From a virus: a DNA stretch of 64,000 nt. Location of the stretch: positions 1-64,000 of the IMG/VR virus record IMGVR_UViG_3300035661_000037; one strand, given 5' to 3'. The position numbers were made by a program, and so were the translations under genes. The notes under the pieces were generated by a model that was given only the letters and a program-made list of their open reading frames with translations, made no database searches and was not told the origin of the DNA. Below, piece by piece: positions 1 through 64,000 of this stretch; the stretch's first letter is position 1, and each line of letters begins with the position of its first letter.

Positions 1-201
1 GCCCAATTGTACACACTGATCTACCTCACTAGGGTCGACTGCCTTGCGTGTATTATCCAGATAATACCTTGGATGTAGTTCGCAATGCTGGTCATCTATG
101 GTATACCCCGCCAATCCATAACGGGCTGACATGTCACGGTAAACGATAATCGGGCGCTTCGTACCTCGTTCTATTCTACACACTGCCTCTAATTGATTCA
201 T
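1..201 (-). CDS. hypothetical protein, partial (runs off window)
   Basis: ATG at 201 overlapping the upstream stop (MNQLEAVCRIERG...); open to base 1; not in ORF track. Confidence 0.6.
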   Translation of the reverse strand, partial: MNQLEAVCRIERGTKRPIIVYRDMSARYGLAGYTIDDQHCELHPRYYLDNTRKAVDPSEVDQCVQLG

Positions 202-587
202 TCTGCACCCTCCTTGTCAATCCAATTGTCAGGCATCGTTACCCCTTCCATCTTCGCAATATCCCGGATATACTCTACATCCTCTTCGTGTATATCGTCG
301 GGGTCGTTATCGGATAATAACTCATCAATAAACCCCTCAAGGCCGGAATAGGGCGTGGTATAAAACGATGCTAGCTTGTCACCGTTCATCATGGCGCATT
401 GACAGTCTTCGTTAGTCAAAAATATATTCCCGCTATACTTATTAAGGCCAAACTTGACGCCGCTGTCTGAAAAATTGTTAGGTAATCCAGCTTTATCCCA
501 AGCCTGCAAAATTCTCATCACCTCGTGGCGCTCATGTGCGCATTGCATAATGTCGCTAAGGTCTTCCGTGTAAGTTTCATTGCTCAT
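198..587 (-). CDS. hypothetical early phage protein
   Basis: 129-aa ORF with AGAGG RBS, acidic C-terminus. Confidence 0.8.
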   Translation of the reverse strand: MSNETYTEDLSDIMQCAHERHEVMRILQAWDKAGLPNNFSDSGVKFGLNKYSGNIFLTNEDCQCAMMNGDKLASFYTTPYSGLEGFIDELLSDNDPDDIHEEDVEYIRDIAKMEGVTMPDNWIDKEGAE

Positions 588-666
588 TTTGTAACCTCTT
601 GTTTAGTTGTTAATAGTTAAGCAGTTATTGTAAAACTTCCGCGCATTTTTGGGTATAGGTTATCCA

Positions 667-846
667 TCATCTATCATCCCAGCAAATAGTTGCGTCTGAA
701 AAGATATCGGCTTCTTGTGCGTCTTCCTGGCAATCTTCAAAAGTGTGTTGTAGTTCGTCGTTTATCTCAGAAATTACGCTATATATCATTGACATATAAA
801 CGGATTGTAGCTTCCGAATCTGCTTGTCATTTGTTCGTGTTTTCAT
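667..846 (-). CDS. small acidic hypothetical protein (59 aa)
   Basis: MKTRTNDKQIRKLQ...WDDR; GAGG RBS; downstream of promoter module 870-927; below ORF track cutoff. Confidence 0.65.
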   Translation of the reverse strand: MKTRTNDKQIRKLQSVYMSMIYSVISEINDELQHTFEDCQEDAQEADIFSDATICWDDR

Positions 847-869
847 TTTGCTTCCCTCGTTGTTTGTTT

Positions 870-927
870 CAGTAGTTAAGAGTATATACTATAAATAAAC
901 CTTGTAAAGATTATTTGTAACTATTTT
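870..927 (-). promoter_or_regulatory. sigma70-type early promoter module (paralogue of 1625-1671)
   Basis: Minus strand AAAATAGTTACAAATAATC-TTTACA-...-TATACT, similar to the module at 1625-1671. Confidence 0.6.
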
Positions 928-1203
928 TCAAACCTCCTCTTCGGGTGGGGTAAATAATTCTACAAATGATTCGACCTTTTCCGTTATATCGTGTAACGCC
1001 TTCTCACACTCAGCGGTCTGCTTTTGGTAATATGTCAGCGCTTCAACAAAGGCTTGTCGCTCTGTCTTGGCCTTCATGCTTAAATTCATACCGCGGGTCT
1101 TATCATATAGCCAGAATCCGAAATTACCGTGCTTACAGTCTTCAAACTCGCATAAAATAAGTGTTTTACTAAGATGTACTGTTCTATCTGGGGGTCTGCT
1201 CAT
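928..1203 (-). CDS. hypothetical protein
   Basis: 91-aa ORF with AAGGAG RBS. Confidence 0.75.
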   Translation of the reverse strand: MSRPPDRTVHLSKTLILCEFEDCKHGNFGFWLYDKTRGMNLSMKAKTERQAFVEALTYYQKQTAECEKALHDITEKVESFVELFTPPEEEV

Positions 1204-1215
1204 TTTAAAATCTCC

Positions 1216-1257
1216 TTAGATGCAAGTAAATGCTAAAATTATGGTAGGGAGTATCAT
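1216..1257 (-). CDS. hydrophobic minigene MILPTIILAFTCI
   Basis: AAGGAGG RBS; stop overlaps the next gene's RBS; paralogous to 1445-1504. Confidence 0.5.
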   Translation of the reverse strand: MILPTIILAFTCI

Positions 1258-1270
1258 TTTCAAACCCTCC

Positions 1271-1432
1271 TTAAATAAACTGCGACTGATGCACAATTTT
1301 GCCATGCTTTATAATGTCGCGGGCTTCAACCAGTGTTAGATTATAAAATTCCGCGAATCGCTCAACCGTTAAAAAATTGTTGTAATAGTCTAGGAATAAT
1401 TCGGTTAGCGTATCGGTGTTATAGTTGCTCAT
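1271..1432 (-). CDS. small hypothetical phage protein (53 aa, FLDYYNNFLTVERFAEFY)
   Basis: AAGGAGG RBS; resembles a recurrent small phage protein; below ORF track cutoff. Confidence 0.7.
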   Translation of the reverse strand: MSNYNTDTLTELFLDYYNNFLTVERFAEFYNLTLVEARDIIKHGKIVHQSQFI

Positions 1433-1444
1433 TTTAAAACCTCC

Positions 1445-1504
1445 TTAGATGCAAGTAAATGCAAAAATTACGGTGACCAGGCATATTATGGTTGGGAGTA
1501 TCAT
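1445..1504 (-). CDS. hydrophobic minigene MILPTIICLVTVIFAFTCI
   Basis: GGAG RBS; near-duplicate of 1216-1257 with an in-frame 18-nt insertion. Confidence 0.5.
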   Translation of the reverse strand: MILPTIICLVTVIFAFTCI

Positions 1505-1508
1505 TTTC

Positions 1509-1586
1509 TTATACTCCAAAATACTTAGCAATTGAGTGCCCGGCTACCATTGATGACAGGATAATTACAGAGAGCAGTGGTATCAT
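1509..1586 (-). CDS. hydrophobic minigene MIPLLSVIILSSMVAGHSIAKYFGV
   Basis: GAGG RBS; first ORF after a consensus promoter. Confidence 0.5.
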   Translation of the reverse strand: MIPLLSVIILSSMVAGHSIAKYFGV

Positions 1587-1624
1587 TTTGTTTTCCTCGT
1601 TTTGTTTGTTGGTTTACGGGTTAG

Positions 1625-1671
1625 ATTATATAGTACAAACAAACCTTGTCAAGGTTATTTATAACTATTTT
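1625..1671 (-). promoter_or_regulatory. consensus sigma70 promoter with AT-rich UP-like element
   Basis: TTGACA (1652-1647)-16 nt-TATAAT (1630-1625). Confidence 0.8.
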
Positions 1672-1824
1672 TCAACACTCCCTAAAATAAAGTGCGATTG
1701 CTACAGTTTGAATATCGCAGTGCGAGGCCTGAGCAGACTTATATAAGCAGGATCTTTTATCAATCCCCGCGCTTACGAAAAGGTCATAAATTGCCAATAT
1801 TTGTTCCGTTGTAAGTTGTTTCAT
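1672..1824 (-). CDS. small hypothetical protein (50 aa)
   Basis: MKQLTTEQILAIYDLF...; AAGGGG RBS; first ORF after the sigma54 promoter. Confidence 0.6.
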   Translation of the reverse strand: MKQLTTEQILAIYDLFVSAGIDKRSCLYKSAQASHCDIQTVAIALYFREC

Positions 1825-1863
1825 TTCATCCCCTTAAATTATTTAGCTACTTGATACTATATA

Positions 1864-1879
1864 AGCAAGGCGCGTGCCA
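1864..1879 (-). promoter_or_regulatory. sigma54 (RpoN) -24/-12 promoter
   Basis: TGGCACG-CGCC-TTGCT, exact match to TGGCACG-N4-TTGCW. Confidence 0.8.
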
Positions 1880-1906
1880 CCTCGTATAAAATCCTAAACT
1901 ATTTTA

Positions 1907-1919
1907 TAAGTTGTTGATT
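1907..1919 (-). promoter_or_regulatory. IHF site
   Basis: AATCAA-CAAC-TTA = WATCAANNNNTTR, ~60 bp upstream of the predicted sigma54 start. Confidence 0.7.
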
Positions 1920-1975
1920 TTATTTAGTAAAGTAATATTGTCTGAGCAGGTATAAGTTTTTATTATATGTATAAA

Positions 1976-2056
1976 GTGACGCTTTTTGTACCTATTTTAG
2001 CAAGTGGTTGATTTTAAGCGTACGAAAATTGTCACTAGGGTGACGTTTTTTGTCAT
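1976..2056. promoter_or_regulatory. three putative enhancer (bEBP) sites, TGAC-N7-GTCA type, with a second IHF site
   Basis: GTGAC-N7-GTAC 1976-1991, GTAC-N7-GTCAC 2020-2035, GTGAC-N7-GTCAT 2040-2056; IHF consensus 2001-2013. Confidence 0.6.
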
Positions 2057-2094
2057 ACCCCTTTGTACCTTATATTTAACGCGCACGCCCGCGT

Positions 2095-2110
2095 AGCAAG
2101 TATCATGCCA
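2095..2110 (-). promoter_or_regulatory. second sigma54 promoter
   Basis: TGGCATG-ATAC-TTGCT. Confidence 0.7.
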
Positions 2111-2196
2111 GGTTTATATGTTAGCGAGTGCTTACCTTCATATGTTAGTTGGTGCTTACTAACCTACGACTGCTTTAAATAGCCCCGCGCCGGATC

Positions 2197-2664
2197 GAAA
2201 ACATAGAAATATCATGACCCTTTTTACACTGTCAAAACATGGACAAAACAAATCCCGACTTTTCTAAACATAGAAATAGTAAATCCTTTTTGGAATCTCG
2301 GCTTGTGTCTGGCGTCTAATGTCGCTATACACAGATGCAAAACATATAGATATTGCGTACCTTTTATACCGGCAAAACATGGCTAGAATGGTTTCAGACT
2401 TCTCTAAACATATAAATAGCGGTCTCTTTTCTGTGATTATTGTAAGGTAGTCCAAAATATTGTCAGGGTTTCTGAACAAGACCAAAACATCGTTACGGTG
2501 GTTTCAAATTTATTGTGAGGTTATACAGGGATGCGAAACATCGTTAGGGTGGTTTTATACTATACACAGTTAAAATAAACCCTAATACTCAGGGAAGTTT
2601 TGGGCTTGTCAAGATAAATGTAAAACTGCACGGCAACTTACATCCTGTTACTGTTCCAAAACAT
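2197..2664 (+). repeat. array of AAACAT-anchored imperfect repeats
   Basis: AAACAT ending at 2204, 2240, 2271, 2345, 2380, 2411, 2490, 2541, 2664 (AAATAT at 2460); ~140-bp higher-order duplication. Confidence 0.65.
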
Positions 2665-2725
2665 GGATATATTATCTACCTCGCCATCATCATGCAGGGT
2701 CAGTAATACCTGTAATACGTATTAC

Positions 2726-2883
2726 AAAATCTTCCAAAAAATAAACGCTAGGATGCCCGTCTAGCACGTGTCGTAGCCTAATTAAACTTCACGTAAGATA
2801 GTTTAAAATCTTCCAAAAAATAACCGCTAGGATGCCCATCCAGCACGCGTCGTAGCCTAATTAAACTTCACGTAAGATAGTTT
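2726..2883 (+). repeat. 79-bp tandem direct repeat x2
   Basis: 2726-2804 and 2805-2883 differ at 4 positions; each contains a small hairpin. Confidence 0.95.
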
Positions 2884-3165
2884 AATCTCCCGAGGTGGCA
2901 AATATTGTCTTAGAGTGTTGGATTTTTATGGCTGATGTAGATCTTGTGGGGCGGCATAACTCAGTTGCAGCACTCTTTAGTCCTAATAATATATGGGGTT
3001 GGCATCATCATGAGGGGGCTATTTGTTGTCGGTAGCTATAAGTAGTATCCCGCATATAAGGGTGATAAGAAGTATGTTAGTATGGTGTGTCGAAGGTATT
3101 TAATTATTTTAAGGTGCTGCATATAGCATATAATATTGTCCAACTGTATGAAATTGTTAAAGATT

Positions 3166-3207
3166 TAAGATTTTGAAACTAAGATTTTGAAACTAAGATT
3201 TTGAAAA
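3166..3207 (+). repeat. 14-bp tandem repeat x3 (TAAGATTTTGAAAC)
   Basis: Directly visible. Confidence 0.9.
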
Positions 3208-3423
3208 CCTTATATTATACCATGAGGATTTGAAACTGTCTACAGGTTTATTTTTAAGTTTGTTTGTAAGTGCTTGCTTTTATTTGACTAAACCACGCAA
3301 ATAATGGTTTCTACTTCGCATAACCGGTAATATGTATAATTAGTGTTTGCTAACTTCTTAAAGATGTTATATAAGATGCTGAATACATTATATGTTAGCG
3401 TTTGCTTATATAGTTGGCGTTTT

Positions 3424-3444
3424 AAAACCCTCGGAAGAGGGTTT
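3424..3444 (-). terminator. intrinsic terminator
   Basis: AAACCCTC-GGAA-GAGGGTTT hairpin with T-run on the minus strand just after 3452. Confidence 0.65.
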
Positions 3445-3451
3445 GGGAGGG

Positions 3452-3766
3452 TTACAAACAGATAGCAGAATGGTTTATACGCTCTACCTTTATGTTATCC
3501 CATGCGTATTTCGCCGGATATCGCAACAACTTGTCTTGTATTTTAGCTTTAAACTCATTCTCTGAGAGATCTAGCTGCATCATTACTATGGCTTTGATAC
3601 GAGATATGCCAAGTTTTTCGCCAGATTTACTAGTAATAAACAGAGTATTAGGGCTGCTTAGGCGAAATACTAGCCGTTTAGGGTCATTCTTGTATGTTAT
3701 ATGCCCTGTAATTTTATTGTAGTCTAGGGTTTCACGCAGCAACTTAGTTTTGTAGTTTGTACTCAT
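3452..3766 (-). CDS. degenerate HNH homing-endonuclease-like protein
   Basis: LDYNKITGHITYK N-terminus parallels the neighbour's LRYEPDSGRFTWK; no intact HNH. Confidence 0.5.
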   Translation of the reverse strand: MSTNYKTKLLRETLDYNKITGHITYKNDPKRLVFRLSSPNTLFITSKSGEKLGISRIKAIVMMQLDLSENEFKAKIQDKLLRYPAKYAWDNIKVERINHSAICL

Positions 3767-4176
3767 TTTGAAAACCCCTGCAATTTAGGTTTTAGGATTG
3801 CTACAAATTCTTTTGGGAGATTTGAAACTATTTTCCAGCCGTCTGGTGTTTCGTAGCACTGAAGGTATAATTTATCTAAATCGGTCTCAGGCTCTATCTG
3901 TTTTAGGTTAGCCCATGAAAGGTCGCGAGTGTCCCCGTCAATGTGCTTCATTGGTATCCAGTTCCCAGTCATTAAGTAGTTTGCAATGGTTGATGCTTTG
4001 AACTGCACTCTACCTAACGCAATGTACCAGATGTTACGGTTGCACGTACCCGCCTTTGTCCCAGCAGCAGTCGAACCTCTTCGTGTCTTCCAAGTAAATC
4101 TACCGCTATCTGGCTCATATCTCAGAAGTTCTGCAACAGTTTCGGGCGTCATAACAGGTTTCTTCTCAAACAGCAT
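3763..4176 (-). CDS. HNH homing-endonuclease-like protein (possibly inactive)
   Basis: YEPDSGRFTWK...GTKAGT and HIDGDTRDLSWANL motifs. Confidence 0.7.
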   Translation of the reverse strand: MLFEKKPVMTPETVAELLRYEPDSGRFTWKTRRGSTAAGTKAGTCNRNIWYIALGRVQFKASTIANYLMTGNWIPMKHIDGDTRDLSWANLKQIEPETDLDKLYLQCYETPDGWKIVSNLPKEFVAILKPKLQGFSK

Positions 4177-4213
4177 ACACTTCTCCTAACATGGTGCGAA
4201 TCTGCACAGTCGT

Positions 4214-4275
4214 AATATATCGCACCAGCATGTTCTTGTCAAGCCTGTAGTGTAAATAGTATTACAGGCTTGACA
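4214..4275. promoter_or_regulatory. leftward sigma70 promoter within a 13-bp inverted repeat carrying back-to-back TTGACA boxes
   Basis: TGTCAAGCCTGTA (4237-4249)...TACAGGCTTGACA (4263-4275); minus TTGACA-17-TATATT. Confidence 0.6.
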
Positions 4276-4558
4276 CACAGAAAAGCAGTTGTGGATTTCC
4301 TGTAATACGTTAAGAATCAACAGTTACAACGACAAATAATACGGTTTTTTGGTGTTCGCCGTAAGGAACCTGCATGTAAGTTACTGTTATTATTAAATAT
4401 ATTTATATGTAATACACAGCACATATACTACATCGACTTTTTTCGCAGATAACGCTAAAACTCAACCCCTTGTGTAATTTTACATGCCGATTTACTTTTT
4501 AACGTTTTATGCCTCCGAAAGTCGCTGTAATAACTGTAATACACGAAATCCTCAACAA

Positions 4559-4571
4559 TATCAACCACTTA
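4559..4571 (+). promoter_or_regulatory. IHF site
   Basis: TATCAA-CCAC-TTA exact consensus. Confidence 0.55.
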
Positions 4572-4651
4572 CCGTACTACGACTTTTTCAAAACCGTAGT
4601 ACGCCGCACCTTAAAACCCCAAAAGTATAACAAAAACGTAGTAAAAACCTT

Positions 4652-4772
4652 CCGAGATCCTGGTTTTTCTTCCGAGATCCTGGTTTTTCGAACCGAGATC
4701 CTGGTTTTGAAAACCAAGAATTGACATAGAAAAACCAAGATCCGTTGACAAAAACCAAGATCTTGGTATACT
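4652..4772 (+). repeat. six phased iteron/operator-like repeats CCRAGATCYTGG overlapping a sigma70 promoter
   Basis: Starts at 4652, 4672, 4693, 4714, 4735, 4755 (20-21 bp period); TTGACA 4745-4750, TATACT 4767-4772. Confidence 0.85.
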
Positions 4773-4788
4773 TTTACAACGTTTTCCT

Positions 4789-6219
4789 ATGAACCGCCTA
4801 AAAATGAAAAATCTGCTAAAGCTAAACAATATTGCATCGACCACTAAAAACCGCCTGATAAATTCTGGAGTTATCTCAGACTCTTATACACTCGACATCA
4901 ACTTTTTAAGGCTGCGGTACTATTATATGCAGGCGGCAATGTTTACCTATAAAAACGACGATAGCAATAAACTTACAAAGTTCTCACCTGTATCCATCAG
5001 CGATTTACAGAGCATGTGTAGTGGGAAAGGATTCTTGCTGACTGATAAATCAATCGTAGAACTAACTTCTATTGACCAAGACTATCTTGGAAAAGTCCTA
5101 AGAGACCTCAAAATACCTGCGATCCATAATTCAAGTTTTCGAAACCCTACTAAACTATTTGAGAATATTGACACAAGTTTCTACGCATCAGAAGACATTG
5201 TATTGGTGTGCAAACATATAACAGACCCTAAAAAAGTCATAAAAACTCCGCTACTAGCAAACTCTAAACGGTATGCAGTTGGCTTAAACATAGCTCACCC
5301 AGAAGGAAAAGTAGGCGCTGCAAGAAGCCTTGGTATATTCCGCGAAGAATGTCAGAAACTAATGCAGCCTACCCCACCAGCACTAACCTACGACACCCTA
5401 GACTACAACCAGCTTAACTGGAGACATGTACTATCCCACCAAAACTTTGACGCTCTAATGAGCCTTGTAGACTGTCCTAACAACACTTACCTGCGACAAT
5501 ATATGAGTACAGACACCCCCAGCGACCAACAGCTTGCTGAACTATCAGAGAAAGCCCTAAAGCATCGCAGACGCACAAGCAACCTGCCGCAGGAAGATGA
5601 ACAGCCGTCACCAGAATTCCAAGCACCTGTCACACCCTCAATCACCACTCCACCAACCGCACCCGCCCAACAACCCGAGAAAATCAAGGATTTTAAAACT
5701 GTCTACCAAGTAATTGAAAATTTTATGGAAGTTGAGAACAGTTTAGAAGATAGTGTCTTTGCGAACTATGCGACCATGCTGCGAACCTTATACAAATCCA
5801 AGGGGGGGCGTCCGAAGCCTAAACTGATATTAGAAGAACTGCATCTTGCAGAGAAAGTATTAAACTATCTACCTAGCAACTGTGACTATAGCGCACAAAC
5901 GTATTTAGAGCCGAAAGACCTTGCATACCTGTCAGGTGCGGATACCAGAGGAGTATACAAAATAGCAGCCACTGCCGAAACCCCTGAGACTACCTTAAAG
6001 CTATCAGAGATATTAGACAACTTCATGCGGCTACACACCACGACCAGCTACCGTGCCGCATCCGAGTGCGATACCCTTGTACCTACTAACACAAACTTAG
6101 CCATTGCCGATGGTAGACCGGTGTTTATGAGTACTAACATAGCCAAAGCCGTTGCCCTGCTGCGAGCATATATAACGTCAATCGTAGCTAACCCTAGCGA
6201 GTTAGACACTCCTAACTAA
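4789..6219 (+). CDS. hypothetical protein (candidate origin/operator-binding protein)
   Basis: 476-aa ORF with a central Pro/Thr linker; follows the repeat array; no recognisable family. Confidence 0.8.
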   Translation: MNRLKMKNLLKLNNIASTTKNRLINSGVISDSYTLDINFLRLRYYYMQAAMFTYKNDDSNKLTKFSPVSISDLQSMCSGKGFLLTDKSIVELTSIDQDYLGKVLRDLKIPAIHNSSFRNPTKLFENIDTSFYASEDIVLVCKHITDPKKVIKTPLLANSKRYAVGLNIAHPEGKVGAARSLGIFREECQKLMQPTPPALTYDTLDYNQLNWRHVLSHQNFDALMSLVDCPNNTYLRQYMSTDTPSDQQLAELSEKALKHRRRTSNLPQEDEQPSPEFQAPVTPSITTPPTAPAQQPEKIKDFKTVYQVIENFMEVENSLEDSVFANYATMLRTLYKSKGGRPKPKLILEELHLAEKVLNYLPSNCDYSAQTYLEPKDLAYLSGADTRGVYKIAATAETPETTLKLSEILDNFMRLHTTTSYRAASECDTLVPTNTNLAIADGRPVFMSTNIAKAVALLRAYITSIVANPSELDTPN

Positions 6220-6238
6220 ATAAAATAAAGGTTACACC

Positions 6239-6481
6239 ATGCAAAATATCCCGACAGCCGCCATAAAACAATCGCACCCTAGGCTCTATGCCACCCTGGA
6301 ACTTTTCTGGGGTTCAAGAGACTTCAAGGAGTACCTAGACAAAACGGTCATGACCACCAGCGACCGTGTAATCCGTCAAGGGTTCTCGCCAAGGGTTATT
6401 CGCGAACTGTTCTGCTTACAACGACAACACGATATACAGTTCCCTCAGTTCACGACCACCTGCAAGTGGGATGTGGTGTAG
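6239..6481 (+). CDS. hypothetical protein resembling a betaproteobacterial small domain (PR..LELFWG...YL...RQGF)
   Basis: 80-aa ORF with AAGG RBS; motif recognition. Confidence 0.7.
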   Translation: MQNIPTAAIKQSHPRLYATLELFWGSRDFKEYLDKTVMTTSDRVIRQGFSPRVIRELFCLQRQHDIQFPQFTTTCKWDVV

Positions 6482-6702
6482 CGAGAATAACTATATATTT
6501 GACACACCTAACTAAGATATGTATAATGGTTGACATCGGTAGCACAAACTACATAATACATAAGAGTAGATATAAAAATGACTTTACTAACATACGTGAT
6601 AATCTACGGCACCCTGTTCAGCGGGTTGTTTGCAATAGCCACACTAATAACATGTATTCTGTTCCCAGGGACATTAAATGAAATTTTAAAGGATATAAAA
6701 TA

Positions 6703-7029
6703 ATGAGCGAAGAACATGTAAAGCTTTTGAAAGCGGCTAAGACAATACTTGCTCAGGATGCAACAAAAATTTATGTTTGTAGCGCTGTAAAAACCGCAGC
6801 TAAACGGTTTTACCATGCAAACCGGCTATATAAACACTCTGAGCCAGAAGTCTATGACATACTAACAGCGATTGAAATTGCTCTAAGCAAGACCATATTT
6901 GGAGGCAGACACACAGTCCAGACTTGGCTAGAAGAGAGGTTTGGAATTTATGCTACACCTGAAGAGTTGCTTCAATATCGCCTATCTTGGATAGACAACA
7001 TGATCGAATATTGGAAGAATAAGCCATAA
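6703..7029 (+). CDS. hypothetical protein
   Basis: 108 aa with AAGGA RBS. Confidence 0.75.
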   Translation: MSEEHVKLLKAAKTILAQDATKIYVCSAVKTAAKRFYHANRLYKHSEPEVYDILTAIEIALSKTIFGGRHTVQTWLEERFGIYATPEELLQYRLSWIDNMIEYWKNKP

Positions 7030-7158
7030 TATACCATAACAAAAAGGCGAAACACAACAGACGTTACCTGTAGTTAGTAAAAATTTTAGATTTACAAAAA
7101 TCTGTAAAGCAAAGGGCAGTATTCAAAATACCGTAAATGAAATTTTAAAGGAGATTAA

Positions 7159-7344
7159 ATGATATACGCCATACTATTCTCTACATGGTACGCCGTTGGA
7201 GTGCTATCGATCGTATTTTGGTGGTCTATGACAACCACAGTAAAATTACCACTACGACTTGCACTTTTAGTAGGTTTCTGGGGCGTACTTGCGTTCTTTA
7301 TAGGATGGCTTATACATGCCCAAAACATACAACTTGAAAAATAG
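7159..7344 (+). CDS. small two-TM membrane protein
   Basis: AAGGAG RBS; two hydrophobic segments. Confidence 0.7.
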   Translation: MIYAILFSTWYAVGVLSIVFWWSMTTTVKLPLRLALLVGFWGVLAFFIGWLIHAQNIQLEK

Positions 7345-7394
7345 TAGACACTGTGCTATAATTATCCGAAATAATCTTACAAAGGATATATTAT

Positions 7395-7871
7395 ATGCTT
7401 AGAATATGTATAGGTCTACTTAGTTTTTTAGTGTTTTCATCAATACAAGCGAATGGAGAACAACTTATTGTACCACCAAAACACATTGTGGATATAGCAA
7501 ATAGTTTGGCGTACCCTGATTTCCCAACAACACTAGACATTATTAGTATAATACGTGTTGAGAGTGCGTTTAACGCCAATGCAATAAACCCCGAGCGCTC
7601 CAGCCACCGTGGGGCTAGTATGGGGCTGATGCAGGTTCAGCGGGGATCGTTAAATGTTAGTACTAACATGCACCAAGGCGTTGCACTGCTTAGAGAGTAC
7701 TATATACGCCTAGGGCGCGATAAAGCAGCGGCGGTAAAGAGCTACAACATAGGTATTGGTGCGTATAAAAAAGGGAAGGCTACGATAAGTGCATCACAGT
7801 ATTATGCCAAGTTCAGAAAGCGGAGAGCAGAGTATATAAAGTATTATGTTAATAAGGTAGTTATTAACTAG
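7395..7871 (+). CDS. SLT-type lytic transglycosylase with N-terminal signal/anchor
   Basis: IRVESAFN catalytic ES motif, GLMQ, SYNIG; own TTGAAA-17-TATAAT promoter. Confidence 0.85.
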   Translation: MLRICIGLLSFLVFSSIQANGEQLIVPPKHIVDIANSLAYPDFPTTLDIISIIRVESAFNANAINPERSSHRGASMGLMQVQRGSLNVSTNMHQGVALLREYYIRLGRDKAAAVKSYNIGIGAYKKGKATISASQYYAKFRKRRAEYIKYYVNKVVIN

Positions 7872-7975
7872 CAAGGAGAAATCTACGCCGGTCGACTGGC
7901 AACATTCGGAATTTAACTATTTGGTGTGGTTGCCAATACAGGAAGTTAGGATTACTTTTAAAAGAGAGACGAATT

Positions 7976-8158
7976 ATGAGTGGATGCAAAATGGTAATTA
8001 TAGAAAGTGGACAAGACTTAGAAATCACATGGGAGTGCTCTAATTGCGGCACAATTCATAAAGCAACAGATAAATTTGAAAGTTCAAAGTTTTGTCCTAA
8101 ATGCGGGTTAAAAATAACTAAATGGGTAGGGTTAGATGATTATGAGGATGACGCCTAA
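7976..8158 (+). CDS. zinc-ribbon protein
   Basis: CSNC...CPKC; stop lies inside GCCTAAC. Confidence 0.75.
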   Translation: MSGCKMVIIESGQDLEITWECSNCGTIHKATDKFESSKFCPKCGLKITKWVGLDDYEDDA

Positions 8159-8314
8159 CGTAAAGCTAAAGATGTTCAACTACGACTATAAGACAGCAAA
8201 GCTCCGTGCCCGTGCTGTCCGAAGAGCAACATTTTAAATTTTACTATTTGTTTAGTACAGTTTCACCAACTAGCATGATAATTTTTTGTAACGTTATCGC
8301 TGAAATGGCACGTA

Positions 8315-8554
8315 ATGAAGAACGTTAAGCAATTGCTAATGAAGCCACGAACTTGGCGGTGCAAAGATGGATTAGTCTGGAATTATAAAGGAGATAGCTG
8401 CATGTCAAAACTTTTTATACCGCCACCAAGCATGGAAAATTTAATTTCATACTTTGTCGAATGGATTGCAAAGAATATGGGAGCAAGGGTAACAATTAAT
8501 GTTTACTGGCATGATGGAAAACATTTTACAGAAGAATCGGATGGCAGGGGCTAA
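8315..8554 (+). CDS. hypothetical protein (start uncertain)
   Basis: ORF ending in GGCTAAC; internal ATG at 8402 has an AAGGAG RBS. Confidence 0.55.
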   Translation: MKNVKQLLMKPRTWRCKDGLVWNYKGDSCMSKLFIPPPSMENLISYFVEWIAKNMGARVTINVYWHDGKHFTEESDGRG

Positions 8555-8635
8555 CGATGAGGTAAGTGGCGTGACACTTTACAAGTTCACTTATCGAATA
8601 GAAAGTTATAGCACATTTTACAAAGGATATTAGCA

Positions 8636-8818
8636 ATGACAACAGGGACAGGGCTTTTTGTACTCGGGGCATGGCTGGTTTTGGTGGCTGCATACGCCAC
8701 GGATAAAGTTAATGAAATTGGAATGAATCGTGCAAGAAATGTCGCGTGGTTAGCTACATTACTGGGGTTAGTTGTGACAGCGGCGTATCACCCTTGGGTA
8801 CTGGCTCATGCGTTCTAA
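8636..8818 (+). CDS. small two-TM membrane protein
   Basis: AAGGA RBS; stop inside TTCTAAC. Confidence 0.75.
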   Translation: MTTGTGLFVLGAWLVLVAAYATDKVNEIGMNRARNVAWLATLLGLVVTAAYHPWVLAHAF

Positions 8819-8895
8819 CGTTAAATTAACGGGCTACCAAATAAAGAAAGGATAACACAGAAATGCCCGACTTAGAGTTACATTAGGAAGAGAAG

Positions 8896-9138
8896 ATGAG
8901 CAAAATTGATGACTTAAAAGGAATGCAAGTTGGTACAGTCGAACAAGTTTCAAAATTTAGAAGCGAAGCATTGTCTGAATTGTCGGCACAGACACATAGA
9001 GCAAATGTACTCGCAGCGACCATAAGAGATTTGATCGGGGTAATAACATTTGATGGGGAAACTAAGCAAGAGTTTATAGGTAGAGTACGTAATATTCTTG
9101 CTGATGACTCTGATAAACGCGTTCAGCACAAACTTTAA
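8896..9138 (+). CDS. hypothetical protein
   Basis: 80 aa with AGGA RBS. Confidence 0.7.
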   Translation: MSKIDDLKGMQVGTVEQVSKFRSEALSELSAQTHRANVLAATIRDLIGVITFDGETKQEFIGRVRNILADDSDKRVQHKL

Positions 9139-9191
9139 AATTGGCCATATCGCTTTTTCGCATACCGAGTCGAACTACGAAATGATAAAAG

Positions 9192-9332
9192 ATGAAAATT
9201 ATTAACCGATTTATTTGTGTGATATTTGGGCATGATGCCGCCGATAATAGAGTTGCAAAAATGTACAACTTGCAGGATAGAACTTGTATGTGGCAATGCC
9301 CTAGATGCGGCGTAGGTGTACACGGCAAATGA
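9192..9332 (+). CDS. small Cys/His protein (46 aa, CVIFGH...CPRC)
   Basis: Read manually; typical small phage zinc-binding pattern. Confidence 0.6.
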   Translation: MKIINRFICVIFGHDAADNRVAKMYNLQDRTCMWQCPRCGVGVHGK

Positions 9333-9393
9333 TGAAGACTAACGTAAAGGTAATGAGGGCGGGATGTGCACATACGAAGAAAGGAAAAGTATT

Positions 9394-9618
9394 ATGAGCA
9401 AAATTTCTGAGGTGCTTGACTATTTAAAACCAGCAACAGATGAAAATGGCAGCCCTATTTTGCAACATGAATATGACAGGTTGAAGGCTTTTGAACAGAT
9501 GATATTACAATCTAAGCCTGCCGCATGGATGAATGTAGATAAGCACGGTGGAGCTATGTTTTTTCGATCCCCAAACACATTTAACGCAGTGCCGCTAATT
9601 GTATCGCCTAACGTATAG
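9394..9618 (+). CDS. hypothetical protein
   Basis: ATG 9394 with AAGGA RBS; ends SPNV, reading through GCCTAAC. Confidence 0.7.
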   Translation: MSKISEVLDYLKPATDENGSPILQHEYDRLKAFEQMILQSKPAAWMNVDKHGGAMFFRSPNTFNAVPLIVSPNV

Positions 9619-9755
9619 CAACGTGTAACACCTAACATAATTGGAGAATAAAATGAGTGGCGACTTACTTAACTCGGCTGGAAAGATAGTAAACAAGGCC
9701 ATTGATAGTTAAGCCTTTCATAAAGCTAACTGGCTAATCCTGCAGAAAGAGAGAA

Positions 9756-9926
9756 ATGATACGATCTAAAAAAGCTACTGTAACAAAGAAAGAAATAATT
9801 AACTACATTTATTCTGTCACTTGCCCGCATTGTAAAACAGAGCTTCGCGGTGGAATAGGTAAGGGTGATTTACGAATTAAATGCTTTCAATGCAAGAAAC
9901 CAATTGAGTTAGTGCATGAGGACTAA
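9756..9926 (+). CDS. zinc-ribbon protein (56 aa, CPHC...CFQC)
   Basis: Read manually; stop inside GACTAAT. Confidence 0.65.
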   Translation: MIRSKKATVTKKEIINYIYSVTCPHCKTELRGGIGKGDLRIKCFQCKKPIELVHED

Positions 9927-9970
9927 TGTAGAGGTAACCGTGCTACCATTAACTGAAAGTGAGAATAGCA

Positions 9971-10228
9971 ATGACAAATGAAACAATAGCTTCATCTGAA
10001 CAAACTAGCAAGTCCGAGTTTAATGGCGGGTTAGAGCGCGAAATGATAAAAAACGCTCTGCTACATGAGGCTTCGCGGTGGAGTTATAATTATAAATTAC
10101 CGGTCTGGAAGGCCCTTAGATCGGCTGCAAAGCGCATGAATATCGACCTGTCAGAAGATGAATGCTATCGAGCAATGAAGCGCTCTAAGGCGAAATATAT
10201 GTTGCTTAAATTGGAGAATAGAAATTAG
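9971..10228 (+). CDS. hypothetical protein starting inside an attC-like loop
   Basis: MTNETIASSEQTSKSEFNGGLER; ORF track gives 9959. Confidence 0.6.
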   Translation: MTNETIASSEQTSKSEFNGGLEREMIKNALLHEASRWSYNYKLPVWKALRSAAKRMNIDLSEDECYRAMKRSKAKYMLLKLENRN

Positions 10229-10439
10229 CGAACAAATAAATACCCTAATTGTAATATTGACTTAGAAGATTTTATAACAGGGAAAGATTTGTACGTATCA
10301 AATTTCGATGTTGAAATCTATACCGGAAGATTACATATGAACTGCTGCCCTGAATGCAAATACATGGATGATAGTTCCATATGGTTTGGGTAATGCATAA
10401 TGTATTGGTGAGCACAAACTTACAACAAGGAGAATTAAA

Positions 10440-10865
10440 ATGAGCGAAGATACAATGAAACTATCAGAATTTTTTGCAGAAGCATCGCGGGCAGCAAAGA
10501 TGGAAGAGACTTATCCAGATGCATGCACACTTAAATACAAATCGCGCTGCTATAAAGTAAAAGACTTTACATCTTATGTCAACTGGGAATCGTGTTTTCA
10601 TGAAATAGAATTCGCCATGGGTATTCTAGAAGGCCAACCAGTGTTTAAGGATTCTGAGTTGTACTTAGATGGTAAAAAGCAAGTTGCAGGGCTAACAAGA
10701 TTTCTTATATGTGATGGGCCATCTTGGTCATGGAATCCACCACAGCCTCGCGCCGTAATGGTTGAGTTATCAGTTGAGGATGCCAAACACATAGTTACTT
10801 CCAGACTAACTGGCTTATCGGAATGCAGTGAAGCCTTTCATAAAGCATTAGGAGAATTAAAATGA
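10440..10865 (+). CDS. hypothetical protein
   Basis: 141 aa with AAGGAG RBS. Confidence 0.8.
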   Translation: MSEDTMKLSEFFAEASRAAKMEETYPDACTLKYKSRCYKVKDFTSYVNWESCFHEIEFAMGILEGQPVFKDSELYLDGKKQVAGLTRFLICDGPSWSWNPPQPRAVMVELSVEDAKHIVTSRLTGLSECSEAFHKALGELK

Positions 10866-11119
10866 GCGAATATATATTGAGAGGTAAGTTCGATGCGTGG
10901 TATAATGAGCAAGATGCGTCATTAATTCCATCTGATAACCTAGCGTTCCTTGCATTTGTGTATGCTGCAAAACTCAAAGACGATGAGGTAGATATATACA
11001 AGAAACAATATTTGTGGGAGTTAGAAGAAGCTACTCGAGTTGGCGATATAGCTACTCGCCGTTTAGAAGAGATTGAAAAACTAAACGCACGTATTGCGAT
11101 ATTGTGCGGATCGGTATAA
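10862..11119 (+). CDS. hypothetical protein
   Basis: ATGA overlap; AGGAG RBS. Confidence 0.75.
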   Translation: MSEYILRGKFDAWYNEQDASLIPSDNLAFLAFVYAAKLKDDEVDIYKKQYLWELEEATRVGDIATRRLEEIEKLNARIAILCGSV

Positions 11120-11184
11120 TCCCTATAACACGGTAAAAGGATGCTAAAGTTTACGTATAATATATAACTTAATAGGAGAAAACA

Positions 11185-11421
11185 TTGAGGGAATTCGCTT
11201 TTGGAACATTATTACTAATAATACTAATCGGTATTGGTTTATCTTTTATAGCACCGACGATGTGTCGGGATGATACTGATGGAGACTCACTTCGTCGTAG
11301 TGGGTTAAAATTAAGAACAGATGCGCGTACGGGGTGCCAATATATTGAAGGTAGTTATGGTGGCATTACACCTAGACTTGATGGGGCAGGCACACAGATG
11401 GGGTGTCTACTAAAGAAATGA
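11185..11421 (+). CDS. membrane-anchored small protein (SGLKLRTDARTGCQY...GGITPRLD)
   Basis: N-terminal TM; AGGAG RBS; recurrent phage motif. Confidence 0.75.
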   Translation: MREFAFGTLLLIILIGIGLSFIAPTMCRDDTDGDSLRRSGLKLRTDARTGCQYIEGSYGGITPRLDGAGTQMGCLLKK

Positions 11422-11466
11422 TTGACCAAACCAAAGTTATCAAATATAATGTTCGAACTGAATTAA
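11422..11466 (+). promoter_or_regulatory. sigma70 promoter with GAACTGAATTAA downstream motif
   Basis: TTGACC-17-TATAAT-N4-GAACTGAATTAA. Confidence 0.75.
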
Positions 11467-11484
11467 ACAACTTAGGATAATAAA

Positions 11485-11778
11485 ATGAGCAACATTATAT
11501 TTAAAGACATGGAAGTGACAATCGTAGGCTGCACGTTCATAGTAGACTATCGTATATCCTCAGGATTACAAGAAACACTATTTAACCCAGAAGATCCTAA
11601 AGAAGTTGAGATACTCACAGTATCAGTAAAAGGGCAGCCAGACGCAGACGCAGACATGTTACTGGAAGCCATAAAAGTATCTCTAAACCTCTCACATTCA
11701 ACGAAGTCTGGTATACGTTTCGAGAACGGATACGACCTGCTAACACAAGAAATCTTAGAAAGCGACCAATATGCTTAA
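11485..11778 (+). CDS. hypothetical protein
   Basis: 97 aa with AGGA RBS. Confidence 0.75.
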   Translation: MSNIIFKDMEVTIVGCTFIVDYRISSGLQETLFNPEDPKEVEILTVSVKGQPDADADMLLEAIKVSLNLSHSTKSGIRFENGYDLLTQEILESDQYA

Positions 11779-11989
11779 TGTAATTTACACCATAGTTTTA
11801 GTACCTTTCGGAATATTGTCAATAGCATTTATAGGAGTCGCAGTACTTTTTATAGTGGCGGTTGTTGCAATATCTAAAGTTTTGGGTATGCCCATGATTA
11901 TTTACAATATTTTAGTAGCTTATGATGTTGACCGAGAACGTAAACTGATGTTCCCAGAACGGTACGACGCTAAAGGAAATCGAAAATGA
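11771..11989 (+). CDS. membrane protein
   Basis: Hydrophobic; coupled to both neighbours. Confidence 0.65.
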   Translation: MLNVIYTIVLVPFGILSIAFIGVAVLFIVAVVAISKVLGMPMIIYNILVAYDVDRERKLMFPERYDAKGNRK

Positions 11990-12285
11990 CTGAAAGTATC
12001 GAGGGTGAAGATGACCTTGAACCATTGAGTTCAGACCACGACATTTCGCGAAGTATTAGCCATGCGGTAGATGTCCTGAGCGACTTGGACGCTAACATAT
12101 CCGAAGAGATCGACCTAGAAAATGTAACAGTGACTATAAATGCCCATAACCTAGCAAGTATCTGCGGGGCTCTGCTGTCTTACTGCGAAGAATACGATGG
12201 TGTAGACGTATCAGAGATGTTTGAAATGAGATACTTAGAGCGATCACATGGTACAGGTGATGAAGATAAAAGAACAATACATTGA
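11986..12285 (+). CDS. acidic hypothetical protein
   Basis: 99 aa; ATGA overlap. Confidence 0.7.
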   Translation: MTESIEGEDDLEPLSSDHDISRSISHAVDVLSDLDANISEEIDLENVTVTINAHNLASICGALLSYCEEYDGVDVSEMFEMRYLERSHGTGDEDKRTIH

Positions 12286-12310
12286 CAGGTAGCCTACCAT
12301 TATATATAAT
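12282..12310 (+). promoter_or_regulatory. consensus sigma70 promoter
   Basis: TTGACA-17-TATAAT. Confidence 0.85.
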
Positions 12311-12316
12311 GTCTGA

Positions 12317-12500
12317 CATTAAACGAACAATATAGGCGCTTCCACCTCGACCAGAAATGGCAAAACAACCAAGGATAAGCTCTTGGGGATAATAGATCGC
12401 GCAGCACTAACACAGAGTGCCTAGAAGTTCATTCTCTGTGTTAAAGTGTCAACTTAGAGGGGGCTTAAATGTATATCTAAGATGCGCGGTAATCGCTAAC
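12317..12500 (+). ncRNA. candidate structured ncRNA (three-way junction) upstream of tRNA
   Basis: Stems 12396-12403/12483-12490, 12408-12417/12434-12443, 12453-12458/12476-12481; GAAA tetraloop at 12351-12360; no ORF. Confidence 0.5.
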
Positions 12501-12503
12501 TTT

Positions 12504-12581
12504 AGGTCGTTAGCTTAATTGGTAAAAGCAGCCGACTCATAATCGGCAGATAGATTGGTTCGAGTCCAACACGACCTACCA
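12504..12581 (+). tRNA. tRNA with CAU anticodon, most like tRNA-Ile2 (lysidine); Met not excluded
   Basis: AGGTCGT/ACGACCT acceptor, GCCGA-CTCATAA-TCGGC arm, GGTTCGAGTCC T-arm, encoded CCA. Confidence 0.9.
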
Positions 12582-12600
12582 GATAAAACAAGGAGTTAAA

Positions 12601-12789
12601 ATGATAGTGCCTACAAACACAGTACGCTTTATAAAAGATGACGAAGATGAACAATTAATGATGACCATGCGCACTGGTGTAACATGGTCAGAGTTGTCCG
12701 AGAAATATCTACATTTTCTAAAAGGTTGTGGCTACCAAGTAACGGCTGCTGACTTAGCAGAATATTACACAACATTATCAGGAGATTAA
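12601..12789 (+). CDS. hypothetical protein (FLKGCGY motif)
   Basis: AAGGAG RBS. Confidence 0.75.
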   Translation: MIVPTNTVRFIKDDEDEQLMMTMRTGVTWSELSEKYLHFLKGCGYQVTAADLAEYYTTLSGD

Positions 12790-12791
12790 AA

Positions 12792-13325
12792 ATGATTGGT
12801 GACACATACGACGAAGTAAACAGAAATTACGATCATCGCTGGAATACTGAGATGACTCTTGGAGGGGTAAGCCAGTTGTGTGACAAGATTACACTACAGA
12901 ATATGGCTGATAAACTGGCAGAGTCTTTGAAAGCTGATGCAAATAAGCAGACATTTAGCGAAAGCCTTGCCGAGTCTTTTAAAGCTCCGCAACCAACGAT
13001 AAATATCATGCTAACAACCCCTGTAGATGAAAAACAGTCCACACCAACGGCACACCCTCTGCAAGCAGTTTTTGATGCGGTTATTGAGCAAGTTACAAAG
13101 GGTAAAGGGAAGGAACGCCACGGTAATGGTAAAGAGTTTATGTCGCAGCCTTGGGTTGAACTGTGCGATACTTACGGAACAGGCTTTGCATTTGGACAAA
13201 GCCAGAAAAAGATGTCAGAAAGTCAAGGTATGTCTGGAGAAGCGAGAAAACGAGAATTACTTGGTGCTTCTGCCTATCTAGCTATGGCTATCTTACACGA
13301 ATTTTATATTGACAAACAAAAATAA
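12792..13325 (+). CDS. conserved phage protein (GKGKERHG...GQSQKK...ELLGA)
   Basis: AGGAG RBS; C-terminal half resembles a recurrent helical phage domain. Confidence 0.75.
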   Translation: MIGDTYDEVNRNYDHRWNTEMTLGGVSQLCDKITLQNMADKLAESLKADANKQTFSESLAESFKAPQPTINIMLTTPVDEKQSTPTAHPLQAVFDAVIEQVTKGKGKERHGNGKEFMSQPWVELCDTYGTGFAFGQSQKKMSESQGMSGEARKRELLGASAYLAMAILHEFYIDKQK

Positions 13326-13344
13326 ACAGTGTATACACTCGCCT

Positions 13345-13449
13345 ATCGGCTTTGCATCCGATTTAAATGGTGAGGCTTCATCTGAACTCTGGCGGATACC
13401 ATCCGTTATGCAAACTTCCAGAAATGGTTGAGAGTTCAGGTGAAGCCTC
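13345..13449 (+). ncRNA. c4-like structured leader RNA
   Basis: 19-bp stem 13372-13390/13431-13449 with inner hairpins; loop TTTGCAT 13351-13357 complementary to ATGCAAA 13408-13414. Confidence 0.5.
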
Positions 13450-13469
13450 TTGTTTTGGAGAGTAAGCGT

Positions 13470-14177
13470 ATGGAAGACAAATTTAAGGCATATCTGTTAG
13501 AATGTTTAACCACAGGAAAAATATACGTTGGTATAACAACACAAACTCTGAAAAAGAGGCTTTCTCAGCATAAGATAGCAACATCAAAAACAGATACTAA
13601 AATAGGGCGACATCTTAGGAAGTACGGTACTGATTTGACAATAACTCATATTGCGTCAAGTTTAAATTTTGAACTATTGCTAGAGTTAGAAACGATTTTA
13701 ATAGTACAATATAACTCAAAACTAAAAGGGTTGAACTCAACTGACGGAGGGCAAGGGGTTATAGGTCACAAACATTCCGAAGAATCCAAAAATAAAATGA
13801 AACTACATAATTTAGCTATATGGAAAGTTCTGGGGTACCGTGAGAAAATGGTGGAGAAAGCCAAAATAGGGTGGGCTAACAAGAGTCAAGAGGAACTTTT
13901 AGCACATAAGCGACGAGCTGCAAAGAGCATGGCAATTGCAGCGAAGAATAGGATTAGGTCGAAGAAAGATAAGGTGGTTAGATACAAACATAAAGGCTGG
14001 AATATGAAGATAATAACTCATTGCCCTTCAGGACACGAATATAATTTTGAAAACACTAGATATAAGAAATGTGGAGGGCGAGTGTGTATCATATGCAAGC
14101 GGAAGACACGAAATATTGCTAGAGATACTAGAAGGGCTAAACTGGCAAAACTAAAATTGGAGTCAAACAATGCATGA
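13470..14177 (+). CDS. GIY-YIG homing endonuclease with NUMOD3-like and C-terminal zinc motifs
   Basis: KAYLL...KIYVGIT...RLSQH...E...LNSTDGG; GHKHSEESKNKM; THCPSGHEY...CIIC; ATG 13470 has a GGAG RBS. Confidence 0.85.
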   Translation: MEDKFKAYLLECLTTGKIYVGITTQTLKKRLSQHKIATSKTDTKIGRHLRKYGTDLTITHIASSLNFELLLELETILIVQYNSKLKGLNSTDGGQGVIGHKHSEESKNKMKLHNLAIWKVLGYREKMVEKAKIGWANKSQEELLAHKRRAAKSMAIAAKNRIRSKKDKVVRYKHKGWNMKIITHCPSGHEYNFENTRYKKCGGRVCIICKRKTRNIARDTRRAKLAKLKLESNNA

Positions 14178-14289
14178 AAAACAAGCGGAACACATCGGCG
14201 GTGCTATAGCTGAGAAGTTAACCTACAATCAGTCACGCGCTGACCACAAGCCTGATAACCGTGTTAAAGATGGCGGGAAGGCGTTTTGA
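14170..14289 (+). pseudogene. C-terminal remnant of a MazG-like phage nucleotide pyrophosphohydrolase
   Basis: IGGAIAEKLTYNQSRADHKPDNRVKDGGKAF matches the recalled C-terminus of that family; no catalytic N-terminal part. Confidence 0.55.
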
Positions 14290-15626
14290 GGTACCTTTCG
14301 CTATTCTCTGGTATTGAAGCAGCTAGCGTTGCATGGAATCCACTAGGTTGGGAATGCGTAGGCGTTGCGGAAATTGAAAAGTTCCCATGCAAAGTATTGG
14401 CGCACCATTATCCAGATGTGCCTAATCTTGGGGATATTACAAAAATTACCGAAACTGATATTGCGGAACTTGGTTTGATTGACGTAGTTGTGTTTGGAGC
14501 GCCGTGTCAGGACCTGAGTGTGGCCGGAAAACGAAAAGGAATGTTAGATGCGCACGGAAATATTACAAGAAGCGGATTGTTCTTTACAGCAATCAATATT
14601 GTTACTTGGGCTAGAAAACATTGCGCATGCCGATTTGCAATCTATGAAAATGTCCCTGGACTCTTCAGTTCCAACAAAGGCGCGGATTTTGCAAGCGTGG
14701 TTGAACACATGGCAGGACTCGACGACGTTACAGCGCCCAAGAACGGCTGGGGGTCAGAAGGCTGCGCGGTGGGCGACGAAGGAATGGTCGAATGGGCTTG
14801 TCTGGACGCACAATTCGTCAGAACACCGGAGTTCCCTACCGCCGTCCCTCAACGACGCAGGCGTGTCTTCGCTATCGCAGATTTTGGAGACTGGTCAACT
14901 AGACCGCCGATACTTCTTGAGCGCGAAAGCCTGCGCGGGGATACTCCATCGCGCCGAAGTAAGAGGCAAGAAACTCCCAGAGATGTTGTTGAAAGCTCTG
15001 GAAGTGGTGGTGCAATCGGAGCATTGTTCCCCGCATACTTCAAAGGTGCTGCAAGCCAGTGTGCAGACCAAGGAAATGTTGTAGGATGTTACGGAATTGC
15101 AGGAAATATTATCGGACGACAACCTGATAACGGTGGCAATGGAGACGGCTATTCTAATAATATCGGATACACATTGACTAAGACAGATGTTCATGCCGTA
15201 GTTTACCCAATAAATACCCAAATTGCTACAAGGTGTGTTACGCTTGGAGAAGGCACGGGACTAGGTATGGCTAATGAAGGAAAATCAGCATATACTCATC
15301 AGGCTGCACATTGTCATGCGGTTGCGTTTAGCACAGTTCCTGATATTTGTGGAACCATGAAAAGTTGTTCTGGTAAAAGTGTAACTTGGACAAATAGCGT
15401 TGACCACGCAGCTGCTGGTTATATACTCCCTATGGATACGCAAGTACGCCGATTGACCCCTATGGAGTGTGAAAGACTTCAAGGGTTTCCTGAAAACTAC
15501 ACAGGCATCCACGGAGCCAGCGATACAGCCCGCTACAAAGCACTAGGTAACTCTATGGCGTGTAACGTGATGCACTATATAGGACAACAAATTCAAAAAG
15601 CTGTAGACTACAATGCTAACCCTTAA
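14286..15626 (+). CDS. C5 cytosine DNA methyltransferase
   Basis: LFSGI (I), GAPCQ (IV), ENVPG (VI), PQRRRR (VIII), RRLTPMECERLQGF (IX), GNS (X). Confidence 0.95.
   Translation: MRYLSLFSGIEAASVAWNPLGWECVGVAEIEKFPCKVLAHHYPDVPNLGDITKITETDIAELGLIDVVVFGAPCQDLSVAGKRKGMLDAHGNITRSGLFFTAINIVTWARKHCACRFAIYENVPGLFSSNKGADFASVVEHMAGLDDVTAPKNGWGSEGCAVGDEGMVEWACLDAQFVRTPEFPTAVPQRRRRVFAIADFGDWSTRPPILLERESLRGDTPSRRSKRQETPRDVVESSGSGGAIGALFPAYFKGAASQCADQGNVVGCYGIAGNIIGRQPDNGGNGDGYSNNIGYTLTKTDVHAVVYPINTQIATRCVTLGEGTGLGMANEGKSAYTHQAAHCHAVAFSTVPDICGTMKSCSGKSVTWTNSVDHAAAGYILPMDTQVRRLTPMECERLQGFPENYTGIHGASDTARYKALGNSMACNVMHYIGQQIQKAVDYNANP
14548..15084 (+). CDS. nested alternative-frame ORF, M.EcoHK31I beta-polypeptide-like
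   Basis: 178 aa in the +1 frame; AAAGGA RBS; SSLSQILET...YFLSAKACAGILHRAE...LP motif. Confidence 0.6.
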   Translation: MRTEILQEADCSLQQSILLLGLENIAHADLQSMKMSLDSSVPTKARILQAWLNTWQDSTTLQRPRTAGGQKAARWATKEWSNGLVWTHNSSEHRSSLPPSLNDAGVSSLSQILETGQLDRRYFLSAKACAGILHRAEVRGKKLPEMLLKALEVVVQSEHCSPHTSKVLQASVQTKEML

Positions 15627-16431
15627 CCTCCTACGCCTCAGCCTGGTAATAATCGCAGGGTTCTCAGCTATTAGCTCAGTTGCTGGCCTAGGCGAGGTCT
15701 TTCGCGGCTCATATTACCCGATCATCGTCCTTTCGTGCGGCCTAGAACTAGCGAAGTTCTCAGCGACATCACACGCATACCAGAACTGGCAGGATATATC
15801 AATAAAGTTTCAGACAGGGTTAGTAATCTTTGTTACGGTAACTAGTATTTTTACATCAGTTGGTATATTCGGCTACCTTGGGGACTCGTTCACAAAAACT
15901 CACATAACCGCCAAGAAAGATGATATAATTATACACCAGTTGCAGGTAACACAAGAGCGTCTAAATCTAAGAATTTTGGAAATAGACAAACAAATTCGAG
16001 AATTACCTAGTGAATTTGTGGTAGGCAGAGTTAAACTAATGAACGCATTCGCAGATGAGCGCAAACAAGTTAGTAAACTGTTAGATGAAACAAGCGACAA
16101 GTTGCAGTCAGCACTCAAACAGAACGTAGATACAGTAAGTGATTTAGGTCCAGTCGTACACTTGGCTAAGGCGTTCGGCACAACCGTAGAAACCGCTGTA
16201 GGTAACATGATACTAGTCCTAGCACTATTCTTGGACCCTGCCGCACTATTCTTAACTGTGCTTTTGAGTAGGAAAGTAGCAGAAAATACTTCAGAAAAAG
16301 TAGATACTATTCCTGAACCAGTTATACCTCGCAAGGTTGGTAGACCGGTTGGTAGCAGGAATAGGGATAAGGGGGTTGTTCAGGACGCTGACCAAACGAC
16401 ATCAACTAAAACAGATTGGAACTTCAAATGA
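15613..16431 (+). CDS. multi-TM coiled-coil membrane protein with C-terminal AT-hook-like motif
   Basis: LELAKF and TSVGIFGYL motifs, coiled coil, RKVGRPVGSRN. Confidence 0.8.
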   Translation: MLTLNLLRLSLVIIAGFSAISSVAGLGEVFRGSYYPIIVLSCGLELAKFSATSHAYQNWQDISIKFQTGLVIFVTVTSIFTSVGIFGYLGDSFTKTHITAKKDDIIIHQLQVTQERLNLRILEIDKQIRELPSEFVVGRVKLMNAFADERKQVSKLLDETSDKLQSALKQNVDTVSDLGPVVHLAKAFGTTVETAVGNMILVLALFLDPAALFLTVLLSRKVAENTSEKVDTIPEPVIPRKVGRPVGSRNRDKGVVQDADQTTSTKTDWNFK

Positions 16432-16676
16432 GTAAAAGTGAGCGGTTTAGACTAGCAGTACAGCGTGGCGAGCCGTTTCCAGATGTTGATGATAAGATTA
16501 GACAGCAGTTTAGTGTGACACAACAGGATATATTTAAGGCGCTACCTGATTGCAAGTTCTCTATAGCGCCGTTCGACATAAAGACACTAACTATCGAGTT
16601 TACATCTACTTCAGACGGTCTCGTAGTAGTGAGCGCGGTGTATTACGCGCATGGTAAATTGGAGAAGTTTAAATGA
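16428..16676 (+). CDS. hypothetical protein
   Basis: ATGA overlap at 16428. Confidence 0.7.
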   Translation: MSKSERFRLAVQRGEPFPDVDDKIRQQFSVTQQDIFKALPDCKFSIAPFDIKTLTIEFTSTSDGLVVVSAVYYAHGKLEKFK

Positions 16677-16686
16677 GTAAAAGTGG

Positions 16687-16770
16687 GCAGTTAATCGCGA
16701 TCAAGAGGCCTTCAGGTATGTAATAGACTTCAACCTGTTCTCGCGTATCGATGAAAAACTCAACATTGAC
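16687..16770 (+). pseudogene. orphan copy of the 3' end of the repeat-protein gene
   Basis: 69/84 nt identical to 17958-18041. Confidence 0.75.
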
Positions 16771-16794
16771 ATACTACTAATTGTAGGGTATAAT
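16766..16794 (+). promoter_or_regulatory. consensus sigma70 promoter
   Basis: TTGACA-17-TATAAT. Confidence 0.8.
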
Positions 16795-16860
16795 ATACAA
16801 CTCAGTGAATCATACGATACTCGATAAATAACTAATGCTTTAAATACTCAGGAAAAACAA

Positions 16861-17085
16861 ATGGATGAATTAGATCAGGCGGCTATATTAGAGGCAGACT
16901 TTGTAGCTAGAAGCATTGAGGCTAACAGGAAGACTATTAACAAGTTACAAGCAAGAGGTACATGTTACAACTGCGCTGAAGAAGTAGCAGGCCAGCAGCT
17001 ATTCTGCGATGGGCATTGCCGCGAAGATTATCAGATAAGAACTAAGCGGTCTAAGGGCTACTCGGTATTCTCGGGTGCAGTATGA
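16861..17085 (+). CDS. TraR/DksA-like C4 zinc-finger protein
   Basis: N-terminal DxxDxA (DELDQA) and CYNC...CDGHC. Confidence 0.75.
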   Translation: MDELDQAAILEADFVARSIEANRKTINKLQARGTCYNCAEEVAGQQLFCDGHCREDYQIRTKRSKGYSVFSGAV

Positions 17086-17117
17086 CTTGCAAATACTCAT
17101 AGATAAAGGTATGTAAA

Positions 17118-18050
17118 ATGAAAATTAAATACCAAGCAATCATCACAGTTGAAAAAGCCCTCGAAGCGGTTAAGCGGGATCGCGATGCCTTGCGATACGT
17201 AAAATACCAGACTGAGGCGATATGCATCGAAGCAGTTATGCGTAATGGTGATGCCTTGCAGTACGTAAAAGACCAGACTGAGGCGATATGCATCGAAGCG
17301 GTTAAGCGGGACGGTTATGCCTTGAAGTACGTAAAAGAGCAGACTTATGCTGTATGTATCGAAGCGGTTAAGCAGGAGGGTTATGCCTTAAGATACTTAA
17401 AAGGCCAGACTGAGGAAGTATGCGTTGAAGCAGTGAAGCAGGATGGTAATTCCTTGCAGTATGTAAAAGACCAGACTGAACAGATAGTACTAGAAGCGGT
17501 AAAACGTACTGGTGAGTCATTGATGTACGTAAAAGACCAGACTCAGGCGATATGCCTTGAAGCGGTGAAGCGAGACCCAGAGGCCTTGCAGTATACAAAA
17601 GAGCAGACTGAAGCTGTATGCCTTGAAGCGGTTAAGCAGGATGGCTATATGTTGCAGTATGTAAAAGAGCAGACTGAAGCTGTATGCCTTGAAGCGGTTA
17701 AGCAGAATGGCTATATGTTGCAGTATGTAAAAGAGCAGACTTATGTAATGTGCTTAGAAGCAGTTAAGCGCGATGGGTGCACCTTACAGTACGTAAAAGA
17801 CCAGACTCCAGCGGTATGCCTAGAAGCGGTTAAGCGTGATGGCTTATCCTTGCTGTACGTAAAACACCAGACTGAGGAGATAGCACTAGAAGCGGTGAAG
17901 CGGGATGGTGCGGCCTTGCGATACGTAAAAGACCAGACTGAAGCGGTATGCCTCGAAGCAGTTAGTCGAGATCCAGAGGCCTTGCAGTACGTACTTGACT
18001 TCGACTTGTTCTCGCGTATTGCTGAAAAACTCAGTATTGACGTTGCATGA
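17118..18050 (+). CDS. DUF4116-type 22-aa repeat protein
   Basis: ~13 copies of QTEAVCLEAVKRDGxALQYVKx. Confidence 0.9.
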   Translation: MKIKYQAIITVEKALEAVKRDRDALRYVKYQTEAICIEAVMRNGDALQYVKDQTEAICIEAVKRDGYALKYVKEQTYAVCIEAVKQEGYALRYLKGQTEEVCVEAVKQDGNSLQYVKDQTEQIVLEAVKRTGESLMYVKDQTQAICLEAVKRDPEALQYTKEQTEAVCLEAVKQDGYMLQYVKEQTEAVCLEAVKQNGYMLQYVKEQTYVMCLEAVKRDGCTLQYVKDQTPAVCLEAVKRDGLSLLYVKHQTEEIALEAVKRDGAALRYVKDQTEAVCLEAVSRDPEALQYVLDFDLFSRIAEKLSIDVA

Positions 18051-18559
18051 CAAACTATTTCTTTATATCTGATACGCATTTCGGGCACCAAGCGGCATGT
18101 CAGTTCTTACGCTCAGATGGTATTACAAAGATGAGACCATTCGAAACATCTGAAGAGATGGACGAAACAATCATTGACCGCTGGAACAAAGTCGTAAAGC
18201 CTAATGATCGCGTGTATGTCCTAGGTGACGTTGCAATGAAGCGTAAAGACATTCAGACTATTGGAAGGTGTTCTGGGCGTAAGGTACTGATACGCGGTAA
18301 CCACGACATCTTTAACATGGCTGACTATACCCCGTACTTTGACGACATTCGTGGTGTTCATGTGATGCCTACTAGAGATGCGATACTGTCACATATACCC
18401 CTACATCCTGACAGCGTTACACGATTTAAAACCAATATACACGGGCACTTGCATGACAATATTATTGAGGATCCTAGATATTTTAATGTATGTGTTGAGC
18501 ATACAGGATATGCGCCCATTAGTTATGAAGAAATTAAAGATAGCGGGAAGTCATTTTGA
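18047..18559 (+). CDS. calcineurin-like metallophosphoesterase
   Basis: SDTHFGH, LGD, GNHD, HGHLH. Confidence 0.9.
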   Translation: MTNYFFISDTHFGHQAACQFLRSDGITKMRPFETSEEMDETIIDRWNKVVKPNDRVYVLGDVAMKRKDIQTIGRCSGRKVLIRGNHDIFNMADYTPYFDDIRGVHVMPTRDAILSHIPLHPDSVTRFKTNIHGHLHDNIIEDPRYFNVCVEHTGYAPISYEEIKDSGKSF

Positions 18560-19401
18560 TGAACGTACTCTCGCTCTTTGATGGAATGTCCTGTGGTCAG
18601 CTTGCGCTTAACCGAGCAGGTATAAGCTACGATAACTATTATGCAAGTGAGGTAGATAAGCATGCGATAAAGGTAACACAGACTAACTATCCTGACACGA
18701 TCCAGCTAGGCGACGTGACTAAAGTCATCGCATCGGATTTACCACACATAGATCTCCTTATAGGAGGTAGTCCGTGCCAAGGGTTCTCTTTCGCAGGAAA
18801 ACAGTTAAACTTCGAAGACCCTCGAAGCAAGTTGTTCTTCGAGTTTGTACGACTGCTGAAAGAGTGTAAGCCGAAATACTTCCTGCTGGAGAATGTGGTC
18901 ATGAAGCAGGAGTATCAGGATGCCATTAGCGAGCACATGGGCTGCAAACCCATCAAGATAAACTCGGCCTTAGTATCGGCACAGAACCGTAACCGCTTAT
19001 ACTGGACTAATATACCTAACGTTATCCAGCCAGACGATATGGGTATTAAACTAGATGATTGTTTAGAACAGGGCTGGTACTCAAGTCGCAAGAAGTCTTA
19101 TTGTATTGATGCCAACTATGGAAAAGGTAGCAACCTGCGTAGGTATCTATATTGTGGGAGTAGACAATTGGTATTTAAAGATGGTTTTACTATCCCGCAC
19201 ATAGTGACAAAAGACACGGCGAATAAGTTTGGATCTGAGAATAAAGCCATGTGGCGTATGCTAACTCCACAAGAGTGTGAGAAGTTACAAACAGTACCAG
19301 AAGGATATACAGACACAGCCCCAAAAGTTTGGAGATATCATATGATAGGTAACGGTTGGACAGTGGATGTAATAGCACACATTTTAAAAGGTCTCAAATG
19401 A
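18556..19401 (+). CDS. C5 cytosine DNA methyltransferase
   Basis: LFDG, GGSPCQG, LENV, AQNRNR, LTPQECEKLQ, GNGW. Confidence 0.95.
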   Translation: MMNVLSLFDGMSCGQLALNRAGISYDNYYASEVDKHAIKVTQTNYPDTIQLGDVTKVIASDLPHIDLLIGGSPCQGFSFAGKQLNFEDPRSKLFFEFVRLLKECKPKYFLLENVVMKQEYQDAISEHMGCKPIKINSALVSAQNRNRLYWTNIPNVIQPDDMGIKLDDCLEQGWYSSRKKSYCIDANYGKGSNLRRYLYCGSRQLVFKDGFTIPHIVTKDTANKFGSENKAMWRMLTPQECEKLQTVPEGYTDTAPKVWRYHMIGNGWTVDVIAHILKGLK

Positions 19402-19556
19402 ACACAACAAAACTAGTATTAATCTCAGAAGGTAACGATTACAAGCGTTACGTGGGGAGTGAAATGACTAACCATATTATAAGTGATGAACGCCTACTGA
19501 CACTTCAAGAGATCGAGCAGTTCAGGGCGGATCCGAAATTATTTTTGGAGGGCTGA
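19398..19556 (+). CDS. hypothetical protein
   Basis: ATGA overlap; AAGG RBS. Confidence 0.55.
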   Translation: MNTTKLVLISEGNDYKRYVGSEMTNHIISDERLLTLQEIEQFRADPKLFLEG

Positions 19557-19557
19557 T

Positions 19558-21441
19558 TTGAACCTGATAACCCACGACTATGAAAGTTTTTGGTCTGCTA
19601 CACACGATATTAAGAAATGTGGTGGGCCTGTACGCTACATAGCGCACCCTGATACAGAAATTCAATCGTGCGCCATTAAATTTAATGACGAGCCTACATT
19701 TGTAGTATTTGGCGAAGACGAAATACGCAAGGCGCACGCATCGCTGCCCGTAAACAAGTCTATGCTAGTAGCGCATAACAACTCTGGGTTCGATGCGGTA
19801 ATTAGCACCCTGCGATTTGGGCTTAGACCGCAGGCATGGGGCTGTACAGCAGCTATGGCTAGGCCGATATACGCCAAGACTGTAGGTGTCAGTCTACGAG
19901 CCGTTGCAGAGGTTCTAGGGCTTGGGCAGAAGCTATCGCTAGAAGCCACCAATACTAAAGGTAAACGCCTCGCAGACTTTACTCCACAAGAAATTGAGGA
20001 TATGACCGAGTACAATAAAGTAGATACTGACCTGTGCTACGCTATATTTAAAACGCTTGCACCACTTATAGGTAAAAAAGAACTTAAGACTATTGACTAC
20101 ACTATTCGCATGTTCGCGCAACCAAAGTTTACATGCGACATCCAACTTCTTACCTACACACTAGAGCAAGTGCAGAAAGAGAAAGCGGAAACACTAGCTA
20201 GCATTACTAGACAGTTTGGCGCGGCTAGTCCAGAGGATATGAAAAAACTTCTAGCATCTGCGCCAAAGTTCGCAAAGGTATTAGAAGAACTTGGTGTAGA
20301 TGTTCCGTTGAAGATAAGCAAGACAACTGGTAAAGAAACTTTTGCGCTTGCTAAAACAGATCAAGGGTTGCTGTACCTTCAGGAGCACTCCGATGCGAGA
20401 GTACAAGCTGTAGTAGCTGCTAGACTAGATGTTAAGTCAACTATTCTTGAGACCCGTATGCAATCATTTATAGGAAATACTATACGCAGCAAAATACCTA
20501 TGCCGGTTTCATATTGTGGTGCGGATACCACAGGCAGGTGGAGCGGCTTTATCTTCAATCCGCAAAACCTTCCTCGCATAGGTAAAGACCCGAAGCACTC
20601 TGACGCGTTACGCAAGTCGTTACGTGCTCCAGCGGGGAATAAAGTCGTAGTAGCGGATTTGTCTGGTGTGGAATTGCGCGTCAATCACTTCCTGTGGAAA
20701 GTCCAATCTAGTATGGATTTATATAGAGCCGATCCAGAAAAGGCAGATTTGTACAAAGATTTTGCGTCCAGCCTATATGATGTTCCATTCCATGAAGTAA
20801 CTAAAAACCAGAGAGCAATAGGAAAAGTTTCTCATCTCGGATTAGGATTTGGCGCAGGTGCTGCGGCGTTTCAGCGCGTTGCTAAACTTATGGGAGGTGT
20901 AGATATTACGCTTGACGAATCCAAGAAGATAGTAGACAAGTGGCGGGAGCAGTACCGCGATATTGTAGCTGGTTGGAAGTCCTTCGATAGCGCAATAATA
21001 TCAATAGCATCTGGGGAAGAACGCCCGATAGACTCAGACGGCCTATGCACAACCTATAAAGGTATGGTGAGGCTTCCATCTGGGAGGTTCATACGTTACC
21101 CACATCTGCGTAGAGATAGTAACGAGGAAGGTCGCCAGCAGTGGTACTACGGTGAAGGACGACACAAGGCTACCCTATATGGCGGCAAGGGCGTAGAGAA
21201 CCTAGTACAGGCGATAGCAAGAGATATTATGAATGACATAAACCTGAAGTTTATTAAAGAGACAGGTAACTATCCAGCGTTGCTGGTGCATGACGAGACA
21301 GTTCTTATATCCCCAGAAGATAAGGCAGAAGAACACCTGCGGATTCTGCAAGACATTATGCGGTCACCACCAGACTGGTGGAAAGATATAGTGCTATGGT
21401 CGGAAGGCGACATTGCGGATTGCTACGGAGATGCTAAATAG
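19558..21441 (+). CDS. polA: family A DNA polymerase with 3'-5' exonuclease
   Basis: DYES (Exo I), HNNSGFD (Exo II), TTGRWS, DLSGVELR (A), RAIGKVSHLGLGFG (B), LVHDE (C). Confidence 0.95.
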   Translation: MNLITHDYESFWSATHDIKKCGGPVRYIAHPDTEIQSCAIKFNDEPTFVVFGEDEIRKAHASLPVNKSMLVAHNNSGFDAVISTLRFGLRPQAWGCTAAMARPIYAKTVGVSLRAVAEVLGLGQKLSLEATNTKGKRLADFTPQEIEDMTEYNKVDTDLCYAIFKTLAPLIGKKELKTIDYTIRMFAQPKFTCDIQLLTYTLEQVQKEKAETLASITRQFGAASPEDMKKLLASAPKFAKVLEELGVDVPLKISKTTGKETFALAKTDQGLLYLQEHSDARVQAVVAARLDVKSTILETRMQSFIGNTIRSKIPMPVSYCGADTTGRWSGFIFNPQNLPRIGKDPKHSDALRKSLRAPAGNKVVVADLSGVELRVNHFLWKVQSSMDLYRADPEKADLYKDFASSLYDVPFHEVTKNQRAIGKVSHLGLGFGAGAAAFQRVAKLMGGVDITLDESKKIVDKWREQYRDIVAGWKSFDSAIISIASGEERPIDSDGLCTTYKGMVRLPSGRFIRYPHLRRDSNEEGRQQWYYGEGRHKATLYGGKGVENLVQAIARDIMNDINLKFIKETGNYPALLVHDETVLISPEDKAEEHLRILQDIMRSPPDWWKDIVLWSEGDIADCYGDAK

Positions 21442-21444
21442 TAG

Positions 21445-21490
21445 TTGACCGCCAAACAAACATAAAGTATAATGATCGAACTGAAATTAA
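21445..21490 (+). promoter_or_regulatory. sigma70 promoter with GAACTG-AATTAA motif
   Basis: TTGACC-17-TATAAT-N4-GAACTGAAATTAA. Confidence 0.75.
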
Positions 21491-21506
21491 TTAATGGAGG
21501 TTTGAG

Positions 21507-21740
21507 ATGGAAAACCCTTGGGAACAAGAACGAATTATAAAAGAAGCTAGTGAAATTGCTAAACATAATGGATTTCGACTTGAGAATCACCGTAACTATT
21601 TTGGCAAAGTAAGCCTAGTTGCTGAAAAGTCACCTTACACTAAGGACACTGTCATAGCATCTTTTGACAACTGGCGAGACTTGATTGTATTCATGTCAGG
21701 TTACGAAGCGCATGAATTTGAGAGGGGTAATACGAAATGA
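21507..21740 (+). CDS. hypothetical protein
   Basis: GGAGG RBS. Confidence 0.75.
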   Translation: MENPWEQERIIKEASEIAKHNGFRLENHRNYFGKVSLVAEKSPYTKDTVIASFDNWRDLIVFMSGYEAHEFERGNTK

Positions 21741-21943
21741 TCTGCCCTAACTGCGGCTATAAAGATATAACCTATGTGGATGATGGTGATATAGAAGGTT
21801 ATCTAGGAAACTTCTATACACTGCCTATCGAAATGGCTCAAGCGCCAACCAAGCACTCAAGATACTCGAAAAAGATAGTAAGAGTATTTGGGTGTCCTGA
21901 ATGCAATAGTCTATTTATGGCGGAGGTTTTAGATGACTACTAG
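21737..21943 (+). CDS. zinc-ribbon protein
   Basis: CPNC...CPEC. Confidence 0.75.
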   Translation: MICPNCGYKDITYVDDGDIEGYLGNFYTLPIEMAQAPTKHSRYSKKIVRVFGCPECNSLFMAEVLDDY

Positions 21944-22065
21944 CGAAACCAAACACACAACAAAAGACGGCTGGTGGCTATGCCCGTATTGCTTTGATAT
22001 ACACCAAGAAAATGTACAATGCTGCGGGGGAATGCATCTAGAATAGGTTACCGAGGAGGCAGAAA

Positions 22066-22266
22066 ATGATTAATACAATACTGAACAAACTAAAAATCGC
22101 TGCAGGCGTCACCGGTATAATTATAGTGGTGGTACTTCTACTATGTATCGCACCGTGGCTGCTATTCTGGACAATTGAAACACTTTTCGGCTACCATATC
22201 GAGTTCACATTTTGGACATGGTTGGCAGCTATTGTAGGACTATCCTTAATAAGGGGCGTGAAATGA
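22066..22266 (+). CDS. small membrane protein
   Basis: GGAGG RBS; hydrophobic; FWTWLAA. Confidence 0.75.
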   Translation: MINTILNKLKIAAGVTGIIIVVVLLLCIAPWLLFWTIETLFGYHIEFTFWTWLAAIVGLSLIRGVK

Positions 22267-22664
22267 ATATTTTTAAAATTGTACTGCTAAGTTTTATCTT
22301 TTTTGCAAATTCTGTTATGGCTGATGATGGAGACCCAGATTTTTCAGCGTTCTCTAAATATACGTTGAGCGCTAAAGAGGTAGCTGCGCTTAAGAAAATT
22401 GTTGGTAGGCAAATGAAAGACCCAAAAAGCGTCGTATTTTTAGACGATACAATTAGAGTGATGATTCACAAAAAAGATAATGTTATTGGTGGATGTATTC
22501 AGTTCAACGCTAAAAATAGTTACGGCGGCTATGACAACCCATCGGTAGCTGCTTTTTTCACACCTAAGAATAGGGTTGATCTAGCAATGGTATTAGTTCT
22601 TGAAAATAAAGATGCCGCAGAACTAGAATCGTGTGTTAAGCAATATGCGTTATGGAGTAAGTAA
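22263..22664 (+). CDS. exported protein (KDPxS...NAKNSYGGY family)
   Basis: Signal peptide MNIFKIVLLSFIFFANSVMA; ATGA overlap. Confidence 0.75.
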   Translation: MNIFKIVLLSFIFFANSVMADDGDPDFSAFSKYTLSAKEVAALKKIVGRQMKDPKSVVFLDDTIRVMIHKKDNVIGGCIQFNAKNSYGGYDNPSVAAFFTPKNRVDLAMVLVLENKDAAELESCVKQYALWSK

Positions 22665-22666
22665 TT

Positions 22667-22831
22667 ATGAACGCCCCGTCAACCATAGGTTTGATCGTAT
22701 CCACAGCATGTATCGGCATATCAACCTACCTACTGACCGCCGGACACATGAGCTTTACACAGCAACTACTCGTATTCTTGTTGGGTATTAACTGCGTAGT
22801 ATCTGCTACCATCATTGCGATCATGTTGTGA
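22667..22831 (+). CDS. small two-TM protein (54 aa)
   Basis: Read manually; GGAG RBS; GTGA overlap with the next gene. Confidence 0.6.
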   Translation: MNAPSTIGLIVSTACIGISTYLLTAGHMSFTQQLLVFLLGINCVVSATIIAIML

Positions 22832-23577
22832 AACTTCATATACTTAGCGATCTACACCTAGAGTTTTCAGATTTTATACCACCTAAAACAGACGCAGATG
22901 TCGTCGTGCTGGCGGGGGATATAGGTAAGTCGATACAAGGTCTTGTATGGGCACGTAAGGTATTCCCTGAGAAAGAGATAGTCTATGTGGCCGGTAATCA
23001 CGAGTATTATGGCATCGATATTTCAGAAACTAACTTATCTATGCGCATCACAGCTATTGAACTAGGTATTCACCTACTCGAAAACCGTTCAGTAATTATA
23101 GGCGGAACTAGGTTCATTGGAGCAACGCTATGGACTGATTTTAGACTGTTTGGGTATGATTCCGAAGAACAGGCACTACAAGTAGGGCAACGAGGGCTAA
23201 ACGACTTTAGGATAATACGCGACGATAGTAATATATTTACAGCCAAAAAGTCACAAGAGTTACATGAGATATCAATCAAGTATCTGAAGCACGAACTATC
23301 GCAGCCATTCAGTGGAAATACCGTAGTAGTTACACACCACCTACCATCTAAGTTATCAGTTGCTGACAGATTTAAGCATGATTTATTGTCTTGCTGCTTT
23401 GCGTCCAACTGTGACGACTTGTTTGGTCGTATGGATCTGTGGGTTCATGGACATACTCACGACAACATGGACTACGTTTCAGAAGGTACGCGAGTAGTTT
23501 GTAACCCTCGTGGATATGTTACAAGGTCTGGTACAGAGAATAAACAGTTTAATGAAGGGTTGGTGATTGAGTTATGA
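22828..23577 (+). CDS. calcineurin-like metallophosphoesterase
   Basis: SDLHLE, AGDI, GNHEYY, THH, HGHTH, NPRGY. Confidence 0.9.
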   Translation: MKLHILSDLHLEFSDFIPPKTDADVVVLAGDIGKSIQGLVWARKVFPEKEIVYVAGNHEYYGIDISETNLSMRITAIELGIHLLENRSVIIGGTRFIGATLWTDFRLFGYDSEEQALQVGQRGLNDFRIIRDDSNIFTAKKSQELHEISIKYLKHELSQPFSGNTVVVTHHLPSKLSVADRFKHDLLSCCFASNCDDLFGRMDLWVHGHTHDNMDYVSEGTRVVCNPRGYVTRSGTENKQFNEGLVIEL

Positions 23578-24269
23578 GCTACGAAGATTTTAAACTATAC
23601 CCAGCTTCCTTCTCGAAACTAAACAAGTTTGATACCTGCCCTAGGCAGTTTGAGAGTCAGTATATCCGAAAAGATATTCAGTTTGTCAGCAGCCCAGCGA
23701 CTGAATGGGGTAGTGCGGTTCACGAGGCATTTGATAACCGCTTCAAGACTGGGGAAGAACTAACTGGTCGCTTCGAGAGTTATGAACAGTATGCACGAAT
23801 CCTAGATGCCCAGGCTGTCGGCGCAAGGCTTGAGAGTGAGTACGAGCTAGTTGTTGACATTGATGGTAATCGTTTGGCTTGGGATGACCCAGCAGCACAT
23901 ATGCGAGGGCGCATTGACGTAGCCATATTCTATCCAGACGGGCGGATGCTTATCGCCGATCATAAAACAGGTAACCGCAGGGTAAATGACGAACTGGAAT
24001 TTTTCGCGTTACTTAGCTTCAAGTTGCATCCAGAAGTGCAGCGAATTAAGACTGTGTTCTTATGGTATAAAACAGGTGACAAGCCAGACGTAAAGTTTTA
24101 TACTCGTGAAGATTTACCTGAAATTGAAGCGAAGTTCGCAGCGAAATGTGCTACAATTGAAAATGCTTTAGAGTTTGATAAGTTCCCAATGAAAGTTTCT
24201 GGACTATGTAAAAATTTTTGCGGTTCCAGATCGTGTAATAGATCCGGTGCATACGTTAAAATGTTTTGA
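23574..24269 (+). CDS. PD-(D/E)XK (Cas4/RecB-like) exonuclease
   Basis: SFSKL..F..CPR, GSAVH, GRID, DHKTG, C-terminal Cys cluster. Confidence 0.85.
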   Translation: MSYEDFKLYPASFSKLNKFDTCPRQFESQYIRKDIQFVSSPATEWGSAVHEAFDNRFKTGEELTGRFESYEQYARILDAQAVGARLESEYELVVDIDGNRLAWDDPAAHMRGRIDVAIFYPDGRMLIADHKTGNRRVNDELEFFALLSFKLHPEVQRIKTVFLWYKTGDKPDVKFYTREDLPEIEAKFAAKCATIENALEFDKFPMKVSGLCKNFCGSRSCNRSGAYVKMF

Positions 24270-24279
24270 AAGGTAGATA

Positions 24280-24846
24280 ATGCAAAATATCATGTTATAT
24301 TTAGAAACACTAGGAAACAGCGCAAACTCAGTAATCATCGCTATTGGAGCTGTGAAGTTTGATAGCACCGGACTTGGTGAAGAGTTTTACGAAGTAATAG
24401 ATGCAGAAAGCTGTGTTCAGGACGGGCTTACTATGGAGGCGTCTACGGCTATGTGGTGGATGCAGCAATCCGACGAAGCACGTTGGGCGTTTAAACGCAG
24501 TGGCGTAACCCTCCCCCAAGTACTAGAGAAGTTTGTGAAGTTCTGCGGTTGTGACACAATCAGGATTAACGCAGACATGCGTCGCGTTGTAGACACAACT
24601 GAAAATATGAAAATCTGGGGCAATGGTGCAAGTTTCGACAACACTATCTTGAGCAATGCATACCGCAAGACGAGTATTAAACAGCCTTGGGCGTTCTGGA
24701 ATGACCGTTGCTACCGCACAATGAAATCCCTGTACCCACAAGTTGTTATGGCTCGTCAGGGGACATACCATAACGCCTTAGATGATGCTAAAAGTCAGGC
24801 GGCACACATGGTTGAAATCGCTAAAGTGGCAGGTGTAACACTATGA
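24280..24846 (+). CDS. DEDDh 3'-5' exonuclease (Rv2179c-like); first Asp replaced by Tyr
   Basis: MLYLETLG, WGNGASFD, RCYRT, HNALDDA. Confidence 0.85.
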   Translation: MQNIMLYLETLGNSANSVIIAIGAVKFDSTGLGEEFYEVIDAESCVQDGLTMEASTAMWWMQQSDEARWAFKRSGVTLPQVLEKFVKFCGCDTIRINADMRRVVDTTENMKIWGNGASFDNTILSNAYRKTSIKQPWAFWNDRCYRTMKSLYPQVVMARQGTYHNALDDAKSQAAHMVEIAKVAGVTL

Positions 24847-25142
24847 CCAAACTAGACCTACTAAAAGAATTAAGAACACTGCAAAAAGCCGAAGACACCT
24901 ACATAGGCGCGCTACCATCCGATATCGTTGCTGCATTCTACGACAATGAGTACACTAACTCATTACAGAAGGCTAACTCGCTCCTGATGGTTCCGGCGTT
25001 TGGGGATTTGGCTGAGGAGGCCACATATTTCTTGTGGGAGTGGAGGCCGGGGTATAGTATCACCGAGGCTGATGGTACTGAATGGCCTATGAAGTCCGAA
25101 GAAGAATTTTATGTATATTTCCAGAAACAATGCGACAACTGA
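24843..25142 (+). CDS. hypothetical protein
   Basis: ATGA overlap. Confidence 0.7.
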   Translation: MTKLDLLKELRTLQKAEDTYIGALPSDIVAAFYDNEYTNSLQKANSLLMVPAFGDLAEEATYFLWEWRPGYSITEADGTEWPMKSEEEFYVYFQKQCDN

Positions 25143-25155
25143 GTAATATTTTTCA

Positions 25156-26730
25156 ATGACAATCCAAATCGATCGAAAAAGTAAGTCACTAATTCTGCCT
25201 ATTGGTATGAAAGAATTCGTGAGCGATCTAAAACACAAAGTTATTGAGGATTGTGGGAAGTCGTTCGTGGCAGTGAAATACGATCTAAATTCATACAAAA
25301 AACTTAAAGATTGTGGGCTAGACATACCACATCCGATAGACACGATATACGACTGGCCGAAACTCGCTAATCGCTACGACCCTATGCCACATCAAAAAGT
25401 GGCTGCTAGGTTTATGGTTGATAACAAACGTTGCTTCAATCTATCAGAGCCTAGAACGGGCAAGACATTCAGTATCATGCTGGCTTTTGATTACCTTAGA
25501 AAATCTGGGCAAGCTCGCCGGATGGTAATCTATTCAACACTGTCCACAGTTACAACAGTATGGCAGCAGATCGTTTGGGAGTCATTTCAAGACTACACCT
25601 GCGGGGTTATCCACGGGGGTAAAGAAAAGATTGAAGAGATGCTATCATATAATTTTGACGTACTCGTTATAAACCACGACGGCTGCAAGAACAAAGCTAT
25701 TCAGAAATATATTCAGGAGGCAAAAGACATTGACATAATCGCATGGGACGAGGCCGATGTTTTGTCCAGCGCTCAAAGTGCCATGTGGAAGACCTTCAGA
25801 GATTCTATAAAGCCACAGCATCGTTTGATACTTGCTACGGGCACACCAACTGGGGAGAACCCGCTATCAGCTTTCGCGCTTACAAAACTCGTGTCGCCAG
25901 ACAATATTCCTAAATACTTCGGTGCTTGGCGAAATATGGTGATGTATCAGATCAGCCAGTTCACGTATAAAGCTCGAAAAGAAGCTAATACACTTGTACA
26001 CAAGGCGATGCAACCCGCAATCTGTTTTAGAAAAAGTGAGGTATTAACCCTACCAGAACTAACAAACGTTCGTATCGAATGTGAGTTGAGTGCAGAGCAG
26101 AAAAAGATGTATGACAGTATGCGAAAAGACATGCTGATGGAACACTCATCTGGTGATAAAGTTTTAGCATTGTCAGCAAGCGATAAAGTTTTGAAACTGC
26201 TCCAAATTGGTCTAGGGGCATATCGCACAGGTGAAAAAGAATATCAGGAACTCGACTGCCAGCCACGAATCGACGCGATTATGGAATGTATTGGAAAGAC
26301 ACCTCAAAAAAGTATTGTGTTCTGCCCATTCCGAGGGGCAATGGCGTTGTATTACCGAGAGATAGGCAAGCACTATAGCTGTGAAATGGTTAATGGTGAC
26401 ACGTCAAAGAAAGAACGCGATAGGATATTTACAGAGTTCCAAAACTCTAGCGAACCACACGTACTTTTAGCACACCCACAAATATGTGCACACGGGCTTG
26501 AGATGGCTGCGGCGGACACAATAATCTGGGCAGCACCTAGTCAGCGAGGACTACACTTCTTGCAAGCTAACGAAAGGATAGCATCGGCATTGCAGAAGCA
26601 CCCCATGACGATATTCTATATTGGCGCAACACCTATTGAGTGGAAACGCTTTGATAGTTTGATAGCTAAACGCGATGACCAGTCAGCGCTGCTTGATTTA
26701 TATAAAGAGATTCTTGCAGATAGAGTATAA
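25156..26730 (+). CDS. SNF2-like SF2 helicase
   Basis: PHQ, EPRTGKT, DEAD, ATGTP, AHGL, QANERI. Confidence 0.9.
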   Translation: MTIQIDRKSKSLILPIGMKEFVSDLKHKVIEDCGKSFVAVKYDLNSYKKLKDCGLDIPHPIDTIYDWPKLANRYDPMPHQKVAARFMVDNKRCFNLSEPRTGKTFSIMLAFDYLRKSGQARRMVIYSTLSTVTTVWQQIVWESFQDYTCGVIHGGKEKIEEMLSYNFDVLVINHDGCKNKAIQKYIQEAKDIDIIAWDEADVLSSAQSAMWKTFRDSIKPQHRLILATGTPTGENPLSAFALTKLVSPDNIPKYFGAWRNMVMYQISQFTYKARKEANTLVHKAMQPAICFRKSEVLTLPELTNVRIECELSAEQKKMYDSMRKDMLMEHSSGDKVLALSASDKVLKLLQIGLGAYRTGEKEYQELDCQPRIDAIMECIGKTPQKSIVFCPFRGAMALYYREIGKHYSCEMVNGDTSKKERDRIFTEFQNSSEPHVLLAHPQICAHGLEMAAADTIIWAAPSQRGLHFLQANERIASALQKHPMTIFYIGATPIEWKRFDSLIAKRDDQSALLDLYKEILADRV

Positions 26731-26760
26731 TATCAGAACTAAATTAAAGAGCCCCTAAAA

Positions 26761-27027
26761 ATGTTAAAACCTATCTGGAAACAGGAACTGAAAATCACAG
26801 GTGAGCAGTTCGTAGAGTTACCACAAGGTTTGGAACTACTTACAGTGCAGATCCAAAATGGAAGCCCTCAGTTGTGGTTTAAGTGCGACCCTAACACACC
26901 CAAGATACTTAGGCGCATCCGAATCTATGGTACGGGTGTACCCGTATCTTTGGCAGATGAGCAGTACCTAGCAACGTTTCAGATTGCTGATGGTCAGCTT
27001 GTATTTCATGTATTTGTAGGAGTTTAA
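26761..27027 (+). CDS. conserved phage hypothetical protein
   Basis: IWK..L...IYGTG...LVFHVF pattern. Confidence 0.75.
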   Translation: MLKPIWKQELKITGEQFVELPQGLELLTVQIQNGSPQLWFKCDPNTPKILRRIRIYGTGVPVSLADEQYLATFQIADGQLVFHVFVGV

Positions 27028-27915
27028 ATGTTCAAACCAATGTTAGCTTGTACTATCGAGGATGTATCAACCATTGCATTCCCAGTAATTACCTCGGCCA
27101 AATTAGATGGGCAAAGATGCCTGTGCCACAGTAATAAGGCTGTGTCACGTAACTTGAAACCTATCCGCAATACTTATGTTCGAGAGCAACTGGAAGCCAA
27201 CATGGACGTTCTTAACGGCTTTGATGGCGAACTGTGTTTACAAGACCTGACAGCGAAATTTAACCAAGTGTCGTCAGCCTTGAGCACCTACGATGGTCAG
27301 CCAAAGTTCTCATACGTTATTTTCGACTACCACGCGGAACCTTACGCAAACTATCACACGCGGTTCCTAAACAAACTTGACCAAAAGTTTCCAAATTTTG
27401 TAGTAGTTGTGCCGATGCTTATTGTTAATAATGTTGAAGAACTCATGGCGCAACACGCCGCATGGACTGAACTAGGCTTTGAAGGCACTATGTGCAGACG
27501 CTTCGATGGTAAGGATTCCTACAAGATGGGTAGGGTGACAGCATCGCAAGGATACTTGGGCAAGATCAAAGATTTCGCGGACGACGAAGGTCGCGTAGTG
27601 GGGTTTACTGAACGCCTTGAGAACCAGAACGAAGCAACCAAAGATAACTTAGGGCATACGCACCGTTCATCGCACATCAGCAACATGGTCGGTCGTGGAG
27701 ACTTAGGGGCGATAGTTGTCAAGTCAGATAAGTTTCACGAACCATTCTCAATAGGCTCGGGTTTTGATGACGAACAGCGATTTAACATCTACGAAAATCA
27801 GTCAGAATATCTTGGGAAGTTAGTCAAGTTTCGCCACCAACCTAGTGGCGCCAAAGAAGGTGGTAGCCCTCGTTTCCCGACTTTTAGTGGCTGGCGAGAC
27901 GAGGATGATGTTTAA
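27028..27915 (+). CDS. ATP-dependent DNA ligase
   Basis: KPMLA, KLDGQR, FDGEL, IFD, FEG, IGSGF, PRFP. Confidence 0.95.
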   Translation: MFKPMLACTIEDVSTIAFPVITSAKLDGQRCLCHSNKAVSRNLKPIRNTYVREQLEANMDVLNGFDGELCLQDLTAKFNQVSSALSTYDGQPKFSYVIFDYHAEPYANYHTRFLNKLDQKFPNFVVVVPMLIVNNVEELMAQHAAWTELGFEGTMCRRFDGKDSYKMGRVTASQGYLGKIKDFADDEGRVVGFTERLENQNEATKDNLGHTHRSSHISNMVGRGDLGAIVVKSDKFHEPFSIGSGFDDEQRFNIYENQSEYLGKLVKFRHQPSGAKEGGSPRFPTFSGWRDEDDV

Positions 27916-27918
27916 CAC

Positions 27919-27963
27919 TTGACAAAGGTATTAAACTCTTAGATAATACTCGAACTGAATTAA
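27919..27963 (+). promoter_or_regulatory. sigma70 promoter with GAACTGAATTAA motif
   Basis: TTGACA-17-GATAAT-N4-GAACTGAATTAA. Confidence 0.75.
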
Positions 27964-27981
27964 TAACCCGAGGAGATATAA

Positions 27982-28218
27982 ATGTGGATTTCTGTAACCG
28001 ACCGTCTTCCAGAGATGATTAAATACGACAACTACTATGCTGAATCGCTACCAGTTATGTGCGTTATTGGAAATGATATCTACCCTACCATATGTATTCT
28101 TACACAATACGAAGACGAGAAGCCCCGCTGGAAGACACATGATAGCGAAGGGTGGGATGTTACTTATGACGTAACTCATTGGGCGCCCTGTCAAGAGCTG
28201 CCGAAACGCACACCATAA
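27982..28218 (+). CDS. DUF551-like protein
   Basis: WISVTDRLPE...VTHWAP. Confidence 0.85.
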   Translation: MWISVTDRLPEMIKYDNYYAESLPVMCVIGNDIYPTICILTQYEDEKPRWKTHDSEGWDVTYDVTHWAPCQELPKRTP

Positions 28219-28318
28219 CCCCAAACAGGTTTAAATAAACTAAACCACCGTTCCACCATACTAAACGTAAATGTCCAAAGTGCAAGATTGATAATAACCA
28301 CTGTATAAAGGTGAAGAA

Positions 28319-28651
28319 ATGATAACCACCCAACAACTAATAGATGCTGGCTACCGAAAATACACGGGGCAGACTGAAAAACAGTTCAGCAACGTCATGT
28401 ACCAGAAGCGCGTTGACGATGAGCTAGGTAAGAAATATTTTATAAATGTCAGCGAGTGGGATAACCACGAGTACCGGCTAAGATATAGTGATATGCTTGA
28501 CTTTAGTTACGAAGCTGGTGCGCAACTAACCGACGATCTAGGGACGGTATTTAACGTTGAACTGCTATGTCCTGACAATATTAAGTCGGTTGAAGCGTTC
28601 TTTGAGGGTCTTTGGGTTAGTAAACGGTGTGAATATTATGAGAAATTTTAA
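28319..28651 (+). CDS. hypothetical protein
   Basis: 110 aa with AAGGT RBS. Confidence 0.75.
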   Translation: MITTQQLIDAGYRKYTGQTEKQFSNVMYQKRVDDELGKKYFINVSEWDNHEYRLRYSDMLDFSYEAGAQLTDDLGTVFNVELLCPDNIKSVEAFFEGLWVSKRCEYYEKF

Positions 28652-28654
28652 TAG

Positions 28655-30220
28655 ATGATTAGTAAATTCCCAAAAAACTTTACTCCTCGTGAGATACAAG
28701 TAAAGGCTATCATGGCTATTGATGCTGCTGTCAAAGCCGGTAAGAAGTTTATCGTCCTCGAAGCACCTGTCGGATGCGGAAAATCACAAATCTCCATGAC
28801 CGTCTCAAACTGGTCACAGGACGCATACTGCATTATGCCGCGCAAAAACCTACAAGCACAATATCAGCAGACGTTTGAGGGTGACGTGCGACTAGTTTCT
28901 GGTCGTGCTAGTCAACCATGTACCTATGGCGACCCTGTACTTAACAAGAAAGTCATACCACTAATAAAGTCTGGTGGGCATGTAGCACATCCAGAACTAT
29001 CTAAGTCCTGTGCTACCGCACCATGTATGAATGTCAGACCACCGAAGCGTAAGCAGGTGTTAGACGATTGTTCGCAGTCAGGCGCTTGCCCCTATGCTAC
29101 AATGCTTGAAGAAGCCTGTAAGCATGACGTGATAGTAGCTAACAACCATTCGTTTTTCTATGGAGGTGCGAACGGTAATCTACCAAAGCGCAAAGTGTTA
29201 GTAATCGACGAAGCCCATTCGTTACTGCCGATGCTTCGAGATATGATGAAGGTATCGTTTATTATTTATCGCAATGTACTTGAGACCGACTTGATAGGGT
29301 TAAAGACACCACAACAGTTTGTGAACTGGCTGAAGTTTGATGAGCAGTTTCTCACGCTTCCAAATGACAAGAGAGAAGAGTATTTAGCTAAGTTAGAGAA
29401 ATTCGAAAAATCGGGCGAGGCTGTGTTTGGAAAGCAAGCAATTGTTAAAGTTATTCAAGACCGCTCCAAGACCACATTTGAGTTTACACCATCATATGTA
29501 GGCGGCGCAGCACATAGTTTCTTCTTCGACTACGCTGACATTGTTGTATTGATGAGCGGAACTATTTACGATGTCGCACAGTTCTGCAACCCGCTAGGGC
29601 TAAAGTTAGAAGATGCCTCATATACTAGACTAGCTAGTGACTTCCCAGCAGCCAATAGACCTGTCGTGCGGCCACGCAATAAAACTTTAGACCTATCGCA
29701 TAAGGGATGGGATATTAACGTAGCCCAAGCCGTCGCAACGGTCAAGAGTATCATGACACACCATAAAGGTGACAAGGGACTAATTCACGCCCCTAACTAT
29801 CGCCTTGCCCAACAACTGTATACGATGCTCTACGATACAGGTAGGGTAGTTACGCACACCCCTGAGAATTTTACGCAGCAGTTGCAGATGTTTTACGCAA
29901 GCAAAGAGCCGCTAGTTCTGATTAGCCCAAGTGTACGAGAAGGAGTCGATTTTTCGCATAGTAGGGCACGTTTTCAATGTCTGATGCGACCACCTTACGC
30001 ACCCGCCGATGACCCCTATAACAAGTGGTTAATACACAATGGTCGATGGGACTTGTATTATCGTCAGGCGTTGATAGAATTTGGGCAAATTTTGGGTCGA
30101 CCTGTACGCAGCAAAGAAGATTTTGGAACATCATACCTAATATCCAGCACGTTCGATAAGTTCCTAACTAAAATATGGTCACAACTCCCACAGTGGCAAC
30201 GCGACGCATTTGTTGCTTGA
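28655..30220 (+). CDS. DinG/Rad3-like SF2 helicase
   Basis: PREIQ, EAPVGCGKS, Cys-rich segment with CPY, DEAH, MSGT, EGVDF, GRPVRS. Confidence 0.9.
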   Translation: MISKFPKNFTPREIQVKAIMAIDAAVKAGKKFIVLEAPVGCGKSQISMTVSNWSQDAYCIMPRKNLQAQYQQTFEGDVRLVSGRASQPCTYGDPVLNKKVIPLIKSGGHVAHPELSKSCATAPCMNVRPPKRKQVLDDCSQSGACPYATMLEEACKHDVIVANNHSFFYGGANGNLPKRKVLVIDEAHSLLPMLRDMMKVSFIIYRNVLETDLIGLKTPQQFVNWLKFDEQFLTLPNDKREEYLAKLEKFEKSGEAVFGKQAIVKVIQDRSKTTFEFTPSYVGGAAHSFFFDYADIVVLMSGTIYDVAQFCNPLGLKLEDASYTRLASDFPAANRPVVRPRNKTLDLSHKGWDINVAQAVATVKSIMTHHKGDKGLIHAPNYRLAQQLYTMLYDTGRVVTHTPENFTQQLQMFYASKEPLVLISPSVREGVDFSHSRARFQCLMRPPYAPADDPYNKWLIHNGRWDLYYRQALIEFGQILGRPVRSKEDFGTSYLISSTFDKFLTKIWSQLPQWQRDAFVA

Positions 30221-30280
30221 TATTTTCTATGGTTCGTGTATAATGGTTGAACTTAATTAAGGATAGATTAGGGGAATACG

Positions 30281-30535
30281 ATGATTAAAACTACAGGGAA
30301 AGCGTTAAAATTATTTTTTGCAGAGCGTAGTTATTGGGTTCACGAAGACCTTAAAGTATCTATAAATGGTTCTAAAACTCATGGCAACTACCATAACGTA
30401 TCCGATGATGATGAGTTGGTAATACGAGGAGGTTTTGTTTTTAGAGGAGACCATTCTGCAATCAATACTGATTTTGAAAAGCAATATAGGACTTGGCGTA
30501 TCCGTAGATACCTACAGCGCGTGCAGAGCGTTTAA
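30281..30535 (+). CDS. hypothetical protein
   Basis: Follows promoter 30217-30260. Confidence 0.7.
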   Translation: MIKTTGKALKLFFAERSYWVHEDLKVSINGSKTHGNYHNVSDDDELVIRGGFVFRGDHSAINTDFEKQYRTWRIRRYLQRVQSV

Positions 30536-30766
30536 ATGAGTCAAACCAGACACATCTGCGCCAATAAAACATACTACTACAACGGCTGGGATTTCGAGTA
30601 TCTATACTACGGAGGTCCGTGGCCATTGAAGAAAGACGGCGACCCTCGTAAATGTTGCGGTGAGAAGTTTTGGAAAGACATTTATGGGTTCTTAAAGTTG
30701 TCTGATGAAGATAAGAAACAATATCAGACTGGTGAAGGTTGTATTCGGTTCTTAAGAAGTGTATAA
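30536..30766 (+). CDS. hypothetical protein (GPWPLKKDGDPRK)
   Basis: 76 aa, adjacent to the upstream stop. Confidence 0.7.
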   Translation: MSQTRHICANKTYYYNGWDFEYLYYGGPWPLKKDGDPRKCCGEKFWKDIYGFLKLSDEDKKQYQTGEGCIRFLRSV

Positions 30767-30797
30767 TGGTTGAACTTAATTTATAAAGAGGTGTAAA

Positions 30798-31001
30798 ATG
30801 ATCCCAAAACAAGCACTAGCTAGAGGTTATACTACCGATAAGCAGGATAAAGAATTCTTAGAAAATATTATTGATTCACGAATACTTGAGGCAGCTATAA
30901 CGTGGATCACACTGGAATTTTCCCCAGAGGACCTATATGCGAAAAGTATATTAGGAGCTTGGGCAGAGAATAACGGTTACATTAAGGATGAATTAAAATG
31001 A
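30798..31001 (+). CDS. hypothetical protein
   Basis: GAGG RBS; follows promoter 30739-30783. Confidence 0.7.
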   Translation: MIPKQALARGYTTDKQDKEFLENIIDSRILEAAITWITLEFSPEDLYAKSILGAWAENNGYIKDELK

Positions 31002-31597
31002 CCCCAAAACAAGCACTAATAGATTATGAAATCTGCCTAAAATCTATCCGCAAAGCCGAAGATGATTATGCACGTATAAAGACCGTGCTGGTATCAAAGA
31101 GGATGAAAATAGAGTCGTACCTGCTCCAGCAAGGTGTGGAGTTTGAGGCACTACCACTGATTGTCGCTGAAGATCGCCCATTCCTTAACTGGAACTTAAA
31201 GCGTAAGACTGATGCGAGTGCCATCGAGACGCATATGCAGATTGACGACACAATGATCCCTAAACTGACGGCGAGTATTAAGGAAGAAGTAGATGCTCAA
31301 AAAGCAGCATTAGAAGTAATTGAAAACTGGACACTTGCGCGGCTGAATGAGTGCGGCGTAAATAACTTCTCTACTGACTTCGGAACTGCATCGCGCATGA
31401 CAGTTAAACGTTACAGCATTGCAGACAAGAAACTATTTTTAAAAGACGCGCTAAAACACGGCTACGAGTCCGATGTCACTGTGTCAGTACGCCCGAACTC
31501 TAAGCTAATGACGACGTTAGTAGAGGAGAATGGTGAGTTACCAGCAGGTGTGTCGATGACACAGATTTATGAGGCAAGGTTCACGAAAGGTAAGTAG
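30998..31597 (+). CDS. conserved replication-module protein (coiled coil, LPAGV C-terminus)
   Basis: 199 aa; precedes the SSB-like gene. Confidence 0.75.
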   Translation: MTPKQALIDYEICLKSIRKAEDDYARIKTVLVSKRMKIESYLLQQGVEFEALPLIVAEDRPFLNWNLKRKTDASAIETHMQIDDTMIPKLTASIKEEVDAQKAALEVIENWTLARLNECGVNNFSTDFGTASRMTVKRYSIADKKLFLKDALKHGYESDVTVSVRPNSKLMTTLVEENGELPAGVSMTQIYEARFTKGK

Positions 31598-31624
31598 TTT
31601 ATTAATTTTAAAGGAGAAACAAAG

Positions 31625-32599
31625 ATGTCGGATACAACAACACAAGTAGCAACCGTAAACCCAGCCGATATAGAACTGCTTAAACAGTTCGGACTGGCGG
31701 CAAACGTTCAGCAGGTGGAGAAGATCAATTCCATCTCTATCAAAGGTAGCAAATTTCGTTACTCAATTGACGGACAAGTAAAGACAGTTGAAATTGATGT
31801 TGACGGCGAAAAAATGGCATCTCCGTCGGTTAAGATGATCGTACTTAACCAGATCCCCGCACGGAGTTACGCACTATTTGAGGGTACGTATGAGGAAGGC
31901 TCAAACGCCGCCCCAGTATGCTATTCGCTAGAAGGTAAGCGTCCAGATGTAGATCAAGGAGCCAAGCCGCCAGAGGGCGCCACAAACTGCGCGACTTGTC
32001 CTAAGCGCATTGTTGGTTCGGCATTCAGTAATGGCGATGAGTCTAAGCCAACACGGGCATGTAAAGAATCTAAGCGACTGGCTGTTGTATTGGCGCAGGA
32101 ACCTACACACACACCGTTGAAGTTGCAACTCCCCGTTACATCGCTGTGGGAGGATAAATCATCCGCTGCGCAAAAAGAAGCAAATGGTTGGTTTTCATGG
32201 GATAATTTTGTAAAACACCTTGCCGCCAAAGGAGTGGCACATACCGCTATGGCGGAAGTTACCATGCGATTCGATGCAGATGCGTCAAGCCCGAAATTAC
32301 AATTCAAATTTTCTGGCAGACTACCCGATGCAGCAATCCTGAAAGTCCTACCACTCGTCAATAGTGCAGAAGTCCAGAAGGTTCTTGGCCTGAATCGTGA
32401 ACCCCGTGCAGCACAAACAGTCGTCGAACCCGTAGCACCCGTAGCACCCGCAGCTATTGCTGAAACTGTAGCACCAGCACCAGTTGTAGAAAAGGTAGTT
32501 GAAGTTGCAAAACCTAAGCCAGCCAAGAAAGCCGCAGAGCCTGTAGTAGTTGCCGAAGCCTCACAGGCCGTGTCAGACCAGTTGGAAGAACCTTGGTAA
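31625..32599 (+). CDS. putative ssDNA-binding/recombination protein
   Basis: ISIKG.KFR, CYS..G..P, CATCP, RAC..KRLAV; Ala/Pro/Val tail with acidic-aromatic end EEPW. Confidence 0.7.
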   Translation: MSDTTTQVATVNPADIELLKQFGLAANVQQVEKINSISIKGSKFRYSIDGQVKTVEIDVDGEKMASPSVKMIVLNQIPARSYALFEGTYEEGSNAAPVCYSLEGKRPDVDQGAKPPEGATNCATCPKRIVGSAFSNGDESKPTRACKESKRLAVVLAQEPTHTPLKLQLPVTSLWEDKSSAAQKEANGWFSWDNFVKHLAAKGVAHTAMAEVTMRFDADASSPKLQFKFSGRLPDAAILKVLPLVNSAEVQKVLGLNREPRAAQTVVEPVAPVAPAAIAETVAPAPVVEKVVEVAKPKPAKKAAEPVVVAEASQAVSDQLEEPW

Positions 32600-32610
32600 A
32601 GTAGTCTAGT

Positions 32611-32655
32611 AAGTTGATATGAGGTTCGTGGTTATTTTGGACTTCGTATCAACTT
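32611..32655. terminator. long hairpin after the SSB-like gene
   Basis: AAGTTGATATGAGGTTC...GGACTTCGTATCAACTT, 17-bp stem with G-U pairs. Confidence 0.5.
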
Positions 32656-32680
32656 AATTGATTTCATTGAGGGATTTAAA

Positions 32681-32854
32681 ATGACAACAGACCAAAAGGT
32701 AATTGCCTGGGCATGCGCAGCGATTGTGTTCTGCGCAAGTATAATAGTCGCATATAAAGTTTACGCTATTACTATTAGTAGAGATACTTTTTTAGAATGT
32801 CTGAAAGAAAACATAGACTCTAGTAAGTATTTACCGACCTGTCACCAACGGTAA
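32681..32854 (+). CDS. small membrane protein (57 aa)
   Basis: Read manually; GAGG RBS; MTTDQKVIAWACAAIVF. Confidence 0.55.
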   Translation: MTTDQKVIAWACAAIVFCASIIVAYKVYAITISRDTFLECLKENIDSSKYLPTCHQR

Positions 32855-32943
32855 CAGCCCCGCGCTGCAAAAACGCCACTTGCCATCTAAACTAGCAAGT
32901 GGTATCCTCCACGCCTTACGAAGAATAGATCGAATATAAGAAG

Positions 32944-35892
32944 ATGCTAAAATTCTTGCACGCCGTGTGGCCTGATACTGGCAATTACCTTGTAGCATAT
33001 CCGCTACCAAAAGATGAGTTTGGGCAAACAAAATATGCGCAGACATCTTTTTCTAATAAAGAGCTTGCGTATAATCAGGCAATACAGTGGTCTAAAGAAG
33101 GTAAGGATTCTTACTTCGCAGTAGGCTCTGTAGATAACCTTGGGCAATTTGCAAAACGCACTGGCTCAAATATGTTATCGTTTAAGGCGTTTATCGTTGA
33201 TATCGACTGCGGGCAAGATAAGTTTGATAAAGGTGATGGTTATCTAACACAGGATGATGCGTTTGAAGCGCTTAAGGTTTTCCTCGTAAAACTTAACTTA
33301 CCCAAACCAATTCTTGTAAACTCTGGCTATGGCTGGCATGTGTACTGGGCGCTAACCGAGGATATACCTTCCGAGCGCTGGGTAGCGGTTTCAAAAAAGT
33401 TTAAGCAAGTTATCTCACATTCAGGACTAATCGCAGATAAGACACGTACCGCTGACCGCGCTAGTGTTCTACGAGTGCCTAGTACCATAAACTATAAGCG
33501 TGATACGCAAGCACCCGTAACAGTCATGAAGTGGTCAGAGCCGTGTACGTTAGAAGATTTTGTACAACCTATACAAGACTATTTTGACGCCAATAACCTA
33601 GTTGAAGCAGAATCTCAGCAGCGTGAAGTTTTATCAGAAGATGTAGCACTTCTAAAACAGTTTGGGATCGAACAAACAATTTCTGAGTATCCGCCCGCAG
33701 ACTTTCAGCTAATACTCGAAGGCTGTCAGACGATGCAGTATGCCGCTGACAACAACGAACTGCTAAACTACGACCAGTGGTGTGCAGCATTATCAGTCGC
33801 TAATGCTTGCGAAGATTTTGAAGGTGCTGTCAAGCAGCTGTCAGAAAATCATCCTGACTATAACCAGTCAGTCGCAGAGCATAAGGCAGCAGAATTCTTA
33901 CCATCAACATGTGGCAGAATGCGCGACATATTTGCTAGTTGTGCTGGTTGTGAGAGGAGTAATAACTCACCTTATGGTATCGGGTTTTCTATGCCATCAG
34001 AACATACAATCGATGGGGTGTCGAAGGCGGTTAGTATTATGCCATTTGCAGGCGCTACAGTAGCCGATGAGTTTGGGGAGTTTGCAGAACAGCCTAACGG
34101 TGTGATGGTTGATGGCTTCGATATCGAATATCCAGCACCCTACATCCTGACTACTGGGGGGATACATGTAAAAGTGGAGGGTGACAAAAGTGATTATACA
34201 CTTACAATTTGCCAGTACCCTATTAGATTTGTTGCACGTACCTCAGATTTCGCACTAGGGGAAGACGTAGCAAAATTTCAGATATTGTTTCCGCAAGATG
34301 GCTGGAGAGATTTTACGCTCAAGTTGAGGGACACAGTTGATTCAAAAGGCGGCAAGGTATGCAGCGAACTGGCGTCACAAGGGTGTATAATACCTAGTAA
34401 AGAACAAAAGTATATGGGAGAGTTTGTGAGCGCGTATCTACAATCTATTATTAACAAAATGGCGGCGGCTAAGAACTATGCACAGCTTGGTTGGGCTGAC
34501 GATGGTAACGTATTTGTTCTGAGCGACAAGTCAGTAAATCTTGACGGTACCCATACACTGTCTGGAATGTCGTCTACTATCGCCCCTATCTCAAAAGCCA
34601 TGAAGAAGAGAGGCACTCTCGAAGATTGGTTGAAGGTTATCAACGTTTATGCCCGAGACGGCTATGAACCTTACGCATTTGGGCACTCTATAGCTTATGG
34701 AAGTCTTTTATTCCGCTTTACCGACTATGAAGGTGCCGTGGTGTCGTTGCTAGGTAACAGCGGTTCAGGCAAGTCAACAATCCTCAAGACTATCAACAGT
34801 GTGTTTGGGCATCCGAAAGACCTTATGCTTCAGCAGCGTGATAACGAGGTTGCCAAGTTTGTACAGATAGCAGCGATGAATAATATCGCACCTTGCTATG
34901 ATGAAATATCTAATATTGAGCCGAAAGAACTGTCTGACCTGTGCTACGGCATCTCGCAAGGACGTGACAAGCGCAGGGGTGCTCAGAAAGGCGGCTTACG
35001 CGATGATGAACTAACATGGTGCTGTATCATGCCAGTAACATCAAACCACAGTCTATATGAGCGTCTAGGAACTCTTAAATCGGATGCCAGTGCGGAGGCT
35101 ATGCGCGTGTTCGAGTATCATGTACGTACTGACCTGCATCAAATGGGTAAACGGGAGTCGCAAGATACGTTTGAACCCCTGTCTGATAATTATGGTCACG
35201 CTGGTGAGATATTCGTAACTTGGTTAATGCAGAATAAAACACATGCTAAAGAACGTGTAAAATACTGGTTTAACCGTTTTGACGAAGAGGCTAACGTGCC
35301 AAGCAACGAGCGCTACTGGTCAGCGATCGTAGGTGCGACATTGGCAGGTGCTGAAATGTCTGCGAAACTTGGTCTAAATACCTTCGATGTTGAAAAGCTA
35401 TTCAAGTTTTCATTGGAGCAAGTCGTAGTTGCCCGTGGCTCAGTCAACGATAATAAACGTTCACCATCGGCGCTATTAGTAGACTTTATGAACAGCCAGA
35501 TACGCTCTACAATCGTCTTGGGTGGGGGTACAGTCGATAAAGGTAAGGACTCCCCGTTATGGGTTAAGCAAGAGCCTAGCAATGGCTTACAGGTACGTAT
35601 AGAGATCGACAAGAACGTTGCATACGTCTCACGCGCGGCAATCAGGCGGTGGATAACTGAAGGTGGTGGCGACTATTTCGGAATCAGGGCTGAGTTGATG
35701 AACAAGAAGATACTGCTCAGTGAGAAGACTGATAAAGTGTTGTCGGCAGGATCTCAGACACTCAAGACTGGTCAGTTACCGTGCTGGTTAATTGACCTGA
35801 ACCATAGAGAGATGAGTGGCGGCGCACAGTTGCAGGTTATTAAACTTAGGCAGACTGATGAGAAAGTAGTTGCTAATGGCGATCCGTTTTGA
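32944..35892 (+). CDS. primase-helicase (AEP-type primase, DUF927, P-loop)
   Basis: DIDCG, NSGYGWHVYW, VLRVP.T.N, LGW, GNSGSGKST, YDE, TSN. Confidence 0.9.
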   Translation: MLKFLHAVWPDTGNYLVAYPLPKDEFGQTKYAQTSFSNKELAYNQAIQWSKEGKDSYFAVGSVDNLGQFAKRTGSNMLSFKAFIVDIDCGQDKFDKGDGYLTQDDAFEALKVFLVKLNLPKPILVNSGYGWHVYWALTEDIPSERWVAVSKKFKQVISHSGLIADKTRTADRASVLRVPSTINYKRDTQAPVTVMKWSEPCTLEDFVQPIQDYFDANNLVEAESQQREVLSEDVALLKQFGIEQTISEYPPADFQLILEGCQTMQYAADNNELLNYDQWCAALSVANACEDFEGAVKQLSENHPDYNQSVAEHKAAEFLPSTCGRMRDIFASCAGCERSNNSPYGIGFSMPSEHTIDGVSKAVSIMPFAGATVADEFGEFAEQPNGVMVDGFDIEYPAPYILTTGGIHVKVEGDKSDYTLTICQYPIRFVARTSDFALGEDVAKFQILFPQDGWRDFTLKLRDTVDSKGGKVCSELASQGCIIPSKEQKYMGEFVSAYLQSIINKMAAAKNYAQLGWADDGNVFVLSDKSVNLDGTHTLSGMSSTIAPISKAMKKRGTLEDWLKVINVYARDGYEPYAFGHSIAYGSLLFRFTDYEGAVVSLLGNSGSGKSTILKTINSVFGHPKDLMLQQRDNEVAKFVQIAAMNNIAPCYDEISNIEPKELSDLCYGISQGRDKRRGAQKGGLRDDELTWCCIMPVTSNHSLYERLGTLKSDASAEAMRVFEYHVRTDLHQMGKRESQDTFEPLSDNYGHAGEIFVTWLMQNKTHAKERVKYWFNRFDEEANVPSNERYWSAIVGATLAGAEMSAKLGLNTFDVEKLFKFSLEQVVVARGSVNDNKRSPSALLVDFMNSQIRSTIVLGGGTVDKGKDSPLWVKQEPSNGLQVRIEIDKNVAYVSRAAIRRWITEGGGDYFGIRAELMNKKILLSEKTDKVLSAGSQTLKTGQLPCWLIDLNHREMSGGAQLQVIKLRQTDEKVVANGDPF

Positions 35893-36633
35893 GTACATTT
35901 AAGCTAAAACAAGGCGACACCCTTGAACTGATGGCTACACTACCTGATAAGTGTGTTGATATGATTCTGTGCGACCTACCGTATGGTACAACTGCATGTA
36001 AGTGGGACACTGTGATACCATTTGAACCATTGTGGGAGCAGTATAAGCGGCTATGCAAAGGGAGTATTGTTTTATTTTCATCGCAGCCATTCACTACAGA
36101 ACTCATACATTCTAATTTGGGGGGGCTATAGATACTCTTGGGTCTGGAATAAGAATTTTTCCACTAATTTTTTACACGCCTCAAGAATGCCCCTGCGTAA
36201 TACCGAGGACATTTGTATATTCGGGAAAGGTACTTACAATCCTCAAAAGACTGACGGGCACATACCCACACAATCGGCAATAGGGGCATCCAATGGCGTA
36301 CTCTACCACGGAAAAAATAAGCGTAACTATGTTGGAGGAGATACCACCAGATTCCCTACAACACTTTTAGAATTTGATGCGCACGACCCAAAAAATAGAC
36401 AACACCCAACCCAAAAGCCCGTACCTCTCTGCGAGTATCTTATCAAGACCTACACCAACGCAGGCGAGTGGGTGCTAGATAACACAATGGGCAGTGGTAC
36501 AACTGGCGTGGCTTGCATGAATACCGGAAGGAACTTCATCGGCATCAAGCGAGACGACAAGTATTTTGAGATTGCTAAGGCACGGATAACGGAAGCAAGT
36601 GAGAAAGTAGTTGCTAATGGCGATCCGTTTTGA
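35860..36633 (+). repeat. 33-bp exact direct repeat flanking the amino-MTase
   Basis: GAGAAAGTAGTTGCTAATGGCGATCCGTTTTGA at 35860-35892 and 36601-36633. Confidence 0.95.
35889..36633 (+). pseudogene. N6A/N4C (beta-class) DNA methyltransferase frameshifted at a G7 tract
   Basis: DLPYG in 35889-36131; HPTQKP and MGSGTTG in the next frame; removing one G at 36119-36125 fuses them. Confidence 0.85.
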
Positions 36634-36676
36634 TAAGATTGAAATGTTAGTAAATTTTAGTAAAGTTTGATAGTTT

Positions 36677-36753
36677 TGCTGGTATCCCGATTAGGTAGCT
36701 CGGCATGAGCGTAAGTTTCCAAATTAGTCTATTATAGGCCATACCAGCACCCA
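36677..36753 (+). ncRNA. tRNA-like element (acceptor stem and CCA, non-canonical interior)
   Basis: TGCTGGTAT...ATACCAGCA-CCCA; no T-arm consensus. Confidence 0.35.
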
Positions 36754-36758
36754 TTTAA

Positions 36759-36832
36759 GACTTGTTAGCACAAGGGTAGTGCGGCGGCGTTCAAAGTCGT
36801 TTATCGCAGTTCGATTCTGTGGCTCGTCTCCA
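36759..36832 (+). tRNA. atypical tRNA with UCA anticodon (Cys-like body; opal suppressor or pseudo-tRNA)
   Basis: D-stem GCAC/GTGC, GCGGC-GTTCAAA-GTCGT, CGCAG-TTCGATT-CTGTG, U73, CCA; two acceptor mismatches. Confidence 0.6.
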
Positions 36833-36867
36833 ATTTTTCTGTGTAGTGTTAAGGAAGTCACCTACCA

Positions 36868-37086
36868 CTATTTACTCAAGCAAGCCCTGCGACACTCACG
36901 GTACTGCCCACCAAGTTCCTGAACCTTCAAGATATGCCCGCCGAATGTAGCATCGGTTAGCGGAGTAGGTTCAGGGCAAGAAACAGTAGACAACGACTTA
37001 TCAACACAGTCGAGCTGAGTAGGGGATTTTAGGAACCACCCCCCGCCAAAGCCCAATGCCAATGATAATAACAATATTATTTCCAT
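36868..37086 (-). CDS. o-spanin-like (Rz1-like) protein
   Basis: CPEPTPL...YRECR; overlaps the i-spanin end; lipobox non-canonical. Confidence 0.6.
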   Translation of the reverse strand: MEIILLLSLALGFGGGWFLKSPTQLDCVDKSLSTVSCPEPTPLTDATFGGHILKVQELGGQYRECRRACLSK

Positions 37087-37379
37087 GCTGCCCCCATTAT
37101 AGCTTTATTGGTCAAGTCCATCATCGTAGTATCGGCAGCACATTCACGATATTGTACTTCTGTATTAATTTTCTCAAGAGTTTTATTATATATCGTCTTG
37201 TTCTCAACTTTTATCTTAGCTATCTCAGTTGCCGCCGAAGCCGCTGCAACGTCTCGAACACGCTCTAGTTTTAGGTCTACACTGTCTTCGTAAAGTCCTC
37301 TTGTGTACCATCCAGAGGCTACTAGAAGGAGTATCAAAGCTAACCCTAGCACATATTTTATTTGCTCGGTCACGATCAA
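37077..37379 (-). CDS. i-spanin (Rz-like)
   Basis: N-terminal TM, coiled coil, YREC; lysis-cassette position. Confidence 0.7.
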   Translation of the reverse strand: MIVTEQIKYVLGLALILLLVASGWYTRGLYEDSVDLKLERVRDVAAASAATEIAKIKVENKTIYNKTLEKINTEVQYRECAADTTMMDLTNKAIMGAAWK

Positions 37380-37720
37380 CCTTTTGGATTATTGCCTTCA
37401 GAATCGAAAGCATAGCCGACAGCTATAAACATACCCGCCATTAGTAGAGCTTCTATATTTATAGAGTTGCTATTAGCAAATTGTTGCCACAATACTTGAG
37501 GATTTACCCAATCACCAATACCGGCCTGACATGTCAGAAGTGTTGAGCCGAATATACCGAATAATTTAGCACCCTGCTTCTTTTTATCACCGAATACAAG
37601 ATATGTAAAGAATGAAACCCCAGTGCGCTTTGAGCTTCTTAAATTAAACCAGTGGCGTAGTACGCCAATGTACTGTAGAGCTAGAACAATCAGAAACGAT
37701 ACTATACTTATGTCTTTCAT
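37376..37720 (-). CDS. putative holin
   Basis: 2-3 TM segments between endolysin and spanins; ATGA-type overlaps. Confidence 0.55.
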   Translation of the reverse strand: MKDISIVSFLIVLALQYIGVLRHWFNLRSSKRTGVSFFTYLVFGDKKKQGAKLFGIFGSTLLTCQAGIGDWVNPQVLWQQFANSNSINIEALLMAGMFIAVGYAFDSEGNNPKG

Positions 37721-38163
37721 TTTGGCAAACCTTCCACAGTCCAATAAATATGCTCACCACGACTAGCAGCTTGCTCCATTTTCTCATAGAGCGCATCCCG
37801 TGCAGTACGACTTCCTGACACCTCGCCATGAGTTTCGTCTCGTTCTTTGCCTGTTATAAGGCAGCCTTCTGTATCGTGGGAAGTATTCCCTGGATGAATC
37901 CGAATACCAGCATACCCCGCAACATTAGTAACCTCCCACATCAACTGAGACCACCTACCACTCCAAGTTTTCTTGACTTCATAAGTACCTACAGGGATTG
38001 CAGTCTCATTCTTAACCTTCCACTGAGCAACGGGGGTACCTGTAATTTCCCTGACCGTATCTTCAAGAATATATGGGCAGCCTTTAAACCACACATCATC
38101 TATAAATAGTTTACTTAGTGTGAAGTCTTGTCCAAAGTTATAGCGGGTTTGAGTAATTTTCAT
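37717..38163 (-). CDS. putative endolysin (DUF5675-like)
   Basis: LED...TAIPVGTY...GIRIHPGN...TEGCLITG; likely start MKITQTR. Confidence 0.8.
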   Translation of the reverse strand: MKITQTRYNFGQDFTLSKLFIDDVWFKGCPYILEDTVREITGTPVAQWKVKNETAIPVGTYEVKKTWSGRWSQLMWEVTNVAGYAGIRIHPGNTSHDTEGCLITGKERDETHGEVSGSRTARDALYEKMEQAASRGEHIYWTVEGLPK

Positions 38164-38266
38164 TTTTTTTGTCACAATGTGATTTATCGAAAGGGGTGAG
38201 TCAATTTTTGCGGAACTACTGTGAAAACCAGTGGATCCATACTTATGTCTGAAATTATTATATTTG

Positions 38267-38761
38267 TTACCATACCACAGCTTGAACCGCTGCCGCTGTT
38301 GTAGCTTCATTTATGGTAGTCACCAGATCAAGCAACTTCGCGGATAAGGATTGATAAGTAGTTGCACCATCAACTAAAACCTGCTTGATTTGCGCTGCTG
38401 TGTGTAGGGGTCTGCTCCAAACTCCGGCAGTATCTTTAGCCCAGAACTTAACAGGAAGTCCTGAAGCAACCGCACCAATTAAATTAGTTTGGTCGTTGTG
38501 TTTGCTTGGATAAGTGTAACCTGCACCAAGGGCGATTGATGTAAAACCTGAGAGAATTTCAGCCCCACACGCGGCTGTCAAGATTGCTATCTGTGTAGCT
38601 TTGATATCATCCAGTGTTGGAACGTCAACGGGTATTGGTATGTAGCCGTCTGATAGCAAAGTAAGGTATTCTCGGTAATCACTATTCGCTGGGTCAGTTG
38701 GAATGCTTGCGTTATCTGATAGACGGGTGATTGTTGTTGAGTTTTGGTTTAGCTTGTACAT
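38267..38761 (-). CDS. tail fibre-associated protein (DUF4376-like)
   Basis: IPTDPANSDY; GFTS.ALG..YTYPS...DQTNL; HTAAQIKQV. Confidence 0.75.
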   Translation of the reverse strand: MYKLNQNSTTITRLSDNASIPTDPANSDYREYLTLLSDGYIPIPVDVPTLDDIKATQIAILTAACGAEILSGFTSIALGAGYTYPSKHNDQTNLIGAVASGLPVKFWAKDTAGVWSRPLHTAAQIKQVLVDGATTYQSLSAKLLDLVTTINEATTAAAVQAVVW

Positions 38762-38770
38762 GATGTGTCC

Positions 38771-39943
38771 TTATAGTTCCGAAGACGCGTCCCAATCAAA
38801 GTCGTTTGTGGACTGATTTGGACCGGACCCTGCGGCCGCGACAATAAAGCTAAACTGAGATATTGTAGCAGATATACCAGATACTGCTGGCGCAGACCCT
38901 GCGACATTGATAACATTAGCGGTTCCCGCCCTCCACACCCTAACTGTAGGCGCCGCTCTTTTTACAACCTTATATGATTGGAAAAAATTGTTAATAGCCC
39001 CAAGAGTATACGACCCACTTGAAAAACCCGCCGCCGCTGCTTGCAAATAAGTATTTGTACCAGATGTTTCATAATATCTCTGACACAAAGTAAGCTCTAA
39101 CCCATAAGGTCGTTGCTCAAATGTAGTAGCAAGAGGCCCCGCTTCAATCTGCACCCCTGTTAGATAAAAAGTCGCTCCAGAAGTTCCGACAATAGATACG
39201 CACCCAGAAGAACCCTGCCAGTTATTAGTTGACCACGAACCAGAAGTACCAGTATTACCGGAACCAATCCCAAGACCGAAACGTAATTGAAGCCCAACAC
39301 CTGTAGATGAGTCATAAGCAGTAGCACCAGTATCGCCCGGAATAGTTATTGTTTTAAACTCCCAAGTGTTAGCCGCCGATATTGTATATGCTTGCGGGTA
39401 GCTCCTAACGTTACCACTAGAGCTACCCCCTACTAATGCAAAGCTATGGGAGCCTGTTATGCTGGAATAAACCCAAAATGATACAGTTACGGTTTTAGCA
39501 CCAGATGTACCGAAAGCTAAATCTGCTATGGCATACCCCTCTACTGGCTGCTTAACCAAAAAAATGTCTGATGATATGACGCTGTAACTTGACAGCGATG
39601 TCATCCCCATATATTTTGAGAACCCCACAGGAGGGGTTACTGCACCAGCATTCTGCCCTATTTTAAATTTACTAGCAGTGGTTAGAGTAGCTTGCCACCT
39701 GTCAAGGTAATATGCTGACGATACGGCGGGGTTAATCTCTACCCCAGAATTCCTCTGGTCAATAACCATACCAGCATTAATAACCTTATTCCGAAACCCA
39801 AACAATTGAGAGCCTGCTATGGCTTGGGTTTGCGAAGTCGCTGCTGCTACTGAGAATTGTTTAGTAGTATCCCCACTAAAGTTAGCATCCAACTCATCCC
39901 AAGTAAGGTTAGAGCCTTTTACTGCGCGTGATGTTACTGCCAT
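38771..39943 (-). CDS. tail fibre/receptor-binding-type protein
   Basis: RNKVINAGM.IDQR, TGVQIEAG..AT.FEQRP...EL.LCQRYY. Confidence 0.8.
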   Translation of the reverse strand: MAVTSRAVKGSNLTWDELDANFSGDTTKQFSVAAATSQTQAIAGSQLFGFRNKVINAGMVIDQRNSGVEINPAVSSAYYLDRWQATLTTASKFKIGQNAGAVTPPVGFSKYMGMTSLSSYSVISSDIFLVKQPVEGYAIADLAFGTSGAKTVTVSFWVYSSITGSHSFALVGGSSSGNVRSYPQAYTISAANTWEFKTITIPGDTGATAYDSSTGVGLQLRFGLGIGSGNTGTSGSWSTNNWQGSSGCVSIVGTSGATFYLTGVQIEAGPLATTFEQRPYGLELTLCQRYYETSGTNTYLQAAAAGFSSGSYTLGAINNFFQSYKVVKRAAPTVRVWRAGTANVINVAGSAPAVSGISATISQFSFIVAAAGSGPNQSTNDFDWDASSEL

Positions 39944-40015
39944 AGTTATCTTTCTTTACAATTATAATTACATTGTGTATAATGTGTACTCTTACAGGGG
40001 GTGTCTATGAAAACT

Positions 40016-41638
40016 TTAGTATGTATAAGATATCCCGACATTCCCAGAAAGGGCCACTGACCCAGCAAGCGTAGTTATCGTGATCGATGATAATTCACCT
40101 ACGTCTGGCGATTTTCCGACATAGCGATCAATGTACAAAGTTCCAGTGCTGGTTACTTTGGTTCCATTCATCTGCCACGTACCATCAAATGTATTTTTTT
40201 CTAGTATCATCATTCCATGCCAAGTAAAGCCAGTACCACAGAGCATATTAAACCCATTTGTAGCAGTTTCGTTAGCGACACCTATAATTTCCCAAACCGA
40301 GAAATACCCACTAGTTACCCCATTCAGCCTGATTCTGTAACTAGTGTCAACGCCAGACGCAGTAAGCCCTGAGAAGGACAATGCGACCTTCTTCGGCCCT
40401 AAGCCTGACTCTGAGTTAACAGAAAGAGAGAACTGTACAGATGCACTGCCACCAAGCGGCCCTGAAGTGTATCGCGTGCTGGGGTTAGTACCAGAGTAAA
40501 CACGCTGATTGCCATCAAATATTGGACCAGCTTTTATTGACCCATCAGACGATCTGATGGTGACGTTTGCAGACGAATAAATGGTATTATCGCCGCCAGC
40601 CTTGTTATTCCAGCAAGTCTGATAGTAGGCCGTATCGGTTCTGTTTGGGATGGATATTACGCCACTTGCAGTAGTGGCAGTAGTAGCAGTAGTAGCATTA
40701 CCGCCAATGCTTAACCCTGCTGCTGTACCAGTAAAATTAGTACCAACCAATGCTGGCGTGTCGTTTGCATAAACTGCGTCACCATCTGAAATGGCAGTGT
40801 TCAACTGCGCTTTAGTAAACGATCCGAGAATAGTAGCATTGCCTGTAGAGGTTACATGCCCTGTCAAGTTAGCATTAGTCACCACCGTCGCAGCGTTACC
40901 TACCGAAGTCACGCCACCCGTCAAGTTAGCATTAGTAACTACAGTAGCCGCATTACCGACCGAAGTCACGCCACCAGTTAAGTTAGCATTGGTCACCACA
41001 GTCGCTGCATTACCAACCGAAGTCACGCCCCCCGTCAAGTTAGCATTTGTTGTTACCGTAGCTGCTCTACCAGAAGTGCTTATAGCCCAAGTAGTTGTCA
41101 AACCACTTAGATATGCCTCCATCGTTGTTTTAATGTTCGCCCACGTAGTGCTTCTGAGCAACGTACTAACCGTGTCCCACATACCAAACTTATCGGTATC
41201 TACTGGGGTAGTCTTGCCAGTAGCGGCAGCAATATCGGCAGCAATATCGGCAGGGGCGGCTGACAAACTTATCTGCCATGTTCCGATAGTACCGCTTCCG
41301 CGAGAACTTTTACTACTTACAACAAGAGATGTTCCGCTGTAAGTAGTAACCTGTACCACCATTGAGTTTGTAGCTGGGGCGGTGGTGTCAGCAAAAACTA
41401 AGTACATACCAGGCAGGAAAGATTTACCCGCTGTCACCACAAATGTTTTGGTCCCCAAACCTATTAAAACGCTAGACGAACTTGAGTCCGTCGTGCTGTT
41501 TAAATCTAAGGCCGCTGCGGTAGCGTTAAGCTCCGACTGAAATACAGGAAGCGCACCTAAGAACGCATCTGCCGCAGTTACAAACGCCTCACTGGTCATT
41601 GATCTTGCTGGCGGTGTTGGTAGTGGTGTAATTGCCAT
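40016..41638 (-). CDS. tail fibre protein with 19-aa repeats
   Basis: ITPLPTPP.R N-terminus; ATVVTNANLTGGVTSVGNA x4 (57-bp period). Confidence 0.8.
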   Translation of the reverse strand: MAITPLPTPPARSMTSEAFVTAADAFLGALPVFQSELNATAAALDLNSTTDSSSSSVLIGLGTKTFVVTAGKSFLPGMYLVFADTTAPATNSMVVQVTTYSGTSLVVSSKSSRGSGTIGTWQISLSAAPADIAADIAAATGKTTPVDTDKFGMWDTVSTLLRSTTWANIKTTMEAYLSGLTTTWAISTSGRAATVTTNANLTGGVTSVGNAATVVTNANLTGGVTSVGNAATVVTNANLTGGVTSVGNAATVVTNANLTGHVTSTGNATILGSFTKAQLNTAISDGDAVYANDTPALVGTNFTGTAAGLSIGGNATTATTATTASGVISIPNRTDTAYYQTCWNNKAGGDNTIYSSANVTIRSSDGSIKAGPIFDGNQRVYSGTNPSTRYTSGPLGGSASVQFSLSVNSESGLGPKKVALSFSGLTASGVDTSYRIRLNGVTSGYFSVWEIIGVANETATNGFNMLCGTGFTWHGMMILEKNTFDGTWQMNGTKVTSTGTLYIDRYVGKSPDVGELSSITITTLAGSVALSGNVGISYTY

Positions 41639-41680
41639 ATAGCCCTCTTAAATTACCTACTATATATCATGTATATTTTA

Positions 41681-43138
41681 TTATGTCAAGCCTTCTATTT
41701 CCAAAGAGCATATTGAAAGAGTCGGATAACTTATATCCACGCTAAAATCTTTGTAAAATCCATATATTATACTAGATTGATAATCATCTGCCCCAATGTA
41801 CACGCATGGGGTAGCTCTGTATTTTGAAAGGATAGCTACTGTAGGGTCTACGGAAGAAGCTGGCATTTGCACAGTAAATGTACCTCGCCTACTAAAAGAT
41901 CTTTCTAGTACACTATAGTTTCCAAAATCGTCTCGTTGTTTTACAGAATAATCAACGATACCGACACTAGCCCCATATTGAGTAAGACCAAGGTCTCTTA
42001 CGGTGCCTAACACTACTCCGCCGCACTTAGCATTGTTACCATCACTTCTTATTTCGATAGTTATTAATAAGTTTGCATATAGCGGGAGAGACGATGTGTA
42101 CCAGTAGGATCTGAAATTTATAGGTTCAAAAAAGTATGTGTACCAGTCGCTAACTGTAGATGTGTCAATCAAAGAATTTGTTATCGGGCCATACACCAGC
42201 CCTTCAATTGAGTCATAGGCCGATATAGTGACCGTCCCTGCCTCAACGTTAAGCAGCGCTACAGAATCAATTCTACCGGTAGTTTGTACAGAGAACTCAA
42301 TAGAGTTTGCATTTATGGAAGATGATGTAATAGAATCGTCGAAGACTCTCCATCTATTATTATCCTTTAGGTCTAGCCATTTAGATGCGTTTTTATGTGG
42401 TGTAAACCCTATATTAGACGAGGTTAGAGACTGGTAAGTCTTATGATATTGTACGGCAGCATAAAATGTACCTGTACCGCTACTGGTCGTAACAACCCCT
42501 CCACCACCCGATGATAGGGCTACTTGGAAGCTATCAGTGGAAACCGCAGTAATGTAGTAAGATACCCCCGCAGACAGTCCTGTAGGCATAGACCCAGTAG
42601 AGTATAATGTAACCCTATCGTCATCTAAAAACCCATGGCCTACCCAAGTAATATTGGCGCCACCTACAAAAGCAGTCTCTACATACCCACTCACTACATA
42701 CCCGTCTACAACGTAAGATGTGTAAGATAGCGATATACCAACAACAGAAGACACTGGGGATAACAGTGAGAACAATGAATGTATCCCCGATTGAGTGCCA
42801 CTAGTAGCTATTGCGGCACCACCAGAAGTAAGGCTAATTTGTAAAGTATTAGTGGCAGCGTTCACAACGTAGTATATTATATTAGCAGATATTCCAGTTG
42901 GTAATACTCCAGTAGTTCTAAATACTATGGGGGTATTGTTAGGGAGGCTATGCGTAGTTGAAGTTACTACCGTAGGGCTTCCTATAGATATAGTAGCAGA
43001 TAATAGTTTGTTGGCTACAGTTACATACTCCCCAGATCCGTATGTCGTACTAGACAGCCAGACAGGATAATCGTCCTCTGGTATGTTACACGACACTAAA
43101 GATTGGTCAGTTATTTTGAATGGGCGTATAATCTTCAT
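41681..43138 (-). CDS. tail tip protein
   Basis: Follows the tape measure gene; NRWRVFD, GIVDYSVK..DDFGN; two inserted LPTG...YYV repeats. Confidence 0.75.
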   Translation of the reverse strand: MKIIRPFKITDQSLVSCNIPEDDYPVWLSSTTYGSGEYVTVANKLLSATISIGSPTVVTSTTHSLPNNTPIVFRTTGVLPTGISANIIYYVVNAATNTLQISLTSGGAAIATSGTQSGIHSLFSLLSPVSSVVGISLSYTSYVVDGYVVSGYVETAFVGGANITWVGHGFLDDDRVTLYSTGSMPTGLSAGVSYYITAVSTDSFQVALSSGGGGVVTTSSGTGTFYAAVQYHKTYQSLTSSNIGFTPHKNASKWLDLKDNNRWRVFDDSITSSSINANSIEFSVQTTGRIDSVALLNVEAGTVTISAYDSIEGLVYGPITNSLIDTSTVSDWYTYFFEPINFRSYWYTSSLPLYANLLITIEIRSDGNNAKCGGVVLGTVRDLGLTQYGASVGIVDYSVKQRDDFGNYSVLERSFSRRGTFTVQMPASSVDPTVAILSKYRATPCVYIGADDYQSSIIYGFYKDFSVDISYPTLSICSLEIEGLT

Positions 43139-43151
43139 AGGTAACCTTTAA

Positions 43152-46100
43152 TTAGGCAGAAACAAGTCTTGTTTCTGGTAAACCGTCACTATCAAACTGC
43201 TTCAATAATTTAGCGGTTATTTTTGTATTTTGTACTAGCGGTATGCCTATAGCACGTAGCTCTTCTCGTAACGCCTCAAGTAAGTTATTTGTTTCAGCCC
43301 GCTCACCACGCTCTTTATCAACATACACGCGCGGGGTTACCTGCTCCCCTTGGTGTAGTTGTGCCATCATATCTGTAGGGATATAGTTTGACCCTACAGC
43401 GAAACTAGGTACTGGTGGGACTGCTATGACAGTCGTACTTAATAAACCAAGCGATGTTACTAGTGTAGCTATGTTATTAGCTGTTGCGGCTGTGTTGGTG
43501 GTTATAGATTTAAGAAATGTGTTTGACGCTAGTGTAGCAGATAGTGTCGCATCAGCGGAGCTTACAGTAGCCTCGATACCACTCGCGGTTGCTTCAAGCG
43601 CATTTTTAACATATGCAGTGGCCCTGTCAACATCAGACTGTGTTCTAGCCCCAGCTGTAGCCGCTGCTATATAACCAGTGGCGGCATTACTGAGCTTTCC
43701 TTGAGCAGACGTATCTCCGCTAGCAGCTAACGTATTAATAACGTCGAAACTCTCGAGCAAGCTAGATACTGTAGATCTACCCAACGAGGCTATTAATTCT
43801 CTGATAGATACAGCAACAGCCTTGAGACTATCAGATGCAGATTTGGATGCGTCATAGGCAGTCTGAGCAGATGCAACTTTGGCATCTGTTTCAGCTTTTA
43901 TAGCCGCTGCAGAACTTTCCAACGCTGTTTTCTGCTTATCTACAGCGGCGATGTATGCCTGTATAGCCGGTTGGTTATTTAAAATTGCGCTGCGCTGATC
44001 TTCGTTAGATGATTGCAGCAAATCCCACCAGCTCTGGGTAGTTGTTAGCAGGTCTAGGTTTGTAAACCCTAGTTGCTTCAACGCGTTTGTAGTATTCGAC
44101 ACTACAACGTCTAATGGGGCGAAGCCATCTGTGAACGATTTTACCAAACTAGCTAACGCATCCGCTGCGGTAGCGGATGCTGCTGCGGCATCTGAGGTAG
44201 CTTGAGTCTGCTTATCTATAGCGGCGATGTATGCCTGTATGGCAGGTTGGTTATTTAAAATTGCGTTGCGCTGATCTTCATTTGATGATTGCAGCAAATC
44301 CCACCAGCTCTGGGTAGTTGTTAGTAGGTCTAGGTTTGTAAACCCTAATTGCTTCAGCGCGTCTGTAGTATTCGACACTACAACGTCTAGTGGGGCGAAG
44401 CCGTCTGTGAACGATTTTATCAAACCAGCTAGCGCATCCGCTGCGGCGGCCGAAGCTGCAGTCGCCTGTGAGGTAGCTTGCGTCTGCATAGTCGTGGCGG
44501 ATATATAGGCTTGTATCGCAGGGATATTATTTAGTATAGCAACTAATTGGTCGTCAGTGGCCATCTGTTGAAACGCCCACCACTGCTCAGTTGTGGTTAA
44601 CGTTTCTAAGTTAGTAAACCCAAGAGCTTGTAGCGCACTAGTGGCATTAGCGAGAGTAACGTCTAACGGTGCAAAACCATCTAAGAATGCCCTATACTTA
44701 CTTGTAGCGGATGCTATACCCCCTAGTTTTTGCGTTAGCGCATCAGCACGTTCGGCGGTAATGTTTGCTTCTCTGCCAAGAGACTTGAAAAAATAGTTTA
44801 GGTTATCTACTTCTTGTGCAACCCTAACAACTGTCTGGAAAAGCCCTTCTCCAGCCAATTGAAAATGTACAAATGATGGGAATAACTCAGCCGCTAATAG
44901 GTCTGCGTCCTTACTTATAGCGGCGTTAAGTGCCTTTATCTTACCTTCTGCACTAAGCCCCTCTAAGCTAAGTTTTCCAATAGAAGTTTGAAATTTATTT
45001 ATAGTATCTGTGACACCGGATCCATCTTGTCCAAAACTAACCGCCAATGTAGTTAGCGAGTCCGCTATATTTGAGTATATGCTACCAATAGCTTCAGCTA
45101 GCCCGCCAGTAACGTTTGAGGTATTAGTAAATGTAGTGTCGTTTGATCGCAGACCTCCAAGTGACTGCGTTGTTGTTATTCCAGAAACATATTGCGATAT
45201 ACCATTTCCAGCTCGTAATGCCTCAATTGTACCTTGGATTATCAGACCTGTATCACTGACTTTAGACTTCGATGAGCCAAGTAAAAAATCGGTTATTTTC
45301 CCTGCTAGTTTAGGCCCCCCAAAGAATTCTGCTAGACCAAATGTTATTATATCTAGCCCAGCTCTAAACCCTTGGTCGACCGTAGTTTGCAGAGTAAGAT
45401 CAAACTCACTTTTTCCGTCAGCGTACCTCCCAGTAGATGCTCTAGGTACATTTAGATTTTTCGCTATATCTCCCCCCAAAGTTATAGCTGCTATGGCAAT
45501 AAACCCAGCCGTAGAAGCCTCTATAGATTTCAAACTTTTAGCCATGCTTGCCGAGTACTTGCTGGTAACTAACGTATTTTCTTGCAAACTAGTAAGTGAG
45601 TTTGATATAGACATTGACTGCTCAGTAAGACTGCCTAGCACAGTCCCTGTACCTTGTAGTTTTTGGACTTCGCTAGCAGTAACGGATGCTATCTCAGCCA
45701 CTGAGGCAGAACTAGATAATAAATTAGACGCAATACCTATACCCAATGTAACAAGGTCTGTACCGCTTATATCCTTACCATTTACAATGCTTGTAACAGC
45801 ACTGCTAAGGGACGTATTTATGGCTGCAGATAATGCTTTGCCGAAGTTATTAACAATGTTAGTAAGTATATCGGTACCAGGCGTAAGTACCCCCGTAAAA
45901 AGTGCGGATGATATTTTGGCTACGTTGGCTTGGAATTTTGCCAATTCTAGCTCACTTGGTAAAAGAGTAGATCTATTCTCAGACGCATTAGCAGCGGCTA
46001 TCAGTGCCTTATCTCTAGCAGCTTTCTGGTCGTCCCCTCTAAACTTAGGATTATTTACAATATCTAATAATTCTTTTTCTAGTGCTACAGCTTCCTTGCG

Positions 46101-48908
46101 GAGTGCTAATGCTATTTCGGCATTGGCGTTTTCTACACCAAACAGATTGTTGCTAATAGTGTACAAACTATTTTCAAATTGTTTTTGCTCCGCCGTATCT
46201 TTCTGGAGTAAGTTTATATTACTTATTATTTTTTCTGATTCTAAATTGGCTTCTGTGATATCTTTTGTTTGTGCAGATATCTGCGCCAATTCGTAGTTAG
46301 CCGTCTCAAGTGCTTTTTGCTGCGGCGTTAGGTTCTTCCATACATCTTTCTCGTTTATTTTTGCCCACTCTACTTCAACCCTAGTCAAGTTTACGCCATA
46401 CTTATCAAAAGAATCCTGCCTAGCAGTTATTTCTGCGTTTAGCTGACCTAACTTAGACTTATAGTTATCTTTTTCTACTTTTTCAAGCTCGTTTGCCTTT
46501 TTAATAAGGAAGTCGTAATATTTTGTAGCCTCGGTAAGCAGTTTGTCGGCCTCCGCACGAGTTATTTTGCCGCTAGTTAGCTTTCCGCCAACCTCATTAC
46601 CAACATTGGTCAGTAGCTTATTAGCTTCTGCAATAGCAGCTTCTTTTTTCGAAGTAGGGTTTATTTTATCGTACGCCGCTTTCAATTCCTCTAATGCGGG
46701 CTTCAATTTACCAGTTACCTCATTCAAGTCTACTTGACTTTGTATTTTTTCTTTATATATTTCTAAAGTCTCAACTTCTATAGCTAGTTGCGCTGCCCTT
46801 TCATCTCTAATACGGCTATCAACAGTACTGAATCTATATTTACTACCGGCGTCTTCAACTTCCTTTTGCTTCTGTAGCACACCTAATTTTTCTTTATCTA
46901 TAGATAGTAGTCTATCCGCAGCTGCTACTTGCTGCTCTAAAGAATCTTTACCGGAACTATTAAGCCCCAGTGCATCTAAAGCCGACGAACTCGTAACCGC
47001 CGCCTCGCGTGACTTCTGACGACTAGCCTGTTCTGCTATAGCATCATTTATAAACCCCCCTGCTGCCCCAGCACCAGCAAGATTTTTTAATTTTCGTATG
47101 CGGGACTCCTGAGTATTAAAAAAGTCACCTAGTTTATTACTTATTGAGTCAATCCACCCGAGGTGGTCTGCGAGAACATAAGCACCAAGCACAACCGCAC
47201 CAATTACACCGCCAGCACCAAGCAACCCAACAGCCCCCTTTGCTGCGCGACCTACCTTTTCTATGCCCGTTAGTTGCGCTGTATATGCGACTACGTGAGC
47301 ATCGGCTTGTGCTAGTGTAGCTGCGGTGTCAGCAACCTTAACTACTGTATTACCTACTATTATACCCCGCAGAGATAGCAATGCCTCACCTAGTTTAGTT
47401 ACTTGAGATATTGCTGCATCGGCTAAAAATAGCCCGACCCACAATCCAGCGATTATAGTTATCGGGGTTATTAGTTTAGAGATTAGCCTGTCTAGTGCTA
47501 CAAATATTGGAGCTAACGCCCCTACGATAGTAAACACAACTTGGAACGCACTGCCAATAGCTTTTATTACTGACCAATATGCTTCCACAGCTTTTGACAC
47601 TTCTGGGTTTAACTTTAGTGTACCGTCTACATCTACTGTACCTAAATAGTTGGCAAGATCTATAACTGCTGATTTTATCGCCCCGAACCCCTCCTTGTCT
47701 GATAACAGTAACCCCAGCCTTGATTGAAGGACATCCCACGCTCCTGTTAGCGTCTTAGTTCTAACTTCTTCCGCAACTACTATGAAACCCTGTAGTCTTT
47801 CAGTTAGCATCTTAACAAGAACGTCGGGGCCTTCATTTGTCCACTGTTTAAGTATCGCATCAGTAACACCTATAGATCTAGCCAAGGTACTTGAGGCAGG
47901 TTGAATTCCGCCAGAAATAAGATCCCTTACCTCTTGTACATACTGCTGCGAGCTAAGTCCAAGTGAGGAGACCGCGATAGCACCAGCAGTAGCAACTTGA
48001 CGTATTTGCGTAAGGTTCAGGTGTGCTGTAAGACCGCCAGAAATTGCGGCTTGGTTCACCTCAGTAAGTCTTCCAAGCTCAATACCGTACTTTAAAGAGT
48101 CTTTTTGGATCTCCTTAACATACTGCCCAGATACCTGCCATGCTTGACCGAATGTAAGTGCTTCTCCATTTAGTGTTGCCATTGAAAGTAATATCCCAGC
48201 TATACCAGTCTGCGCATCCTCTATACGCTTCAACGATGCTATACCAAATAAAGCTGGGCCGCCTATAAGTGCGACGAGAGCAGTAAATCCATATATTGCA
48301 CCAGTAACCTCAAATGTCAGAGACGCAAGGGATGCCGCAAGTTTTTGTACTTCACCACGGCCTCTAGCATTACCGGTCTCAAACAATTTAACAGCTGTAG
48401 CAGCCTTATCAAATACGACTCCAGAACGGATTCCTTGGGCTTCAAGCTGTGCTAAATTGTCTTTGGCGATGCGTAAGCCGGCATTGTGGCTTTCTAGTAA
48501 CCCAGCTACACGGGCTTGCGGGGAAGATGCGTTAGCTGCTTGCAGTTGTGCTGCTGCGGTTTTAGCATCTTGAGTTCTGATAGCTAGTTCCGATTTATAC
48601 GCGCGTGTGTACTCTCTATCCAGCGACATCATCGCAGATATTTTTGCTTTTTGATTTGATATCTCTTGTTTACTATAGTTGTCAGAATTAGTAACCATCT
48701 GCAACAACTTTTCTTTTTGTGCTAATATGTCAGACTGTGCTATAGCCTTGTTAGCGGCGGACGACATGGTGGCTTTGCGTGCTTGGGACTTCTCAAATAT
48801 ATCATCCGCTGTGCGAGTAATCGTGCCGATAGCCGCAACCATCTGCGCTTGAGCCTTAGATGGGTCAATTACTATCGAAATCTCTAATTCGTTATTTGTG
48901 CCAGCCAT
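43152..48908 (-). CDS. tail tape measure protein
   Basis: 1918 aa, Ala-rich helical; FAVGSNYIP.DM.A.LHQGE C-terminus; downstream of chaperones. Confidence 0.9.
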   Translation of the reverse strand: MAGTNNELEISIVIDPSKAQAQMVAAIGTITRTADDIFEKSQARKATMSSAANKAIAQSDILAQKEKLLQMVTNSDNYSKQEISNQKAKISAMMSLDREYTRAYKSELAIRTQDAKTAAAQLQAANASSPQARVAGLLESHNAGLRIAKDNLAQLEAQGIRSGVVFDKAATAVKLFETGNARGRGEVQKLAASLASLTFEVTGAIYGFTALVALIGGPALFGIASLKRIEDAQTGIAGILLSMATLNGEALTFGQAWQVSGQYVKEIQKDSLKYGIELGRLTEVNQAAISGGLTAHLNLTQIRQVATAGAIAVSSLGLSSQQYVQEVRDLISGGIQPASSTLARSIGVTDAILKQWTNEGPDVLVKMLTERLQGFIVVAEEVRTKTLTGAWDVLQSRLGLLLSDKEGFGAIKSAVIDLANYLGTVDVDGTLKLNPEVSKAVEAYWSVIKAIGSAFQVVFTIVGALAPIFVALDRLISKLITPITIIAGLWVGLFLADAAISQVTKLGEALLSLRGIIVGNTVVKVADTAATLAQADAHVVAYTAQLTGIEKVGRAAKGAVGLLGAGGVIGAVVLGAYVLADHLGWIDSISNKLGDFFNTQESRIRKLKNLAGAGAAGGFINDAIAEQASRQKSREAAVTSSSALDALGLNSSGKDSLEQQVAAADRLLSIDKEKLGVLQKQKEVEDAGSKYRFSTVDSRIRDERAAQLAIEVETLEIYKEKIQSQVDLNEVTGKLKPALEELKAAYDKINPTSKKEAAIAEANKLLTNVGNEVGGKLTSGKITRAEADKLLTEATKYYDFLIKKANELEKVEKDNYKSKLGQLNAEITARQDSFDKYGVNLTRVEVEWAKINEKDVWKNLTPQQKALETANYELAQISAQTKDITEANLESEKIISNINLLQKDTAEQKQFENSLYTISNNLFGVENANAEIALALRKEAVALEKELLDIVNNPKFRGDDQKAARDKALIAAANASENRSTLLPSELELAKFQANVAKISSALFTGVLTPGTDILTNIVNNFGKALSAAINTSLSSAVTSIVNGKDISGTDLVTLGIGIASNLLSSSASVAEIASVTASEVQKLQGTGTVLGSLTEQSMSISNSLTSLQENTLVTSKYSASMAKSLKSIEASTAGFIAIAAITLGGDIAKNLNVPRASTGRYADGKSEFDLTLQTTVDQGFRAGLDIITFGLAEFFGGPKLAGKITDFLLGSSKSKVSDTGLIIQGTIEALRAGNGISQYVSGITTTQSLGGLRSNDTTFTNTSNVTGGLAEAIGSIYSNIADSLTTLAVSFGQDGSGVTDTINKFQTSIGKLSLEGLSAEGKIKALNAAISKDADLLAAELFPSFVHFQLAGEGLFQTVVRVAQEVDNLNYFFKSLGREANITAERADALTQKLGGIASATSKYRAFLDGFAPLDVTLANATSALQALGFTNLETLTTTEQWWAFQQMATDDQLVAILNNIPAIQAYISATTMQTQATSQATAASAAAADALAGLIKSFTDGFAPLDVVVSNTTDALKQLGFTNLDLLTTTQSWWDLLQSSNEDQRNAILNNQPAIQAYIAAIDKQTQATSDAAAASATAADALASLVKSFTDGFAPLDVVVSNTTNALKQLGFTNLDLLTTTQSWWDLLQSSNEDQRSAILNNQPAIQAYIAAVDKQKTALESSAAAIKAETDAKVASAQTAYDASKSASDSLKAVAVSIRELIASLGRSTVSSLLESFDVINTLAASGDTSAQGKLSNAATGYIAAATAGARTQSDVDRATAYVKNALEATASGIEATVSSADATLSATLASNTFLKSITTNTAATANNIATLVTSLGLLSTTVIAVPPVPSFAVGSNYIPTDMMAQLHQGEQVTPRVYVDKERGERAETNNLLEALREELRAIGIPLVQNTKITAKLLKQFDSDGLPETRLVSA

Positions 48909-48979
48909 AAAATTAGCCTCTGATAAATTACCACGCTTATATCACATATTTATTGATTTGACAAACATTTTAAAACGTG

Positions 48980-49008
48980 AAAAACCACCCTATAAGTTTA
49001 GGGTGGTT
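48980..49008 (-). terminator. intrinsic terminator
   Basis: AACCACCCTA/TAGGGTGGTT hairpin with T-run on the minus strand. Confidence 0.7.
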
Positions 49009-49025
49009 GGCAGGAGTGTTCAAGG

Positions 49026-49229
49026 TTAAGCCGACTTATAAATCTTCATACCCTCAACAACTTTTGCGCACTTATAACGGGTCTCTAAACCTTGGCGCTT
49101 ACATGTTTGGTTCCGCGCAAATACAAGCTGCCTAGCAAACTTGTACCCTGCGCCATGCTCGGCCTCAGTAAGTGTAAAACTATCCCCAACATTGACGAGG
49201 CTTCCCCAATCGTATTTATTTCGCTGCAT
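49026..49229 (-). CDS. small hypothetical protein
   Basis: AAGGA RBS; KYDW..L.NVGDSF. Confidence 0.7.
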   Translation of the reverse strand: MQRNKYDWGSLVNVGDSFTLTEAEHGAGYKFARQLVFARNQTCKRQGLETRYKCAKVVEGMKIYKSA

Positions 49230-49575
49230 TTGACTTCCTTTCTGATTCTTCGTAACGCATATTCAAATAGTCTCTATCAACCGCCAAGAGTATTTGTTCA
49301 TACATCTCTGGGTCATCATCACCTACATGTTTGGCACGTTGCGTTATCCGTGTAACAGGTATCGCACCTTCTGACATTGCGTTGACACGTTCTGTACCTA
49401 ATGTATAAAACTCACTTAAGTAGTAGGCATCTAGCAATCCAATCTCAGGCTTTGTGTTTAGCACATCTGGTCGCCTATAGGTAGGTTCATCTTTAAATAA
49501 CTCATACGCTTCCTGAGCCAGTTTATAAGATGGCCCATACTTTATAGACCATTCCAGATGCGCACTCAGTTTTTT
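49216..49575 (-). CDS. tail assembly chaperone, -1 frameshift extension (gpGT-like)
   Basis: Open -1 frame from slippery A-AAA-AAC (49575-49569) through ORF 49216-49464. Confidence 0.8.
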   Translation of the reverse strand, partial: KKLSAHLEWSIKYGPSYKLAQEAYELFKDEPTYRRPDVLNTKPEIGLLDAYYLSEFYTLGTERVNAMSEGAIPVTRITQRAKHVGDDDPEMYEQILLAVDRDYLNMRYEESERKSNAAK

Positions 49576-49958
49576 ACAACTTCCTCAATCGTTTCCTTGC
49601 GGAATGTTTCAGGCTCTTCTGCCAAGTTCTCAATAAGTTTACGTAGATCAACATATTCTTTATCTAGCATGAGTTCTACGGCGGTTTCTTTGGTGAATGG
49701 TAGATCCGCACCATCCTTAGTGAACCCAGCCCAGCCCAGCAAAACTGTACCACAGTAACACTCCATAACTACGCGCTCTAGCTTATCGTTGTCCAAACTT
49801 TTGAAAGAGGTGCCAAATTTTTTGGCAACAATGCGAAGAGATTTATTAAATTTTTCGTTGCCAGCACGCGCCACAGTTACAGATGCGCCATCACCAATAT
49901 CTACTGTAGTTCCTTCTTGGCTCATCTTACCGTCTGTTTTAAACTTGTTCAAATTCAT
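49566..49958 (-). CDS. tail assembly chaperone (gpG-like)
   Basis: Between tube and tape measure genes; VARAGN, VLLGW.G; ends VKN. Confidence 0.85.
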   Translation of the reverse strand: MNLNKFKTDGKMSQEGTTVDIGDGASVTVARAGNEKFNKSLRIVAKKFGTSFKSLDNDKLERVVMECYCGTVLLGWAGFTKDGADLPFTKETAVELMLDKEYVDLRKLIENLAEEPETFRKETIEEVVKN

Positions 49959-50048
49959 TTGTGAAGCTCCTTAAATTATGGGTATGGTGAAACAGCCATG
50001 TTTATACATCATATAATTATACGCTGTCAAGAACTATTTACACAAAAT

Positions 50049-50071
50049 AAAAGACCCTCCTCGGAGGGTCT
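50049..50071 (-). terminator. intrinsic terminator after the tail tube gene
   Basis: AGACCCTCC/GGAGGGTCT hairpin with T-run. Confidence 0.75.
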
Positions 50072-50090
50072 AATCTTAGACATATCAAGT

Positions 50091-51467
50091 TTACATAACA
50101 GATAGTTGCAGCATATAGTTAGGTGAGTATGTTGTGCTAATCAACGCTGTAGCAGTCATATCCACGAGAGTGTCGGTGTTCAGACTAGCTGCGGAACGTG
50201 TACCAGCAGAAAATTTAACTTTTGGCATATCTACGATGAGGTAATTTCCGCTACTGTCTTGCAATACATATTCTACGCTAGTTGCGGTATTATTCAAAAA
50301 TTTTGCCAGTAGCATAGGCTCATTAAAGTATGCGGATATAGTTAAAGTTGCTCCAAATGTTCCGTTTTGGGTATCTACACTATACAAACTACCTATAGCG
50401 TCCAGCGAGCGAAGGTTATTTGTAGTTGATAGATTTAGTGTTTTAAACAATGTAGTAGTTGATGCCGAACCACCCTCAAAGATACCAGATGATGCGACGT
50501 TAGCTTGCGCAGACAAGATGGGGTTGTTGGTAGACGCAGTGGCGGCTGTGTTATCGCCGAACCCAGGAGCTGCTGTTATCGTTGTAGATGTCACAGTCTG
50601 TGACGCGCTCACCGTGTAGGTACCAGTGCCTCCCGTACCAGTCAAGAATGCCGTAATTGTAGTGCCTGCGGTTACACCAGTTCCAGAAATAACGTCACCA
50701 ACACTCAAACTTGCTACAGCGGCCACAGTCACCGTAAGCACGGTAGTTGCGATAGAACCCGTGCAGATTATAGAGCCTCTAGTGTCTCTGCCGATCATGG
50801 CGGCGGTAGCTGTAACTAGCGCACCGGAAGCAACGTTAAGCGCTAAAGTATTAACGGAAAGACCTTTACTAACATACGAAATATTAGGGAGGTCGGTGTA
50901 TTCTACCTGCATAGAGAACGATGGCTGTAAGACACCATTACGATAATTTTTGCTACTTATTGTTGTTGACGCACTTGCCGTGTCGGTAACTAATGTTTTT
51001 CGGCTAACTACAATTTTACCGGTTGTTGCTGAAACAATCTTAGCAACCCCGTTATTTGCGTTGTTAGTTGCGCCTACGATCTTAACCCACCCACCTAGAG
51101 GTAAGCTGTTTATAGTAAAACCAGAAGCTGCACTGTTGATAGAGTTGTCGGCTGAAGCAAAACTAATATCTGCGGCAGTCAATGTATACAGCGTTACAGG
51201 GGCGCAGCCAAGCGCTGACTCAATCAATGGGTCATACTCGGCATGGCTATACTCGAATGCTACATCGCCTGATGTAGATGCTCCAGTCGGTACAAGATCG
51301 GATACTCCACGGTCACTACGAACCTCTGTAGAGGATACAGTAGTAATAGCAGGGTTAATATTTACTGAAGTCTTCCGCAAGGCGATTTTCTTGCTAGTAG
51401 GCGTAACACCTTCAGTAACTTCGCGTAAGTATGATAGATTTGTAAGATTACCTTGTGCATTTGCCAT
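50091..51467 (-). CDS. major tail tube protein with inserted beta domain
   Basis: [30 protein letters not shown]; strong RBS and terminator. Confidence 0.85.
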
Positions 51468-51484
51468 GTTAAAACTCCTTTAAT

Positions 51485-51910
51485 TTAAACTACAATATCA
51501 TGAAAATATGGTATCGCCACAATCATCTGGTACCATTGGGTAGTGCTCTGAACACCGTTAATACTAAAATACTGCTCACCAATCCTGCGAACATCAGGCT
51601 CTTCAAACGTTATCCCAGATACTTGTTTGTCCCTAAAGATATCCTGCACTGAATCTGCCAAGTCACGAGCTGCCCTAGAACCTTTATTTATCGGTGTATA
51701 AATATTTACAAACACCGTGCCTGTGGATCTGCGTAACTGCGCACCTGAACCTATTGACGCTTTGCTTGACACGCCATCCCAGCACTCTATACTTACCCAA
51801 GACACCGCTGGGACTGTAAAAGGGGCGTTGTCATACTTTATATCGGTAGTGGCTGCCCAGCCAGTTGCGAACAAGTTTTCAATAGCAATGTTTATCGCGG
51901 AAGTAGCCAT
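51485..51910 (-). CDS. tail terminator protein
   Basis: YDN.PF, RRSTG.V.VNIYTP...G; position upstream of the tube gene. Confidence 0.75.
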   Translation of the reverse strand: MATSAINIAIENLFATGWAATTDIKYDNAPFTVPAVSWVSIECWDGVSSKASIGSGAQLRRSTGTVFVNIYTPINKGSRAARDLADSVQDIFRDKQVSGITFEEPDVRRIGEQYFSINGVQSTTQWYQMIVAIPYFHDIVV

Positions 51911-51954
51911 GTGTAGTGTGTACCACACAATAGCTTACATGTCAAGAGGTACAG

Positions 51955-52377
51955 CTAGAATAGTTTAAACTTTTGTAGTGCTTGATTCTTTGCGTAAGCT
52001 GCAATCATCCAACCACCTTGCGGGTGGGTTCTTGTACCTTCATACTCAACCTTATAGGCATGTTTGGCGGTATTGCTTACATATATAGGTGTAAATGGAG
52101 CTTGGTAATAAGGCTCCTGAAATTTGTTATAGGGTGGTTGGTAGGTAATATCAGGCTTTCCAAACTTAACTGATGGGGCGGCTAACACGCGATCACTAGG
52201 TTTACCTATAGCTATATCCCAAGAGGCATTATATAACCCTGACCAGCGCGGCTCGTCTTGGTGTATCGCAGCATTATATGCCACTGATGCGGTAATGGCA
52301 GTAGCCTCGGCAACCTTGCGACCTATTGCAACCTCAAGGTTCTTAAGTGATTCGGGATTTATTTTGAAGGATATCAT
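51955..52377 (-). CDS. neck/tail-completion protein (HK97 gp10-like)
   Basis: P.WSG.YNASW, IYVSN...HAY.VEY.G. Confidence 0.7.
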   Translation of the reverse strand: MISFKINPESLKNLEVAIGRKVAEATAITASVAYNAAIHQDEPRWSGLYNASWDIAIGKPSDRVLAAPSVKFGKPDITYQPPYNKFQEPYYQAPFTPIYVSNTAKHAYKVEYEGTRTHPQGGWMIAAYAKNQALQKFKLF

Positions 52378-52380
52378 ACA

Positions 52381-52749
52381 TCACGGAGAACGTAACTGAA
52401 ATGTCCAGATAGCCCCTGAAGGGTCTGGGTTAAAGTTGACAATGTTGTATGTTTTGGCTGTGGTAACTACAGTATCTAGGGCTATGTTAGGTGATACGTT
52501 TAGCGATGATTGCTGAACGATCATTTTAACATCTGAAATTTGTAGTCCGACATTGTTAGATAGCTCCAGCTCTGTAAACCTTAGAAATATCACTTTAGCT
52601 AATAGGGTATCAGCATTAGTTGAGGTATTTGTACCTGTCGCCGGTACGTATACTGTAGTAGTTCTCCGATAAGTCGCTGACGTAGGTATATCCCCTAGTG
52701 CTAAGAAGGCGGAGTTTACAGCAGCAGCAATTGTTCCTCGAAGCCCCAT
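52381..52749 (-). CDS. head-closure protein
   Basis: Y.PATG, DP.GA.W.FQLR; synteny. Confidence 0.7.
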   Translation of the reverse strand: MGLRGTIAAAVNSAFLALGDIPTSATYRRTTTVYVPATGTNTSTNADTLLAKVIFLRFTELELSNNVGLQISDVKMIVQQSSLNVSPNIALDTVVTTAKTYNIVNFNPDPSGAIWTFQLRSP

Positions 52750-53279
52750 TACACCCTCACAATCGTAGCTTGATATGGGTTACTGTTTATAACATAGCGC
52801 CATATAATATTTTTAACTGAGTTGTTTAGCCATGACGGTCTATCATTCTTATCTAGTTTAAGTTCCACTGTATCAACTCGTAGGGCTGAAATACCAGCAG
52901 TATCAGAAGTCTTAGTAGGATCTGCGGCAATCAACCACATCGCAGCCTCTGCGGTAGCATCGGCAAGAAATGTAGGTATCGTTGCAGGATCGAACATATA
53001 GGTATTATACAGGGCATCTGCGCCGTACCAATAGTCCCCACCATCAATAAACAATCCTGTACGCGGGAACTCGTGTGACTGGTTGACAACTGTTCTAGCG
53101 CCCCGCCATTGTAACGAATCAAAGTTACGGGTAGCCCAGATTAGTGCTGCTTCTTTGGTAGCGGTTAGCGCACCTGTCCATGATGTATTGTGTAGGCGGG
53201 TAGCATGGTATGCGTCAGCAGCCGCGACACTTGAAAAACTATTAAATCCTGCCAACGATGGGTCAGAAACTAGTGCCAT
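52749..53279 (-). CDS. head-tail connector (DnaT-like family)
   Basis: NSFSSVAAADAYH, KEAALI.AT, W.G...Q..EFPR. Confidence 0.8.
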   Translation of the reverse strand: MALVSDPSLAGFNSFSSVAAADAYHATRLHNTSWTGALTATKEAALIWATRNFDSLQWRGARTVVNQSHEFPRTGLFIDGGDYWYGADALYNTYMFDPATIPTFLADATAEAAMWLIAADPTKTSDTAGISALRVDTVELKLDKNDRPSWLNNSVKNIIWRYVINSNPYQATIVRV

Positions 53280-53281
53280 GA

Positions 53282-53503
53282 TTAGCCGCCGTAGGTATTA
53301 TGCCATTTCCAACCACGTACCCAACCTTCGTCGGTCTTTGCCGCCAGACCTTCAGCCATTAGGCGTTCACCTATAGCATCGTCAATCAGTGTCGGGCGAC
53401 CTTGTAACAAGCGACCTACTGCGCGATCACGGGAAGTGTCTACTACCAGCGTATCTTGTGTATCTTGGGTCTCTGACACTTCAAGTTTTTGATATTTTGC
53501 CAT
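53282..53503 (-). CDS. hypothetical protein
   Basis: AGGGGA RBS. Confidence 0.65.
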   Translation of the reverse strand: MAKYQKLEVSETQDTQDTLVVDTSRDRAVGRLLQGRPTLIDDAIGERLMAEGLAAKTDEGWVRGWKWHNTYGG

Positions 53504-53513
53504 TGTATTTCCC

Positions 53514-53771
53514 CTATTGCTTATCTTGTTTACCGTCTAGCTTAGATTCTATACGGTCTAACTTTTTAAATAATGCGTCTTCAAATCCCTTTAGCTCTAT
53601 GCGGGTAACATACTGACCTGCTACAAGTAGTTCAATACCTTGAACTTTATCCGCCAAACTGGTGTCAGTGGCTTTAAGTTCTTTCATAGAGTCCGATAGC
53701 CCTCTAACCCAAATACCCCCAAAGAATGCGGTAAGACCCATTAGTATGTTAATCATCGTTTGGTTATCCAT
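53514..53771 (-). CDS. TM plus coiled-coil phage protein
   Basis: N-terminal TM; YVTR...LDRIE.KLD. Confidence 0.75.
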   Translation of the reverse strand: MDNQTMINILMGLTAFFGGIWVRGLSDSMKELKATDTSLADKVQGIELLVAGQYVTRIELKGFEDALFKKLDRIESKLDGKQDKQ

Positions 53772-53842
53772 CGACTATTTCCGATTCTTTTTTCTTTGAT
53801 TTACAAGCCATATGATCCCCTTAAATAGTTATGGTGCTTGTA

Positions 53843-54730
53843 TCATAGTGTTTGTGGTTTGTCAACTTGATTCGCCATTTCTGATAACCATTTGTAATAC
53901 TTCAACTCGTGTTTATCTTGGGTGGTGTAGATAGGCATGTCAGGCCAGTGGTGATTACCTTTTGATATGTTCACACTAGCTGGTATCACGCTCAAGTTAC
54001 CCTCCCAATGCAGCCCACTAACATAATTACTAATCAGTGGGACTATGTGGTCAACGTGCCATGAAAACCCAGTAGATATTGTGCGCAACGTGCATAGGTC
54101 GTCTATCTCTGCTAGTATGAAATCGTCAGCCCAGCTTACAAAGGCTTTGCTCATCGAATTTTTACGCTTTATTTTATACTTACGTTTGGTGGCTTTTACT
54201 TTTGATGGCATTCCTTTGGAACACCTAGCCCGCCTATTGTGTTTATCTTCTTTAGATAAACTAGCGTAAACCCCTCGGCTCTTTTCTATAAGCATGTCTC
54301 TATTTTTAGCATAGTACTTAGCCTTATACACGCTACGCTTATCTTTATCCCGCAAACGCTTAGAAATTAATTCATGCTTATTGTTTGCAGCATACACTTT
54401 TGCATAATCCGCCGAACATAGCTTGCATATAGACTCCACCGAGTACCTTCCCAATAGTGCTGGATAATACTCCCCAATAACTTTAGGTATTTTGCAGGTA
54501 GTGCAAGTCTTAAATGTTTCTGGACTGTATTCTGCTGGCGTTTTCGCTAATACCTTTTCCTTGTATGCCGCAGATGCTTTATTATATTTAGGTTTGTCAG
54601 CAACATATCTTCTAGCTGCTCCGAGCGACGCGCATAACTTACACCCAGAACCTATTTTATATACATAGCCGCACGTGGTGCACTTCCTAACAGAATAGCT
54701 TATGGGGTTTCTCATTGGTTTACGCAGCAT
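53843..54730 (-). CDS. HNH endonuclease with zinc fingers
   Basis: CxxC pairs; WHVDHIVPL...GLH...NL...N..K.N. Confidence 0.85.
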   Translation of the reverse strand: MLRKPMRNPISYSVRKCTTCGYVYKIGSGCKLCASLGAARRYVADKPKYNKASAAYKEKVLAKTPAEYSPETFKTCTTCKIPKVIGEYYPALLGRYSVESICKLCSADYAKVYAANNKHELISKRLRDKDKRSVYKAKYYAKNRDMLIEKSRGVYASLSKEDKHNRRARCSKGMPSKVKATKRKYKIKRKNSMSKAFVSWADDFILAEIDDLCTLRTISTGFSWHVDHIVPLISNYVSGLHWEGNLSVIPASVNISKGNHHWPDMPIYTTQDKHELKYYKWLSEMANQVDKPQTL

Positions 54731-55901
54731 AAACCATTTTCGGAGATATTGTTATTCTCGCTACTTCCCCATATTCTTTATGGTAGGTTATTACCTTAGC
54801 ATCTCGACCAGAAGAATAACCACTACGAGATGAGTAAGAGTCTTTGGCAGTCAATGTACGGTGCTGTTCAACTACCATCAGATTAGACTCTTTAACTCGT
54901 GCGTGGTGGTAGTGCCCCATATGAGCATATGAGTATTTGGTACGTCCGAAAACTTCACGGAACTTAGATACCATCACGTCATCAATGCTGTCAAACTTTA
55001 CTCGGTGGCCATGGTGTACAAAGAGCGATGTGAGTCCGTGCTCGTAGCAGTAGAAAATATCGGGTGAGTCGTTGACACTGACGCGAGGCTCATTAGCATA
55101 TAAGGAAGCCATCATTTCCCGCATCCATACAGATGACGCAATATCGTGATTACCTTCCGCGATAATGATATTTAGGTGTTGGTGTTTCTGCAACAGCATA
55201 GAAATAATCCTACGTAAACTACGTATTGCTACACGTACAACAAGCTGGAAGCGCGCGTCGCTATCCAGAAGGTTCTTACCAGTAGGTGTTTGTGATTCTA
55301 GCCCATCAGTATGTAGCTGATCGCCCATAATTGCTAGGCATCCAGTAGATGCGTCTGGTGACTGCCTGACAGCGGTTGCAAACCAATTTACAAGTAAGTC
55401 CTCAGCTATCTTCAAGTCCCAATCTTCTCCACATTCTATTGACCAACTTTTAGATCCGAGATGAAAATCCGTGATAGGATAAAAGTTAAGTAGAGTATCA
55501 TCAGTATGCGGAATAATCTTGATAGGTTTTTCAGGCGGGATACTTTCCGAAAACGCTTTTGCAGCCTCTTTCAAAAGTTCCTGATACTTGGCATCGTCTA
55601 AGGTCGCCTTAACCCACTGAGCCGATACACCCCCCTCAGCATTGTAAAGTGTTGAGATGCCCTTGGCGATAAACGCATTTGCTACAGGGTGCGTCATGCT
55701 ATGATCTGGTGAGAAACCTTTAGATTCCGCACGGGCTTTGATGCGCTCCATACCTTTGCGAACACTTCTCTCGTTGACACTCAGTAGTTCCTCACAGGCT
55801 CTCCAAGATAGTCCATCAGCACGTGCTCTAACAAACGATTCTTCACGTTCTGTCACACAAAATGGTAGGTACTGTAGCAGTTCTTTAGTTGTCAATGACA
55901 T
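54720..55901 (-). CDS. metallophosphoesterase with N-terminal HTH-like region
   Basis: TDFHLG, GDQLH.D, GNHD, HHGH, HMGHYHH. Confidence 0.85.
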   Translation of the reverse strand: MSLTTKELLQYLPFCVTEREESFVRARADGLSWRACEELLSVNERSVRKGMERIKARAESKGFSPDHSMTHPVANAFIAKGISTLYNAEGGVSAQWVKATLDDAKYQELLKEAAKAFSESIPPEKPIKIIPHTDDTLLNFYPITDFHLGSKSWSIECGEDWDLKIAEDLLVNWFATAVRQSPDASTGCLAIMGDQLHTDGLESQTPTGKNLLDSDARFQLVVRVAIRSLRRIISMLLQKHQHLNIIIAEGNHDIASSVWMREMMASLYANEPRVSVNDSPDIFYCYEHGLTSLFVHHGHRVKFDSIDDVMVSKFREVFGRTKYSYAHMGHYHHARVKESNLMVVEQHRTLTAKDSYSSRSGYSSGRDAKVITYHKEYGEVARITISPKMVYAA

Positions 55902-56367
55902 TTATATCTTTCATAAGTGGTTGAAGGACTGGGGCTTGGGTTAATGTGATGTGGATCGTGGGTATGATAGCTTGCTGACCTTCGATAGTTTTCGCGTTCT
56001 CTTGCAATACTTTACCAGTCTTGCCGAGTAGCGTGTAAATCTTAACTTTCTCTGCGAGCGCTGCATCAGGATTCGCCATTACCATTGGCACCCAGTCGTC
56101 GGTGTACAGCTCAAACAAACTCTTGGCTTTGGTCTCTATAGCCCCTGAACCTTTTTTAAGTTCGGATACCGCCATAGTTACAGCTTTGGCAAACTTCTTT
56201 GATTGTTTTAAGAGTTGTAGTTGCCCGATGTCAATGTCAAACTGTTCGCATAACTCGCTCTCAGTCCATGGTTTGTTGAGCATAGCTACACGATTCTCTG
56301 CCATCGCGTAGGCTAACATTTGATCGAATGGGATGTCTTCGGTAGATAGGGGGAGTTGTTCAGTCAT
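55885..56367 (-). CDS. putative terminase small subunit
   Basis: N-terminal HTH-like segment, helical core, C-terminal beta strand (TIHITL). Confidence 0.4.
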   Translation of the reverse strand: MTEQLPLSTEDIPFDQMLAYAMAENRVAMLNKPWTESELCEQFDIDIGQLQLLKQSKKFAKAVTMAVSELKKGSGAIETKAKSLFELYTDDWVPMVMANPDAALAEKVKIYTLLGKTGKVLQENAKTIEGQQAIIPTIHITLTQAPVLQPLMKDINVIDN

Positions 56368-56411
56368 TTAGGGTGTTTGTGTAACGTGAACGGCATGGCG
56401 TTGGGAACATT

Positions 56412-56723
56412 TTAGATTAGTTCCCTGTATTTTAGCCACGCCTCAAACTCGGCAAGGTCTTCGGCACAAGATATTACAATCGCATACCCGTTGTTAGCTG
56501 TTATAGTGTCTAAAAACTTCTGTTGGTTAGCGGTAACGTTCTTACGCTTCCCCTCAGCCTTTATCTCCAATGCTACGAACAACCCCGTCTTAGTGATGCA
56601 AATAATATCTGCAAGTCCAGTCGTAGCGCCAAAAGCTGAAGGTATTATACTCCAGTTTGGGATGTTGTGTAACTTTAGAAACGCCTTGGTGAGAAGTTTA
56701 ATTTTTCCTTCAGGAGTTGCCAT
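56412..56723 (-). CDS. VRR-NUC nuclease
   Basis: TPEGKIK, G.ADII, F.ALEIKA, TANQ. Confidence 0.85.
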   Translation of the reverse strand: MATPEGKIKLLTKAFLKLHNIPNWSIIPSAFGATTGLADIICITKTGLFVALEIKAEGKRKNVTANQQKFLDTITANNGYAIVISCAEDLAEFEAWLKYRELI

Positions 56724-56786
56724 AATTAAAAAGCCCTCTATTTAGTTAAGAGAGCTTATACCACTGTTTTATATGTTGTGCAACTG

Positions 56787-57392
56787 TTACGTTAGTGAGG
56801 TATGCTCGTACCACTCTGCTCTAAAGTTACAGAGGTTACCTGTAGTGCCACTTGTTATTCGTATGATGTATTTAGTATTCTGTTTGAGTATTCTTTCAGT
56901 CCCGTACACGCCTGCGCCATCTGACTTGCTGCTACCTGAAGCTGTTCCGCTAGAGTAGACAAATAGTCTAGTACCATCTGTAGTACCTCCAGAGACGGCT
57001 TTGTGTATTGTCAAGCCCGCAGTATTCGTAGAGTTTTCATTGGCGTTGAATGTAGCCTGCAATGTGGTACCTACTTTGTTAGTAGCTCTGAACACCTCTA
57101 CAGTAGTTATAGCTGTGCCGTCCACAGAGAATGTGAAGTGAGGCCAGCTTGTGGTATCAGCAACCGTAAGCAAATAATCTTGAATGGCCGCTGCACCAAG
57201 TGTCACAGAGTCTGCGTATCTATAGGCATCGCCATCATGAACCTCGTGGTGCCCATGGTCTATGGTCATCATCGAATTAGTGACGGTATCTACACGAACG
57301 TTTCTAGGTACTCCTGATGAATCCGTACCTTGCAGCAGCGAGTGTGCCCCACCATCTGTAAACTTCCGTAAACCTGTGTCTATCAATGCCAT
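56787..57392 (-). CDS. putative virion protein
   Basis: HHEVHDG, ERILKQNTKY, WYEH; beta-rich. Confidence 0.7.
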   Translation of the reverse strand: MALIDTGLRKFTDGGAHSLLQGTDSSGVPRNVRVDTVTNSMMTIDHGHHEVHDGDAYRYADSVTLGAAAIQDYLLTVADTTSWPHFTFSVDGTAITTVEVFRATNKVGTTLQATFNANENSTNTAGLTIHKAVSGGTTDGTRLFVYSSGTASGSSKSDGAGVYGTERILKQNTKYIIRITSGTTGNLCNFRAEWYEHTSLT

Positions 57393-57940
57393 TATTTCAG
57401 CCCTATGAACTGCGTTTTAGTAAGTGCCTTAGACAACTTGGCATCGAGGTTCAAAATAATCGCGGCCAGCTCTGGTGATATTTCTGCCCGAACAGCCGTA
57501 GCATTTTGAGCCGCCGAAGGTATTGTAGCTAGGTCACCTGTTATGATATTCTGCGTATTTGTAACCGTGTTGACAAGGGCTGCGACCTGTGCCGGATATT
57601 GCTGCACTATAGCAGGTGTGAAATAGGCTGATGGGTAATCATCTGAGAACAGGACACCTGCGACCGATACCTTACTAAGATCAATAAGCAGCTTCCAGCC
57701 ATTTATCAGAAAGTAAGTATCCCCAGTAAAACCGCCGGGTATGATGTCTAGCCCTGTATAGCGCATAGCAGGATAGTACGAGGTATTGTGTTCAACCACC
57801 AACCATCGCACCCATGCTGAATAAAGTTCAGACCTGATATTTAAGGACGTGACTTCATCGTTGACAGTGATTGTTTTATTTTCACCGTCAAAGGTTACTT
57901 TCTGATACAGCCCCCAGTAATCCCAAAACGCGTAAGCCAT
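57392..57940 (-). CDS. putative virion protein
   Basis: VTFDG, LYSAW, YFLINGWK. Confidence 0.7.
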   Translation of the reverse strand: MAYAFWDYWGLYQKVTFDGENKTITVNDEVTSLNIRSELYSAWVRWLVVEHNTSYYPAMRYTGLDIIPGGFTGDTYFLINGWKLLIDLSKVSVAGVLFSDDYPSAYFTPAIVQQYPAQVAALVNTVTNTQNIITGDLATIPSAAQNATAVRAEISPELAAIILNLDAKLSKALTKTQFIGLK

Positions 57941-57943
57941 TGA

Positions 57944-59536
57944 TTAAGCCCTAACCTCATCCCAATTGAAAACTACTGTGACCGTGCCGCCAGCACCGGC
58001 AGAAAGTAGCTTTGCGGTAAATGCCAATTCTACCCACTCCGCGATATTTGCCTTACGCCTAATACCGCTACGATTTTCTTTGAATGTTTTTAAATCAATC
58101 TGCTTGGACTCACCTGCACCTACGATTGTAGAAAACCTGCTTTTTCCGCCAGATATGCCTGTCAATGTTTTATTAATGTCAGCTACCGAGTCCCCTCCGT
58201 GGGAAACCCATGATCCTGCGGCGGCTGTTACACCCCTCCATTGTTCAAACAATATTGGCCCAGAAGATGCACCATTGTATATAGTGAAACTATTAGGGTA
58301 TATCGTCGATCGGTTATTGATAGAATTGAATGTCTGCGATGCACGAATAGCCATTATTGGAGTTGCGGTTGTCGTTGTAACACTAGCCGATGAGTTATCT
58401 GTAAATGCAGCTGTGGCTGGGGTGAATGCCCCTTCGGTTTTTACTACTGAGGAAAATACGCTCATCTCGCTTGTAGATGCTGATGTGCCTGTATTTATTT
58501 GTTCGTACCTTATAGGCAACGACCCCGTACTAATGTAGGACTGGGTACGATTATTATCAGTACCTAACTCGTGGCAAACAATACGCACGCCATCTATGAT
58601 AATACCAAAACGGACAGCCCCTGCTCCTAGGCACTGGTAATCCATCCAGTAGATGTTATTCTTCGTTGGATTTACCATAAATCCAGATAGATTATGCGCA
58701 TCCCCTATACCATCCAGACGGTCACCATCCCACGTGGTTGACGCGAATCTTTCTTCGACTACAGTGCCTGTTGCTTTTGAACGCAATCCGATGTTGAACG
58801 TTGTGCCTTGCATCTCGAAAAATTCGCCATTATCGTCGTCATATAAGCCAAAGCGACGTGTCACGTTATCTTTGCCAGTGTCACCGAGAGCTGCTGTGAA
58901 TTCGATTAAATGCGATACCCCCGCTTGGCACACATGATACTCATCGGTTGTGCGTTGCACTGAATCCCCAGATGCTGTGCCACAAGATAGGCGTACACCA
59001 GACACGTTTGGCAGGTGTGTAAGCGAACCAGCACCCGTTAATACAGTACTAAAGTCGTTCGGTAATGTATCGTAATGGGGGATGTATTCCGCCAATTTGT
59101 GTTGTTGGCTCACCTGTAATTTGCCGAAGGCATCAAACTGTGGAGAACCTTCGGCGAACCTTACGAATGCTGCCCCTATGTTATCTACCGACTGACCATA
59201 TTTAGGATTATTGCCGCCGACAATGACTACGTTCTGGTCATATATAGCGGTGCCAGTTCCAGAAGTCAGCGCATTTGTGACAGCATTTACTTGTAATGCT
59301 TCACCACTATTGACAGCCGCAGGGGAGCCACTCTCTAAAAGGATGTAAACCGTCCCTGTAGAAGCGCTACCAGTTACCTTTATAACCTCACCAGAAACCC
59401 CTGTAGACGGCGTTGTCACTGTATCACCAACTACAAATGGTATCGTTCCACTTGTAAAGTCGATATCCATATATGCTGTATGTGCTACACGCTTGCCGGT
59501 GCTGTCCGGTGGGAATCTTAGATTTTGGTCAGCCAT
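57944..59536 (-). CDS. putative virion structural protein (lectin-like)
   Basis: DAFGKLQVS, WDGDRLDG, NIYWMDYQ.LGAG.VRFG, LPIRYE. Confidence 0.75.
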   Translation of the reverse strand: MADQNLRFPPDSTGKRVAHTAYMDIDFTSGTIPFVVGDTVTTPSTGVSGEVIKVTGSASTGTVYILLESGSPAAVNSGEALQVNAVTNALTSGTGTAIYDQNVVIVGGNNPKYGQSVDNIGAAFVRFAEGSPQFDAFGKLQVSQQHKLAEYIPHYDTLPNDFSTVLTGAGSLTHLPNVSGVRLSCGTASGDSVQRTTDEYHVCQAGVSHLIEFTAALGDTGKDNVTRRFGLYDDDNGEFFEMQGTTFNIGLRSKATGTVVEERFASTTWDGDRLDGIGDAHNLSGFMVNPTKNNIYWMDYQCLGAGAVRFGIIIDGVRIVCHELGTDNNRTQSYISTGSLPIRYEQINTGTSASTSEMSVFSSVVKTEGAFTPATAAFTDNSSASVTTTTATPIMAIRASQTFNSINNRSTIYPNSFTIYNGASSGPILFEQWRGVTAAAGSWVSHGGDSVADINKTLTGISGGKSRFSTIVGAGESKQIDLKTFKENRSGIRRKANIAEWVELAFTAKLLSAGAGGTVTVVFNWDEVRA

Positions 59537-59560
59537 TTGTTGCTCCTAAGTCATTGGTTT

Positions 59561-61225
59561 TTAAATGAAAGCTCTGTCGGTCTCGCTAACCGCAGAGATA
59601 CTAATTGTTTTCGATGCTGTCAAGCCGCCAGCCGCACTGGTGGCTACCACAACTGGTTTGGCAAATCCTGAGTGTCCCGCCACAAGAGTTACCGCTGTAT
59701 CTGTACCGCCAGTACGCTTCCCAGATTCTGTCTGCCCACTATAGTCATAGTTAAACGCGATTGCAGATGAGCCGATTGTACCAGAAATATCTATGTTACT
59801 CTTATTTCTTACGATAACTGCCGTAGATGTGCCCCAGTCATTCGTGCTAGTAAGATCTGAGTAATACAGCACGTACCAACCGCCAACTAAGTTACTTGAG
59901 AAGTTAAGTACACCGGCGGAAGCATAAGGGTATTCGCGCAGCACCGCAGTATTGTCGTAGAACTGAATGGTGTTGATATCCGCATCCGTCACACCTTCGA
60001 CGCATACCCCTGTACCGCCTCCAGCAGGGTTTGTTGGGGCATATACGCCGCATACTAACTTCGCTGTCCAGTTCATCAGCAGCGATGCAGTCTTCCCGAT
60101 AACGCTAGTCGCTTGTGAGTTGATAGTTGTTGGCTGCAATAACTTCGCTTGGACAAAAGAGTAAATCTGGCGTAGCGTAGCTGTTGACGGTGTTGCTGGA
60201 TTAAGCGTAAAACTTGCACCAGATGCAGCAGGGACTGAACCGGTAAGTGTCACCGTACCCGCTGCCGGAGTACCACTGATTGTGTATGTTCCAGCACCTG
60301 CACCACTATGCACAACCAACGTACCGCCAGTAAAGTTTGCACCGGTGATACCGGCTGCGGCTGTTGTAAACGATGTCGTGCCGTTTGATACGCCATCTAT
60401 GCCTGAGTGAGTACCGATGTCTACAACAATACCATAGTGGTTGACAGAACCTGCTACGCCTGCCCCATCAACGTTCTTGATGAAGCCAGATGTGAAGTAG
60501 TTAATACGCATCTTGTCGTAAGGTGCGATAGGCGTTGTGATAATGTCTGCATATACACCAGTTGCATCTAAATCGTCTGAGTTAGCCAGCAGTAAGTTAA
60601 TCAAATACGCGCCAGTAGTAGATTTACCAGTATCGGCTAGAACCGAGCTAGAATATTTCTTACCGTAGACACGGCAGAAACCTTGTAAGTAGTTTGCATT
60701 AGCTAAGTTACCGTGGGTTGCATCCCCATAAACCTGTACGCCTAAGTTAGCCGCATCTGTGTAGGTGAAGTTAATAGCTGCGCCAAGTGCCGAATCTTTC
60801 TGGTAGTATAGTTGTGCCGCAGTTGACACAGCACCCAGAGATACTACACCAGCGTAAGTTGAGTTTACAGTACCTGATGCTGATGTACCATCTGCTCCTG
60901 GGGTTGTTGCGGTGTATTCGTTCCAGCCGCCATCTCGTAGATACAAACGTGTACTACCTGCGAATGTCCATGTATTGTATCGCGTACCATCAAAGCCAAT
61001 ATTAAACTGCCCTGATAGCGCGTCAATAGTGTAGAAAGGTGGTGGGAAAGCGTTGTAGGTGCTTGACTCCCATAGTTGAATTATTTTAGAGTACAAACTT
61101 TGCCAAGTGCACCCCTCCTTCGCAGTGAGGTTGCCCGCCACGTTCAAGGTTATCTCGCGGGTTGTTGTATTTACTGTCAGCTCTGTACCGACGTTCAAAC
61201 TGCTTTTGTTCGTGATTTTCGCCAT
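59561..61225 (-). CDS. putative virion structural protein
   Basis: LYSK...W, RDGGW.E; G/T/S-rich; AAGGAG RBS. Confidence 0.75.
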   Translation of the reverse strand: MAKITNKSSLNVGTELTVNTTTREITLNVAGNLTAKEGCTWQSLYSKIIQLWESSTYNAFPPPFYTIDALSGQFNIGFDGTRYNTWTFAGSTRLYLRDGGWNEYTATTPGADGTSASGTVNSTYAGVVSLGAVSTAAQLYYQKDSALGAAINFTYTDAANLGVQVYGDATHGNLANANYLQGFCRVYGKKYSSSVLADTGKSTTGAYLINLLLANSDDLDATGVYADIITTPIAPYDKMRINYFTSGFIKNVDGAGVAGSVNHYGIVVDIGTHSGIDGVSNGTTSFTTAAAGITGANFTGGTLVVHSGAGAGTYTISGTPAAGTVTLTGSVPAASGASFTLNPATPSTATLRQIYSFVQAKLLQPTTINSQATSVIGKTASLLMNWTAKLVCGVYAPTNPAGGGTGVCVEGVTDADINTIQFYDNTAVLREYPYASAGVLNFSSNLVGGWYVLYYSDLTSTNDWGTSTAVIVRNKSNIDISGTIGSSAIAFNYDYSGQTESGKRTGGTDTAVTLVAGHSGFAKPVVVATSAAGGLTASKTISISAVSETDRAFI

Positions 61226-61227
61226 GA

Positions 61228-61407
61228 TTAATTCTCCTTAACATCTATAATATAATTGCTTGTGATGAGTCGGTAATTCTCAGACCCCAACTCTATGATT
61301 GATTCTGGTGTAAACTCTAATCCGTTCGGCAATATGATGGGGTAGCTATCCGTAAATGACGCCCCAACGAACTGTCTATCTGTAGTGACCATTATTGTAA
61401 GGTTCAT
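61228..61407 (-). CDS. small hypothetical protein (59 aa)
   Basis: Read manually; ATGA overlap; fills the gap between large genes. Confidence 0.6.
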   Translation of the reverse strand: MNLTIMVTTDRQFVGASFTDSYPIILPNGLEFTPESIIELGSENYRLITSNYIIDVKEN

Positions 61408-63983
61408 TGATATGCCCGATCAATAGTTTGTGAAATTGGGAGAGACGAGTCAACCGTAGTTAGCGACAAGTCATAAATAACATACGGTACATATCCCGCC
61501 TTGATTATCTTCACATCGACTATTTGCGCTCCAGAATAAACATACCCCCAACTCGTAGGTGTTGTTTGATCTATGCTACCAACTACTGTGTTTGTATCGC
61601 TTGTCGTTATAGTTACATCAGAACCTGCAATCAACCCAGTAAAAGTAAGAGTATTTGTATCTAATGGGTACTGATAAGCCTGCGTTGTGGCAGTGCTAGT
61701 CGTAAGCACATAGACGCTGGTGATTGCCGTTGTATTGGTCGTGCTGGTTGTAATCTTGATCTTTAGCTTGAATCCGTTTACGGCTGAGATAGCGGCAATA
61801 CCGCTCAAGGCTGTGCCGAGTGTAGTAGCGGTGTACGCACTACTTGTCAACGTTGAAAATCCATTGCCATCATTCTTGTCAATGGCATATTCGTAGGTGT
61901 AGTTGGTTGCTGTACCCCCTGCCATAACTAGTGCCGAGTTTGTAAATCCTGTATGCCCTATAATATACTCAGGCATCTCGAACGTAGCAGAATAACCAAT
62001 AACCGGCATGTATAGCCCGCCAGCAGAGGTGAATGCTGCACCATTAGCGAGTGTTACCTGTGCTGTCGTGAGCGACGTTGGCTCATTCATCTGAATGGCA
62101 ATACGACCTGCCGTTGTACTAGTATGTGCGTCATAGAAGTGTGTCCCATAGACAGACACTTGTCCCGTCAGCGCACCAGTTCCGCCCATACCCTTGCGTT
62201 TCATATTCAGGATTGCCATCACGTCTACGGCGTCAGCGTAGTCCCCCCACACATTTTCTTCCGTGACTTCATGGCTTGAGTTATCTCCAGACATTATACC
62301 AGTACGGGTAGAAGACACATAAACCCGCTGAATCTTGATGCTGGAACAGTTGGATGCAACCGCGTAGACGATACCGCAAATATTCGCGCTACCCATCGTC
62401 AGTGGTGTAGCGTAGGTACCGATGTTGCGCAGTTTAATCCTAGAGCATCCAGTTGCCGCTGACATAATACCAGCGTAGGCATGTGTGTTTGCCACCGGCC
62501 ATGTAAGTCCTGAGAATGTGCAGTCAATACTCGTTAGCGATAGGTTCCATACATAGGTCGCGTAGGTTGTAACCGTAGTACCAGACGGCGCACTACAATA
62601 AATGGTATCCGTAACCGAAATCGTGTCACAGGTTATAAAGTTCATCATGCCTAGAATGTTTGTAGGCGTTGTCCAAGTGCAATTCTTCGCCCGTGTGATA
62701 CTGTGCGAAAAAGCACTCACACTGCCTATAATTACCATCGACTGTGTTTTTTCGCGGATAAAGGTAAATCCAGCAATATCCGTGATGGTGACAACCTGAC
62801 CCGACGCTGCCCCAGATACCTTCTGCCAAACACAATCGGTAAATGTGCCGCCAGAGTAACAATATTGAAGAGTGAGGGCGGCGGTGGCCAGCGCAGTAGT
62901 CGGCTTGTTACCTACCCCAGCTTTAGTGATAGTCATAGCAGATGCAGTCTCAGACAGAAGTATCGCATCCGAGAACCCACTGTTACTTATATTAACTGAG
63001 TATGCTTGTGAGCAGGATAAGTACCACCCCATTGAACACTTATCGATATTTACAACCCCACCGCCGGTTGTGGTGAAGTCATATCTGGTGGCTAGGGTTG
63101 CGTTCGGTATGACGTTGGCGGTTAGGGTTGTAACCACATTGTTGAAGAACACATTACCAATTACCACACGCAACCCAGTGACAGGTGTGTATCCGTTAGT
63201 GGCTGCTCCTGAGTTTCCGATACGCACAAGACCCGTAGTGTCTATCCATACCACCTTGCCTCGCGTTGCCTCCACACCGGTTGTGGTATTCACACCGTTG
63301 TTTGGGTAAAACTCAAACACCCCCGAACTGGCAGAGGTTTCAATGAATACGCCAGGGTGCCAACAAGTTAATCCGTTATTAGGAATCTGCATGGTCTGGT
63401 TAGATACACCATTGGTAGTTCCAACCTCGTACCATTCGCCCGTGATATTAACCGAACCAAGGCGGTTTGCGTTAATCGTGGCAGCTTCAAGCCCATTAAC
63501 TTCAATGAAGCCTACAACGGATGCCCCTGTTATAGTGAACGTAAATCCAGCTTGTGTGTAACTACCTGATGTAGGGAAAGCGACGCTGTTCCAGTTTGTT
63601 ACTTTTATCCACCCACTTGCGGCCGTAGTGACAGGTGCCGTTGTCAGAGAAGAATAGATACCGATAACGTTAGCCGTTGCAGAGCCTACTGTGATAGATG
63701 TTCCAAGTGTAATAGTACCAGACCCCGTATTAAATGGGATCATGCGCACATAGCGCCCGTCGAAGTTAAGTTGCCCACCTTTCGTTGTGTTGATAGTGAG
63801 CGTTGACCATATCGCACTGGTGTTCCCACTTAATCCATAGCGACTGTCTTGGTCCTGTGTAAAGTTGAAACCGTTGGTATCGATGGTATCACCAGTAGTC
63901 CCACGAGCCGTCGCCACACCCCAGATAGCGGCGTTACCGATATCCCGAAGTGTTCCAGAACCTGCTAAAGTATAGGCTGTCAT
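61404..63983 (-). CDS. large beta-rich virion protein (beta-helix/tailspike-like)
   Basis: 859 aa, T/S/G-rich; C-terminus resembles that of the neighbour (ISQTIDRAY vs AVSETDRAF). Confidence 0.75.
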   Translation of the reverse strand: MTAYTLAGSGTLRDIGNAAIWGVATARGTTGDTIDTNGFNFTQDQDSRYGLSGNTSAIWSTLTINTTKGGQLNFDGRYVRMIPFNTGSGTITLGTSITVGSATANVIGIYSSLTTAPVTTAASGWIKVTNWNSVAFPTSGSYTQAGFTFTITGASVVGFIEVNGLEAATINANRLGSVNITGEWYEVGTTNGVSNQTMQIPNNGLTCWHPGVFIETSASSGVFEFYPNNGVNTTTGVEATRGKVVWIDTTGLVRIGNSGAATNGYTPVTGLRVVIGNVFFNNVVTTLTANVIPNATLATRYDFTTTGGGVVNIDKCSMGWYLSCSQAYSVNISNSGFSDAILLSETASAMTITKAGVGNKPTTALATAALTLQYCYSGGTFTDCVWQKVSGAASGQVVTITDIAGFTFIREKTQSMVIIGSVSAFSHSITRAKNCTWTTPTNILGMMNFITCDTISVTDTIYCSAPSGTTVTTYATYVWNLSLTSIDCTFSGLTWPVANTHAYAGIMSAATGCSRIKLRNIGTYATPLTMGSANICGIVYAVASNCSSIKIQRVYVSSTRTGIMSGDNSSHEVTEENVWGDYADAVDVMAILNMKRKGMGGTGALTGQVSVYGTHFYDAHTSTTAGRIAIQMNEPTSLTTAQVTLANGAAFTSAGGLYMPVIGYSATFEMPEYIIGHTGFTNSALVMAGGTATNYTYEYAIDKNDGNGFSTLTSSAYTATTLGTALSGIAAISAVNGFKLKIKITTSTTNTTAITSVYVLTTSTATTQAYQYPLDTNTLTFTGLIAGSDVTITTSDTNTVVGSIDQTTPTSWGYVYSGAQIVDVKIIKAGYVPYVIYDLSLTTVDSSLPISQTIDRAYQ

Positions 63984-64000
63984 TTATCAATCACGAATAA

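Follow-up and report, generated by a model that had tools for sequence, protein, structure and literature searches.

Related systems

Integron cassettes in phages were first reported in 2023, in a handful of genomes with 2-3 sites each (PMC9892861). According to the parts of that report used here, virulent phages carry clusters of attC sites without an integrase. A screen of 10,705 phage genomes gave 17 such clusters, or CALINs, and of six virulent-phage attC sites tested, IntI1 recombined five with attI1. The phage sites described below share their architecture (R box, 5-nt spacer, L box, bulges and variable loop) with bacterial sites, both those of class 1 integrons and those of chromosomal arrays in Beta- and Gammaproteobacteria such as Thiobacillus denitrificans RG (L077) and Pseudomonas sp. 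G34 (L128). Bacterial arrays adjoin intI and have their ORFs opposite the model strand, whereas the phage arrays lack intI and have their ORFs on the model strand. A further comparison is with the promoter-early-stem-loop (PeSL) cassettes of T4-type phages, which have an early promoter and recombine by homology. PeSL cassettes resemble the present locus in that repeated structured elements flank small early genes in a hyperplastic region for which modular shuffling has been proposed. They differ in that the elements here are matched by attC models and have the R and L boxes of integrons, and in that sigma-70-like promoters are not enriched in the region.

The window analyzed here is a 64,000-nt stretch of an 82.7-kb phage genome (G000) with direct terminal repeats and no integrase. 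Its 7.9-10.1 kb interval is probably a fossil integron-type cassette array in the phage early region. Going by the published account as far as it is used here, phage attC arrays are already known, and the window is a decayed, reverse-oriented variant. It is like the CALINs of PMC9892861 in having small ORFs between attC sites in a phage genome without intI. Four differences can be stated with respect to the same parts of that paper. First, the window sites are too decayed for attC model calls. Second, the arrays of the window's relatives are larger, with 12 sites in 7.5 kb of contig L070 (20 kb of this 42.3-kb contig were examined) versus three attC sites in TJE1. Third, all ORFs here are on the bottom-strand side, although the paper may itself describe orientation or larger arrays. 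Fourth, some attC loops here hold the translation start of the next gene, and one cassette is found in five contexts.

A cluster of boxes in the early region

The original prediction read this region as a decayed integron array on the basis of R''-like boxes followed after exactly 5 nt by L''-like boxes. All six such pairs are present in the window, at 8153, 8549, 8813, 9337, 9921 and 10395, as are the additional boxes GCCTAAC (9606) and GTTAGG (7945) and the strings GTTAGAGCGC (10030) and GCGCTCTAAG (10180). The TAA of the box is also the stop codon of the upstream gene in four of the five scored sites (8151, 8547, 8811 and 9919; the exception is 9335).

Could such boxes arise by chance, with TAA stops and purine-rich ribosome-binding sites in an AT-rich early region mimicking the RYYYAAC consensus? 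The boxes are short and degenerate, and with attC models the window sites cannot be told from background, but clustering statistics argue against this explanation. Of the 18 CTAACG copies on the + strand of the 82.7-kb genome, five lie within 8155-9608. The motif ATGNNNNCTAAYGTNRARNTAA, with up to two mismatches, has four matches in the window versus 0.40 expected, a count reached by none of 100 shuffles. The six-frame regular expression [STPA]N[VD][KE][VL], composed only after the sites had been seen, has five matches genome-wide, all of them within the box region. A pattern search of IMG/VR returned 65 contigs with one match each and none with two; the pattern fits three of the four window sites matched by ATGNNNNCTAAYGTNRARNTAA (8148, 8808 and 9332), and a stricter motif, ATGARGACTAAYGTARAGGTAA, has no match in IMG/VR. 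The explanation is contradicted by homology, with blastn matching two of the window sites (C and E, below) to model-positive attC sites at E values of 1e-11 and 3e-19, in small databases. The window boxes are non-random and their clustering exceeds chance, and we consider chance resemblance the least credible of the explanations discussed here.

Intact arrays in metagenomic phages

Two genes of the window, here called X and Y, and sites B, C and E have homologues with 82-94% nucleotide identity in the phage contigs L070, L072, L069 and L073. L072 and L039 are the same contig, which belongs to the complete genome G001. Beyond these matches, the four contigs show no detectable similarity. The covariance model R2 was built from 21 bacterial sites only, each from an array next to an IntI gene. 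In 44 kb of phage contigs it gives 30 sites at E ≤0.013, scoring 18-65 bits; the L070 sites counted above are R2 sites. A CALIN is defined as at least two model-positive attC sites without intI. G001, with eight sites and no PF00589 domain, is a CALIN, and the window, with no model-positive site and no integrase, is not. Minimum-free-energy folds of the relatives' sites show an R stem of 5 bp and an internal loop of 5+5 nt; in the L stem, single G and T nucleotides bulge out. Across nine of them, 80.6% of cells pair, compared with 33%-55% when the partners are slid, and seven pairs show compensatory change; these counts use a hand-drawn structure, and RNAalifold on alignment A2 gave a partial one. 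The box TAA is the stop of the upstream ORF in only 9 of the relatives' 26 scored sites, with four sites that have ATAAC or ACAAC boxes left out.

How do these sites compare with those of bacterial integrons? A pattern derived from the phage sites matches 105 stretches in bacterial genomes. IntI scores above the TIGR02249 cut-off in all five isolates checked and in none of 14 controls, and in four of the five isolates the pattern match shares a contig with intI, lying upstream of that gene at a distance of ~1-6 kb. R1, the phage model, scores up to 77 bits on Thiobacillus array sites. The input sites of R2 were retrieved with the phage-derived R1, so R2 is not fully independent; the independent check is an annotated class 1 integron (plasmid NZ_MT077883.1), on which R2 scores the aadA1 attC at 62.5 bits and the dfrA15 attC at 21.6 bits. 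By covariance model, nothing distinguishes the well-formed sites of the relatives from the attC sites of bacteria and class 1 integrons.

Genes and sites of the window array

All features described here are on the + strand. The array opens with a zinc-ribbon ORF of 60 aa (7976-8158) whose product is similar to Lar-like restriction-alleviation proteins (phrog_6422, E 1.1e-6); the ORF ends in the TAA of box A. Site A (8151-8182) is a half-site, with the R box GCCTAAC (8153-8159), a 5-nt spacer and an L-like box, and no recognizable right arm. It has a partial R2 match (6.9 bits, E 0.71, region-limited search), and its left arm is similar to the L070 half-site at 2078-2120. An attC relic precedes gene X (8320-8378; GAAGAAC..GTTAAGC...GGATTAGTC), with the GTT of the right R box changed to ATT (alignment A1, with L039). 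The R2 match here is not significant (8284-8332, 2.8 bits, region-limited search), and blastn homology to intact gene X cassettes begins at 8357-8379 of the window.

Gene X (50 aa, 8402-8554) is common to five metagenomic contigs, with 92%-94% nucleotide identity to L069, L070, L071, L072 and L073, and its stop is the TAA of box B. Its protein matches only two clusters in a large protein database, and a scan of genome contigs yielded no relatives. A weak 13-residue match, in L074, was set aside. Site B (8547-8613) is the best-preserved relic in the window. It retains both the AAC and GTT triplets and four of five R-stem pairs, has lost the extra G of the L box, and has L and R parts that can be aligned with site 2 of L039. 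It scores 12.8 bits with R1 (E 0.27, whole window) and 10.7 bits with R2 (E 1.7 for the whole window and 0.071 for the region-limited search).

A gene of 60 aa (8636-8818), with two hydrophobic segments as judged by eye and no PHROG match, ends in the TAA of box C. Site C (8811-8890) retains the left arm and a loop with a ribosome-binding site and ATG, but its GTT has become ATT, and the loop and right arm have lost ~39 alignment columns (alignment A4). Positions 8814-8865 have 86% identity with L070 2698-2749 as well as with L072(-) 3621-3570 and 3003-2955; R2 scores the site at 3.0 bits (region-limited). Gene Y (80 aa, 8896-9138) is also in L070, elsewhere in that array: 8888-9131 is 86.5% identical to L070 1594-1837. 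The following zinc-ribbon ORF (46 aa, 9192-9332) ends in a TGA at 9330, outside box D. Site D (9335-9371) is a half-site, GACTAAC-gtaaa-GGTAATG followed by a ribosome-binding site and without a right arm; it scores 7.2 bits with R1 (E 9.7) and is similar to the same L070 half-site as site A. Diverged copies of 9177-9345 occur in other contigs of the same metagenomes, with 6-22 differences and a depth of up to 266 versus 20, and their homology stops at 9338, 9345 or 9353, beside box D.

Further downstream, GCCTAACGTATAG (9606-9618), inside the end of the gene at 9394-9618, is a possible relic left arm. The predicted box at 9606 stands as a string; as a site, it has only a partial R2 match (9604-9716, 4.3 bits, E 3.3), and the relic is unsupported. 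An 18-codon ORF (9654-9710) is followed by a well-formed attC left arm in copies from other contigs of the same samples: past 9709, the loose end of the copies of 9658-9709 consists of an R box, a spacer and an GGTAAGGGGC-type L arm. A zinc-ribbon ORF of 56 aa (9756-9926; phrog_16376, E 9e-4) ends in the TAA of box E. Site E (9919-10038) is a long-loop attC relic in which AAC has become AAT and a 15-nt deletion has taken the inner right arm (alignment A3). Its loop contains the ribosome-binding site, ATG (9971) and first codons of the next gene, and positions 9925-10012 are 82% identical to L072(-) 2660-2573, inside a 41-bit R2 match. Site E itself reaches 9.5 bits with R2 (E 3.5 for the whole window, 0.15 region-limited). 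In the next gene (85 aa, 9971-10228), the codons for ...SEFNGGLER are the site E right arm (L'-spacer-R'), and the match to L072 is limited to the N-terminal ~31-36 aa. The sixth box, GCATAAT-gtatt-GGTGAGC (10395-10413), is present as a string but has neither a model match in the region-limited search nor a homologue in blastn comparisons with the relatives; like the box at 7945, it is without support from any search.

Decay of the window sites

Are the window sites still attC sites? The original prediction gave three of them complementary right arms (8549-8611, 8813-8888 and 9921-10036). The R'-like strings are present, but these stretches fold like dinucleotide shuffles. Both-strand DNA folds give z scores between -0.88 and +1.35: -0.88 and -0.45 for site B, -0.08 and -0.42 for site C, and +1.35 and -0.04 for site E. 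Nor does any window site rise above background with the attC models. The two covariance models reach only 9.5-12.8 bits at the best sites, the region-limited E values are 0.071, 0.15, 0.71 and 7.2, and an R2 background match at 49761 (11.3 bits) scores above the best in-region R2 match (10.7 bits). Inverted R boxes with both the AAC and GTT triplets are found at site B only (GGCTAAC...GTTATAG). Site E has AAT...GTT, site C and the relic before gene X have AAC...ATT, and sites A and D have no right box. In the model alignments, the extra L-box G is lost from site B and replaced in site E.

Four of the window elements, namely B, C, E and the relic that precedes gene X, are nevertheless homologous to model-positive sites of L039/L072, L070 and L069. 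The earlier reading as a decayed array thus holds for the attC descent of these four elements and not for working attC sites. Judged by sequence homology, the window boxes are relics of true attC sites. They are probably no longer integrase substrates, because none passes the attC model above background.

Orientation and the expression of array genes

The window phage was predicted to lack an integrase, and G000 indeed has no tyrosine recombinase (no PF00589 match). G001 has none either; both genomes are 100% complete by tool estimate. A tblastn search for IntI found none in G000, L039 or L069-L073. The model strand is the intI strand, opposite the cassette ORFs, in L077, L128 and L194, and is the gene strand in L070 and the window. 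The strand assumed by the original prediction is therefore reversed: the gene-sense strand is the attC bottom strand, and the crossover triplet is the AAC at the gene end (CTAA|C), not the right-arm G|TT.

Each unit was probably once a cassette with the order attC, ribosome-binding site, small ORF and terminal CTAA. Its ORF is on the strand that carries the attC bottom strand, whereas ordinary bacterial cassettes have the opposite arrangement. The AAC crossover triplet therefore comes at the 3' end of the gene, where TAA often doubles as the stop. When the loop is long, translation of the next gene begins inside the site: the attC loop and right arm contain its ribosome-binding site, ATG and initial codons. 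The arrays could have been built and shuffled by an integron integrase of the host, working in trans on single strands that had folded. Point mutations and deletions would later have eroded the sites in the window phage until they ceased to be substrates. What is left of the sites may have been retained for the stop codons, ribosome-binding sites and N-terminal codons that it now provides.

The boxes can also be read as protein-coding sequence, namely as conserved first codons (M-R-T/S-N-V-K/E-V/L) of five tiny ORFs that act as translationally coupled leader peptides. Five ORFs of 15-32 aa, at 8139/8148, 8541, 8808, 9329/9332 and 9916, each begin 1-11 nt ahead of the stop of the upstream gene, and three of them run as far as the start of the next gene or into it. 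Several of the positions that vary are the third of a codon, and one ORF has CGT for Arg where another has AGG. In the relatives, however, the frame closes after one or two codons (..CCTAACGTGTAA at L069 222; ..CCTAACGTATGA at L070 9642), and the same bases form the R box, spacer and L box, matching bacterial attC sites on the non-coding strand of the cassettes. Leader peptides are very improbable, and we rejected this reading because the frame closes in the intact relatives.

Cassette sharing and breakpoints

If the array is a fossil of cassette exchange, the same units should recur in different settings. The unit shared among the relatives consists of an upstream attC, gene X and CTAAC: L070 9916-10167 corresponds to L072 9916-10168, and L070 9909-10154 matches L073 618-859. 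What comes after gene X, past CTAAC, differs in each of its five contexts. The gene and its upstream attC are found together in L069, L070, L072 and L073, and L071 and the window have the gene and nearer flank only. Between the gene X loci and window positions 7001-11500, other matches are attC-sized or correspond to gene Y, with no further long stretch. As an ORF and attC unit that recurs in different contexts with R-box boundaries, gene X with its upstream attC is a gene cassette. Cassette-sized pieces also recur in other contigs of the same metagenomes, around 9177-9345 and 9658-9709, with unmatched ends that read as attC arms. The breakpoints sit within ~10 nt of an R box. Thus, the expectation that relatives would share cassette-sized units with breakpoints at the boxes is borne out, and its placement of the breakpoint at G|TT is not. 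Within the window's own contigs, no excision joints or indels were found in four mat/sediment metagenome runs (X1-X4), where contigs leave rare forms invisible. These sequence comparisons suggest that phages exchange small genes in the form of integron-type cassettes.

Shuffling need not involve an integrase. The elements could be attC-descended and yet be kept and moved without one, with the conserved 15-20-nt R/L boxes serving as microhomology for the homologous recombination of phages and the hairpins acting as RNA-level signals for stability, processing or weak termination. The PeSL cassettes of T4-type phages are said to operate in this manner. Homology also begins at the other R box, on the GTTAG side, both for gene X, when the window and L069 are compared with L070/L072, and for gene Y; such starts are not predicted by a single bottom-strand crossover. 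Breakpoints at both hairpin ends, and not at the AAC crossover alone, fit this alternative, as do the position of the hairpin on the sense strand, where it would be part of the mRNA, and the lack of an integrase in both complete phages. PMC9892861, in the parts used here, raises homologous or illegitimate recombination at GTTRRRY repeats. Against it, ~30 relative sites retain features needed only by IntI, namely the AAC and GTT triplets, unpaired 5-nt spacers, and G and T bulges on one arm. In addition, 6200-13000 is not enriched for promoter-like (22 versus 21.6 expected) or terminator-like (5 versus 4.2) sequences, and no listed terminator-like site coincides with a box. Integrase-free shuffling is unlikely, though less so than leader peptides.

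Returning to exchange by a host integrase, a fuller account can be offered tentatively, and its parts are doubtful when taken together. Unrelated integrase-less phages of one sediment/microbial-mat community would share a pool of reverse-oriented cassettes, in which attC has been remodeled into a portable expression adaptor: the R box provides a stop, and the loop provides a ribosome-binding site, a start and a short N-terminal peptide. Host IntI would be used as a shuffler of accessory genes. The window lineage would have left its IntI-bearing host, after which the array froze and the sites eroded while the adaptor functions stayed.

What are the implications of the array? First, reading a phage early region as a fossil array pointed the way to metagenomic phages whose arrays are intact and have up to 12 sites. 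Second, these arrays give direct comparative evidence that small early phage genes, possibly with anti-defence roles, travel as integron-type cassettes. Third, the reversed gene orientation and the translation starts within attC loops are unexpected by standard integron annotation. Fourth, eroded sites would escape IntegronFinder-type thresholds, so phage cassette arrays may be under-counted.

Wider relatives of the window phage

Nucleotide searches of 7000-12000 against INPHARED, in both near and distant modes, gave no match, and no relatives of the 141-aa and 476-aa neighboring proteins were found. A neighboring methyltransferase was tried as a route to relatives and led to an unrelated contig (L001). 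The DNA polymerase has 34% identity to those of isolated phages and 52% to those of two IMG/VR contigs, both of which end before the early region.

Boxes in the window and the leader-peptide reading

Every string quoted in the original prediction of a decayed attC array is present where it was placed, and the boxes are not a chance pattern. On the + strand, CTAACG occurs 18 times in the whole genome, with five of the 18 lying within 8155-9608, and a 22-nt degenerate pattern spanning the box has four matches against 0.40 expected, a number reached in 0 of 100 shuffles. A near-identical box pattern, applied to 2.9 million IMG/VR contigs, found 65 contigs with one match and none with two; three window sites (8148, 8808 and 9332) fit that pattern. 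The upstream gene's stop is the TAA of the box in four of the five window sites, which are referred to here as A (8151-8182), B (8547-8613), C (8811-8890), D (9335-9371) and E (9919-10038). The hairpins originally proposed at 8549-8611, 8813-8888 and 9921-10036 were not confirmed: they fold at shuffle level on both strands (z −0.88 to +1.35).

What else could explain the boxes? Five tiny ORFs overlapping upstream stops have the boxes as their first codons (M-R-T/S-N-V-K/E-V/L), as expected of a peptide family. This reading was dropped because the frame closes after one or two codons in intact relatives, meaning that the peptides look conserved only because the DNA is.

Two further sequences lie nearby. 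First, a 25-nt direct repeat (family D12; 84% identical) occurs just 5′ of the first array gene (7899-7923) and just 3′ of site A (8226-8250), and may mark right-arm remnants of two sites. Second, GCGCTCTAAG (10180-10189), pointed out in the original prediction, differs only in its final base from the extended R box GCGCTCTAAC that intact sites carry in two related contigs (L072 9912 and L069 1141), and could be a further relic inside gene 9971-10228.

Homologous loci carry well-formed elements

When every genome ORF of 50 aa or longer was compared by tblastn with the loci from the box-pattern scan, the region gave one match: ORF 8315-8554, with 75% identity to a gene in the complete 35.4-kb phage record L039, where well-formed hairpins lie on both flanks. 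The MFE fold of L039(−) 6268-6178 has, on both strands, a 5-bp CTAAC/GTTAG stem, an internal loop of 5+5 nt and a long stem interrupted by two bulges of one nucleotide each (z −1.9 and −2.65; −2.8 and −2.6 for the first L039 site). A stem, an internal loop and a bulged long stem make up the textbook attC shape. Nucleotide identity between the window and L039 begins at the GTTAG box that precedes the gene, spans the gene and extends to CTAACG..TAAG.GG; it is then lost in the hairpin centre, regained over the right arm, and stops.

The 50-aa protein of gene X (8402-8554) has only two homologue clusters in a large protein database and no homologue in species genomes. A metagenome scan found it on five contigs, L069-L073 (L072 is the contig of L039), and the element is present in many copies on these. 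A second small gene, gene Y (80 aa), is common to the window and L070 at 86% identity over 8888-9131; the left half of site C shows 86% identity to sites in L070 and L072, and site E matches a site in L072 at 82%. Gene order differs: in L070, gene X lies 8 kb downstream of gene Y, whereas in the window gene Y is the downstream one. Over window positions 7001-11500 and the contig parts examined, the loci share, beyond the gene X unit, only gene Y (window and L070) and short attC-sized stretches.

The relatives' elements match attC in structure and sequence

In an alignment of nine compact sites, 80.6% of cells pair under a hand-drawn R/L structure, as compared with 33%–55% for slid partners, and seven pairs show two-sided change. 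A pattern derived from the phage sites has 105 matching stretches in bacterial species genomes, against a roughly estimated chance expectation of <1; these are mostly in Beta- and Gammaproteobacteria, with some in Nitrospirota and Planctomycetes. All five isolates checked have an integron integrase above the TIGR02249 cut-off, as compared with none of 14 control genomes, and in four of the five the pattern match shares contig and strand with intI and lies ~1–6 kb upstream of it (attI side).

Covariance models agree in both directions. R1, built from phage sites, scored Thiobacillus-type sites highest, with up to 77 bits on the Thiobacillus denitrificans array, a level equal to that of its own training sequences. 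R2, trained on 21 sites that are all bacterial, finds 30 sites at E ≤ 0.013 in 44 kb of L069-L073 (12 in L070, eight in L072, five in L069, four in L073 and one in L071). As an independent check, R2 was run on an annotated class 1 integron, where it detects both the attC immediately following aadA1 (62.5 bits, E 1e-14) and the one following dfrA15 (21.6 bits). Structure, bacterial matches and covariance models thus identify the relatives' elements as attC sites, which is what they are by every sequence and structure criterion applied. Beside the T. denitrificans RG array (L077; G003:C27 118439-119400), the intI match is split into two overlapping pieces that differ in frame, suggesting a frameshift; this intI adjoins at least nine model-positive attC sites.

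The window's sites are decayed

None of the window sites passes attC detection with either model. The best R1 match is site B (12.8 bits, E 0.27), with site D at 7.2 bits. With R2, sites B and E score 10.7 and 9.5 bits, below a background match elsewhere in the window (11.3 bits); a search confined to 7800-10500 gives sites B, E, A and C E-values of 0.071, 0.15, 0.71 (partial match) and 7.2, in that order. The lesions can be read from alignments. In site E, AAC has become AAT and 15 nt of the inner right arm are deleted. Site C lacks ~39 alignment columns of loop and right arm relative to two L072 sites and has GTT changed to ATT, and site B has lost the extra G. Each of sites A and D consists of a left half with a ribosome-binding site immediately after it; a similar half-site occurs in L070. 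The array is decayed, as originally proposed, and homology to the relatives' sites supports this. In their present state the window sites do not look functional, judging from their sequences, and they are probably inert. For the original movement of the cassettes, we infer IntI acting in trans.

Orientation and breakpoints

In a class 1 integron and in the Thiobacillus and Pseudomonas G34 arrays, intI is on the model strand and the cassette ORFs are on the opposite one, which makes the model strand the bottom strand. L070 and the window, unlike these bacterial arrays, have their genes on the model strand, so the phage cassettes are reverse-oriented. This reverses the strand assignment first proposed: the R″ box at the gene end is the box with the bottom-strand crossover, AA|C.

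Integron crossover takes place between the A and C of the bottom-strand R box. Under this rule, a cassette in the gene sense would read C-attC-gene-...CTAA. The unit common to L069, L070, L072 and L073 is an upstream attC, gene X and CTAAC, after which five different sequences follow gene X; in some pairs, homology starts at the other box, GTTAG. The comparison of breakpoints among related phages, set in advance as a test of the cassette proposal, thus came out in its favor. The shared units fit the expected cassette, though imperfectly, and recombination at the GTTAG end takes place as well, via the top strand or homology.

Probable present role of the remnants

The R box presumably now serves as a source of TAA stops; among the relatives, the box TAA is the upstream stop in nine of 26 scored sites, with four further sites left unscored. 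At long-loop sites, the attC loop includes the next gene's ribosome-binding site and ATG (L069 834-962; L072(−) 3499-3625, 2884-3009 and 2532-2666; window 9919-10038), and translation of the right arm gives ...LNGGL... or ...FNGGLER. Long-loop remnants would provide the translation start of the next gene. The ...LNGGL... peptide recurs at the N-terminus of otherwise unrelated proteins. Separately, many early genes have in common a near-identical translation start (AGGAGAATTAAAATGAGCGAA-type) followed by MS(K/E/G), as at 10428-10458, 10850-10880, 6702-6713 and 9634-9657; these start repeats (families D1, D3 and D11) are distinct from the attC relics.

The phage and its environment

The window covers the initial 64 kb of a virus record of 82,711 bp that is rated complete and carries direct terminal repeats. 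Nucleotide searches found no close relative among isolated phages, and its DNA polymerase is at best 34% identical to theirs. From 6.2 to 13 kb, small genes succeed one another on the + strand. PF00589 has no match in this genome or in the complete genome of L039, and tblastn with bacterial IntI found nothing in this genome, L039 or L069-L073. The first small gene of the array (7976-8158) resembles phrog_6422, "Lar-like restriction alleviation protein" (E 1.1e-6), and is a possible anti-restriction cassette. A weak PHROG match was obtained for one zinc-ribbon gene and none for the seven further small proteins tested.

Phage attC sites of this kind are already known. According to PMC9892861, a screen of 10,705 phage genomes detected parts of integrons in 21 phages, 17 CALINs (attC clusters without an integron integrase) among them, and five of six virulent-phage attC sites recombined with attI1 under IntI1. 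Our literature search turned up no further paper devoted mainly to phage attC arrays. Relative to the text of PMC9892861, five features are apparently new: the eroded state of the window sites, the consistent reverse orientation, translation starts within attC loops, the array size in relatives, and one cassette in five contexts.

A strict pattern scan of IMG/VR found eight contigs with 1–13 R2 sites each, some of which may be bacterial fragments. One 4.5-kb contig filed as viral (L188; IMGVR_UViG_3300045918_000461) has 13 attC matches and may be a bacterial integron fragment, not phage.

Four microbial-mat or sediment metagenome runs contain the stretch, which may have come from any of three of them, and their contigs have no joints within the phage itself. 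Other contigs from the same runs carry cassette-sized pieces (8298-8347, 8385-8555, 8817-8865, 9177-9345 and 9658-9709), and the unmatched ends of several resemble attC arms. The 9177-9345 pieces reach a depth of up to 266, as compared with ~20 for the phage. Their copies of the zinc-ribbon gene at 9192-9332 are diverged, with 6–22 differences.
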